Shown piece after piece: positions 1 to 64,000 of a stretch of DNA of 64,000 nucleotides. Within the stretch, counting starts at the first letter, position 1. Every line of letters begins with the position of its first letter. A model generated the notes under the pieces. It had not been told where the DNA came from and did no database searches. It saw only the letters and a program-made list of their open reading frames with translations. Origin of the DNA: Eledone cirrhosa (Eukaryota); assembly GCA_964016885.1 (NCBI GenBank), contig OZ024759.1, positions 32,550,001-32,614,000 of the forward strand. Direction: 5' to 3'. Both the position numbers and the translations under genes were made by a program.

Positions 1-199
1 ATACTTATGGTAGCAATTGTTTTGACCACTGGTTGGATGAGAAAGCAGACTGACCACTCATGATGTATAGGGAAACTGTTGTGTGATTTGTTGTCAGATG
101 TGACCAGAGACTGGTCAACAGCACAGTTAAGTGGTTTGTTGATTGAATCTAATCACTGTGGTCATTAGTCTAACATATTGACCTCACACACATTGTAGC

Positions 200-750
200 T
201 ATGTCTGTCTCTATGTCTGTCTGTTTGCATGTCTGTCTGTCTGTCTGACTATTTGTCTGTATGTCTGTCTGCCTGACTGGCTGACTGGCTGTCTGTCTGT
301 TTGGCTGTCTGCATGTATGTATATATATGTCTGTCTGTATGTATATCTGTCTGTCTGTCTGTATGTATATGGATCTGTCTGTCTGTCTGTCTGTATGTAT
401 GTATATATATGTCTGTCTGTATGTATATCTGTCTGTCTGTCTGTATGTATATAGATCTGTCTGTCTGTCTGTCTGTCTGTCTGTATGTATGTATGTATGT
501 ATGTATATCTGTCTGTCTGTATGTATATGGATCTGTCTGTCTGTCTGTCTATGTATATATACGTCTGTCTGTCTGTATGTATGTACACCTGTGTCTGTCT
601 GTATGTATATCTGTCTGTCTGTCTGTATATAGATCTGTCTGTCTGTCTGTATGTATGTATGTATGTATATATATATGTCTGTCTGTATGTACACCTGTGT
701 CTGTCTGTATATACATTCGTCTGTATGTATGTATGTACATCTGTATGTAT
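200..750. repeat. compound (TGTC)n/(TATG)n microsatellite
   Basis: Directly visible tetranucleotide runs; the overlapping ORFs are artefacts. Confidence 0.95.
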
Positions 751-1330
751 CATGTATCCCAGTACAACCTGTCTCATGGTCGGGTCGTTGGCGACTAAAC
801 TGGCAACCCAACCAAGGTTTCTTGGTGAGGAGGGTGACTTTGGACATCCTGCAGGACTAAAAACAAAACCTGTCAAATGGCAAAGGAGCTCTTAAGAGTC
901 AATGGCCATCCAAAATGACTGGGAGAGATGACCCCTTAGCCTTTGTCAAGGCAGAATTCTAGGAGAAGGAAAACTCTGATATAACACCTGCAACCCTGAT
1001 GGTATCCAATGATGTTGACTTGTTCTTCTTTTTGGTAAATATCATCTTGGTTAAGAGAGTGGGACTGGCTTTGTGCAGTGCCTTTGCTCACTATAAAAGC
1101 TTCACGGCACAGGCATTGTTTTATATCTGGAGATCTCTCTGCACTTGCCGTCACATGGTACCATAGGCCCAGCACTATGTGTCAATAATTGTCACAAGTG
1201 TAGTGTTTGTACCAGAGTTTTCAAGTCGCTGGCTGGACTAAAAAGTCACACTCGTTCAGCGCATCGGTAGGGGTTCTCCTATATGGATATAAAGTAGTGG
1301 CCGTACTCGAAAACGAGTTGGCAGCCACCA
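751..1330 (+). mobile_element. ~580 bp dispersed repeat, unclassified (possibly non-LTR retroelement-derived)
   Basis: Near-identical to 21885-22463; a diverged relative of its 5' part lies on the minus strand at ~19222-19390. Confidence 0.75.
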
Positions 1331-1346
1331 CATCTGTATGTATGTA

Positions 1347-1422
1347 TTGGGTCGTCAAGTACGAAATTTGTAGAAATTTGTTTCTTTTTCTAAAAGTTTC
1401 TACAAATTTCATTCTTGACGAC

Positions 1423-1426
<4 letters not shown>
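1347..1426. mobile_element. 80 bp Tc1/mariner-type MITE
   Basis: TIRs TTGGGTCGTCAAG...CTTGACGACCCAA flanked by TA; almost wholly palindromic; second copy at 5420-5498. Confidence 0.8.
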
Positions 1427-1469
<43 letters not shown>

Positions 1470-1501
1470 AGAACAAAAGATGGTTAAAAGAGTTCCATGT
1501 A

Positions 1502-1568
1502 TTTTATTATGCGCATTTCAAAAACAAATATCATCATGCAATAATATTTGTGTTTTCATCAGATAAAA
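1502..1568 (-). ncRNA. type I hammerhead ribozyme, family B, in Penelope-pLTR-like unit ~1460-1735
   Basis: Minus strand TTTTAT-CTGATGA-long stem II-GAAA-TGCGCA-TA^ATAAAA: canonical core, 6 bp stem I, palindromic ATGCGCAT stem/loop III. Confidence 0.85.
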
Positions 1569-1990
1569 CATGAAGACATGATATGAAGGTTAAAAAACAC
1601 TTGTGGATAGTTCAGTTTTAAATCAAATCTTTTGTTCTTATATATTATGTATACTCCAGTCCTACAAACTGTAGAGTGCTTATTATCCGATATCTGCATT
1701 GCTTTATTGTACTACAATAAAACTCACCTCCTCCATATATATATATATATATATATACACAAAAAAGAGAAATAGGACGAAGGTAAACAGTTACAAAAGG
1801 ATTTAATCCACGTATTAACAATTGTTTCATCAGAATTTCAGTCCATTATTGCTACACTATGTCATAATAGGCAATCAAGAAAGATACTGTGGCAGAATCC
1901 CTACCAACCTGTCGAGTCACCTCAACGTATGTTGATAACTTTCCTCACAACTTGTTCTACCAATCTTTGGAATACTCCTATTTACTAACC

Positions 1991-2320
1991 TAGTGGTTAG
2001 AGCATTGGCCTTGCAATCGAAAGGTTGTGAGTTCAATTCTCAGACCGGGTGATGTGTTGTTTCCTTGAGCAAGACACTTTATTTCACATTGCTCCAGTTT
2101 ACTCAGCTGTAGAAATGAGATGATAGGGACTGGGGTCCCTATCATTCCACTGCAAAGTGGACGTGTAGGTGCCACGGCAAAAAAGCACCCAGCACTCACT
2201 GTAAATGAGGTTGGTGTTAGGAAGGGCATCCAGCTGTAGAAATCAAGCCAGAATCAGTTCCCGTCCCACCCTTGCAAGCAGGGAAAAAGCGGACGTAAAA
2301 TGAAATGATGATAAATGAAA

Positions 2321-2322
<2 letters not shown>
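1991..2322 (+). mobile_element. tRNA-derived SINE family 1 with RTE-like 3' tail
   Basis: Partial A box TAGTGGTT, B box GAGTTCAATTC, CCTTGAGCAAGACACTTT body, (TGA)n-like tail; other copies 4321-4661, 34085-34290, 44188-44520. Confidence 0.85.
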
Positions 2323-2364
<42 letters not shown>

Positions 2365-2370
2365 ACACAC

Positions 2371-2430
2371 AGTTCGGGTCTAGCTGTCGAAACGGCCGGA
2401 GCTCAGCCGTCGGGGTTCTGACTATTTCCC
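2371..2430 (+). repeat. family G fragment (Penelope-pLTR-like, hammerhead 3' half only)
   Basis: CTAGCTGTCGAAACGGCCGGAGCTCAGCCGTCGGGG; related copies at 5586, 28210, 39131, 40704, 61328. Confidence 0.6.
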
Positions 2431-2519
<89 letters not shown>

Positions 2520-2540
2520 CTATGTATATATATATATATT

Positions 2541-2755
2541 CAATCGATCGACTTTCGTCAAATCAGACCGAGGAAACAATGTTTCCGTTGGTCTTTCCAG
2601 TTGCTAGTACTATCTATCGGTCGCAACTCCAGGTAGAAGGAGCAACGTGAAATAAAGTATCTTACTCAAGGACATAACGCATCGCCTGGTCCGAGAATCG
2701 ATCTCTCAACCTCACGATTGCGAATCCAATTCTCTAACCACTCAGCCACACGCCT

Positions 2756-2759
<4 letters not shown>
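2541..2759 (-). mobile_element. tRNA-derived SINE family 2
   Basis: Reverse complement of 14638-14851; A-box and B-box-like head. Confidence 0.85.
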
Positions 2760-2814
<55 letters not shown>

Positions 2815-2847
2815 CTATGTATATATATATATATATATGTGTGTGTG

Positions 2848-2916
<69 letters not shown>

Positions 2917-2917
2917 A

Positions 2918-2953
<36 letters not shown>

Positions 2954-3302
2954 CAAAGATCGGAATTAAGAGTATTCCGCAGTTCACTGTAATAATAATA
3001 ATAATATTAGCTCAAAGAAGAATAGAGAATTTTCTTCTGAGCTCAATTGCAAATATATTACACAAAGAGAAGTGTGTTACACAGTGAGATGTGTGTAAAG
3101 AATTATTACAAGTGTGTTTTACCGTTACTGTATAGAGAACAATATCTACAGGTTTAGTAATTAGATAGAAAAAAACTAAGTCAGAATCAAATCTCGAAAT
3201 TAGAGTTTTAAATTACCAAACTTATAACTATAGGTTTGTTGATACGAATCTAGTTCGTTTCATATATATAGATAGATGTGTGTGTGTGTGTATATATATA
3301 TG

Positions 3303-3382
<80 letters not shown>

Positions 3383-3385
3383 GAT

Positions 3386-3461
<76 letters not shown>

Positions 3462-3521
3462 ATACATATATATATATGTGTGTGTATATATATATATATA
3501 CATATATGTGTGTGTGTGTGT

Positions 3522-4290
3522 CATCATCATCATCATCATCATCACCGTTTTACGTCCGTTCTTCCACGCTAGCATGGGTTAGACGGGTTGTCCTGTTGTG
3601 GGCAGTGTCTGGTCGGCTGACCATGCCTTGCTCATACAGGAACTGATCTGGCTTGATTTCTACAGCTGGATGCCCTTCCTAACACCAACCTCATTTACAG
3701 TGAGTGCTGGGTGCTTTTTCGTGGCGCCTACACGTCCACTTTACAGTGTGGGCTGGGTGCTTTTTTGCCGTGGCACCTCCACGACCACCTTGCGGTGGGG
3801 GGGGGGGGGGGCATATTGTCTATATGCTTCAGCATGTACCCATGGGAGGTCGGGTACCCTGTATTACTGCGTGACGCCAGAAGTCACGGTCGTGTGTCAT
3901 TGACTTTGAGAGGTGTAGTTGGGTAAGGTCGGCTTTTATCACCTCATCCCAAGTCATCTTGGGTCTCCCCACTCCGCGGTTTCCATCAACTTCTAGTGCT
4001 CTGCACCTTTTTATGCAGCTGTCATCCTTCATACGCATCACATGTCCATACCAGCGTAACCGCCTCTCCTGCACGCAGCATTTGATTCCTCTTATGCTCA
4101 GTCTCTCTCTCAATTCATTTATGCTTTGTCGTTCACGTATATTACTGTTACACATCCATCGGAGCATGCAGGCTTCGTTTCTCTCTAATCTACGTAAGTC
4201 TTCCACCTTCAGCGCCCAGGTCTCACTACCATGCAACATCGCTGTTCGGATACACGCATCATACAGTCTGCCTTTCATTCTGAGGGAGAA
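3522..4290 (-). mobile_element. 5'-truncated RTE-clade LINE (ORF C-terminus, 3' UTR, (GAT)n tail)
   Basis: Peptide [19 protein letters not shown]...[12 protein letters not shown]...GRPKMTW, typical of the RTE C-terminus. Confidence 0.9.
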
Positions 4291-4320
4291 GTATATATAT
4301 ATATACATATATATATATAT

Positions 4321-4661
4321 GGAGGCACATGGCTTAGTGGTTAGAGCATTGGCCTTGAAATCGAAAGGTTGTGAGTTCAATTCTCAGACCGGGTGATGTG
4401 TTGTTTCCTTGAGCAAGACACTTTATTTCACATTGCTCCAGTTTACTCAGCTGTAGAAATGAGATGATAGGGACTGGGGTCCCTATCATTCCACTGTAAA
4501 GTGGTCGTGGAGGTGCCACGGAAAAAAAGCACCCAGCACTCACTGTAAATGAGGTTGGTGTTAGGAAGGGCATCCAGCTGTAGAAATCAAGCCAGAATCA
4601 GTTCCCGTCCCACCCTTGCAAGCAGGGTAAAGTGGACGTAAGATGATGATGATGATGATGA
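4321..4661 (+). mobile_element. tRNA-derived SINE family 1, full length
   Basis: A box TGGCTTAGTGGTT, B box GAGTTCAATTC, tail shared with RTE 3' UTR, (GAT)n end. Confidence 0.9.
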
Positions 4662-4664
4662 TTT

Positions 4665-5212
<548 letters not shown>

Positions 5213-5419
5213 TGGATCGTTGGGAGAGACCATTGTCATGATACGGACATATATTGCAATTTGGGAACTAACATTTTAGTGTGTCTCAAATGTACAACTC
5301 CCTCAATTCAGACATTCCAGCCATCAATAACACCATGGAGACACCAAATAAATCTAGGGGCCTTTTCACCTTATGTTAAAAATACCGTAATCATCAACCT
5401 CACTATATGTCTGTATATA

Positions 5420-5498
5420 TTGGATGGTCAAGTATGAAATTTGTAGAAACTTGTTTTTTTTCTACAAAGTTCTACAAATTTCATACTTGACGACCGAA
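5420..5498. mobile_element. 80 bp mariner-type MITE, second copy
   Basis: Same TIRs as 1347-1426, TA flanks. Confidence 0.8.
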
Positions 5499-5507
5499 TA
5501 TATATAT

Positions 5508-5586
<79 letters not shown>

Positions 5587-5643
5587 GTTCGGATCTAGCT
5601 GTCGAAACGGCCGGAGCTCAGCCGTCGGGGTCCTGACTATTTT

Positions 5644-5686
<43 letters not shown>

Positions 5687-5718
5687 AGATCAAAAGATGG
5701 TTAAAGGAGTTCCATGTA

Positions 5719-5785
5719 TTTTATTATGCGCATTTCAAAAACAAACATCATCATGCAATAATATTTGTGTTTTCATCAGATAAAA
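5719..5785 (-). ncRNA. type I hammerhead ribozyme, family B (fold-back unit 5680-5977)
   Basis: Same core and stems as 1502-1568. Confidence 0.85.
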
Positions 5786-5973
5786 CAGGAGAACATGATA
5801 TGAAGGCTAAAAAACACTTGTGGATAGTGCAGTTTTAAATCAACATAAAATACATGGAACTCCTTTAACCATCTTTTGATCTTATATTATGTATACTCCA
5901 GTCCTACAAACTGTAGAGTGCTTCTTATCCAATATCTGCATTGCCTTATTGTACTACAATAAAACTCACCTCC

Positions 5974-6015
<42 letters not shown>

Positions 6016-7224
6016 TTTACATATATATATATACATACACATACATATACGTGTTTTGGTTATTTGTTGAAGATTCCTTCATAGAAGCCTCATTCGTAAA
6101 GCCTGGTCTATTCGATTTTTTATATAGTTAATTATGCTAATTGGGAGAGGAAATAGTATATATTTTATCTTGTGATTCTATAGACATGTTTTATGATATA
6201 TATATATATATATATATATAGTAATAATAATAAATTTGAAGACTAAAATCCAAAGAGGGCTCGATAAGGATAAATATATATCAAATATATAAGAACCGTA
6301 GAGCAAATATTTATTATACTTTAATCTGTTATTTTAATAAATATATAATATATATACATATAAATATGTATATATATATAAGTATGTATACGTACATACA
6401 TAAATGTATACAGACGTACAGTAGTATGTATATATATATATATATATATATTTACATGCACACATATATATATGTACGTATGGATTCACCGAACATTTAT
6501 TATAATGCTCGGTGTGTTTGTAAAAAAACATCCCGAATTAAGCCGTACAGTGTTTAGCAACCATCGTTGTTCATTTGTTCAACACTGACAAAGGAACGCT
6601 GTACTAGTTTCAAGCTTATTAGCTTTCGTCAGCAACGTATACCTTCCTGCCAGATGGTTGAACGTCTGAAAGTATATACTTTCCTTATGCATATTAACGG
6701 CTGAGCATGTATATATATATATAGTATATAAATAAGTAATAATGAAACCATTTCATTCCTAGAACCACATCTCTACGGAACAAACTGACTATGGATTGCT
6801 ATCATAGTGGCTACAACATGGACCCCTTTTTAAGAAAAGGGTCAATGTATACATCTCCATAACATAATTTCATCCCAACTGCAGTTCATTTTTACTCATT
6901 TTTGTGATTTTCTCCACGTTCATTCTGTCATGATACCCATAACCTTGAGTGGTTTTAAAGTCTTGTTATGTGGTGACCCTTTGGTACATAAAAATAGAGT
7001 CCGTATATGGACTTAACCTGTCACACATTGTCACGACGGATCACCCTAAGAACTACGTTAAAATCACACCTTTCTGCAGAAGTCTCAGTCACTTGCACGT
7101 TTATTCCACGGGGAGGCTGTTCCATTCATAAAACAGCTGGAACACTGAACGTCGAAACTGACGGAGACCCACTCCAGTTCCGTTTCGTGTTGTTTAAACA
7201 GTTATACCCTAACATACATATAAA

Positions 7225-7362
7225 GTGAGACGCTGAATTGACAGAGGAGACGTTAGAACGTCGGAGAGAATGATTTGCGGTATTCGTTCCGACTCGCTGA
7301 GTTTGATAAACTCGCTGAGATCAACTTTGTCTTTCATCGTACCAGTCAAGTACTGAGATCGA
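7225..7362 (+). mobile_element. degenerate SINE family 3
   Basis: GAGTTTGATAAACTCGCTGAGATCAACTTTGTCTTTCATC resembles the family 3 B box and body. Confidence 0.55.
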
Positions 7363-7445
7363 TTCTTTCTCACTTCTTCTCTATCACACACTCTCTCTCT
7401 TTCTCTTTCTCAACAAAAAAAAAACTCCCAACAAAATCGGTTCTG

Positions 7446-8363
7446 TTCAGATTTGGTGATGGTATTAGCTCTCCTACGTTAAAAAAAACTCCCCAAGACA
7501 CTTTGTATGTCACTACGGTACTCCTACGATTCAGATTTGGTGATGGTATTAGCTCTCCTACGTTAAAAAGACTCCCCAAGACACTTTGTATATCACTACG
7601 GTACTCCTACGATTCAGATTTGGTGATAGTATTAGCTCTCCTACGTTAAAAAAACTCCCCAAGACACTTTGTATGTCACTACGGTACTCCTACGATTCAG
7701 ATTTGGTGATGGTATTAGCTCTCCTACGTTAAAAAAAACTCCCCAAGACACTTTGTATGTCACTACGGTACTCCTACGATTCAGATTTGGTGATGGTATT
7801 AGCTCTCCTACGTTAAAAAGACTCCCCAAGACACTTTGTATATCACTACGGTACTCCTACGATTCAGATTTGGTGATAGTATTAGCTCTCCTACGTTAAA
7901 AAAACTCCCCAAGACACTTTGTATGTCACTACGGTACTCCTACGATTCAGATTTGGTGATGGTATTAGCTCTCCTACGTTAAAAAGACTCCCCAAGACAC
8001 TTTGTATATCACTACGGTACTCCTACGATTCAGATTTGGTGATGGTATTAGCTCTCCTACGTTAAAAAAACTCCCCAAGACACTTTGTATGTCACTACGG
8101 TACTCCTACGATTCAGATTTGGTGATGGTATTAGCTCTCCTACGTTAAAAAGACTCCCCAAGACACTTTGTATGTCACTACGGTACTCCTACGATTCAGA
8201 TTTGGTGATGGTATTAGCTCTCCTACGTTAAAAAGACTCCCCAAGACACTTTGTATATCACTACGGTACTCCTACGATTCAGATTTGGTGATGGTATTAG
8301 CTCTCCTACGTTAAAAAAACTCCCCAAGACACTTTGTATGTCACTACGGTACTCCTACGATTC
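7446..8363. repeat. minisatellite, 11 x 83-84 bp
   Basis: Unit TTCAGATTTGGTGATGGTATTAGCTCTCCTACGTT(A)nCTCCCCAAGACACTTTGTATGTCACTACGGTACTCCTACGA, starts at 7446, 7530, 7613, 7696 ... 8278. Confidence 0.95.
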
Positions 8364-8858
8364 CACTAGGAATTACCGGTCATATTAAAGTGGAAAATAT
8401 TATAGTTAACTTGGGAGAATCTAAATAAGTCAACCAGAGTAGTATACCCTGTCCAAGGGTACGTAACTCTAGTTGTCTTAACCGGACATTACACACCAGA
8501 TTGATATAATGCCGGTATGTATTTTAGTCAAGTCTTTATTTTATCGATTTCTATTCACCGAATAGGTAAGGTACCTCTTGACACCACACCAATAAACAGA
8601 CAGAGGGTTTGTATTAACGTGTGGTAGAATGGAGAGGAGTTGGCTATCCGTTGGTGCGAGCCTCGCCAGGTGGAGTTGCTGTTCATGCACGCGCTTCCCC
8701 TCGCTGGCCCCAGGAGCAATGTATTCTCGATCCTGCTGGCAGGGATCCAGAAGCGGAGGGTAAGTTAGTTGGTAGTGGAGGATACTCGTTCGTGTATTGA
8801 ATGCTCTTTTAACTGTTGCACTAACTATTAAAGTAGATAGAGAAGTAGAGATATATTA

Positions 8859-8967
8859 CAGGGTGTCCCCCAAAAATGTAAACACAAAGGCTGTGCATTC
8901 TAATAAATACATTATATTACCTGTACAGGTAATATAAGTGTGTATACATTTTTTGGAAACGCACTGT
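8859..8967. mobile_element. Tc1/mariner-type MITE (CAGGGTGTCCC TIR family)
   Basis: TA-CAGGGTGTCCCCCAAAA left end, degenerate right end; relatives at 27350, 34962, 59647, 60088, 62561. Confidence 0.65.
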
Positions 8968-9063
8968 TTATATATATATAAGTTATTCCCGGTTGAATCG
9001 GGGGTTAACCACAGTAAGTAAGGTACTCAATACATAGCAGAGTATAAATGTTTTAATATAGAT

Positions 9064-9116
9064 GAGCTTCTACAGGACTAGAACTGTTTCATTCGTGAGA
9101 AATCATCAGGAAGCTC
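9064..9116 (-). ncRNA. type I hammerhead ribozyme, family A
   Basis: GAGCTTC-CTGATGA-TTTCTCACGAAT-GAAACAG-TTCTAGTC-CTGTA^GAAGCTC: 7 bp stem I, 4 bp stem III, GUA cleavage triplet; inverted core copy at 9117-9162. Confidence 0.9.
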
Positions 9117-9160
9117 CTGATGATTTCTCACGAATGAAACAGTTCTAGTCCTGTAGAAGC

Positions 9161-9378
9161 TCTTATATATATAAAAGCAAGTCGGTCTGTGTGTGTATAT
9201 GTATGTCTGTGTACAAATACTAGGCTCCTTTTAACTTTTGAAGTACTAGGCCGATTTGGCTAGCCCATTAGCTGACATAAGCTGACATGCACTCAGAAAT
9301 TGCTAGCTAAGCCATAAACGACCTTGAACAATTCAGGCTGTCATTCATTTCCCGAGCAACGCCGGGTACATCTGCTAG
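9161..9378 (+). mobile_element. non-autonomous Helitron
   Basis: 5' TC then TATATATATAAAAGC; 3' subterminal hairpin CCCGAGCAACGCCGGG followed by CTAG|T. Confidence 0.75.
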
Positions 9379-9771
9379 TATATATATAATAGAAGGTTTC
9401 GCCGTGTTTTTGACTAAAGAAATTTTAGCCTGATAGTGGGGGATTAGAACCCTTTAAGAAATGAAAAAAGATGAGTATTGACGTTCGCATCCCATATACT
9501 CTATCGAGTAACGTTAGATTAAATCGAAAGTCGATTAAATTTACCCTAGTGTATTACTGGTACTTTATTTTATTGACCCCGTAAGGATGTCAATACACAA
9601 ACATATATATATATATACGATATTAATAAATGGAAACTATATTTATAAAACCATATTTATTTCATTATATATATTTCAAGGACTTCCTGGTTGGACTATC
9701 CAGGAAGCTCCAACCGTTGAGGTTGTCTTTTTTTTCCGGGTATGTCAATATTTATTTATAAAACAAATCTG

Positions 9772-9837
9772 TATTTTATCTGATGAAAGCGCACCATGGT
9801 TTGCCTTGGTTGCCCTTGAAATATATATAATGAAATA
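9772..9837 (+). ncRNA. type I hammerhead ribozyme, family C (fold-back unit ~9618-9968)
   Basis: TATTTTAT-CTGATGA-AAGCGCACCA..TGGTTGCCCTT-GAAA-TATATA-TA^ATGAAATA. Confidence 0.85.
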
Positions 9838-10009
9838 AATATGGTTTTATAAATATAGTTTCCATTTATTAATATCGTATGTTTACTCCAAATATTTGTT
9901 GAGTGCTTTATATCAGTTATAAAAATATTTGCTGGTTGTATCCCAACAATTTAAATAGAACTTTTACATATATATATATATTTATTTATTTATTAAAATA
10001 ACAGATTAA

Positions 10010-10059
10010 AGTTAAACAAAGAATCGCTGCTTTCACCCTTAACGGGATCTTCTGAAACT
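10010..10059 (-). ncRNA. hammerhead-like motif with U4A core (CAGAAGA)
   Basis: Same family as 26553-26603, with slightly weaker stems I and III. Confidence 0.5.
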
Positions 10060-10499
10060 AACAAAGTCAATCTGTGAACGCAGAAATGAATATTTCAAAA
10101 AACGTTGCAACCGAAGGAAGACAGGAAGACGATACTTTGGTTCGTGGAAACATTCCCTTCACAAAACATACAGGTATGGATTTTAGTCTTCAAATTTATT
10201 ATTATTACTATATATATATCACAGAAAAAAAGAGAACATATTACAATTGTTTCTCTGGCTACCACCTCGAGGAACGATCGATGTGATGATCGAACCTGAC
10301 TCTGAAAATCGCAAGGTCCTCAAATACGTCTTGATTCTACGAAGCAGATTTTCCTATGTCCTTTTGCATCGATATACTTCGCTTGCATATAAACATACGC
10401 ACGCTTATATATAAACATACACAAACACACATATATGTATACATACACACATACACACATACACACACACACACACACATATATATACATACACACAAA

Positions 10500-10860
10500 T
10501 ATATATATATATATCCAGAACGTAAAGGGTCGTAACTCTATGCTGCAAAAAATGATGTCCAACACTCTACCGATTCTACCAACCCAATAATATATATATA
10601 TATATATATATATACATACACACACACAAATATATATATATATCCAGAACGTAAAGGGTCGTAACTCTATGCTGCCAAATACGATGTCCGACACTCTACC
10701 GATTCTACCAACCCAATAATATATATATATACATACACACAAATATATATATATATATATATCCAGAACGTAAAGGGTCGTAACTCTATGCTGCCAAAAA
10801 TGATGTCTGACACTCTACCGATTCTACCAACCCAATAATATATATATATATATACATACA
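10500..10860 (-). repeat. 3 tandem ~125 bp units of SINE family 3 head plus (TA)n
   Basis: CCAGAACGTAAAGGGTCGTAACTCTATGCTG...CTCTACCGATTCTACCAACCC occurs three times. Confidence 0.85.
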
Positions 10861-11186
10861 CACATGCACTAACGTTTTTATTTACAAACTTGGAGGAAGA
10901 AGGGAGTCAATACAAAAAAATGTGTTGTTTCCATTTTTAAAATGGAAACTTCACATCTTACAATGAGATGGTTTCACATTCCCCCCCCCCCCCTTCATCT
11001 CTCTTCACACACACACCCACACACACAGAGTTACTTGAGCAATGGAAATGTGAAACCTGCAGTTTCTACTTTTGTGTCAGCTTCAATAATGATTTCTTTA
11101 TCGTCATCACAACGTGTATGTGTGTATATATATATATATATATGCATACATGCATGTATTTATGTATGTGAACATATATACGTATG

Positions 11187-11248
<62 letters not shown>

Positions 11249-11438
11249 CGCACACATACATACATGTGTATATATATATATATATGCTTACATATACATA
11301 CATACACACATAAATATGCATACAAATACATGCACATGCGTACATACATGTATTTATGTGTGTGAATATATGCGTATATATATATATATATTTGTGTGTA
11401 TGTATATATATATATGTGTGTGTGTGTTTGAGTATGTT

Positions 11439-11473
<35 letters not shown>

Positions 11474-12084
11474 AAGTGTAATGAATTCTTTTACAATGGA
11501 ATTAGCTCGAAGAAAGAAATATTTCTGAGCCGTGTATAAACTAATATATATGATGAAACACAGATACCAACACATCTGTATTTATATTGCAAAAGAAAAT
11601 TTATATATATGTGTATGTATATGTTTATATATACGTGTGTGTGTGTCTGTCTAAGTATGTATATATATATGTGTATATGTGTGTGTATGTTTTTATATAT
11701 ATATATATGTGTGTGTTTGTGTATGTTTATATATATTTATATATATATGTTTGTGTATATACATATATATATATATATATACGTGTGTGTGTATGTAAGT
11801 ATATGTATATATATATATGTGTGTGTGTGTGTGTAAGTATATATATATATGTGTGTGTGTGTAAGTATATATATATATATATATGTTTGTGTAAGTATAT
11901 ATATATGTTTGTGTGTGTGTGTGTAAGTATATATATATATGTGTGTGTGTAGCTCAGTGCAGTGAACAGTTCCAGAAAGATGATCCCTGAATCTGGTGAT
12001 CTTTCATTTCCGATTCTTCCCCACTGAAATTTCCAGAACTAAATTGGCTTCCTTCCTAATCTAAACCACTTCCATCTTCAAAAC

Positions 12085-13110
12085 CACTCCTCCTCTCTCT
12101 ATAACATCTCTATATCATCTACTCTCACTACTCCCCTCTCTATAACATCTCTATATCATCTACTCTCACTACTCCCCTCTCTATAACATCTCTATATCAT
12201 CTACTCTCACCACTCCCCTCTCTATAACATCTCTATATCATCTACTCTCACCACTCCCCTCTCTATAACATCTCTATATCATCTACTCTCACCACTCCCC
12301 TCTCTATAACATCTCTATATCATCTACTCTCACCACTCCTCTCTCTATAACATCTCTATATCATCTACTCTCACCACTCCCCTCTCTATAACATCTCTAT
12401 ATCATCTACTCTCACCACTCCCCTCTCTATAACATCTCTATATCATCTACTCTCACCACTCCCCTCTCTATAACATTTCTATATCATCTACTCTCACCAC
12501 TCCCCTCTCTATAACATCTCTATATCATCTACTCTCACCACTCCCCTCTCTATAACATCTCTATATCATCTACTCTCACCACTCCCCTCTCTATAACATC
12601 TCTATATCATCTACTCTCACCACTCCCCTCTCTATAACATTTCTATATCATCTACTCTCACCACTCCCCTCTCTATAACATCTCTATATCATCTACTCTC
12701 ACCACTCCCCTCTTTATAACATCTCTATATCATCTACTCTCACCACTCCCCTCTCTGTATTATCACCGTCACCTACTCCCACCATTCCTCTTTCTTTAAC
12801 ACCTTTATATCACCTACTCTCACCACCACCCCTCTCTCTATAACATCTATATATCACCTACTCTCACCACCCCTCTCTCTATAACATCTATATATCACCT
12901 ACTCTCACCATCCCCCTCACTATAACATATATATATTACCTACTCTCACCATCACTCTCTCTGTAACATCTATACATCACCTACTCTCACCACTCCCCCT
13001 CTCTCTCTGTAACATCTATATATCACCTTCACTCACCACCCCTCTCTCTATAACATCTATATATCACCTACTCTCACCACCCCTCTCTCTATAACATCTC
13101 TATATCAGAT
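12085..13110. repeat. 41 bp pyrimidine-rich minisatellite
   Basis: Unit CTACTCTCACCACTCCCCTCTCTATAACATCTCTATATCAT; homogeneous to ~12757, diverged beyond. Confidence 0.95.
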
Positions 13111-13377
13111 ACCCACCACCACCACCACCCTATTCCTCTCCCTTCCTATATTGTACAGTCTGAGGTTTGTATTGTCTGACAGTTGACCAATGAAGGTTTG
13201 AGTAAGTCTTCTTCTCTACTGCGTCTCCCGTCAGTTTGTTCCCAAAATAAATAGAAAGATGGCTAGATTGATTGATATATTTCTTTATTTGCCACAAGGG
13301 CGAGTTTCTACTTTTGGCACAAGGCCAGCGATTACCTCAGTATACCACTGGTACTTTATTTTATTAACCTCGTAACA

Positions 13378-13930
13378 TTGACCTCCTGGAAACTGTTCAG
13401 AGACGTGCAACCAAGCGAATACCCTCCATTAGGCATCTACCATACTCTGAACATCTTGCTTCTCTGGACATGGATACATTGAAGCTCCGACGTCTGGCAA
13501 CTGACTTGGTAAACACCCACGACATTATTAACCATCTTTCCAACAACAACCCTGAGCATCTTTTTGATCTCCATGTGTCTAACACCTGAGGACATGCTTA
13601 CAAAGTCAGAAAACAGCACAGCTCCCATGACTTTCGGAAACATTTTTTCACACTCAGAGTTGCTGAAGCATGGAACAAACTACCTGCAGCAGTTGTTAGC
13701 TGCTGGGACACCGCATCCTTTAAAACCTCCATGCTTCCTGAAATTAGCCAACACTACACCTGATATCCCCCCTCCATACACATGCATACATGTATTTCAT
13801 GACTTGTACACTGCTCATTTTTCCTGATATTTGTACATTATTTTATGTACTATACATGCACCTTTGATGAGATGTAGTGCACCTGAACACTGTACACAAT
13901 AATTTCATTATTATTATTATTATTATTATA
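13378..13930 (+). mobile_element. CR1-clade LINE 3' fragment with (TTA)n tail
   Basis: Manual translation DLLETVQRRATKRIP...LKLRRL...GHAYKV...FFTLRVAEAWNKLP. Confidence 0.85.
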
Positions 13931-14339
13931 TAACTCTCTACTGAGGTTTGTACCACCTGAGAGTTGATCAATGAAAGTTCAAGCAGGTCTTTCTCTATTA
14001 CATCTCCTCTACATTGATTCCCACAATAGTAGCTTGTGTATAACTTCCTGCTTACTTCTCCAGCAATGTCCTGTAAACTAACAGCTGTCTTAAAAACTGG
14101 AAACCATGTGGGTGTGGCTGATGACACCTTAGGTAGTATTGATGTAAGGGCAGTCAACCAGGGAAAAGTTTCAACTGGAAAACCATAAGGAACGTCAATA
14201 AAAGGCTTTAGTTTGTCTATCGGCCTCTTTTATCACACTAATGACCGATATGAAATATTTATGTTGTTGTGGTGATTATCATAGCAACAACAACAACAGT
14301 ATCAGCCACTCAGACATGTCAATACAGGTCACTTTAAAA

Positions 14340-14407
<68 letters not shown>

Positions 14408-14502
14408 GAAAAGGGGGTAAAGTTCCATACAAATCAAAGATTATAAGTGGAAAAGCACAGAAATATATTATTTGTGTGTGTGAATGTATGTAATATGTGT
14501 AT

Positions 14503-14637
<135 letters not shown>

Positions 14638-14851
14638 TGAAGGCGTGTGGCTGAGTGGTTAGGGAATTGGATTCGCAATCGTAAGGTTGTGAGTTCGATT
14701 CCTGGACCAGGTGATGCGTTATGTCCTTGAGCAAGACACTTTATTTCACGTTGCTCCTTCTACCTGGAGTTGCGACCAATAGATAGTATTAGCAATTGGA
14801 AAGACCAACGGAAACATTGTTCCCTCGGTCCGATTTGACAAAAGTCGATCG
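14638..14851 (+). mobile_element. tRNA-derived SINE family 2
   Basis: A box TGGCTGAGTGGTT, B box GAGTTCGATTCC; other copies 2541-2759 and 18994-19203. Confidence 0.9.
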
Positions 14852-15258
14852 TCTCCTAAAAATATATATATATAGATGTATGTGTGTGTGTATATACATA
14901 TATAGAGATATTATATATGTAGATGTATGTGTGTGCATATATATTATATATGTAGATGTATATGTGTGTGTATATATATATATATGTTGTGTATGTATAT
15001 GTGCGTGTATATATATATATATATATGTTGATGTGTATGTATATATGTGTGTATGTATGTATGTATATATATATATATATATAGTATTAATTATACTATT
15101 TATGGTTATGTAAATACAAAAACCTTTTTCAGTTATATATGTAATGTCTACTGCCACTCTAAATGCTGTAATGAATGTTGACCCACAATATTTGCATATG
15201 TATCTGTATGTCTCTTGGGTGAAAAGGAGGTCATATAACTGTCCATTCATTAATAAAT

Positions 15259-15305
15259 TGCTCCGAAGAATCCAAACCTCGGTTTGGAGGAAACAGTTGT
15301 AAGCA
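15259..15305 (+). ncRNA. type I hammerhead with U4C core
   Basis: TGCT-CCGAAGA-A-TCCAAACC-TC-GGTTTGGA-G-GAAAC-AGTT-GTA^AGCA. Confidence 0.7.
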
Positions 15306-15343
15306 CAAAAATGTTTTGAACAGTTCTTTGATTCTTATATTTC

Positions 15344-15430
<87 letters not shown>

Positions 15431-15470
15431 GATATTAAATAAATGGAAACTATATTTATAAAACCATATT

Positions 15471-15531
15471 TATTTTATTATATATATTTCAAGGGTAACC
15501 AAGACAACATTGGTACGCTTTCATCAGATAA
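15471..15531 (-). ncRNA. type I hammerhead, family C (fold-back unit ~15428-15690)
   Basis: TTAT-CTGATGA-AAGCGTACCAA..TTGGTTACCCTT-GAAA-TATATATA^ATAA. Confidence 0.8.
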
Positions 15532-15944
15532 TATATATAAGAAAATAAATATGGTTTTATAAATATAGTTTCCATTTATTTAATATCATTGAATATTTAC
15601 TCCAGTAATTCTGTTGAGTGCTCTAAATCAGTTATAAACATTTATATTTGTCGATCCGACTTCCAACAAATTAAATACCACTTCACATCTCTTCAGTCTA
15701 CACATGTCCTGTATAGTCACAGCCCATGTTTCACTACCGTGCAACATCGCACTTCACATGCAGTCATCATTTAGTCATCCTTTTGTATGTAGGGAGAAAA
15801 TACATAAATATTGTATATTGGAATTATAAAATATTCAAACATCTTTATAGTTTTAAAATATCACAGGGAAGGAAAATCTGGCAGATTAGTGGCGACATCT
15901 ATTGGGAAGAGACTCAATTAAATTTAATAAAATGTCAAATGTTT

Positions 15945-16890
15945 TAGTAGCAGTTGCAGTGGTGATGGTGGCGGCAGTGGTGGTAGTAATAATAGTGATA
16001 GTGGTTGTGGTTGTGGTAGTAGTAGTAGTGGTGGTGGTTGGGGTAGTGGTGGTGGTGTTAGTAGTAGTAGTGGTGTTGGTGGTGGTATTAGTAGTAGTTG
16101 TAGTGGTGGTGGTAGCAGTGGTAGTAGTAATAGTGGTTGTGGTAGTAGTAGTAGTAGTGGTGGTGGTTGGGGTAGTGGTGGTGGTTGGGGTAGTGGTGGT
16201 GGTGTTAGTAGTAGTAGTGGTGTTGGTGGTGGTGGTAGCAGTGGTAGTAGTAATAATAGTGATAGTGGTTGTGGTTGTGGTAGTAGTAGTAGTAGTGGTG
16301 GTGGTTGGGGTAGTGGTGGTGGTGTTAGTAGTAGTAGTGGTGTTGGTGGTGGTATTAGTAGTAGTTGTAGTGGTGGTAGCAGTGGTAGTAGTAATAGTGA
16401 TAGTGGTTGTGGTTGTGGTAGTAGTAGTAGTGGTGGTGGTTGGGGTAGTGGTGGTGGTGTTAGTAGTAGTGGTGGTGGTGTTAGTAGTGGTGTTGGTGGT
16501 GGTATTAGTAGTAGTTGTAGTGGTGGTGGTAGCAGTGGTAGCAGTGGTAGTAGTAATAATAGTGATAGTGGTTGTGGTTGTGGTAGTAGTAGTAGTGGTG
16601 GTGGTTGGGGTAGTGGTGGTGTTGGTGGTGGTATTAGTAGTAGTTGTAGTGGTGGTGGTAGTAGTGGTAGTAGTAATAATAGTGGTTGTGGTAGTAGTAG
16701 TAGTAGTAGTAGTGGTGGTGTTAGTAGTAGTAGTGGTGTTGGTGGTGGTATTAGTAGTAGTTGTAGTGGTGGTGGTAGCAGTGGTAGTAGTAATAATAGT
16801 GATAGTGGTTGTGGTAGTAGTAGTAGTAGTGGTGGTGTTAGTAGTAGTGGTGTTGGTGGTGGTATTAGTAGCAGCAGTAGTAGCAGCAAT
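15945..16890. repeat. compound GTA/GTG/GTT trinucleotide tract
   Basis: Directly visible; the poly-Val and poly-Leu ORFs are artefacts. Confidence 0.95.
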
Positions 16891-16973
16891 AGTAAAATTA
16901 TGCTGGAAGCTTTTTAAATGAATATAAACATTTTAACACTTTTGTGATCATATTTCTAATGAAAGTTACTGTG

Positions 16974-17176
16974 GGCAGTGGATTGGCAGTATCGGTAGAG
17001 GGTCGGACGTCATGCTTTGACGCATAGAGTTACGGCCCTTTCCATTCTGAGTTCAAATCCCGCCAAGGTCAACATTGCCTTTCCTCGTTACGGGGGTCGA
17101 TAAAATAAAGTACCAGTAATACACTGGGGTAAGTAGTAATATACTGGCCTTGTGCCAAAAGTAGAAACAATTATTA
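16974..17176 (+). mobile_element. tRNA-derived SINE family 3
   Basis: TGGCAGTATCGG A box, GAGTTCAAATCCC B box, GGGGTCGATAAAATAAAGTACCAG body, GGCCTTGTGCCAAAAGTAGAAAC tail. Confidence 0.85.
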
Positions 17177-17383
17177 TATTTTCACAGTAAAGGTCTTACC
17201 TCACATAATTATCTTACATAATATCTCGTATATCTCACATAATATCAAATCTATGAGATACTGATATTATTTATTTTGAGAACAATACCTTAACATCAGT
17301 ATGAGTGGCCCGGTTACAGTCAGTTTAAACAGAGAAATGTGAGAGAATTCTGGCCGAATATGGCCGGTTTAAATGCTAAAGGG
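17177..17383. mobile_element. partial piggyBac-type MITE
   Basis: Ends AATGCTAAAGGG|TTAA. Confidence 0.75.
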
Positions 17384-17744
17384 TTAAGCCGTCTGTATGT
17401 AGATTAGCAACTGCATACTTCCAACTTGTTAAGTCTGTATATGTCACTGCTTCCCCATTACTGCAAGACTTTGAAGAGATATCTGTACAAGATCAAAGCA
17501 GTATGTGTTTGTGCTTCACACATGCTGCTCTCTAAGTATCAACAGCCAGAATCCGATGACTAGCAGATGCAAGATGATCAGTAGCTGTATCAACTGCAGG
17601 TTTTTTCAGATAGATAAATAAATAAGATAAAGTGAAATAAAAAAAAAGAATTATTTAAAAGTTTAAAAGTTTAAAAAATTCTCTTTTTTTTAAAACTTAT
17701 ATATATGAAGCGAAGAAAACATTTCTTTCGCGAGGTAGATGCAT

Positions 17745-18372
17745 ACACACATACACACATGTAAACAATCCCACATACACACATGTAAACAATCCCACAT
17801 ACACACATGTAAGCAATCCAGCATACACACATGTAAACAATCCCACATATACACATGTAAACAATCCCACATACACACATGTAAACAATCCCACATACAT
17901 ACATGTAAACAATCCCACATACATACATGTAAACAATCCCACATACACACATGTAAACAATCCCACATACACACATGTAAACAATCCCACATACACACAT
18001 GTAAACAATCCCACATACATACATGTAAACAATCCCACATACATACATGTAAACAATCCCATATACATACATGTAAACAATCCCACATACATACATGTAA
18101 ACAATCCAGCATACATACATGTAAACAATCCCACATATACACATGTAAACAATCCCACATACACACATGTAACAATCCCACATACACACATGTAAACAAT
18201 CCCACATACATACATGCAAACAATCCCACATACACACATGCAAACAATCCCAAATACACACATGCAAACAATCCCACATACACACATACCCACATACACA
18301 CATGCAAACAATCCCACATACATACATGTAAACAATCCCACATACACACATGTAAACAATCCCACACGCACA
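17745..18372. repeat. 24 bp minisatellite, ~26 copies
   Basis: Unit ACATACACACATGTAAACAATCCC. Confidence 0.95.
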
Positions 18373-18435
18373 TGTTAAAAGTTTACAGAGTTAAAAGGTA
18401 ATAGATTAAAAACCCCAAAAAGTAGTCACACACAA

Positions 18436-18920
18436 TCATCATCATCACTGTTTAACGTCCATTTTCCATCATCATCATCATCACCGTTTTATGTCCGTTC
18501 TTCCACGCTAACATGGGTTAGACGGGTTGTCCTGTTGTGGGCAGTGTCTGGTCGGCTGACCTTGTCTTGCTCATACAGGAACTGATTTGGCTTGATTTCT
18601 ACAGTTGGATGCCCTTCCTAACACCAACCTCATTTACAGTGAGTGATGGGTGCTTTTTTTCCGTGGCACCTCCACGACCATTTTACAGTGTGGGCTGGGT
18701 GCTTTTTTTGCCGTGGCACCTCCACAACCACTTTGCAGTGGGAGGGTGTGGGGGCATATTGTCTATATGCTTCAGCTTCGGTTTGTACCCGTGGGAAGTC
18801 GGGTCTTCTGTATTACTGCTTGACGCCAGAGGTCACGGTCGTGTGTCATCGCCTTTGAGAGGTGCAATTGGGTAAGGTCGGCTTTTATCACCTCATCCCA
18901 GGTCTTCTTGGGTCTCCTCA
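18436..18920 (-). mobile_element. RTE LINE 3' end
   Basis: RRPKKTWDEVIKADLTQLHLSK plus 3' UTR homologous to 3522-3830. Confidence 0.85.
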
Positions 18921-18993
18921 CAATATATACATATATATATACAACATATACATATATATATACAGTGTATACATATATATATATATACACACA

Positions 18994-19203
18994 TGAAGGC
19001 ATGTGGCTGATTGGTTAGAGAACTGGATTCCCAATCGTGAGGTTGTCAGTTCGATTCCTGGGCAATGCGTTATGTCCTTGAGCAAGACACTTTATTTCAT
19101 GTTGCTCCTTCTACCTGGAGTTGCGACCGATAGATAGTATTAGCAACTGGAAAGACCAATAGAAACATTGTTTCCTCGGTCCGATTTAACAAAAGTCGAT
19201 CGA
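18994..19203 (+). mobile_element. SINE family 2
   Basis: Homologous to 14638-14851. Confidence 0.85.
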
Positions 19204-19414
19204 CAATATATACACACACTAAAATGGTTGTTGACTTTCGTGAGTTCCTTCGCCCTTTGACAGGTTTTGTATTACATCTGGCAACATGTCCAAGATCACC
19301 CTCCTCACCAAGGAAGCTTGGTGGGGTTGCTGCTTTAGTCACCGACGACCTGGCCACGCAAGAAGTTGTATTAGGTTGCATGTTACCACTAGCGCTCAAG
19401 AATAACCTGACTAT

Positions 19415-19790
19415 ACATGCATGCATATACATACATACATGTATGCACATATAAATGCATGAATGCTCAAATACATACATGCATATATATATATATATAC
19501 ATAAATACATACATACATGTATGCACATATAAATGCATGAATGCTCAAATACATACATGCATATATATATATATATATATATACACAAATACATACATAC
19601 ATGTATACACATATAAATGCATGAATGCTCAAATACATACATGCATATATATATATATATATATACATAAATACATACATACATGTATGCACATATAAAT
19701 GCATGAATGCTCAAATACATACATGCATATATATACATATATATATATATATATACATAAATACATACATACATGTATGCACATATAAAT
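19415..19790. repeat. tandem ~60-65 bp units with variable (TA)n
   Basis: ATAAATGCATGAATGCTCAAATACATACATGC recurs. Confidence 0.85.
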
Positions 19791-20031
19791 ATATGTGCGC
19801 ACATACACATATACATGCACATATACACACACACACATGCACAGATAGTGGAAGAGTATCCAGCCATAGAAACGAAGCCAGAACCAGATCTGTATGAGCA
19901 AAACAGTGTCATCTGGTCATCAGTCTCACAATGGGACAACTTGTCTAACCCATGCTAGCATGGAAAAATGGATATTAAACAGTGATGTTGATAATGATAC
20001 ATACATATATACAAATCAGATATGCATCCAC

Positions 20032-20064
<33 letters not shown>

Positions 20065-20348
20065 TATATATATATATAAATTAATAAAAACAAAGAAACA
20101 GTTCCTTATATTAAAAAATTCATCATGTTACGATCGTTTCTAGGATATATATGTGTGTGTTGGAATGTATATTATATAGATCTATGTAAAATTTTTACAA
20201 ACTATCAGATGAATATACATACCTACACATATATATGCTGTCTTCAGAAATATATATATAGGTAAGTTATTCCGGGTTGAATCGGAGGTAACCACAGTAA
20301 GTAAGGTACTCAATACATAGCAGAGTATAAAAGTTTTAATATAGATGA

Positions 20349-20475
20349 GATTCTACAGGACTAGAACTGTTTCATTCTTTAGAAATCATCAGGACTAGAA
20401 CTGTTTCATTCTTTAGAAATCATCAGGAATCCTGATGATTTCTAAAGAATGAAACAGTTCTAGTCCTGTAGAATC
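20349..20475. ncRNA. family A hammerhead cluster: duplicated core on minus plus inverted core on plus
   Basis: Three CTGATGATTTCTAAAGAATGAAACAG cores; stem I GATTC/GAATC. Confidence 0.8.
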
Positions 20476-20544
20476 TCATCTATATATATATATATATATA
20501 TACAATATATTAACAAATGGAAACTATATTTATAAAACCATATT

Positions 20545-20610
20545 TATTTTATTATACATATTTGAAGGGCCACCAAAGCTGATTATGGTGCGCTTTCATC
20601 AGATAAAATA
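20545..20610 (-). ncRNA. family C hammerhead, probably inactive (GAAA>CAAA)
   Basis: TATTTTAT-CTGATGA-AAGCGCACCA..TGGTGGCCCTT-CAAA-TATGTATA. Confidence 0.65.
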
Positions 20611-20682
20611 TAATATAGATTAGTTTTATAAATAAATATTGACATACCCTGAAAAAATTCAACCTTCACGGTTGGAGTCTCC

Positions 20683-20781
<99 letters not shown>

Positions 20782-21083
20782 GGGCAGCTTGCATTGTCTA
20801 CATATTTTAATTATGTCATCCCCCCTACCCCACTCATAATTTAATGTAGTGTTGTTCCTGAAATAACACCAAGTAGCCATCCTCTATGTGGTCATTGGAA
20901 CTGCTAGAAGTAGCAGCCAACGTTCTTTTTTATCTTGTCTTTTTCTTTTTCCTTGCTTTATTACGCGGTTTCCTAACGTCTACTAATTTGTAAATAGTGG
21001 CTTTGTCGTTAACACTGTACGTGTGTGTTTGTGTATGATTCTATATATATATATGTGTGTGTGTGTGTGTTATGATTCTCTCC

Positions 21084-21117
<34 letters not shown>

Positions 21118-21876
21118 GTGTGTGTGGTTGTGTGTGTGTTTTTATGGTTGCGTATATATTCGGTTGTCACTGCGTGTGTAGTTGTCATTACGTGTTTTTT
21201 TTGTATGTTTCTGTACATATATATGTGTATGTTTATATACATACATGTATGTATGTATGTATGTATGTATGTATGTATGTATGTATGTATGTATGTATGT
21301 ATGTATGTATGTATGTATGTATGTGCGTTTGTGATTCTGTCTGCATGTGTACGTAGTTGTCACTGTACGTGTGTGTTTGTGTATGTATGTTTCTGTGTAT
21401 ATATATATATATGTGTGTGTGTGTTTGTGTATGTTTCTGTGTATATATATATATATGTGTGTGTGTGTATGTTTATGTTTGGATATATATGCGGTTGTCA
21501 TTGTGCCTATATGCGTATGCGGTTGTCTCAGTGCGTGTGTGTATGTTTGTGTACATATGTGAGTGTTTTCATGTTTGCGTGTATATGTGGTTGTCATTGT
21601 GTAGTTGTCACTGTACGTGTGTTTGTGTATGTTTCTGTAGATATGTGTGGGTGTGTGTTTATATTTGCGGTTGTCAATGTGTCTGTGTATATTTGCCTAT
21701 GTATGTGGTTGTCATTGTATATGTTCGTATGTATGTGTATGGTTTTCATTTTATATGTTTGTATGCGAGTGCTGTTATCTATGTATGTATGTATGTATGT
21801 ATGTATGTATGTATGTATGTATGTATGTATGTATGTATGTATGTGTTTGTATGTATGTATGTATGTATGTATGTAT

Positions 21877-22463
21877 GTGGTAACATGTATCCCAGTACAA
21901 CCTGTCTCATGGTCGGGTCGTTGGCGACTAAACTGGCAACCCCACCAAGGTTTCTTGGTGAGGAGGGTGACTTTGGACATCCTGCAGGACTAAAAACAAA
22001 ACCTGTCAAAGGACAAAGGAGCTCTTAAGAGTCAATGGCCATCCAAAATCACCGGGAGAGATGACCCCTTAGCCTTTGTCAAGGCAGAATTCTAGGAGAA
22101 GGAAAACTCTGATATAACACCTGCAACCCTGATGGTATCCAATGATGTTGACTTGTTCTTCTTTTTGGTAAATATCATCTTGGTTAAGAGAGTGGGACTG
22201 GCTTTGTGCAGTGCCTTTGCTCACTATAAAAGCTTCACGGCACAGGCATTGCTTTATATCTGGAGATCTCTCTGCACTTGTCGTCACATGGTACCATGGG
22301 CCCAGCACTATGTGTCAATAATTGTCACAGGTGTAGTGTTTGTACCAGAGTTTTCAAGTCGCTGGCTAGACTAAAAAGTCACACTTGTTCAGCGCATCGG
22401 TAGGGGTTCTCCTACATGGATATAAAGTAGTGGCCGTACTCGAAAACGAGTTGGCAGCCACCA
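21877..22463 (+). mobile_element. second copy of ~580 bp dispersed repeat
   Basis: Near-identical to 751-1330. Confidence 0.75.
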
Positions 22464-22811
22464 TGTGGTTGTCAACGTGTGTGGGTTAATAAATAAAAAT
22501 GCACTTTTACGCTTGTACTTGTATGTCTATATATGATAGATATCTTTCTTTATTTGCCCCAGGAGTGTACAAGAAACGAGACATTACAAGACGTGACGGC
22601 AGGGGTTTTTACATAAATATTGTGTAAAGTTTAACATTAATAAATCAAAATAAACTATATATTAAAATAAAATAACAATCGAAATCCCTCAATAGGGAGA
22701 AACGTTACTGCGGGGTTGTTTTAGACCCCATAGATAGATAGAATAACCCGGAGCACGTTTTGTAGGTGTTCCCGTCTTCCCTCTGTTTGTCTTCCTCAAC
22801 CTATAGATAGG

Positions 22812-22857
<46 letters not shown>

Positions 22858-23282
22858 TGTTTCTTTATTAGCCACAGGGGCACAAAAGAAGGGGACAAAT
22901 ACAAAGGGGGAAGTTTACATACAATAAAAACGTGTAAAATATTATCACAAATGCAATTTAAAAATTAATCGATTTCCCCAATAGGGGGAGACAGTTCATA
23001 TGGGTAACACATACCCCCGAAAATAAATGTGCAACCCTCATCTTCAGGAGTTACGAAGAGTTTATACCCCTTTCCTCTCTTCCACTTTTCCCTCAGCCTA
23101 CAGGCTGATATAGAGAGAAGGCCCATTCACTCGGGCCATTCTCGCCACTTTCACCCACCTTTCATAAAACTTGCTGGGGTCAGTCACCTCTCTCTCCATC
23201 CTGATTCTTCTTCCAAAGTGGTATTTGAAAAAAAGAATCAGTTGTTGGCCGGAGAGAAAGGTGTCTGACCTCAGCCCTTTAA
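22858..23282 (-). mobile_element. L1/Tx1-like LINE 3' end
   Basis: ORF end ...FKYHFGRRIRMERE...KFYERWVKVARMARV, then UTR ending CCCCTGTGGCTAATAAAGAAA into (TATC)n; clade assignment is tentative. Confidence 0.55.
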
Positions 23283-24022
23283 AGATAGATAGATCGATTT
23301 CTTTATTTGCCACAAGGTCGCACAAGAAAATGGGACAATACAAAGATAGATAGATAGGTAGGTAGATAGACCAAAAGAGAAATAAAGGAAGCGGTGAAAG
23401 AGGGAGGAGGTAATGTATGTTTTAATAAACAATATATATATATAATCACGTATTTACATAAATACAAACATATACATATATATACACACTCACACACACA
23501 CTCACACACATATATATGTGTAGCCTACACACACACACATGTAGAACATGAAGAAGAAATGCAATAACGATGTCTCGAAGACATCATTATTATCATTAGC
23601 TTTGTCTTTCATAAAATAAAGTACCAGTAATGCATTGGAGTGTGTTTAATTCGACTTTCCCCCTCACCAAAACATTGCTGGCCTTGTGCCTCTAGTAGAA
23701 ACATATATATATATATATATATATATGCAGAGGTTATATTTAATTTGTTGGGATTCAACAAGCTTAAACATTTTTTTTTTAAATGGAACAGTTCTAGTCC
23801 TGTAGAAAACATTTTTATATTAAATTTGATATATATTTATTTATGTATGTATGTATGTATATATATATATATATATGTGTGTGTGTACTAAATATATATA
23901 TATATATATATTTATTTCTATACTTTAATTTATATATATATACTTAGTATACACACACACATATATATATATACATGCATACATACATACATAAATATAT
24001 ATCAAATTTAATATAGAAATGT

Positions 24023-24069
24023 TTTCTACAGGACTAGAACTGTTCCATTCGAAGGAAATCATCAGGAAA
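24023..24069 (-). ncRNA. family A hammerhead variant (GGAA in place of GAAA)
   Basis: TTTC-CTGATGA-TTTCCTTCGAAT-GGAACAG-TTCTAGTC-CTGTA^GAAA. Confidence 0.6.
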
Positions 24070-24856
24070 GCCTGATGTGGTTACCCCCCGATTGAACCCA
24101 AATATTACATAAATATATATATGTTTATATGTGCATGGATGCATATATAAACATATATATACACACATACATACATGCAATGCGTGTTTATGTATGTGTA
24201 TATACATATATGTATGTATGCATACATATGTGTATATACATGTGTGTGTATTTATCTATATATGTGTATGTACATATATGTATATGTGAATGTAAATATA
24301 TATATATATATAGGTATGTATATATATGTATGTATGTGTATGTAAATATATATATATATGTGTATTTACATATGTATATATGTATGTGTATGTACATATA
24401 TGTATGTATGTATATATGTATATATGTGTATGTACATATATGTATGTATGTATGTATATATGTATGTGTATGTACATATTGTATGTATGTATGTATGTGT
24501 ATGTACATATGTGTGTATGATTGTATATATGTATGTGTATGTACATACATATATGTATGATTGTATATATGTATGTGTATGTACATACATATATGTATGA
24601 TTGTATATATGTATGTGTATGTACATACATATATGTATGATTGTATATATGTATGTGTATGTACATACATATATGTATGATTGTATATATGTATGTGTAT
24701 GTACATACATATATGTATGTGTATATATGTATGTATGTATGTGTATATATATATATATATGTATATGTATGTATGTATGTGTATATGTGTGTGTGTGTGT
24801 GTACAAATATGTATTATAGTGCCAACATTTTGGTAAGAAATGTCTAATATATTTAC

Positions 24857-25001
24857 CTCCACAGTTGATTGTCGTGTGTTGTGGTCGAAGTCTCTCCGTA
24901 TTCGTTCGTTCTTCTAATGCCGTGGAATCGTTAGTTTGACAATTTCCGTCCATGTTATTATTCCTTCCTTTCGCCGATTCTGGTGTGACTCGGTTCGACA
25001 T
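24857..25001 (-). CDS. candidate first coding exon of an unidentified host gene
   Basis: Non-repetitive island; ATG start, open MSNRVTPESAKGRNNN...HTTINCG, ends at donor GAG|GTAAAT (phase 1). Confidence 0.45.
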
Positions 25002-25214
25002 TTAACCAAAATTCTTCTTCAAACACAAACATACATTTATGTGTATAGATATATAAATATATATCTATGTCAATATTGACATATGTGTGTGTGTATATGT
25101 GTTTGCGTGTTTATCTATAGCTGCGTGCGGATGTACGTTTAGATAGATTTGTAGAGAGTGAGAGAGTGATTGAGAGAGAGAGAGAGAGAGAGAGCGTGTG
25201 GTGTGTGTGTGTAG

Positions 25215-25249
<35 letters not shown>

Positions 25250-25585
25250 AAAAGGTAAACAGAAATAACAACACAATCGGTACAGTATATGGAAGGTATA
25301 TATATATATATATAGAGAGAGAGAGGGGGGGGGGGGGGGTAGACAGATTTGTAGAGTGCGAGTTTTTAATATATATATATATATATATCTATATATCAAT
25401 GCTTATGTATATATGTTTGTGTGTGTTTATGTGTGGATATGTATCTATATAGATGTAATTAAAATTTTCTATAGATGTTTTAAGCCGTATACATATCTAT
25501 CTATCTATCTATAGAGGTAGATAGATAGATAAATAGATAGATAGACAGACAAATAGGTAGATAGAGAGATAGAGCAAATTATTAA

Positions 25586-25656
<71 letters not shown>

Positions 25657-25691
25657 GAAAGGTGGGTAGGTAGGTAGATAGAAGAAATGAT

Positions 25692-25724
<33 letters not shown>

Positions 25725-26023
25725 TTGTAGAGAGGGTGAATGAGAAAGATTTTTGGAAACACCGGAATCAGCGGTGCTAGTGATGATGATATAATACTGT
25801 TTATTGTAAAGACAGGATGAAAGGAAAGTAACAGTAGAAGCAAGCTAGCGATATCTGCCAAGAATCGCGGAAAAAACGGAACAGTAGAGATACGTGTAGC
25901 ATGAGGAATTTAGGAAAGATGGGTTATTGAGTAGAGGTAGTGCTTATTAGAATGCTGTTGAAGTGTGTATAATTTTGGGACAGACACACACACACACACA
26001 CTCGCTCTCTCTCTCTCACTCTC

Positions 26024-26095
<72 letters not shown>

Positions 26096-26099
<4 letters not shown>

Positions 26100-26260
26100 G
26101 CTTTGAGAGGGTCATGTTGCCAATAAGAAACACATGCACCAGTTGCTTTCACTCCAATTTATTATAAATTAAATTTATAAATTCTTAAATTTATAAATTG
26201 AAGTGAAAGCAACTAATACGTGTGTTTCTTATTGGCAATATGACCCTCCCAAAGCATAAG
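26096..26260. repeat. fold-back inverted repeat, followed by a Penelope-like ORF stub
   Basis: TTATGCTTTGAGAGGGTCAT...ATGACCCTCCCAAAGCATAA arms; downstream [17 protein letters not shown] matches [17 protein letters not shown] at ~42665. Confidence 0.55.
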
Positions 26261-26319
26261 AATATCGGTTTCAACACACGTTTTCATATAAAGAATCTTG
26301 CTAAACAAATTCAGAAACG

Positions 26320-26373
<54 letters not shown>

Positions 26374-26453
26374 CACTCCTGAAAATCTGTCAAGTGCTTC
26401 GAATCTGTTATAAATATATTTGTTGAATTATCAACAAATTTAATATCGCTTTG

Positions 26454-26536
<83 letters not shown>

Positions 26537-26552
26537 TAAAATAACAGATTAA

Positions 26553-26603
26553 AGTTTAAGCAAAGAATCGCTGCTTTCACCCTTAACGGGATCTTCTGAA
26601 ACT
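26553..26603 (-). ncRNA. type I hammerhead topology with U4A core
   Basis: AGTTT-CAGAAGA-TCCCGTTAAGGGT-GAA-AGCAG-CGATTCT-TTGCT-T^AAACT: all three stems form. Confidence 0.65.
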
Positions 26604-26866
26604 AACCTTCAATTAGTCTTCAATTTTATTATTATTACTAGTATATATATATATATATGAAATGGTCCTGGCTATTTTCCTATTACCCACTCTACTACCC
26701 AAAGTATTGAGTACTCTGGTACGTTATGGTCCACCTGGTTCCTTACCACACTTCCTTCGTTATATATATGTGTGTGTGTGTAAAAGATAAACAGAAATAA
26801 CAACACAATCGGTATAGTATATGGAAGGAATATATTAGGTTAACGCTTGATATAGCAAGAAGAGGG

Positions 26867-26902
26867 TCTTAACGTTTCGGACGCTAGTCCTTCATCAGAA
26901 GA
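26867..26902 (-). ncRNA. minimal type I hammerhead, family E
   Basis: TCTT-CTGATGA-AGGACTAGCGTCC-GAAACGTT^AAGA, palindromic AACGTT at stem III. Confidence 0.8.
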
Positions 26903-27349
26903 GTGAATGAGAAATAAGATAGATTGAAGAGACGGGTTGGAATCGGAAAATTAGATAAAAATAACAGGTCCATTCATATTGATATCTCTTGCAAAACTGT
27001 TGGTGCTGGCGTTTTGAGTATAATTTATTTTATTTAGGAAAGTGGATGATGGAGCGCGTCTACCTGAAATGGAAAAAAAAACATTTTGGAAAAAGAGCTA
27101 TACATCTGCGCGTGCGTATGCATGTGTGTGTTTGTGTGTGTTATTATACGTCCGTACGAAGCTAAGAAGAAATGTGTGTATATATGCAAGTAAAAGAGTG
27201 TGTTCGCTCTTGAATGTACGAAGCTATGAGCAAAGGTATGTTAATATTAGGGTGTGTATAGAAAGATGTGTTATTGAGTGAATAGTAGAGGTAGTGTGTG
27301 TTAGAGAGGAGGAGAGACAATGTGTGAGAGAGAGAGATTTAATAACATA

Positions 27350-27430
27350 CAGGGTGTCCCCCCCAAAAAGGCAATACTTATTAGAATGCTGTTGAAGTGT
27401 GTATACATTTTGGGGGGGGGGGACATCCTG
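27350..27430. mobile_element. Tc1-type MITE (CAGGGTGTCCC TIR)
   Basis: TA-CAGGGTGTCCCC...GGGGACATCCTG-TA. Confidence 0.75.
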
Positions 27431-27523
27431 TATATACTATAAATGTTTCTTATCTAGGATCCTAATATATTGAGTACTTTATTTTACTGTGGGATTTTTC
27501 CGATCCCTTTCGGAAAAAACCAT

Positions 27524-27575
<52 letters not shown>

Positions 27576-27636
27576 CAAGGCTCTGATACAATCAACACCA
27601 TAAACACAGAGCTGGCATATCTAAGAACTGACTAAG

Positions 27637-27688
27637 TGCCTGATGAGGTCATAGCCATTCAATGGCTATCATCGAAATATATATAGCA
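27637..27688 (+). ncRNA. minimal type I hammerhead, family D
   Basis: TGC-CTGATGA-GGTCATAGCCATTCAATGGCTATCATC-GAAA-TATATA-TA^GCA. Confidence 0.8.
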
Positions 27689-27741
27689 GTAAATAAAGGA
27701 TTATATGAGTTCATGCAATTGACTTATGTTTCATCACTATA

Positions 27742-27788
<47 letters not shown>

Positions 27789-28002
27789 AGAGAGAGAGAG
27801 ATTATGAAAGGTAGTACTGGGGAGGGGTGTGCGTAGATAACATGTGTAAGAGATAGAGGGGGAACAGGAGGGGGAGAGAAAGCAAGTGAGAGAGGGAGGG
27901 AGGGAGAGAGAGAGAGAGAGAGTAAAGTATTTAGATAGTTAGGTAGGATAGGTATGCCGCTAGGTAGATAATTAAGTAGATATATAGATAGGTATATATA
28001 TA

Positions 28003-28160
28003 TCATCATCATCATCATCATCGTTTAACGTCTATCTTCCACGCTAGCATGGGTTTAGATGGGAGTTGTCTCACTTGAGGCAAGATTGGTTTTCTCGTTC
28101 GTATAGGACTGTCTGGCAGGTTTTCTACGGCTGGATGCCCTTCCTAACACCAACCACGTA
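28003..28160 (-). mobile_element. RTE 3' UTR fragment
   Basis: (GAT)n tail and GGAAGGGCATCCAGCC motif. Confidence 0.75.
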
Positions 28161-28299
28161 GGAAAATGTTTAACGCCAACGGTAATTATTACCACTCTAA
28201 AAATTCTAATTTCGACAGCTAGTTCTGAACTGGCTGTCGAAATGGCTGGAGCTCAGCCGTCGGGGTCCTGACTCTTTTCCTATATATATGATGATGATG

Positions 28300-28620
28300 A
28301 TAGCGAGGAGTTTAGTGTGCAAGTTGGAGTCCACCAAGTCTCTATCCTTAGCCCTCTCCTGTTTATTATCGTCCTCCCAGGCTATAACAGAAGAGTTTAA
28401 AACAGGATTCCTATGGGAACCCCTGTATGCTGATGATCTAATTCTCAAATCTATGATAGAACTAGAAAAATATCTTAACCTGGAAGTATAACCTGGAATC
28501 AAAAGGTCTTAAAGTCACTTGGCAAAGATCAAAGTTCTAGTAAGTTGTTAGGAAAACTAGGTCCTGATCCTTTCTGGGAAAAGTCCCAGCTTAGTGTCTA
28601 GGAAAAGGGTAGGTAGAAAT
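28300..28620 (+). mobile_element. degenerate RTE reverse transcriptase fragment
   Basis: VGVHQVSILSPLLFIIVL / frameshift / WEPLYADDL (RT YADD motif). Confidence 0.85.
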
Positions 28621-29008
28621 TGTTGGATGGATTGTCATGGACTGAAATGTTAGGGCAGGAATTTCTGTGTTGACTGATAAAATGACAAGTCAGTCAATCA
28701 TATTGGTGGCCTCCCCATAGCCCCGGGGGACAGAATGGAGAAGGAGTTTACCCCGTAGGACGGCAAGGGAGATGCATTGGAAAAGCCATTCCAACTCACG
28801 AGGCTCACACCTGCAGCTGGTGAGTAGGGAGGTAGCCCTAAGGCCGAGGACACCAGAAGTCTCCACTGCCAAGTGTACGACCACAAATCGAAGTCCAAAA
28901 GCGAAGTCAGTCCTCAAAGCTACTAACCTCTCAACACTTGACCAATGTGTCTTGCAGTGGGACAACAACTGACATTGTGATTGTAAAGCAAGCTTCTTGA
29001 CCATACAG

Positions 29009-29704
29009 CTCTTCTTCTTCTTTGCCTTCTTCTTCTTCTTTGCCTTCTTTGCCTTCTTCTTCTTTGCCTTCTTCTTCTTCTTCTTCTTCTTCTTTGCCTT
29101 CTTCTTCTTTGCCTTCTTCTTCTTTGCCTTCTTCTTCTTCTTCTTCTTCTTCTTCTTCTTCTTCTTCTTCTTCTTCTTCTTTGCCTTCTTCTTCTTCTTT
29201 GCCTTCTTCTTCTTCTTCTTCTTCTTCTTCTTCTTTGCCTTCTTCTTCTTCTTTGCCTTCTTCTTCTTCTTCTTCTTCTTCTTTGCCTTCTTCTTTGCCT
29301 TCTTCTTTGCCTTCTTCTTCTTCTTTGCCTTCTTCTTCTTCTTCTTCTTCTTCTTCTTCTTCTTCTTCTTCTTCTTCTTCTTCTTCTTCTTTGCCTTCTT
29401 CTTCTTCTTCTTCTTCTTCTTTTTCTTTGCCTCCTTCTTCTTCTTCTTTGCCTTCTTCTTCTTCTTTGCCTTCTTCTTCTTCTTCTTTGCCTTCTTCTTC
29501 TTCTTCTTTGCCTTCTTCTTCTTCTTCTTTTTCTTCTTCTTCTTCTTCTTCTTCTTCTTCTTCTTCTTCTTCTTCTTCTTCTTTGCCTTCTTCTTCTTCT
29601 TTTTCTTTGCCTCCTTCTTCTTCTTCTTTGCCTTCTTCTTCTTCTTCTTCTTTGCCTTCTTCTTCTTCTTCTTCTTCTTCTTCTTCTTCTTCTTCTTCTT
29701 CTTC
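29009..29704. repeat. (CTT)n tract with TTTGCC interruptions
   Basis: Directly visible; the poly-K/F/S ORFs are artefacts. Confidence 0.95.
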
Positions 29705-29802
29705 AAAACGGATGAAATATGATTACAAGGAATTGGGTAAAACCCTTTAAAAGTAGCCAAGGACATTTATTAGTTTCTTTGTAGTAAAGAAAGAAGTGGT
29801 CA

Positions 29803-29887
<85 letters not shown>

Positions 29888-29966
29888 ACTCAGTACTCTC
29901 TCTGTCTGTCCCTCTATCTCTTTCTTTGTCTCTCTCTCTCTCTCTTTTACATATATATATACACAC

Positions 29967-30072
<106 letters not shown>

Positions 30073-30086
30073 GTATATATATATAG

Positions 30087-30207
<121 letters not shown>

Positions 30208-30213
30208 CACATG

Positions 30214-30269
<56 letters not shown>

Positions 30270-30423
30270 TATATACATATATATATATACATATATATTC
30301 ATATATATATATTTCTATCTAAAGACCTTTTTTTCCAAACGCTAAGACCATCTTCCTGCTATATCAAGTGTTAACCTAATATATCCCTTCCATATACTGT
30401 ACTTGTTATTTCTGTTTACTTTT

Positions 30424-30465
<42 letters not shown>

Positions 30466-30746
30466 TATATACATATACATATATATATACATATACATAT
30501 ATATATACATATACATAAATACATATATATATAAATACACACACACATATATATATATATATATGAGAGAGAGAGGGAATTATATAAGGTTTTGTGTACA
30601 TCCAGTTAAAAGCATTTTACTTTCTGGTCATCTTTAACATAGCTAATTTTTAGACACACATAGAGCTGTGTGTAAGTATATATCTATATATGTGCATAAG
30701 TGTGTATGTTTGTATGTATATATTTATGTGCATAAGTGTGTATGTT

Positions 30747-30783
<37 letters not shown>

Positions 30784-30788
30784 TTATG

Positions 30789-30869
<81 letters not shown>

Positions 30870-30946
30870 TTATGTATGTATATATGTGTGTATGTATGTA
30901 TGCACACACGCACACACACATGCACATACATATATATATATACATA

Positions 30947-31730
30947 CGATGTTACATGGCAGTGAGACCTGGACCTTGTGTGCAGAGAATCTACGCAGAC
31001 TGGAGAGGAAGGAAGCTTGCATGCTCCGCTGGATGTATAATAGTAATATACGCGAACGGCAAAGCATAAATGAACTAAGGGAGAAATTAGGAATAAGAGG
31101 AATCAGATGCTGTTTACTCGAGAGAAGACTACGTTGGTATGGTCACGTGATACGCATGAAAGACGACAGCTGTATAAAAAAGTGCAGGGCGATCAAAATA
31201 GATGGTAGCCACGGAGTAGGCAGCCCCAGAAAAACCTGGGACGACTTGATAAAATCCGATCTCACACACTTACACCTCTCCAAGACAATGTCACTTGACC
31301 GAGATCTTTGGCGCTACGTAGTAATACAGAAAACCCGCCTTGCCTAAGTACAAAGCGAAACCTACAGTAAGTGGGCACCTCTTAACCAAAATACACCCCG
31401 GTCCCAACCCTACCCCCACCGCCATCCACACCACCCCTTTCAATGTAAAGTTATGTTGGTACCACAACATCCAGTCCTAAATAAATGAGGTCGTGTAGGT
31501 GTCATGACAAAAAAACACACAGTCCACGCTGTAATGTGGCCATGTAGGGAACACGGTAAAAACCTCCCAGTCCACACTGTAAACGTGGTTGGTGTTAGGA
31601 AGGGCATCCAGCCATAGAAAACCCGCCAGACAGTCCTGAGCAAGACAACCAATCTTGCCTCAAGTGGGACAATTCCTGTCCAGACCCATGCTAGCGTGGA
31701 AAATGGACGTTAAACGATGATGATGATGAT
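30947..31730 (+). mobile_element. RTE LINE 3' end with UTR and (GAT)n tail
   Basis: MLHGSETW...[12 protein letters not shown]...[10 protein letters not shown]. Confidence 0.9.
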
Positions 31731-31905
31731 ACATACATCTATTTATACATAGACACATAAGTGTGGTGTGTGTGAGTGTGTGTGTGTAGTTCTGCATACA
31801 AAGACTGAAGTGTGTTTGTTTGGCATAAAATTGGTTAGAGAGAGAGAGAGGGGGGGGGGCTAAAAGAGTGAGTGAGAGAGACAGAAAGAGATAGACAGAG
31901 GGAGT

Positions 31906-31941
<36 letters not shown>

Positions 31942-32346
31942 ACAAAAAGGGTTAATCAACTGTTTTATAGTTATTGATTATTGATTAAATATAACATGTA
32001 ATTGATATGAATTTATGACTCCACACCACACCACACCATAACACCTCCACACAACACCACACCATACCACCTCCACAACACACCACAACACCACACTACG
32101 ACACACTACACACCACAACACTACACCCCACCACACCCTTCTGCACCACACCATACCAGACCAGACTACACCACACCACAACATCACCACCCTCAGAATC
32201 AATATGGATTCACACATATATGTATATGCCCTGTGTATGCAAAGTTATATATATATATATATATATTTATTTATATTACACACACACACACAATGTATAT
32301 ATATATGTATATATATATATGTATGTATGTATATATATGTATATAT

Positions 32347-32410
<64 letters not shown>

Positions 32411-32835
32411 GTATATATATATATTTATATATATATGTATATATATATTTATATGTATATATATATATTTATGTATATATGTATATATATATTTATATAT
32501 ATATGTATATATATATTTATATATATATGTATATATATATTTATATATATATGTATATATATATTTATACATATATGTATATATATATTTATATATATAT
32601 GTATATATATTTATATATATGTATATATATATTTATATATATTTGTATATATATTTATATATATATATGTATATATACATATACATATATATATATATAT
32701 ATATATGTGTGTTTATATATATATTTATATGTATATATATATATATTTCTAACAGATTCAAAGCACTCGACAAGTTTTCTGGAGTATAATATCAATGATA
32801 TTAATAAATGGAAACTATATTTATAAAACCATATT

Positions 32836-32896
32836 TATTCTATTATATATATTTCAAGGGTACCAAAACTTTGGTACGCTCTCATCAGATAAAATA
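32836..32896 (-). ncRNA. type I hammerhead, family C (fold-back unit ~32745-33112)
   Basis: TATTTTAT-CTGATGA-GAGCGTACCAAAGTTTTGGTACCCTT-GAAA-TATATATA^ATAGAATA; truncated inverted copy at 33067-33112. Confidence 0.85.
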
Positions 32897-33205
32897 AAAA
32901 GTTTGTTTTATAAATATTGTTTGTTTTTTTAAATATTGACATATCCAGGAATGAGACCTTAACAGTTCAAGTTTTACCCAGATAGTCCAGGTAAAACTAT
33001 CCAGGTAAAACTTGAACCGTTAAGGTCTCATTCCTGGATATGTCAATATTTATAAAACAAACTTTGTATTTTATCTGATGAGAGCATACCAAAGTTTTGG
33101 TACCCTTGAAATCTAAACTATAATAAAGGAAGGTCTGTGGGACTGTATATGGTTTTTTTTTTTTAATCCCTTTTATAAAATAAGTTGGATTACTTTGAAT
33201 AAATA

Positions 33206-33345
33206 ATTGTTTCTACTTTATCGACCCCGTAAGGATGAAAGGCAAAGTCAACCTCGGCGGGATTTGAACTCAGATCGTTAAGGGACGTAACTATGCTGGA
33301 AAGCATGGCGTCAAACCCTCTACCGATACTGCCAATCCACCGCCT
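33206..33345 (-). mobile_element. SINE family 3 (further piece at 33595-33708)
   Basis: Reverse complement of the 16974-17176 head and body. Confidence 0.8.
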
Positions 33346-34084
33346 ATTAATTTGAATAAATAATGAATGAATATTACATAATTTATCTACTAAATTTCAT
33401 AAACAAAAATAATTTCGTAAAAATAAATAATTTAAAATTGACCTCTTTTCAAAGTTGCACTTCCGGTATATCGTTGCCACCACCACCACTTCAACTACCG
33501 TATATATAGAAAGAGAGAGTGTGTGATGTCAACACTTCCAGTGGCAATCGCTTAAATAAACATACTAATTTTCTCCTAATGCAGTTTATATATAATTGTT
33601 TCTACTTTTGGCACAAGGCCATCAATTATCCCAGTGCATTACTGGTACTTTATTTTATCGACCCCGTAAGGATGAAAGGCAAAGTTAACCTCGGCGGGAT
33701 TTGAGCGCAGTTTATATATAATATCGTCTTTTTTTAATCATGGATTACGTTACTGATTACATAAGACAGTGTAACAACGTCTTCGTTCAATTTCTGTTTA
33801 TATTGTCAATTACGATTTTATTTGATGTATCATATCTACATGTATATATACTTGCGTATAATATCAATATACACACTACACATGCTAGCAGAAAAACCAC
33901 CCTTCTATTATATATACTAGCAGAAAAACCACCCTTCGGGTGGTTTTTCTGCTAGTATATATAATAGAATAAATATGGTTTTATAAATATAGTTTCCATT
34001 TATTAATATCATTGATATTTATATATATATGTTTGATATCTCATTCCTGGATATGTCAATATCATTGATATTTATATATATATA

Positions 34085-34290
34085 TGGAGGCACATGGTTA
34101 GAGCATTGGCCTTGCAATCGAAAGGTTGTGAGTTCAATTCTCAGACTGGGTGATGTGTTGTTTCCAAGACACTTTATTTCACATTGCTCCAGTTTACTCA
34201 GCTGTAGAAATGAGATGATAGGGACTGGGGTCCCTATCATTCCACTGCAAAGTGGTCGTGGAGGTGCACCCAGTACTCACTGTAAATGAG
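34085..34290 (+). mobile_element. SINE family 1, 3'-truncated
   Basis: Homologous to 4321-4550. Confidence 0.85.
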
Positions 34291-34344
34291 ACATGTGTCG
34301 TGATTAAATGATTGGAATTTTACCTTACCTTCGGATTTTCATTT

Positions 34345-34402
<58 letters not shown>

Positions 34403-34485
34403 GTTATTCCGGGTTGAATCGGAGGTAACTACAGAAAGTAAGGTACTCAATACATTGCAGAGTATAAAAGTTTTAATATAGATGA

Positions 34486-34534
34486 GATTCTACAGGACTA
34501 GAACTGTTTCATTCTTTAGAAATCATCAGGAATC
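34486..34534 (-). ncRNA. type I hammerhead, family A
   Basis: GATTC-CTGATGA-TTTCTAAAGAAT-GAAACAG-TTCTAGTC-CTGTA^GAATC. Confidence 0.9.
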
Positions 34535-34537
34535 CCT

Positions 34538-34586
34538 GATTCCTGATGATTTCTAAAGAATGAAACAGTTCTAGTCCTGTAGAATC
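34538..34586 (+). ncRNA. type I hammerhead, family A (divergent partner)
   Basis: Identical intact motif on the plus strand, 3 nt from its mirror copy. Confidence 0.9.
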
Positions 34587-34671
34587 TCATCTATATTAAA
34601 ACTTATATATATATATATATTTAAATATATATATTTATATATAATTATATATATATATATATATATATATT

Positions 34672-34729
<58 letters not shown>

Positions 34730-35318
34730 TATATATTTAAATATATATATTTATATATATATATTTATATATATATAATTATATATAATTATATATTATA
34801 TATATATATATATATATACATATATAGATATATAGATATATAGATACCAAACAGCCGAACTTGTCTCATAAGATAGATGACTTGTCTAACCCATGCAAGC
34901 ATGGAAACATGGATGTTAAGCAGTGATGGTGATGATGATATATATATATAATACATATATACAGGATGTCCCAAAAATTGTATACACGCTTCAACAGCAT
35001 TCTAATAAATTAATGTATACATTTTTGGGGGACATGTTGTATCTATACTATACACCTACACAGTCCTTTATTGTTTTAGTATTTACTTTGACAATGGATC
35101 TCATCCGTGATATAAGTTAGTCATGTGATCCACTTATAAACCTATGTACTTATACTATCCCAATCAATTGATTATTGATACCCCTTTACAATACTATTGT
35201 ATAAACATATCAAAGTCTTTTACTTTATGTGAATCACTTACACATGGATCAATACCAGATTTACTTTGAGGGAGATGTCGGAAGCCTCATAGTCCTGGGA
35301 GACCCCGTCATGTTTTAA

Positions 35319-35723
35319 CCCTTTAGTATTTGAACCGGCCATATCTGGCCAGAATTCTCTCACCACTTTCTGTTCAAACCGGCTGTAACCAGCCACTCAT
35401 ACTGACGTTAAGGTATTGTTCTCAAAATAAATAATTTTAAAATCTCATAGATTCGATATTATGTGAGATAAAGCCTTTACCGTGAAAATACAATAATAAA
35501 TATAGAGTAATGTAAATGCTAGAGAGTTAAACCAGCCATATCTAACTAGAATTCTCTCACCTCTTTCTGTTTAAACCAGCTGTAACCGACCACTCATACT
35601 GACGTTAAGGTATTGTTCTCAAAATAAATAATATTAAAATCTAACAGATTCAATGTTATGTGAGATAAAGCCTTTACCGTGAAAATACAATAATATATAT
35701 AGAGTAATGTAAATGCTAATGGG
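35319..35723. mobile_element. two tandem piggyBac-type MITEs
   Basis: TTAA|CCCTTTAG start; body repeated twice. Confidence 0.8.
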
Positions 35724-36105
35724 TTATATATGTATATTCATGTAATTGGTGTCTTCATTAGTGCACAACTAGTAGCCTCAGGTCATCATGGAGTCAGTTT
35801 GGGGTAACAGCAATAGTTTAGTATTACTAGTCTGCACTTGAAGGCAGCGATTTGGCAGTCATTAGAACATTGGATAGAATGCTTTCTGGTATTAATTCCA
35901 GCTCTGCTCCCCAAGTTCAAATCCCACCGAGGTCAACTTTGTTTTTCATCCATTCAAGGACAATAAAAAAGTACCAGTCTACTACTGGGATCGATTCTTT
36001 CTCTATATCTCTTTTTGACTTCTATTCTCTCACTCTTTCTGCCCTTCTCTGGAAGAAATCTACTGGATTCTGACCTGGAGAGGAGATGGGTTGAGCCAGG
36101 TTTAA

Positions 36106-36325
36106 CCCTTTAGCATTTAAACCGGCCTTATCCAGCCAGAATTTTCTCACCTCTTTCTCTTCAAACTGGCCCTAACTGGGAACTCATACAGATTTTTAGG
36201 TATTGTTCTCAACATAAATAGTATCAAAATCTCATAGATTCGATATTATGTGTGATATTATATGAAATACAGCTTTTACCACTCAAATACAATAGTATAT
36301 ATAGAATAATATAAATGCTAAAGGG
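36106..36325. mobile_element. 220 bp piggyBac-type MITE
   Basis: TTAA|CCCTTTAGCATTTA ... TAAATGCTAAAGGG|TTAA: TTAA TSD and CCC..GGG termini. Confidence 0.9.
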
Positions 36326-36658
36326 TTAAAAATACCCTAGAAACACTGTATGTCAATACAGCTTCCCAATGACTCCATTAGGAGTTATGGGGCCATGCTG
36401 TCTGTACTTGGTCACTAATCTCTGCATTGGTGTTAATGCATCTGGTAACTTTATTTGTGCACGGCAAGTAGCTCCAGATCTAGTTTGTTTTGATGGAATC
36501 CATATGGGTAGCAGCATTATTTTGGTGGGGTGGGTGAGGTATTGGTTTGTGCTTGGTCACTACCTATAAAGCCAGACTGTGGAATTGGTCAGCAAAAATG
36601 TGCATTAAAATAAATCCTGTTTTATATGCGTTATTTAAATTATTTGAAATTATGTATG

Positions 36659-36827
36659 GGTAGTGGATTGGCAGTATTGGTAGAGGGTCGGACACTATAC
36701 TTTCCAGTCTGAGTTCAAATCCCGCGGAGGTTAACTTTGCCTTTCAGCCTTATGGGGTCGATAAAATAAAGTACCAGTAATGTACTGAGATCATTGCTGG
36801 CCTTGTGCCAAAAGTAGAAGCAATTAT
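36659..36827 (+). mobile_element. SINE family 3
   Basis: Homologous to 16974-17176. Confidence 0.85.
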
Positions 36828-37189
36828 TTAAATTATGTAAACATTTTGGGGTGTTTATATACAATTGAATTATGTCTGTAGGTCATTTTATTTTTGGGAA
36901 AGGTGGTGTATTCTAATAAATATTGCCTGTACAGGTAATCAAAGTGTGTATTCATTTTTGGGACACCTTGTGTATGTGTGTATGCGCGGGTTTCCAGATG
37001 TAGATGTAAAACAAAATGCAATAAACTACAACTATCAAGGAAAATTACTCTGTAACATTCTTTTTCACGGTTGTCTCCCTTACAAATTATTTATTTATTT
37101 AGTTTTCATAAAAGATAAAGAAGTAAAAAAAATATAGATTTTTTTATTTCCCAGACGTGACGCTACTACTAATTTTTAGATCGTTGACC

Positions 37190-37656
37190 TCCTATAAGGT
37201 TTGTCGAGTATGCACCACCTGGCAAAGTCTTTCAAATCAGTGTTTGGGCACCATGGCCCACTCGAGCAGAGAGTTATTGTTTACGGAGGCATATCCGGGT
37301 GTAGGAGGCTTATCCGGGATTTCTTGAAGGAATTTATCCAAAGACTTCTTGAACTTGATGGGGTCTGTCTCTGCTTTGATGTGTTTTGGTGTAATGTTAA
37401 ACAATTGAGGTGAAATAATTATGCAGTATTGTTGTTATGTGATGCGAGTGGGATTTTTGTCGTGGGCGGATAGCACGGGGCCCTAGCCTTGGGTGTAGAC
37501 TAAAGGTGATGCCAACATCATTTGGGCTAAGCTGATGGAATATTTTCCACATCATACAGATAATGTAGCGCTCACGGCGACGTTGAAGAGAATAAAGTTT
37601 GAGCTTTTCTAATCGACCCCAATAGTCGAGGCCTGTCATGCCAACTATCTTTTTTG
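37190..37656 (-). mobile_element. CR1-clade LINE 3' fragment
   Basis: GLDYWGRLEKLKLYSLQRRRERYII...FKKSLDKFLQEIPDKP. Confidence 0.85.
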
Positions 37657-37685
37657 TATATATATATATAAATGTACATGTATAT

Positions 37686-37723
<38 letters not shown>

Positions 37724-37750
37724 CACATATATATACACATATATATATAT

Positions 37751-38155
37751 ATCATCATCATCATCATCGTTTAACGTCCGTGTTCCACGCTAGCATGGGT
37801 TTGGACGGGAATTTTCCCACTTGAGGCAAGATTTGTTGTCTTGCTCGTATAGGACTGTCTGGCGGGTTTTCTACGGCTGGATGCCCTTCCTAACACCAAC
37901 CACGTTTACAGTGTGGGACTGGGAGGTTTTTACCGTGTTACCTACACGGCCACATTACAGCGTGGACTGTGTTTTTTTGTTGTGACACCTACACGACCTA
38001 ATTTATTTAGGACTGGATGTTGTGGTACCAACATAACTTTACATTGAAAGGGGTGGTGTGAATGGGGTGGAGGTAGTGGGACGGGGGTGTATTTTGGTAA
38101 GAGGTGTCTACTGACTGTAGGTTTCGCTTTGCACTTAGGCAAGGCGGGTCTTCTG
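37751..38155 (-). mobile_element. RTE 3' UTR
   Basis: Reverse complement of ~31325-31730. Confidence 0.85.
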
Positions 38156-38176
38156 TATATATATACATATATATAC

Positions 38177-38264
<88 letters not shown>

Positions 38265-38390
38265 GTAGGAGGTGAGTTTTATTGTAGTACAATAAAGCAA
38301 TGCAGATATCGGATAAGAAGCACTCTACAGTTTGTGGGACTGGAGTATGCATAATATAAGATCAAAAGATGGTTAAAGGAGTTCCATATA

Positions 38391-38457
38391 TTTTATTATG
38401 CGCATTTCAAAAACAAACATCATCAAGCAATAATATTTGTGTTTTCATCAGATAAAA
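38391..38457 (-). ncRNA. type I hammerhead, family B
   Basis: Canonical family B motif, left arm of fold-back 38263-38670. Confidence 0.85.
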
Positions 38458-38565
38458 CAGGAGAACATGATATGAAGGCTAAAAAACACTTGTGGATAGT
38501 GCATATGTTGATTTAAAACTGCACTATGCACAAGTGTTTTTTAGCCTTCATATCATGTTCTCCTG

Positions 38566-38632
38566 TTTTATCTGATGAAAACACAAATATTATAGCTTGA
38601 TGATGTTTGTTTTTGAAATGCGCATAATAAAA
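38566..38632 (+). ncRNA. type I hammerhead, family B
   Basis: TTTTAT-CTGATGA-...-GAAA-TGCGCA-TA^ATAAAA, right arm of the fold-back. Confidence 0.85.
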
Positions 38633-38664
38633 TATATGGAACTCCTTTAACCATCTTTTGATCT

Positions 38665-38703
<39 letters not shown>

Positions 38704-38710
38704 TATATAC

Positions 38711-38777
<67 letters not shown>

Positions 38778-38798
38778 CATATATATATACATATATAT

Positions 38799-38851
<53 letters not shown>

Positions 38852-39078
38852 ACTTTAAACAATACATAATGAGATATGTCAATAGATATATCAATTGAGA
38901 AACTATTTTGTATATATGTATAATTATCTATATTTACATATATGTTCTACATTTACATACATACTAGGAGTTCCTCAATAGATATATCCTGTTATATATT
39001 GTTTTAAGAGCTTTGTACTGAGAAACTTTATTGATGTCATTGATTTATATTTCATATGTATTGATTAAACCTAAAATT

Positions 39079-39130
<52 letters not shown>

Positions 39131-39134
<4 letters not shown>

Positions 39135-39335
39135 AACGAGTAGGACCCCGACGGCTGAGCTCAAGCCCTTTCGACGGCTAATTCTGGACTTTTTTTTTTT
39201 TTTTTTTTAGTCCAGAATTTGCCATCGAAACAGCTTGAGCTCAGCCGTCAGGGTCCTACTCGTTCCTATTACCCACTCTACTAGCCTAAGTATTGAGTAC
39301 TTTGGTGCGTTATGGTTCCTTACCACATTTCCTTC

Positions 39336-39338
<3 letters not shown>
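39131..39338 (+). repeat. family G fold-back unit
   Basis: Inverted arms around a poly-T spacer, then tail containing ACTC..GAGTAC. Confidence 0.7.
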
Positions 39339-39369
<31 letters not shown>

Positions 39370-39372
<3 letters not shown>

Positions 39373-39696
39373 ATCTTCATCAGGCAGTGACGGTCCACAG
39401 AATCAAACGCCTTTCTAAAGTCAATGAAAACCATGACCGCAGGAAGGCACTTTGCTCTAGCTCCCTCTAATATCCTCCTCAGCATCAGGATGTGACTGGT
39501 GGTTGATCTTCCCTCTCTGAAGCTGTTCTGGTTGTCCCTGAGCTTCTTATCCATCTAAGGCTGGATCCTGTTAAGAATCATCCTGTTGAGGGTCTTTGCC
39601 ACAAGTGACGTCAGTGAGATCCCCCTGTAGGTGTTGGTGTTAGAGAGATCTCCCTTCTTTGGCACTGGGACGATGTTACTGATCCTCCACTGATTC
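39370..39696 (-). mobile_element. inverted 5' segment of an RTE-group LINE RT
   Basis: IVPVPKKGDLS..YRGISLTSLVAK..NQNSFREGRST..FIDFRKAFDSVDR..LMKI. Confidence 0.9.
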
Positions 39697-39698
39697 GA

Positions 39699-40700
39699 GG
39701 AATCCCCAAGAAGATAGTGGACCTGATATCACTGCTCTACACAAACACCAAAGCCCAAATCATTACACCTGATGGGATGACAGAGTTCTTTGAGATACTG
39801 GCTGGAGTGCTCCAGGGAGATACATTGGCCCCCTACCTTTTTATCATTGTAGTGGACTATTGTAGGCACCTTGCACTGGAGAAACACCAGGACTCTGGTT
39901 TTACTGTAGCACCGGCTCAGAGCAGGAGAGTTAAGGTGAAAAAGATATCGGTTGCTGAATTTGCCAACAACATAGTTTTGGTGACAAATACAGTGAAGAA
40001 GGCGGAGGATTTGGTGCAGGAGGTTGAAAATGTGTCGATGAGTGTGCGGCTGAGAATGAATGAGACTAAAACAAAATATCTGGTAGAGAATGTTGAGAAG
40101 CCAGAGGGGATCACTAATGTAGGCGGAAAGCCGCTAGAATTGGTTGAGGACTTCCTGTATTTGGGAGCAAAGATTAGGAATACAGAAGATGATGTGGTTG
40201 AGAGGAAGAGCAAAGCCTGGGTGGCGTGCCACAGCTTGAGATCGGTGTGGAAGTCGGACCTTCGTAAAGACCTGAAAATCTGCCTCTTCATCGCTGTACG
40301 GGTCTGAGACTTGGACACTGACCAAGAAACTCACTCAGATGGTGGATGGGTGCTACACGAGAATGCTGCGGATGGCTCTCAGCATTAATCAGTATACACT
40401 GAGGATGAAAAACTCAGAGCTGTGCGGGAGCCTCCCAAAAGTCAATCCAAAAGTGACACAGAGGAGACTGAGGTTAGCTGGACATGCTCACCGACATCCA
40501 GAGTTGACATTGCACTCAGTGCTCCTGTGGGAGCCCCTACATGGACACACTGGAAGAGGAAGACCAATGTTAACGTATGTTGATGCCCTAAGGACAAACA
40601 CTGGTCTGTTGGAGACGCAGGACATGGCAGCGATAATGAGGGACAGAGACCGCTGGAGAGAGCTCGTCCATGGATCTCGGGAATTTTACCCGTCCTAGAG
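39699..40700 (+). mobile_element. 3' segment of the same RTE-group LINE (decayed RT and C-terminus)
   Basis: GIPKKIVDLI..GVLQGDTLAPYLFIIVVDY..FLYLG..RRLRLAGH..GRP. Confidence 0.9.
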
Positions 40701-40703
40701 ATA

Positions 40704-40918
40704 TATAATGAAGGAAGTATGGTAAGGAACCAGGTGGTCCATAACACAGCAGAGTACTCGATACTTTGGGTAGTAGAGTGGGTAATAGGAAAAGGAGTCA
40801 GGAGCCCGACGGCTGAGCTCCGGCCGTTTCGACAGCTATTTATGGACCTAGCTATTTCTGTCCAGAAATAGCTGTCGAAACAGCTTGAACTCTGCCGTCT
40901 GGGGTTCTGACCCTTTTC
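40704..40918 (-). repeat. family G fold-back unit
   Basis: Reverse-complement relative of 39131-39338. Confidence 0.7.
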
Positions 40919-41264
40919 ATATATATATATGAAATTAGTGGTTTGACCAAAAGAGGTCAATAAAATAGGTACTAGACTAACAGAAAAAAAAAGTATTGGT
41001 ACCGATATGATTGACTGTAATTTTAGTACTCCAAACAAATCAATATGACGTAAATAAGTTTAAATTACTTCATCATCTTGTGACTTAGAGTTGGTGACTA
41101 ACTATGATGCTGTGATAGTTACTTAGTTATGGAGTTGATAAAGATATCTCTCTCTCTTTATATATATATATATATGTCCATGTATGTGTATATATATACA
41201 CATATAAATGTCCATGTGTGTGTATATGTATATACATATATATATATATGTCCATGTGTGTGTG

Positions 41265-41297
<33 letters not shown>

Positions 41298-41359
41298 CAC
41301 ACACACATAATATATATATATCAAAGTTAGAATTATTTTATCAATTCTCAAAGGAGATT

Positions 41360-41461
<102 letters not shown>

Positions 41462-42176
41462 AGATGTTCTTAACAACATACACAATATCTTGATAATAGT
41501 TTCTATTATTTGTTTGAAGAGTCATGTGGTGACCGACCTACCACTTTAACAGGTGGGACAATCATGTATAGAAATGAATAATAAAGTATATAACAGCTAT
41601 ATATAGTGTACACAAGAGCAGATTAAGACTTTGAGATGGGTGTGGGGTCGGCAGTTCAGGTTTGGTGGGTTCCTCACATTACACACACACATATATGTGT
41701 GTGTGTAAAAGGTGAACAGAAATAACAAAACAAACGACACAGTACAGGGAAAGAATATATTAGCTTAACGCTTGAAATTGCAGGAAGAGAGTCTTAAAGT
41801 TTTGGACACTTGATGTGTCTCTAATAAATCCCACATTATCATTACAGGATATAGTAATACCGCTGATGTATCTCTAACAATGCCCACATTGTCTCGATGA
41901 TGCGTATGGAAGATTACAGTTGTATAAGCAGAAGCAGAATGCAGCCTCCCAGCCTATCATGGGGTCAGTATTTCTATTTTGAGTACCAGGGCGGTCTGAT
42001 GATGATCTGTCCAATCCACTGCTCTCTGTCCTCTGAAGTATTTTTACCCCACACTGTCACTGAGAACATTTGGCTGTTATCACAGCTATTTTTACATTGA
42101 GGTTTCTCATTTTTCTATGAATTCAAATATACTCACAATCCGCCTCGAACAGAAACAACAATATTTATTCATTTAA

Positions 42177-42396
42177 CCCTTTAGCATTCACATTACTCTA
42201 TATTTACTATTATATTTTCACAGAAAAAGACGATATCACAATATTATCTCACATAATATCAAATCTATGAGATTTTGATAATATTTATTTTGAGAACAAT
42301 ACCTTAATGTTAGTATGAGTGGCCAGTTATGACCAGTTTTAACATAAAGAGGTGAGAGAATTCTGGCCAGATATGGCCGGTTTAAATGTTAAAGGA
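42177..42396. mobile_element. piggyBac-type MITE
   Basis: TTAA flanks, CCCTTTAGCATT TIR. Confidence 0.85.
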
Positions 42397-42487
42397 TTAA
42401 ATAGCATTTTGTTTGAAAGCTACCACAATATGAAATGTTACAAATATAACAATCATGGTGGGACGTTACCTTGCTGTTCTTTATAGG

Positions 42488-42524
42488 CCATATATATTTC
42501 AGGATATCATCCCTTCATCAGTGG
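42488..42524 (-). ncRNA. minimal type I hammerhead, family F
   Basis: CCA-CTGATGA-AGGGATGATATCCT-GAAA-TATA-TA^TGG. Confidence 0.75.
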
Positions 42525-42840
42525 ATAGAAAAAACTAGTTTGGGGTTGTTTCTTCTATTGAAAGGATGATTATCCTGAAATGTAAATCTTTAACATTTAC
42601 TGTCCATTTACTGTCCATTTCGCATTGTGGTAGGTTTCAGACCAAACACTGTAGCAATACCAGTCTAAACACACGATTCCTTATCAAGAATCTTGCAAAA
42701 CAAATACAAAAACGAAGTAGTGTAAACTTTAGCCAAGCTAGCAAAATATTGTAAAACACTTATGTTGTGTTGTCTAAAGAATATCATAAAAACTGGACAA
42801 CTTTACTTCTGAGATCAATGGAACTCCTCTGGAGTGTGTA

Positions 42841-43293
42841 CCATCATCATCAACATCACCATCATCAACATCAACATCATCATCATCAACATCATCATCA
42901 TCATCATCAACACCAACAACATCATCAACACCAACACCATCACCATCACCATCAACACCAACAACATCAACACCAACACCAACACCATCAACAACATCAA
43001 AATCACCATCAACACCAACAACATCACCATCAACACCATCAACATCAACATCATCACTATCAACACCAACAACATCACCATCAACACCAACACCAACACC
43101 ATCAACACCAACACCATCAACACCAACAACATCAACACCATCACCAACACCATCACCATCAACACCAACAACATCACCATCAACACCAACAACATCACCA
43201 TCAACACCAACAACATCACTATCAACACCAACAACATCACCATCAACACCAACACCATCACCATCACCAACAACACCAACATCAACACCAACA
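42841..43293. repeat. CAT/CAA/CAC trinucleotide tract
   Basis: Directly visible. Confidence 0.9.
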
Positions 43294-43392
43294 TGAAGAA
43301 GAAAAAGAAAAGGAAGACGCTAGAAGAATTAAAAGTTGTCCTTGGTGGGAATCGGAACTCAGATTGTAAAAACCAATATTGGTTTGTGATTT

Positions 43393-43570
43393 AGGCACAA
43401 GGCCAACAATTTGGGGGCAAGGGAAAGTCCATTAAATCAACCCCAGTGCATAACTGGTACTTTATTTTATCGACCTCTGTAAGGAAGAAGACAAAGCTTA
43501 CCTTGGCAGGATTTGAACTCAGAGCGTAAAGGGACGTAACTCTATGCCATAAAGCATGTTGTCTGGCGCA
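43393..43570 (-). mobile_element. SINE family 3
   Basis: Reverse complement of family 3 body and B box. Confidence 0.8.
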
Positions 43571-43971
43571 TCACCAAGAATATAAAAAAAAACGTCCCCC
43601 CCCCACACACACACACCGCCACCACCACTCCACCCTAAACCCACAATAGAAGACAATTTAAGGATGAAAGGTGTAAAATTAATCATGCATATTCATTTAG
43701 TCATTGACTAATTAGTTAATATATTAATTTGCTAATTAATTGGAGCTAAATTATCATTAAACGAACATTTTAGAGAGATACTATATATTTACTTTATTCT
43801 GTGTGTGATGTGTATGCACGTATGTGTTTTTATGTGTGTGCATGTGTGATGTGTGTGAATGTGTGTGTGTTTATATGTATGTGTATGTTTGATGTGTCTG
43901 TGTGTATATATATACATATATATATATTAATTCAAAATATTAATAAATATAGACATTCATGTGATCAAATA

Positions 43972-44037
43972 TATTTTATTATATATATTTCAGAGGTACT
44001 GTGCTGTTTCATCAGTACGTCCTCATCAGATAAAATA
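43972..44037 (-). ncRNA. type I hammerhead, family C-related
   Basis: TATTTTAT-CTGATGA-GGACGTACTG..CAGTACCTCT-GAAA-TATATATA^ATAAAATA. Confidence 0.8.
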
Positions 44038-44187
44038 AATTGATGTATGACATACCTCAACTGTGCTGATGATTCAATTCCAGTCTTGGCAGTGATTAGT
44101 TATGACAAAACTCAATATTTATATACCATGAGTAGCTACATGACAAACTACATATAATTGGGTATATATATATATATATATATATAC

Positions 44188-44520
44188 ATCATCATCATCA
44201 CCATTTTACGTCCGCTTTTCCCTGCTTGCAAGGGTGGGACGGGAACTGATTCTGGGTTGATTTCTACAGCTGGATGCCCTTCCTAACACCAACCTCATTT
44301 ACAGTGAGTGCTGGGTGCTTTTTTGCCGTGGCGCCTACACGACCACTTTGCAGTGGAATGATAGGAACCCCAGTCCCTATCATCTACAGCTGAGTAAACT
44401 GGAGCAATGTGAAATAAAGTGTCTTGCTCAAGGAAACAACACATCACCCGGTCTGAGAATTGAACTCACAACCTTTCGATTGCAAAGCCAATGCTCTAAC
44501 CACTAAGCCATGTGCCTCCA
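44188..44520 (-). mobile_element. SINE family 1, full length
   Basis: Reverse complement of 4321-4661. Confidence 0.9.
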
Positions 44521-44726
<206 letters not shown>

Positions 44727-44846
44727 CACATGTATGTGTGAGTATTTATGAGGAAGACCCATCCCACCCTTGCAAGCAGGGAAAAGCGGATGTAAAATGA
44801 TGATGATGATGATTTTATGCATGTGTGTGATGTGTATATATATATA

Positions 44847-45420
44847 TGAGGGTGCATCAAAAAGTTTGTGGGAAAAGGACATTTGGAAAGGATGGTTTAA
44901 ATTATGATATTTATTTTTCAACATATGCTCTATCTAGGTCAGTACACTTCTGTAAGCAGCCTTTAACCCTTTAGCATTTAAACCGGCCATATCTGGCCAG
45001 AATTCTCTCACCTCTTTCTGTTCAAACTAGACATAACCAGCCACTCATACTGATGTTAAGGTATTTTTTCTTAAAATAAATAAGATCAAAATCTCATAGA
45101 TTCGATATTATGTAAGTTAATTATGTGAGGTAAAGACTTTACCGTGAAAATATAATAGTAAATATAGAGTAATGTAAATGGTAAAGGGTTAAGTCCATCT
45201 GTGTAAAACTGAAGGCCATGCAATGTAAACCATGTCAAAACAGCTTTTTTTATATCTTCAACTGGGGATCATTTTCAATCCCATCTTTTCCACTTCTAAA
45301 ATGACTTATCCATTTGTAGGTTGTTGATTTCTTTGGGGCATTGTCCCCATAAACTTGCCCCAGAGCGTCAATGATTTGGCTGATCTTCCATTCTAGCTTC
45401 ACCATGAATTTGATGTTTCA
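44847..45420 (-). mobile_element. internally deleted irritans-type (Hsmar2-like) mariner, interrupted by a piggyBac MITE
   Basis: 45417-45289 translates NIKFMVKLEWKISQIIDALGQVYGDNAPKKSTTYKWISHFRSG; C-terminus KKAVLTWF..FYTDGL / [14 protein letters not shown]; TIR TATGAGGGTGCATCAAAAAG. Confidence 0.8.
44967..45188. mobile_element. piggyBac-type MITE nested in the mariner
   Basis: TTAA TSD on both sides. Confidence 0.9.
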
Positions 45421-46039
45421 ATAGAGGCCATTGATATTATTATTTTGAGAACAATACCTTAACATCAGTATGAGCAACCTCTTTGAACAGAAAGAGGTGA
45501 GAGAATTCTGGCTGGATACAGCTGGTTTAAATGCTAAAGGGTTAAGGACCATGAAATGACAGATTATGGTCCTTTGTCAAAGGCCTTGTCTAGGTCAACA
45601 AAAGCTATTTATAGTGGCTTACACTTAGCTAGGAACTTCTCTTGTAGGGGCATCTGTCGTACTTTTCCCGGGCATAAAACCTAACTCCCATCTCATCTAA
45701 TTTGACCCTTTCCCTAATTAGTTGTGCTAGAACTCTTTCTGTCACTTTTATAACTTGGTTTGTTAGTTTTATTCCCTTGTAGTTGCTCCTTTATAGGGCA
45801 TCACCTTTTTCTTTGTAGCAATTATGATTATACTGCTGCACCAGTCATTGGGTATGACCCCTAATGATTATACTGCTGTGTCATTGGGTATGACCCTGTC
45901 CTGTATTATTTAATGGACAGCACAGATGAATAGTTCCACTCCTACTTCCCCAAATACTTTCAACATCTCAGCAACTATCTCTGACAGATCAGCAGCTTTG
46001 CTATTTCTCATCCCCTTCATTGCTTCTTTGGCCCTTTAA

Positions 46040-46255
46040 CCCTTTAGCATTTACATTACTCAATATATACTATTGTATTTTCCCAGGGAAGGCTTTATCT
46101 CACATAATCATCTCACACAATATCGAATCTATGAGATTTTGATATTTATTTTGAGAACAATATGTTAACCAGTATAAGTGGCCAGTTATGACCAGTTTGA
46201 CCAGAAAGAGGTGAGAGAATTCTGGCCGGATATGGCTGGTCTAAATGCTAAAGGG
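46040..46255. mobile_element. piggyBac-type MITE
   Basis: TTAA|CCCTTTAGCATTTA...AAATGCTAAAGGG|TTAA. Confidence 0.9.
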
Positions 46256-47384
46256 TTAAATGTCTGTTTCAAAAGCTGGTCCCTCTGTTGGGTCAGTTGG
46301 GGGTAGTCTCTCTTTCTTCTTCCCCTAATTCTCCACATTTATCAACCCCTCATCGTATTTGCAGGCCTCTTTCTTTTGGCTGTCATTTCAGACACACTTT
46401 TCCCCACACCCCGAACAACATCCTGGTTTTCCGTTGTCCCTGATCCGCGCTTCATAGACAGGATGCACTCCTCTCTATATTGTGGAGGGAAATGTCAGTT
46501 CTAGTATCTAAGATAAACTACCAGGTAGAGGATTAAAGGTAGGGTAGATAAGAAAGGAGAGACAGGGGGAATAAAATAGAAAGGAAAAACCCGGGGGGGG
46601 GGGGATAAAGAGGAAGAAGGAAAGAAGAGGAAAAAGAAAGGAAGGAAGAAGGTGAATAAGAGGAAGAGGAAGAAGAGAAGAAAACTGAGGAATGCCAGAA
46701 ATGGGAGGGGGTGGAGGAGGAGGGGGGTGGTAGTGATGGTGGAGATGGTGGGAGAGAGAGTCCAAAGAATTTCTCAAGTTTATTTCTTTACAACAAAAAT
46801 CAAACTAACAAACAAACAATAACAAAACAAAGCAAAACAATGTTTCTTTATCCTTCAGTCTTCCATTGTATTCTGTCGCCCCCCCCCTCTTTCATCCACC
46901 CTCTTCAGCCACCCCATTCTGGCACTTCTGTCCCTTCCCCCATTCATCCACCTTCTTCTAAAAAAAACCCTTCTACTACTACCACTCTATCTCTCTCTCC
47001 TACCACCAACCACCACAACTACTACTACTACCACCACCACAACTACTACTACTCCTACGACTACTACTACTACCACCACCACAACTACTACTACTCCTAC
47101 GACTACTACTACTACTACTACTACTAGTACTACTACTACTACTACTACTACTACCACTGCTGCTACTACTACTACCATCTTAAACTCTCTTCTACCACCC
47201 ACAACTCACCTGACTTATCTGACCTACTTACTGTAGTAATAGTAGAGATAGAGTGAAAAATAACAGAGGTGACAGAGAGAGAGAGCATGTGGGGGCTGGG
47301 AGAAATATATAAATAGATCTATCATTATCATCATCATCATCATTGTTTATCCGCCATTTTCCACGCTTGCATATATATATATAT

Positions 47385-47920
47385 ATCATCATCATCATCA
47401 TCATTTTACATCCGCTTTTCCCTGCTTGCAAGGGTTGGACCGGTCCTATTGAGCACATCATCTCTCCACTTGTCACAGTCCTTCGTCATCTCCTCGGTGA
47501 GTTTCAGCGATCTGAGGTCTGCTCTCACCACCTCCGCCCGTGTTTTCCGTGGTCTACCTTTCGTGGTCTACCGCTAATCTGATCACCTAGGTATCGGAAG
47601 CTATCAACCACTTCTATAGAACCCACCTGCATTGGAAAAATGTGTCTATCACTGTGATTACTACTGCCAACTTTACCTGGTCATCTACTGCATACATAGT
47701 TTTCCCTACCTGTTAATGTGCCTGCTATCCCACTACACCTCTTGTGTACCCAAGATCTGCATTGCGTACATGGCCATTTCCGCGATGGAATCAGAGTATT
47801 GTCCTCTCTTCTACTTATCAACACTTTTGTTTTAGCTATGTTCACTCTCAGTCCTCTTGATTCCAACTGCTGTTTCCATAGCCAGAATTTATTCTCTAGC
47901 TCCTCTACTGATTCTGTGAT
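47385..47920 (-). mobile_element. internally deleted RTE LINE
   Basis: LESRGLRVNIAKTKVL..WVHKRCSGI..VDSFRYLGD..GRPRKT plus (GAT)n tail. Confidence 0.85.
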
Positions 47921-48505
47921 AAGAAAGAGGTGAGAGAATTCTGGCCGGATATGGCTGGTTTAAATGCTTAAGGGTTAACCAAGGTTTTTACATAAAATTA
48001 TGATGGAATTTTTTTTAGATAAATATAAACACCGTTTAACCCTTTAGCATTTAAACCAGCTGTATCCAGCCAGGATTCTCTCACCTCTTTCTGTTCAAGC
48101 TAGCCATAACTGGCTGCCTATAATTATGTTATGGTATTGTTCTCAAAATAAATAATATCAAAATCTCATTGATTTGATATTATGTGAGATAAAGCCTTTA
48201 CAGTGAAAATACAATAGTAAATATAGAGTAATGAAAATGCTAAATAGTTAACAAAGTTTCTTACATAAAATTATGATAGAATTTAATTTAGATAAATATA
48301 AACACTTTAACCCTTTAGCATTCAGGTTACTCTCTATATACTATTGTGTTTTCATGGTAAAAGCTTTACTCCACATAATTATCTCACATGATATTTAATC
48401 AACAAGATTTTGATATTATTTATTTTGAGAACTGGTTACGGCCGGTTTGAACAGAAAGAGGTGGCAGAATTCTGGGCGTATATGACCAGTTTAAATGCTA
48501 AAGGG
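47921..48505. mobile_element. cluster of three piggyBac-type MITEs (first partial) with duplicated ~60 bp spacers
   Basis: Units 47921-47974, 48040-48247, 48311-48505. Confidence 0.8.
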
Positions 48506-48974
48506 TTAAGATAAAGAGATTCCTATCATTGGACCAGGGTGACTTAGTATCAAATGGTGATTAACAGAACTAATAATGTTTGGAATTTCATTTTCTTAGT
48601 CAAGCATAACCGAGTGACATATTTCATTGTTAGGAAATAGTTTGACCACTGATGTTATGTACTTACCTGTAAATATTTAATTACCCTTGATTCCTTGAGT
48701 AGAAAGGAGTGGTGGACTATTTCTCATTCAGTAGCATTTAAAATATTGGCAGTAAAGTGTAACAGGGCACTATTATATAAATATCATAAATATTTTTGTC
48801 TCCCAGCACTGGAATTTCAGGTGTGTAAGGAAAGGTAGCAACTTAATCAGGGCACATGCTTTCAGGACAATCCATACAACAGCAATAATAATTGTTTCTA
48901 CTTTTGGCACAAGGCCAGCAATTACCCCAGTGCATTACTGGTACTTTATTTTAACGACCCCGTAAGGATGAAAG

Positions 48975-49995
48975 CTGGCTGTTTAGTTGGTTGGTTGGTT
49001 GGCTGGCTGTCTGGTTGGTTGGCTGTCTGGTTGGTTGGTTGGCTGTCTGGTTGGTTGGTTGGCTGCTTAGTTGGTTGGTTGGTTGGCTGGCTGGTTGGTT
49101 GGTTGGTTAGTTGGTTGGTTGGCTGGCTGTCTGATTGGTTGGCTGTCTGGTTGGTTGGTTGGCTGGCTGTCTGGTTGGTTGGCTGTCTGGTTGGCTGGCT
49201 GGCTGGTTGGTTGGTTGGGTGGCTGTCTGGTTGGTTGGCTGGTTGGTTGGTTGGTTGGTTGGCTGGCTGCTTAGTTGGTTGGTTGGTTGGCTGGCTGGCT
49301 GTCTGGTTGGTTGGTTGGCTGGCTGTCTGGTTGGTTGGCTGGCTGGTTGGTTGGCTGGCTGCTTAGTTGGTTGGTTGGTTGGCTGGCTGGTTGGTTGGTT
49401 GGCTGGCTGGTTGGTTGGTTGGCTGGTTGGCTGGCTGGTTAGTTGGTTGGCTAGTTGGCTGGTTGGTTGGTTGGCTGGTTGGTTGGCTGGTTGGTTGGTT
49501 GGCTGGCTGGTTGGTTGGCTGACTGGCTGGCTGACTGGCTGGTTGGTTGGCTCATTAGTTGGCTGGTTGGTTGGTTGGCTGGTTGGTAGGTTGGTTGGCT
49601 GGCTGGTTGGTTGGTTGGTTGCTTGCTTGCTTGGCTGATTGGTTGGTTGGTTCTCTCATTGGTTAGTTGGCTGGTTGGCTGGCTGGCTGGTTGGTTGGTT
49701 GGTTGGCTCGTTGGTTGGTTGGTTGGTTGGATCGTTGGTTGGTTGGATGGTTGGCTGGCTGGTTGGTTGGTTGGTTGGCTGGCTGGTTGGTTGGCTGGTT
49801 GGTTGGTTGGTTGGCTGGTTGGTTGGTTGGTTGGTTGGTTGGTTGGTTGGTTGGTTGGTTGGCTGGCTGGTTGGCTGGCTGGTTGGTTGGTTGGCTAGTT
49901 GGTTGGCTGGTTGGTTGATTGGCTGATTGGCTGGTTGGTTGGTTGGTTGGTTGGTTGGTTGGTTGGTTGGTTGGTTGGTTGGTTGGCTGGTTGGT
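48975..49995. repeat. (GGTT)/(GGCT)n tetranucleotide tract
   Basis: Directly visible. Confidence 0.95.
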
Positions 49996-50235
49996 TATAT
50001 TACACCAGAGAGTATGACAAACAAACCTATATCACCCCACACACCCACACAGACACCCCCTCCAACACACCTACCCCTCACTCTCACACACACATACATA
50101 CACTGCCTACACAAACATACACACTCAACCATATACACGCACCCACACACACACACACAGATAGACAACATTTCAAGACTGAGAAATGTCTCATTATAAA
50201 GTTATTGAAATATGAAACTTCACAAAACAGTGGAG

Positions 50236-50308
<73 letters not shown>

Positions 50309-50338
50309 AGATCAAAAGATAGTTAAATGAGTTCCATG

Positions 50339-50409
50339 TATTTTATTATGCGCATTTCAAAAACAAATATCATCATGCAATAACATTTGTGTTTTCATCA
50401 GATAAAATA
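50339..50409 (-). ncRNA. type I hammerhead, family B
   Basis: Canonical motif with 8 bp stem I. Confidence 0.85.
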
Positions 50410-50846
50410 GGAGGACATGATATGAAGGTTAAAAACACTTGTGGATAGTGCAGTTTTAAATCAACATATGAAAAGTAGTTTTAGATTGATGTGTGATATT
50501 GGGGAAAAATCTTTTTTTGAGGGGGGGGAGATTGGAAAGGATGAAAAAGAGGAGGAGATGAGAGTAAAAAGTGGAGGGGGAGGAGTATAATGAGGAAGGA
50601 TGAGATAGGAGGAGAGATGGCTGATAGAGAGAGAGAGATAGCTTTTATAACTGAGAAAAATATATTGTTTTACATAGAGAGGTTGAAAAACCGTTGGAAG
50701 ATAATGTATAAGTTAAAAGAATTTGAAAATTAACGAAGAGAAAAATAATGTAAAGTTAAGGTTTGTATATTGAAGGGTTTAATAATATGTGCGATGAAAA
50801 GAAATTGTTACTACAATTTATTGTACTACAATAAAACTCACCTCCT

Positions 50847-50905
<59 letters not shown>

Positions 50906-50967
50906 CACATACACATGCACCTCCAATACATGTATCTCTCTCTCAAGATATATATATATATATATCT

Positions 50968-51258
50968 ATCTAAGGCGGGTAAAATTCCCGAGATCCATGG
51001 ACGAGTTCTCTCCAGCGGTCTCTGTCCCTCATTATCGCTGCCATATCCTGCATCTCCAACAGACCAGTGTCTGTCCTTAGGGCATCAACATATGTTAACC
51101 TTGGTCTTCCACTTCTAGTGTGTCCATGTAGGGGCTCCCAAAGGAGCACTGAGTGCAATGTCAACTCTGGATGTCGGTGAGCATGTCCAGCCAACCTCAG
51201 TCTCCTCTGTGTCACTTTTGAGCTGACTTTTGGGATGCTCCCATACAGCTCTGAGTTA
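50968..51258 (-). mobile_element. 3' end of the RTE-group LINE family seen at 39699-40700
   Basis: TQRRLRLAGHAHRHPELTLHSVLLWEP..RDRWRELVHGSREFYP. Confidence 0.9.
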
Positions 51259-51339
51259 TATATATGTGTATGTGTATGTATATACAGTATGTATATATAT
51301 ATATATATATGTATGTATATATGTATATATATATGTTAT

Positions 51340-51802
51340 CTCTTTCTCTTAATTTCAAGTATATTTTTTTGACCGGCCACCTTCCTGGTGGCAAGGTTGT
51401 AAAAGAAAAGAAATTGTCATCCCTTGAATCGCAAGAATGGTTTGCAAATTTTGAAGGTGCCAGCTATCACAGCCATTTGTAGACTATGAATTAGGGAGCT
51501 GCGCTTTTTGTCCGCAAATCCAAGTTCAGTCATACTTTGGTCCAAGTGGGTTGGTATATAACCCGTAGCTCCAATAATGATGGGTATGAAGCTAAAGGTG
51601 TATCTTGGATACTGGATTAGTAAACTCCTCATCAATGGTCCGTAGATATCCTCCTTCTCCTGTATTTTTCTGACAACGTTTACATCAAATGGGCAGCTGA
51701 TCTCCACAACAGAACACGTTTTCAATGTGTGGTCCCAAACTACAATATCAGGCCGGTTGTGCTTTAATTTGGTGGCAGTTTTTATTTTCAGGTTCCACCA
51801 GT
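51340..51802 (-). mobile_element. R4/Dong/NeSL-type non-LTR element 3' fragment with restriction-like endonuclease domain
   Basis: WWNLKIKTATKLKHNRPDIVVWD..VVEISCPFD..KIQEKEDIY..FIPIIIGATG: PD..(D/E) RLE motif; stop at 51417. Confidence 0.85.
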
Positions 51803-51835
51803 TATTGAAATATGAAACTTCACAAAACAGTGGAG

Positions 51836-51884
<49 letters not shown>

Positions 51885-51914
51885 AGATCAAAAGATAGTT
51901 AAATGAGTTCCATG

Positions 51915-51985
51915 TATTTTATTATGCGCATTTCAAAAACAAATATCATCATGCAATAACATTTGTGTTTTCATCAGATAAAATA
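51915..51985 (-). ncRNA. type I hammerhead, family B
   Basis: Duplicate of 50339-50409. Confidence 0.85.
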
Positions 51986-52359
51986 GGAGGACATGATATG
52001 AAGGTTAAAAACACTTGTGGATAGTGCGGTTTTAAATCAACATATGTATATATATATACCCAGGTAAAGATGTAGAGGTAGGGGGAGAGCAGCGAGAGGC
52101 TGAAGAAGAGGAGTATGAGAGGGTAGGGTGGAGGAGCAGACAGATACCCATAGAGGGGGAGAAGCTAGGGTGGGGATCTTGGTTCCCTCCACCTCCACTC
52201 TTATATCTTACCCACCTACCCACCCCTATCTTAACACCTTATACTTCCTCCACCTCCCTATCACGCCTCCTGCCCCCCCCCACTAACTCTGTGACTGTTT
52301 AATTAATAAGTAATTAAAATAATTATATTATAATTTCCTGCCTTATCCTGGTGCCAATA

Positions 52360-52443
52360 TTACTACTACTTCTACTACTACTACTCCTACTGTTACTACT
52401 ACTACTTCTACTACTACTACTCCTACTGTTACTACTACTACTT

Positions 52444-52477
<34 letters not shown>

Positions 52478-52681
52478 CGTTACTACTACTACTTCTACTA
52501 CTACTACTACTACTAGTACTGTTACTACTACTACTTCTACTACTACTACTACTACTACTACTACTATTACTGTTACTACTACTACTACTACTACTACTAC
52601 TGTTACTACTACTACTACTACAACTACAACTACTGTTACTACTACTACTTCTACTACTTCTACTACTACTACTCCTACTGT

Positions 52682-52715
<34 letters not shown>

Positions 52716-52744
52716 GTTACTACTACTACTACTACTAGTACTGT

Positions 52745-52787
<43 letters not shown>

Positions 52788-52803
52788 GTTACTACTACTA
52801 CTT

Positions 52804-52850
<47 letters not shown>

Positions 52851-53035
52851 GTTACTACTACTACTTCTACTACTACTACTACTACTAGTACTGTTACTAC
52901 TACTACTACTACTTCTACTACTGTTGCTACTACTTCTACTACTACTACTACTACTACTACTACTGTTACTACTACTACTTCTACTACTACTACTACTACT
53001 ACTGTTACTACTACTACTACTACTTCTACTACTGT

Positions 53036-53072
<37 letters not shown>

Positions 53073-53188
53073 GTTACTACTACTACTACTACAACTACAA
53101 CTACTGTTACTACTACTACTTCTACTACTACTACTGTTACTACTACTACTACTACTGTTACTACTACTACTACTACTTCTACTACTGT

Positions 53189-53225
<37 letters not shown>

Positions 53226-55920
53226 GTTACTACTACTACTTCTACTACTACTACTGTTACTACTACTACTACTACTATTACTACTACTACTGTTACTACT
53301 ACTACTACTTCTACTGTTACTACTACTACTACTACTTCTACTGTTACTACTACTACTACTTCTACTACTACTACTGCTGCTACTACTACTGTTACTACGA
53401 CTATTGATGCTACTACTACTACTGTTACTACTACTACTACTTCTACTACTACTACTACTACTGCTGCTACTACTACTGTTACTACTACTATTGATGCTAC
53501 TACTACTACTACTGCTGCTGCTACTACTACTACTAGCAACAGCAGCAGCAGCTGCACCACCACCACCAACAGCAACAGCACCAACAGCAGAAGCAACAGC
53601 AGCAGCACCAACATCAGTAGCACCAACAGCAGCAGCACCAACATCAGCAGCACCAACAGCAGCAGCACCAACAGCAGTAGCACCAACAGCAGTAGCACCA
53701 ACAGCAGCAGCACCAACAGCAGCAGCACCAACAGCAGTAGCACCAACAGCAGCAGCACCAACATCAGCAGCACCAACAGCAGTAGCACCAACAGCAGTAG
53801 CACCAACAGCACCAACAACAGCAGAAGCAACAGCAGCAGCACCAACAGCAGCACCACCAACAGCAGAAGCAACAGCAGCAACAACAGCAGCACCACCAAC
53901 AGCAGCAACAGCAGCAACAGCAGCACTATCCCCAGCAATAACAGTTGTACCATCACAAACAGTTCCACCACCAGCACCACCACCACCACCAGCACCACCA
54001 GCACCACCACCATCACCACCACCACCACTAGCACCACCACCACCAGTACCACCACCATCACCACCAGCACCACCACCACCACCACCAGCACCACCACCAC
54101 CACCACCATCACCACCAGCACCACTAGCACCATCACCACCAGCACCACCACCACCACTAGCACCACCACCACCAGTACCACCACCATCACCACCAGCACC
54201 ACCACCACCACCACCATCACCACCAGCACCACCACCACCACCAGTACCACCAGCACCACCACCATCACCACTAGCACCACCACCAGCACCACCACCACCA
54301 CCACCATCACCACCAGCACCACCACCACCACCAGTACCACCAGCACCACCACCATCACCACTAGCACCACCACCAGCACCACCACCACCACCACCATCAC
54401 CACCAGCACCACCACCACCAGTACCACCATCACCACCAGCACCACCACCACTAGCACCATCACCACCAGTACCACCACTATCACCACCAGCACCACCATC
54501 ACCACCAGCACCACCACCACCACCACCAGCACCACCACCACCACCACCAGCACCACCACCACCACCACCAGCACCACCACCACCACTAGCACCACCACCA
54601 CTAGCACCATCACCACCAGTACCACCACCATCACCACCAGCACCACCATCACCACCAGCACCACCACCACCACCACCAGTACCACCAGCACCACCACCAT
54701 CACCACTAGCACCACCACCACCAGTACCACCATCACCACCAGCACCACCACCACCACCACCAGTACCACCAGCACCACCACCATCACCACTAGCACCACC
54801 ACCACCAGTACCACCACCATCACCACCACCACCAGCACCAGCAGCACCACCACCAGCACCACCACCACCATCACCACCACCATCACCACCAGCACCACCA
54901 GTACCACCACCATCACCACCAGCACCATCACCACTAGCACCACCACCATCACCACCAGCACCATCACCACCAGCACCACCACCGCCACCATCATCAGTAG
55001 CATCAGCACCACCAGCAACAGTACCACTATCATCAATAAAAACAGTACTATCACTCATCATCATCGTCACCATCATTAATAACAACAGCCACACCGCCAC
55101 CAACCACTAGCACTATCAACACCAACACTATCACCAACACCACCAACAACACCAACACCATCAATATCACCACCAACACCACCACCACCAACACTATCAC
55201 CACCAATACCAACACACCACCAACACCAACACCACCAACACCACCAACACCAACACCACACTAACACCAACAATAACAACACCAACACCATCACCACCAA
55301 CACCAACAACACACTAACACCAACAATAACAACACCAACACCACACCAACACACCACCAACACCACACCAACACACCACCAACACCAACACCACACTAAC
55401 ACCAACAATAACAACACCAACACCACACCAACACACCACCAACACCAAAACCACACTAACACCAACAATAACAACACCAACACCACACCAACACACCACC
55501 AACACCAACACCACACTAACACCAACACCACGAAAACCACACCAACAACACAACATCAACACCACCAACACCAACACCAACACACCACCTCTAACACCAC
55601 TACCAGCATCAAGACTAATACCTACACCACCAACACCAACACCACCATCAACACTAACATCACCATCAACACCACCAGCACACTAATGTTGGTACCAGCA
55701 CAACCACAAACACCACCACTACCAATATCATCACCACCAACGTCGCCAACACTACCACCACCAACACTGCCACCACCGTCGCCACCACACCACCACTACG
55801 ACATCACCACCACCACTCTACCACCATTAACGCAGCCACCAGCACCACATCACCATCATAATACCACCAACACCACCATCATATCACCACCACCACCAAC
55901 GCCGCCAACATCAGCCAAGC
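52360..55920. repeat. 3.5 kb graded trinucleotide tract (CTA to CAG/CAA to CAC to CAA/CAC)
   Basis: Directly visible; gives ~900 aa low-complexity ORFs on both strands. Confidence 0.9.
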
Positions 55921-56320
55921 AGTCACGTCTTCATACACTAGATAAGCACTAGAGTAAGTCAGCTATTGAGCTGTGTTTGTGTGTCAGTTGTATTATTTTT
56001 ATTATTAGTGTGTATATAATGTATATATAAGATATATATACACACAGTATATAAATATATATATAATACATATCAGAAGTAGAATTAGAAGACAGAAGAC
56101 GGCAAAACGAGTCAGTTAGTGGTAACAACAACAAACAACAACATCAACTACTTCTACTACTACAACAACAGCAATCACAACAACAACTACTACTACCACA
56201 ACAACAACCACTACTACCACTACAGCTACTATTACTACAGAAACCACAACATCAACTAATACAACCACCGCTACACAAACCACCACAACATCAAATACTA
56301 CAACCACCACTACCACTAAA

Positions 56321-56369
56321 ATGGATAGCACAAATAATGCGTTTAAGAATTATTCTGCAAATGAAGCAG
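56321..56369 (+). CDS. candidate first coding exon of an unidentified host gene
   Basis: AAA-ATG-G context, MDSTNNAFKNYSANEA, consensus donor CAG|GTAAGT; TCAGTT Inr-like motifs upstream at ~55984 and ~56112. Confidence 0.35.
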
Positions 56370-56696
56370 GTAAGTGATGGATTTTCTTTGATAAATTCCT
56401 TATTATTATTGTTATTATATCATTATGTAGGAAATCTCTCCCGATCTGTTTATTTTCTCTCATCACATCTTTTAAAACATGAAAACAACCCCACATTGTG
56501 TCACCTTGTGTTGCTCCGTCTTTGGATTCTTTCTTCACATCAACCCTCTCTGGTTAATAAAGAAACCATCATTATTTTTAAAAAAACCTAAACCCCACAC
56601 TATATCGTCCTGTACCGTCTTTAATGTCTCTTTAATGTGAGCCCTGTTTGACTAATAAAGAAATCAATGTTACTATTGTCACTATTATTACTCGAA

Positions 56697-57000
56697 TACA
56701 GCCCAGGTTAGCTTTGCATTTGATCCTTACGTGGGTCGAGGTCGTTAAAATAAAGTACCAGTCACGCACTGAGGTCGATTGATTTAATCGACGTTCCCCT
56801 CTCTCACCCCCAAAATTGCTGGCCTTGTGCCTAAAGTAGAAACCGTTATTGTTACTATGATTACAGCCGAGGTTAGCTTTGCCTTTCATCCTTACGAGGG
56901 TCGAGATCGTTAAAATATAGTACCAGTAACGCACTGGGGTAGATTTAATCGACTTTCTCCTCATCCCCTCCAAATTGCTGGCCTTGTGCCTAAAGTAGAA
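56697..57000 (+). mobile_element. two tandem SINE family 3 bodies
   Basis: GGTTAGCTTTGC..GGTCGAG..AGTACCAG..GGCCTTGTGCCTAAAGTAGAA occurs twice. Confidence 0.8.
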
Positions 57001-57829
57001 CCTATCATTACTATTATCAGGAACTATTACTACTATCATTCCCTCGTGTTATTTCTGTTTTGTTTAAATTCATCTTGTTGTTGTTGCAGTTGCTTTTTTC
57101 CCACGTCTCTCCCCCGTTTAAAGACACCACACTACACCACACATATTTTATGTCGGTTCCCTGTGGCCAAAACACACTGGAACGGAACCACCAAAATAAT
57201 TTCCCCATCATATTCTTGGTAGAGGTACCTGAGTCGCCCCTTGGTGGTTCAGCCGCCCCACCCCAACTGGAGAATTTATTCTGTTTTATTTTTTATATAT
57301 ATTTTATTTTTATATATTTTTCTTCGTTAAATTGTTTTTATTATTGTGTAATTTTACTCAATGTTATTGTAAACCCCACACTGTCCCCGTCTTTGTATTG
57401 TCCCCTATATGTAGGCCCTTGTGGCCAATAAATGAAACCATTGTTATTATTAAAAGGGTGATATATTGACAGAATCGTTAGAGCATCGGACATTCTTTGC
57501 AGTTATTTAGCCCACGGCTTTCTTACGTTCTCAGTTCAAATTCCACCCAGGTCAGCTTTGCCTTTCACTCTACCGATGTTCTATGATATAAAATACCAGT
57601 AAAATACTGGGGGGAAAAGGGGTCGGTTTAATCGACTTTTCCCTACCTTCCTAACATTGTTGGTCCTTACCACATATTTTTACACGAAACCCCTTTCCCA
57701 AATACAACTTAAATCTCTTCAAAACATCCTAATTGTATAGTCCTCTGCCGTCGACTTCAATTTTTTTTATCATGCCAGCCCTGTGGCGAGTAAATAACAA
57801 TCAATATTATTATTATTGATATATATATA

Positions 57830-57853
57830 TATATATAATATATATACATACAC

Positions 57854-57897
<44 letters not shown>

Positions 57898-57960
57898 CAC
57901 ACAATATATATATATATATATATATATACATACACACAATATATATATATATACATACAC

Positions 57961-58000
<40 letters not shown>

Positions 58001-58119
58001 CACACAATATATATATATATATATATATATACATACACACAATATATATATATATATACATACACACAATATATATATATATATATATACATACACACAA
58101 TATATATATATATACATAC

Positions 58120-58171
<52 letters not shown>

Positions 58172-58280
58172 CACACTATATATATATACATACACACAAT
58201 ATATATAGATATATATATATATATAGATAGATATATATATACATACACACAATATATATATATATATATACATACACACA

Positions 58281-58311
<31 letters not shown>

Positions 58312-58362
58312 ATAAATATATATATATATATATATATATACATACACACAATATATATATAT

Positions 58363-58447
<85 letters not shown>

Positions 58448-58460
58448 CACACACAATATA
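57830..58460. repeat. CATACACACAA-(TA)n compound array
   Basis: About 20 units with variable TA length. Confidence 0.9.
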
Positions 58461-58515
58461 TATGTATATATACATACATACATATGCAGCTATATCTATA
58501 TATCATAGACAAGTA

Positions 58516-58550
<35 letters not shown>

Positions 58551-58722
58551 TGTTATACTTGGGGAGGGTCATATTGTTATAATATTGCCAGAAATAATGA
58601 CAGAACACACTCACTGTTTGGTTTGGGTTGGTTTTCGCTTCTGTATCTTTTATATCTCCATAGTTAATTTATCTGGCAACCAATGTTTATCATTGATTGA
58701 CCAACGGTTAAAAATACAGATA

Positions 58723-58778
<56 letters not shown>

Positions 58779-58918
58779 ATCAAAGTTCTTTCGTCACACA
58801 TCTGTGACATCATCAGTGGTACTTTTATGTTTCTCCCGGTTGTATTGTAATGCCTACGCCATTATATGTATATAATAATAGTAATAAACGGAATATATAA
58901 CATTATAGCATTATTATT

Positions 58919-58978
58919 TATTTCATTATATATATTTCAGGGATACTAAATCATAGCATGCCATCTTCAGACAAAATA
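58919..58978 (-). ncRNA. type I hammerhead, family C-related (CTGAAGA core)
   Basis: TATTTTGT-CTGAAGA-TGGCATGCTA..TAGTATCCCT-GAAA-TATATATA^ATGAAATA. Confidence 0.7.
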
Positions 58979-59733
58979 CAATATTAGATGTATAAAATGT
59001 TATATGACATACTCGTAAAAGAGACCGTATACGATCAATTCAAAACTGGTATGTGATTCAAAATCTCAAAATTTCCTAAGATGTAAAGTTATAGGGAAAT
59101 ATAAAATTAAAATAAATAAATAATAAGGACAGTTAATTTAAACGCTTTATATGTTTTTCAAAAATTTGATTGGTCAGAAAAAACCCGTTAAATGCTTATA
59201 TCTTATTATTAAGGGGATATATATATATTTCTTTATTAGCCACAGGTAGATAGATACACATATACATACTCTTATATATATGTATATAGGTTGATCGATA
59301 TATATATTTTATATTCTAATGTTATGAAAAAAATAAAGGTATATATTAGATATACCCTTTATGATTTACATAAGTAAATAAACAAAGGGGAAGACTTTAA
59401 TTTGAAAAAAAATATATTATAAGGGTTAAGGAATGCCTTGGGGGACAAGAATTTATTATTGGAGCCTATAATGTAAGTATAATATATAGAATATATTATG
59501 CCAAGGAATATAAATAATTGTTTCTACTTTAGGCACAAGGCCAGCAATTACTCAGTACATTACTGGAATATAAATAATGCTACTTATTATGTTGTTATAA
59601 AATAGATATGTATATATCAAAGAAAACTTATATATATACATACATACAGAGTGTCCCCCCCTAAAATACATACACGCTTTACCTGTCCAGACAATATTTA
59701 TTTGAATGGTGTATACATTTTTGACACACACAC

Positions 59734-59804
<71 letters not shown>

Positions 59805-60087
59805 AGACAGACGAGGGACGGGTTAAGCTTGACTGAGGAGACCAATGATGATTTCATCAGAAGGGCCTCGCATATTATTTACAGTAACATAAAAATAGCA
59901 GAACAAAATAATTTCAGGGCATTTTAGATAATTAGGAGGGGGCTCTGGTTCATCTTTGATAATTTGTCCCTAGTACAACCCTTTTACTAACGACATCTGG
60001 AGAAGCAATAATATATACACGCATATATACATTTCCTCAACCCCTCTCTCTCTCTCTCTACATATATATATATATAACACACACACA

Positions 60088-60164
60088 CAGGGTGTACCAA
60101 AAATGTATATATACTTCAACAGCATTCTAATAAATATGTGTATACATTCTTTGGGGACACCCTG
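60088..60164. mobile_element. Tc1-type MITE (CAGGGTGT TIR)
   Basis: CAGGGTGTACCAAAA...TTTGGGGACACCCTG. Confidence 0.75.
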
Positions 60165-60391
60165 CATATGTTTATCTGCTGGTTATATATATATAATATA
60201 TATATACATGTTTGTGCATTTATATGTACACACATATATGTATGCAAGTATGATTATATATATATAAGGTATGCATGAATGATGTATATTTATATATATA
60301 TGCACGTTTTGATTTTCAAACACGAGGGGAAAATTACTCAAATACGAAAGTGGAGTAATTATATACACATACACACACATATATGTGTGAG

Positions 60392-60437
<46 letters not shown>

Positions 60438-60768
60438 AGTGATCACAGTATCTCAGTAAAATATGTGTTAAATATGAATGTTTGTTTATGCATCTATCTC
60501 TATCTATCTATCTATCGTCTATCTATCTGTTTCTCTCTACCTTTCTATCTATAAATACTATATATATATATATATATATAAATACTATATATATGCGTAA
60601 ACAAAACAAATATTCATATATAAATATTTATATATGAAGGTGTCACTAGTTAATTTAAGATCAGCAAGACCCTATATTGTAAATATTGTTGGAAAGATTC
60701 CCTTTCTCCTTCGTGTAAGCTTTCACCCTTTTTCATAACAAATGAGAATATATATACGGCTGTATGTC

Positions 60769-60812
<44 letters not shown>

Positions 60813-60988
60813 TACCCGTAATGTTGTATATGAATGTTAATGTTAGTACCTAGTTGCATTATACGTTAGGAATGTGTCTGAGTCGGGTGAATCTATACAT
60901 GGATGGTAATACGTAGGATATACATCCGTGTTTGAAATATGTGTAGTGTATATATATGTGTGTGTGCATTTATATTCATGTTTATAAT

Positions 60989-61019
<31 letters not shown>

Positions 61020-61267
61020 CACATGCACACACATGCATATATATGCACATGCATACAGACACATACTGCCATGCACCAATCTATGGTATAGGTCCCATAA
61101 CAAACAGGGTACTGTTTATATCTGAACAATAGCCGTATTCTTGTAGCCTGCCTAAACCATAGAAAGACATTAATTAATTGTGTATCAACAAGATCAGTAG
61201 AGCGTCCGGGGAGATACCAGAAATACATACAATGTCTTGTCTATCAATCTCCCTCAGATTCAAAACA

Positions 61268-61327
<60 letters not shown>

Positions 61328-61330
<3 letters not shown>

Positions 61331-61500
61331 AAAAGAGTCAGGACCCCGCCGGGTGACCTCCGAGTTCGGATCTAGCTGCCGAAACGACCGAAGCTCAGCC
61401 GTCGGGGTCCTGACTCTTTTCCTATTACCCACCCTACTACCCTAAGCATCGAGTACTCTGGCGCGTTATGGCCCACCTGGTTCCTTACCATACTTTGTTA
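61328..61500 (+). repeat. family G fold-back unit
   Basis: AGGAAAAGAGTCAGGACCCCG...CGGGGTCCTGACTCTTTTCCT arms plus tail. Confidence 0.7.
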
Positions 61501-61660
61501 TATATATATAGATAGATAGATAAATTGAAGGCACCCATTTACGTGTGTTGTATCGAAGCGAATAACTATGTGTCTACTCAAGGAGTTTATTTAACATTAC
61601 CTATTGAGTTCGCTGAGATGCAACCGGACCTAGCAGTGAAATCCGTGCTAGTTCCGTCAA

Positions 61661-62240
<580 letters not shown>

Positions 62241-62253
62241 CTATATATATATA

Positions 62254-62313
<60 letters not shown>

Positions 62314-62917
62314 TGCCTAGTACTCCTCGCGACATTGCTGTCTTTTGTCCTGCTGTTGGCTTGGTTGTTCATCCCTTCCTTTACATTTTCTTTAATATTG
62401 CAACATTAAAAGAATATATCTTTCTGAATGAATCGCGAGCAATTTATAATGTTATCTAAGCATTTGTAACATATATATATATATATATACATATATACAC
62501 ATTTGAAGAATACATAAGTACAGACAATAAATTAAACACTTTCACAGATGTTTCATTATAGGGTGTCCTCCCAAAATATATACACACTTCAACAGCAAAA
62601 AGTAGAAACAATTATTTAAATTATGTAAACATTTTTGGGTGTTTATATACAATTGAATTATGTCTGTAGATCATTTTATTTTTGGAAAAGGTGGTCTATT
62701 CTAATAAATATTACCTGTACAGGTAATCAAAGAGTGTATACATTTTGGGAGACCCTGTGTATACATATATATAATATAAACACATACACATGTGTGTGTG
62801 TGTTTATGTCTTAACATGTCGTTTATATTTAATCTGCCGAAAACAGGGAATTAACTAAACAAAGGAAGCCCCCGATGGGGTTTGTTAAATGGGTATTAAT
62901 TATATCTTAGAAATTAC

Positions 62918-62971
<54 letters not shown>

Positions 62972-63082
62972 GTGTGAACTGTTATTTTGATATTGAATGG
63001 ATGAAACTGTAAGATGTAAAGTTTGTTTATGTATTGCCTTCTCCATTTATTCTGCTTATATATATTTTTATATATATATATA

Positions 63083-63310
63083 ATCATCATCATTTTACGT
63101 CTGCTTTTCCCTGCTTGCAAGGGTGGGACGGGTCCTATTAAGCACAGCGTCTCTCCATTCGTCACGGGCCTTTATCATCTCCTCCGTGAGTTTCAGCGAT
63201 CTGAGGTCTGTTCTCGCCATCTCCGCCCATGATCTTCGTGGTCTACCTCGACTGTGTCTTCCTTCTACTGGGATTTCTTAGCACTTCTTTACCCAGCCGT
63301 CATCCTCCAT
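63083..63310 (-). mobile_element. RTE 3' end fragment
   Basis: WVKKC..RGRPRRS, UTR homologous to 47385-47570. Confidence 0.8.
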
Positions 63311-63555
63311 ATATATATATATATAATGTGTGTTTACACACTCATATATATACACGTGTATGTTTATATTTATATATGTGTCTGTGTGTGTGTGTGTGAA
63401 CACAGTCAGAACCAAATAGTGGAAAGTCCCAGAGTAATATACAGTTGCCATGTAGGCACTAGAGGATGCAAATCTTTGGTTTGAAGAGCCAGGTTCGTGC
63501 CTCACATTTTTGAACGTTTCATCAAGCGATGGCAATACTCAAACACGAGTTTGCA

Positions 63556-63596
<41 letters not shown>

Positions 63597-63707
63597 ATCT
63601 GAGTTTTTCGAATATTAATAATAGTATTCAATTCGTGTGCAATTATGCAAACAGCCTCTTTAAGTCATGTCATTCTTGCTCTTGTGTTGACATATAATAT
63701 ATATATA

Positions 63708-64000
63708 TTGTCTGTCAGGGTTGTAACTTGAAGGGGGATTTGACATCTAGTTACACCGTGTTGTCTCAGGGTTATGACTGAAGGGAGATTTGGCATCTAG
63801 TTACACCGTGTTGTCTCAGGGTTATGACTGAAGGGGGATTTGACATCTAGTTACACCGTGTTGTCTCAGGGTTATGACTGAAGGGGGATTTGACATCTAT
63901 TTACACCGTGTTGTCTGTGAGGGTTGTGACTTGAAGGGGGATTTGACATCTAGTTACACTGTGTTGTCTATCAGGGTTGGGACTTGAAGGAGGATTTGAC
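63708..64000. repeat. ~50 bp minisatellite running off the window end
   Basis: Unit TGTTGTCTCAGGGTTATGACTGAAGGGGGATTTGACATCTAGTTACACCG. Confidence 0.9.

What the first reader, a model, noticed from the sequence alone, without database searches (positions are those of the whole stretch)
8980..9162. Family A hammerheads: covarying stem I and the same fold-back apex in four loci
Seen: stem I is GAGCTTC/GAAGCTC (9064-9116), GATTC/GAATC (20349-20431, 34486-34586) and TTTC/GAAA (24023-24069). Loop II varies (TCAC, TAAA, CTTC) while TTC/GAA and stem III ACAG/CTGT stay fixed. At all four loci the element stops and inverts within a few nt of the 5' strand of stem I (CATCAGG-x-CCTGATG). At 34486-34586 this leaves two intact back-to-back ribozymes. 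Inference: pairing has been selected, and the folded ribozyme sets where reverse transcription stalls or snaps back. Either transcription direction could give cleavage or a long hairpin.
Basis: partly seen in the sequence, partly recalled or inferred. Interest (0 to 1): 0.75.

Follow-up and report, generated by a model that had tools for sequence, protein, structure and literature searches.

The report
Penelope copies stop at RNA start
These mirror-image ribozyme repeats are short copies of a Penelope-type jumping gene, and about half of its copies stop at the same spot, which is likely the capped start of the element's own RNA rather than a roadblock made by the folded ribozyme, a testable clue to what the ribozyme does for these elements.

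Summary
The four loci are real: 5'-truncated, head-to-head ends of a Hydra-type Penelope-like retrotransposon (713-aa RT/GIY-YIG frame in a full copy; 8,655 exact tail matches). The shared apex holds genome-wide: 54 of 100 tail-selected copies end within 20 nt around the base of stem I, about tenfold above flanking rates. Reverse transcriptase has already unwound the ribozyme there, only 2 of 24 second passes stop there, and another hammerhead family shows no hotspot (3 of 30). Long copies carry a TATA box about 30 nt upstream, predicting the transcription start exactly at the hotspot; an extra G at arm ends is suggestive only. Both arms come from one RNA, and simple snap-back does not explain them. 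Stem I covariation is thin: two compensatory changes across three lineages; the 24023 case is decay. The back-to-back pair folds as a 66-bp hairpin, not two ribozymes. Best reading (about 0.6): two enzymes run off the RNA's 5' end and the ends are joined by microhomology, sometimes through stem I. The scan already noted two-armed Penelope insertions on other DNA of this genome; my look-ups showed no note of the start-site explanation.

The parts
8982..9115 (-). Tail-bearing arm (-45..+88), AGCTTC/GAAGCT lineage; complete hammerhead, predicted cut between 9071 and 9070; outer end in (TA)n
9116..9165 (+). Tail-less inverted arm (about -40..+10); core intact, stem I only 2 bp
20266..20431 (-). 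Tail-bearing arm (-44..+88), AGATTC/GAATCT lineage, with a 34-nt tandem re-copy of the core region between 5-nt microhomologies
20430..20485 (+). Tail-less inverted arm (about -41..+15) ending in (TA)n
23782..23825 (+). Partial inverted duplicate of the 24006-24072 arm, sharing its private mutations and some flank
24006..24072 (-). Tail-less arm (-46..about +21) of the older GGCTTTC/GAAGCC lineage; 3' stem strand and GAAA motif mutated
24071..24099 (+). Remnant of the tail-bearing arm: about 7 nt of core joined directly to the last part of the tail
34402..34534 (-). Tail-bearing arm (-44..+88), complete hammerhead, outer end in (TA)n
34535..34537 (.). Apex insert between the two arms (loop of the 66-bp hairpin)
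34538..34609 (+). Tail-less inverted arm (-44..about +28), complete hammerhead with 5-bp stem I, outer end in (TA)n

Best explanation
These are two-armed, 5'-truncated insertions of a Hydra-type Penelope-like retrotransposon, and both arms likely stop at the base of stem I because that is the capped 5' end of the element's RNA. SHOWN: the element identity and layout (repeat with hammerhead and 88-nt tail directly followed by the ORF; unit about 5.97 kb); two fixed outer ends (+88, and about +15 or +28) in (TA)n; both arms share lineage variants; the end hotspot; a conserved TATA box about 30 nt upstream. INFERRED: the upstream repeat's TATA/initiator starts transcription at -45, so the ribozyme is the first thing in the RNA. 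Both ends of a cut (TA)n prime on the same RNA near its 5' end. On an uncut precursor both enzymes would run off the cap after 60-133 nt (a strong-stop product), and the free cDNA ends would be joined through whatever microhomology is near: the short palindrome inside the stem strand, core repeats, or the stem I complement. Such copies lack the TATA box and would be dead. Long and more-than-unit copies would come from RNA that the ribozyme has cut and closed (or from multimers), where -45 is internal.
For: Full copy L382/L053 with 713-aa ORF and Hydra motifs. Hotspot 54 of 100; tail-less arms peak at the same place (-46..-41 in 58 of 107). Arms share the loop II 6-mer in 54 of 77 loci against 10.8 in shuffles (max 21 of 5000); within the main lineage 36 of 43 against 12.7. 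TATA 8-mer in 92 of 92 native arms (at most 1 mismatch), first T at -74..-78 in 80; identical in five reference copies while the spacer behind it matches only 10-17 of 20-22 between lineages. First T at -75 puts +1 at -45 by the -30/-31 rule (PMC1779604 section 15); the main lineage has a full YYANWYY match there (consensus recalled). Extra non-native G at the boundary: 17 of 25, 18 of 27 against 6 of 61 at internal ends; where stem I would predict another base, G in 13 of 19 against 3 of 19. No stop on second pass or in the control family. In vitro, an anole element starts 85-92 nt after its ribozyme cut (my arithmetic from the text), primes on both strands and uses uncut RNA (PMC11167929).
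Against: No RNA 5'-end data was available. The G signal is confounded: where +7 is C both models predict G and 7 of 17 also match +8; 5 of the 13 discriminating Gs sit in a trinucleotide that could be a partner-arm remnant and 2 more are explained by a partner, leaving 6 of 12; my hand-curated count was 11 of 18 against 3 of 12 (Fisher p=0.07). Arms ending one base short are followed mostly by T (14 of 21). A simple linear template predicts that full-length copies also end at -45, yet 22 of 24 go past it, so a second template class must be assumed. Second-pass copies were chosen as young, long copies (survivor bias). Lineages whose TATA lies 2-3 nt further upstream seem, by eye, to end at the same base. 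Native arms were selected with a marker that includes the TATA region. The control family is single-armed and may move differently.
Confidence: 0.6

Rival explanations
1. Stem I capture in DNA: when a cDNA has copied -45, its last six bases pair with the +1..+6 complement in a displaced cDNA, which strips it from the RNA and ends synthesis. This is the nearest workable form of the first reader's idea.
For: 7 of 17 boundary arms continue with +7 and +8; complete stem-I joins in L041 and L280; in the bulged-stem lineage several ends lie at -46, the end of its 7-nt strand; two compensatory changes keep the strands complementary.
Against: Most junctions have both arms near -44, not one at +1; only 2 of 24 second passes stop, though displaced cDNA should be plentiful then; G rather than the stem-predicted base in 13 of 19; it does not explain the TATA spacing.
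Confidence: 0.2
2. Inheritance: read-through RNAs of existing short or hairpin copies are the templates, so one early truncation point is copied again and again.
For: Short copies are very numerous; simple apexes recur (five strings seen 3-5 times, one more 3 times); a hairpin RNA would give self-complementary cDNA ends.
Against: 38 distinct strings among 56 junctions; the hotspot occurs in all lineages; outer ends sit at element-defined points with unrelated flanks.
Confidence: 0.1
3. The folded RNA ribozyme stalls the enzyme and a single cDNA snaps back, or an antisense RNA self-primes (the latter proposed for head-to-head palindromes in PMC3846280).
For: Coincidence with stem I; arms share variants, as any one-template model predicts; a weak excess of ends at the cut itself (16 of 49 in 13 of 66 nt, p=0.02, post hoc).
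Against: Stop is on the far side of the structure; isolated motifs fold weakly (-6 to -12 kcal/mol, z above -1.1); tail-less arm longer in 33 of 107.
Confidence: 0.06
4. A splice acceptor at the base of stem I (as reported for Drosophila virilis Penelope) ends the match to the genomic element.
For: PMC4209133 maps the intron end to the 5' end of helix I; two lineages have a pyrimidine run and AG at -45/-44.
Against: The third lineage has GG there; no shared upstream exon appears in junctions.
Confidence: 0.04

Closest known systems
Hydra clade of Penelope-like elements (Craig et al. 2021, PMC8557442; passages, section 11, supplement hits and parts 52-53 read)
   Same: C-terminal GIY-YIG, RW[K/R], DKT, CxCX5C, CxxC and CxH motifs, hammerhead in the repeat, (TA)n targets, inverted 5'-truncated copy with one-sided tail.
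   Different: Not Hydra-1_Obim (different protein and ribozyme by eye); unit about 6 kb with a long microsatellite 3' region; tail about 60-75 nt instead of 30-40; a 5' end hotspot is not described in what I read.
Poseidon element of Anolis carolinensis (Frangieh et al. 2024, PMC11167929; parts 1-2 of 4 read)
   Same: Two internal start sites downstream of the ribozyme, the outer about 88 nt after the cut; both strands primed; repeat-ORF junction at the RNA's 5' part.
   Different: Other clade; ORF starts inside the ribozyme there, about 135 nt after the cut here; RNA 5' end and inversions not mapped in the parts read.
Adineta vaga Penelope elements (Arkhipova et al. 2013, PMC3846280; passages read)
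   Same: Head-to-head inverted repeats with palindromic junctions; TATA and initiator-like motifs in the repeat.
   Different: Explained there by antisense self-priming; no link made between junction position and start site in the passages seen.
PLE hammerheads (Cervera and de la Pena 2014, PMC4209133; parts 1-2 of 4 read)
   Same: Type I motif in the repeats; pairs on opposite strands already noted; palindromic loop III; extra base before stem II.
   Different: 4-bp stem III and 3-bp stem II with a U-U in place of G10.1-C11.1.
Minus-strand strong-stop DNA of LTR retroelements (recalled, no call)
   Same: Priming close to the RNA 5' end, short run-off product, need to cross to the 3' end.
   Different: Target-DNA primed, no tRNA or RNase H; product is inserted as a dead two-armed copy.

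Membership tests
Hydra-clade PLE | Single ORF, RT then C-terminal GIY-YIG | tested here: met
   713-aa ORF; RT motifs line up by eye with Hydra alignments; Pfam GIY-YIG at residues 598-621 is weak, E=0.012, below cut-off
Hydra-clade PLE | RWK and DKT motifs | tested here: met
   RWR and DKT read; definition
Hydra-clade PLE | CxCX5C linker; CxxC and CxH in the endonuclease | tested here: met
   all three read
Hydra-clade PLE | CCHH motif absent | tested here: inconclusive
   not seen by eye; no alignment to CCHH-bearing elements made
Hydra-clade PLE | Hammerhead in the repeat; insertion into (TA)n | tested here: met
   the older lineage often ends in (CA)n then (TA)n
Hydra-clade PLE | Generally under 3 kb (a tendency, not a definition) | tested here: not met
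   5,966 nt between ribozymes in L382, about half of it microsatellite
Hydra-clade PLE | Groups with Hydra in an RT tree | not tested
   reference proteins seen only as paper text
Type I hammerhead ribozyme | Conserved core, three stems, NUH cut site | tested here: met
   (95% of cells paired); core mutated at 24023
Type I hammerhead ribozyme | G10.1-C11.1 pair | tested here: not met
   U-U at that place
Type I hammerhead ribozyme | Self-cleavage at GUA | not testable with these tools
   needs an assay; weak excess of ends near the cut only
Non-LTR retrozyme | Non-coding tandem monomers each with a hammerhead | tested here: not met
   long copies run into an RT ORF
TATA/initiator promoter | TATA first T about 30 nt before a YR start | tested here: met
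   (sequence level only)
TATA/initiator promoter | Capped transcripts begin there | not testable with these tools
   no RNA 5'-end data available

The most novel reading that the evidence does not exclude
Penelope-like elements have a retrovirus-like strong-stop step: they prime next to the capped start of their RNA, the ribozyme is placed as the very first structure of the transcript, and its cut (removing a 45-nt capped leader and letting the ends join) is the switch between dead two-armed mini-copies and productive rolling-circle copies. By eye, published Hydra-1_Ajap and Hydra-2_Ajap also have an initiator-like motif at the base of stem I, so the layout may be clade-wide.
Probability: 0.35. 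Interest if true: 0.75.

Novelty: new member of a known kind. Interest (0 to 1): 0.52.

Why it matters
The job of the hammerhead in Penelope-like elements and the origin of their head-to-head repeats are stated as open in PMC8557442 and PMC11167929. This family gives base-level, testable predictions: where the RNA starts, why about two-thirds of first passes that reach that point end there, and why cutting would be needed for long copies although it is dispensable for short products in vitro. It also implies thousands of near-perfect hairpins that would yield double-stranded RNA rather than active ribozymes.

Tried and rejected
Rfam scan: only simple-repeat microRNA noise in the 150 rows shown. 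Window-wide inverted-repeat search was swamped by (TA)n. Genome-wide counts of apex types were not obtained, so all rates rest on samples (100 copies from the first 66 Mb of contig C1, plus 87 best-hit copies). RNA: no RNA holder listed; no reads were laid. First guess of Neptune clade rejected after reading the full ORF. Arms that looked like different lineages (L067, L070, L082) came from a biased search; concordance is the rule. The idea that short arms get a 'perfected' stem strand was dropped: long native copies with the perfect strand exist (L300, L302, L310). Tail-less arm calls were contaminated by reference flanks and redone. The minus-strand constrained fold for 20349 was placed on the duplicated core and is not used. 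Literature searches for a start-site or cap explanation found nothing on point; the library lacks most subscription papers, Schostak 2008 was not read, and bioRxiv supplements are closed.

Full report
Conventions. Positions are relative to the predicted GUA cut (0). The core starts at -39 and the stem I 5' strand is -45..-40. G000 is an unnamed 3.0-Gb genome; earlier AI notes call it octopus, which I did not test.

What the loci are. All four are ends of one repeat family. A 30-nt tail pattern has 8,655 exact matches in G000, and the reversed control has none. Long copies run upstream through about 420 nt of unique sequence and a long microsatellite into an RT plus GIY-YIG frame. L053 and L037 continue past the tail straight into the ORF; L382 holds a 713-aa ORF with ribozymes 5,966 nt apart. 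RWR, DKT, CxCX5C, CxxC and CxH motifs match the definition of the Hydra clade. The protein differs by eye from Hydra-1_Obim. No tree was made.

The apex. I mapped the 5' end of the tail-bearing arm in the first 100 listed matches, which were chosen only by the tail, and in 87 further tail-selected best hits (window copies and one duplicate left out). Of the 100, 22 end before -33, 54 end at -52..-33, and 24 go further. That is 3.5% per nt against 0.33% and 0.22% on either side. For all 187 the count is 105. Another 26 loci were read but not added to the counts. 107 of 187 have an inverted arm; its outer end is called at +28 in 51 and +15 in 23 (TA-like bases blur this), and its inner end peaks at -46..-41.

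One RNA, two cDNAs. Arms share the loop II 6-mer in 54 of 77 loci (shuffle mean 10.8). The tail-less arm reaches at least 6 nt further 5' in 33 of 107 (37 before removing L147, L277, L285, L313), the tail arm in 17, and 53 are within 5 nt. A single strand folding back cannot copy sequence it never held, so two cDNAs from one template, joined end to end, fit best (inference). Junctions are varied (38 strings in 56) and often use the short palindrome in the stem strand or carry short inserts copied from the core; the 34-nt re-copy at 20349 is of that kind. Earlier notes of this scan reached the two-armed reading on other families; the counts here are my own.

Not a stall on the folded ribozyme. 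Copying runs 3' to 5', so stem I is opened first. The isolated motifs fold weakly. In copies whose repeat lies upstream of the ORF (second pass; 25 of 39 loci after dropping 13 without the ORF start and L162, plus L053 and L037), 3 end before -33, 2 end in the zone and 22 pass it; first passes stop in 53 of 76 (p=1e-7; survivor bias applies). A second hammerhead family from window 26898 has 3 of 30 ends in the matching zone and no inverted arms.

The RNA start. All 92 native arms carry a TATA 8-mer, with the first T at -74..-78 in 80, at -69/-70 in 11 and at -82 in 1; it is identical in five reference copies while the spacer diverges (the selection marker included this region). The -30/-31 rule puts the start at -45, the first base of stem I, inside an initiator-like motif (consensus recalled). 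A copied cap would add G at -46, where native copies have C. Raw counts are 17 of 25 and 18 of 27 against 6 of 61 at internal ends (a noisy control). After removing two misassigned arms and five explained by partners or repeats, one search gives 11 of 18 against 3 of 12 (p=0.07). One search splits 36 boundary arms. Where +7 is C, 12 of 17 have G and 7 also match +8, which shows stem-I-templated extension. Where +7 is not C, 13 of 19 have G and 3 have the stem-predicted base; 6 of 12 remain G after removing possible partner remnants. So the G is suggestive, and stem I pairing in DNA is real but secondary. By eye, two of six published Hydra sequences (Hydra-1_Ajap, Hydra-2_Ajap) have an initiator-like motif at the stem I base, two have a TATA-like run 32-42 nt before the core (Hydra-1_Ajap, Hydra-2_Amil), and three show neither clearly; this is a lead, not a test.

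Covariation. Native stems are AGATTC/GAATCT, AGCTTC or AGCTCC/GAAGCT, and GGCTTTC (or GGCTTC)/GAAGCC. Two of six pairs change on both sides, each probably once; the count of such pairs is not above shuffles (154 of 500), although cell-level measures are. One sub-lineage carries a C-A mismatch.

Back-to-back ribozymes. At 34470-34610 the RNA is predicted to form a 66-bp hairpin (-107 kcal/mol, z=-24) against -29 or -27 for folds that keep a ribozyme; at 9064 it is -92/-90 against -16/-17. The antisense arm is transcribed first in either direction, so cleavage is unlikely in read-through RNA (inference).

Mechanism. Shown: anatomy, hotspot, one template, two starts, TATA spacing. Inferred: start at -45, run-off at the cap, microhomology joining. 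More speculative: ribozyme cutting and closure make the template for long copies, as proposed in PMC4209133; in vitro work found uncut RNA to be the main substrate and cutting unnecessary, which fits a short product primed near the 5' end.

Known and new. Ribozymes in these repeats, opposite-strand pairs, inverted truncated copies, tails, palindromic junctions and TATA/initiator motifs are in print. A 5' end hotspot tied to the start site was not found in my searches or in the scan's notes shown to me. Papers seen: PMC8557442 passages, section 11, supplement hits and two parts; PMC11167929 and PMC4209133 parts 1-2 of 4; PMC3846280 passages; PMC1779604 outline and section 15; bioRxiv 10.64898/2026.07.22.740005 part 1 of 5.

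Verdict. Interest 0.52; 0.75 if the strong-stop switch is confirmed.

Noticed in passing
window 26778-26898 (-): A second, unrelated hammerhead family (GC-rich stem II, palindromic minimal stem III) ending in (CA)n/(TA)n; single-armed, 5' ends dispersed; at least 40 close copies.
   Followed up: partly
window 43990-44029 (-): A third hammerhead-like core in an AT-rich setting; family not determined.
   Followed up: no
window 23782-23850 versus 23976-24048: Local inverted duplicate of a decayed arm plus flank, sharing private mutations.
   Followed up: partly
L153 (G000:C1:38770200-38780100) and L151: Two-armed insertions with arms of about 3.8 kb (97% identical in L153), each carrying about 2.7 kb of degenerate (TA/CA) repeat as part of the element's 3' region; the element may spread microsatellite arrays.
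   Followed up: partly
G000: 150 scored ORF matches at 94-100% identity, about 20 with the full 758-codon open frame: a very young, probably active lineage.
   Followed up: no
L039/L040 (G000:C1:2989228-2989603) and L047, L056: New copies inserted into the (TA)n or tail of earlier copies, giving tail-to-tail and nested clusters.
   Followed up: no
L344: Apex made of three tandem 12-nt repeats of core plus stem strand, suggesting repeated re-priming at the template end.
   Followed up: no
L034, L229-L245: A sub-lineage with a 4-5-nt shorter TATA spacer and a mismatched stem I, with several copies on contig C18; a natural test of whether ends follow the TATA box.
   Followed up: no
window 38452-38571: A long non-repeat hairpin picked up by the Rfam scan as a sub-threshold microRNA match; probably another inverted repeat element.
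   Followed up: no
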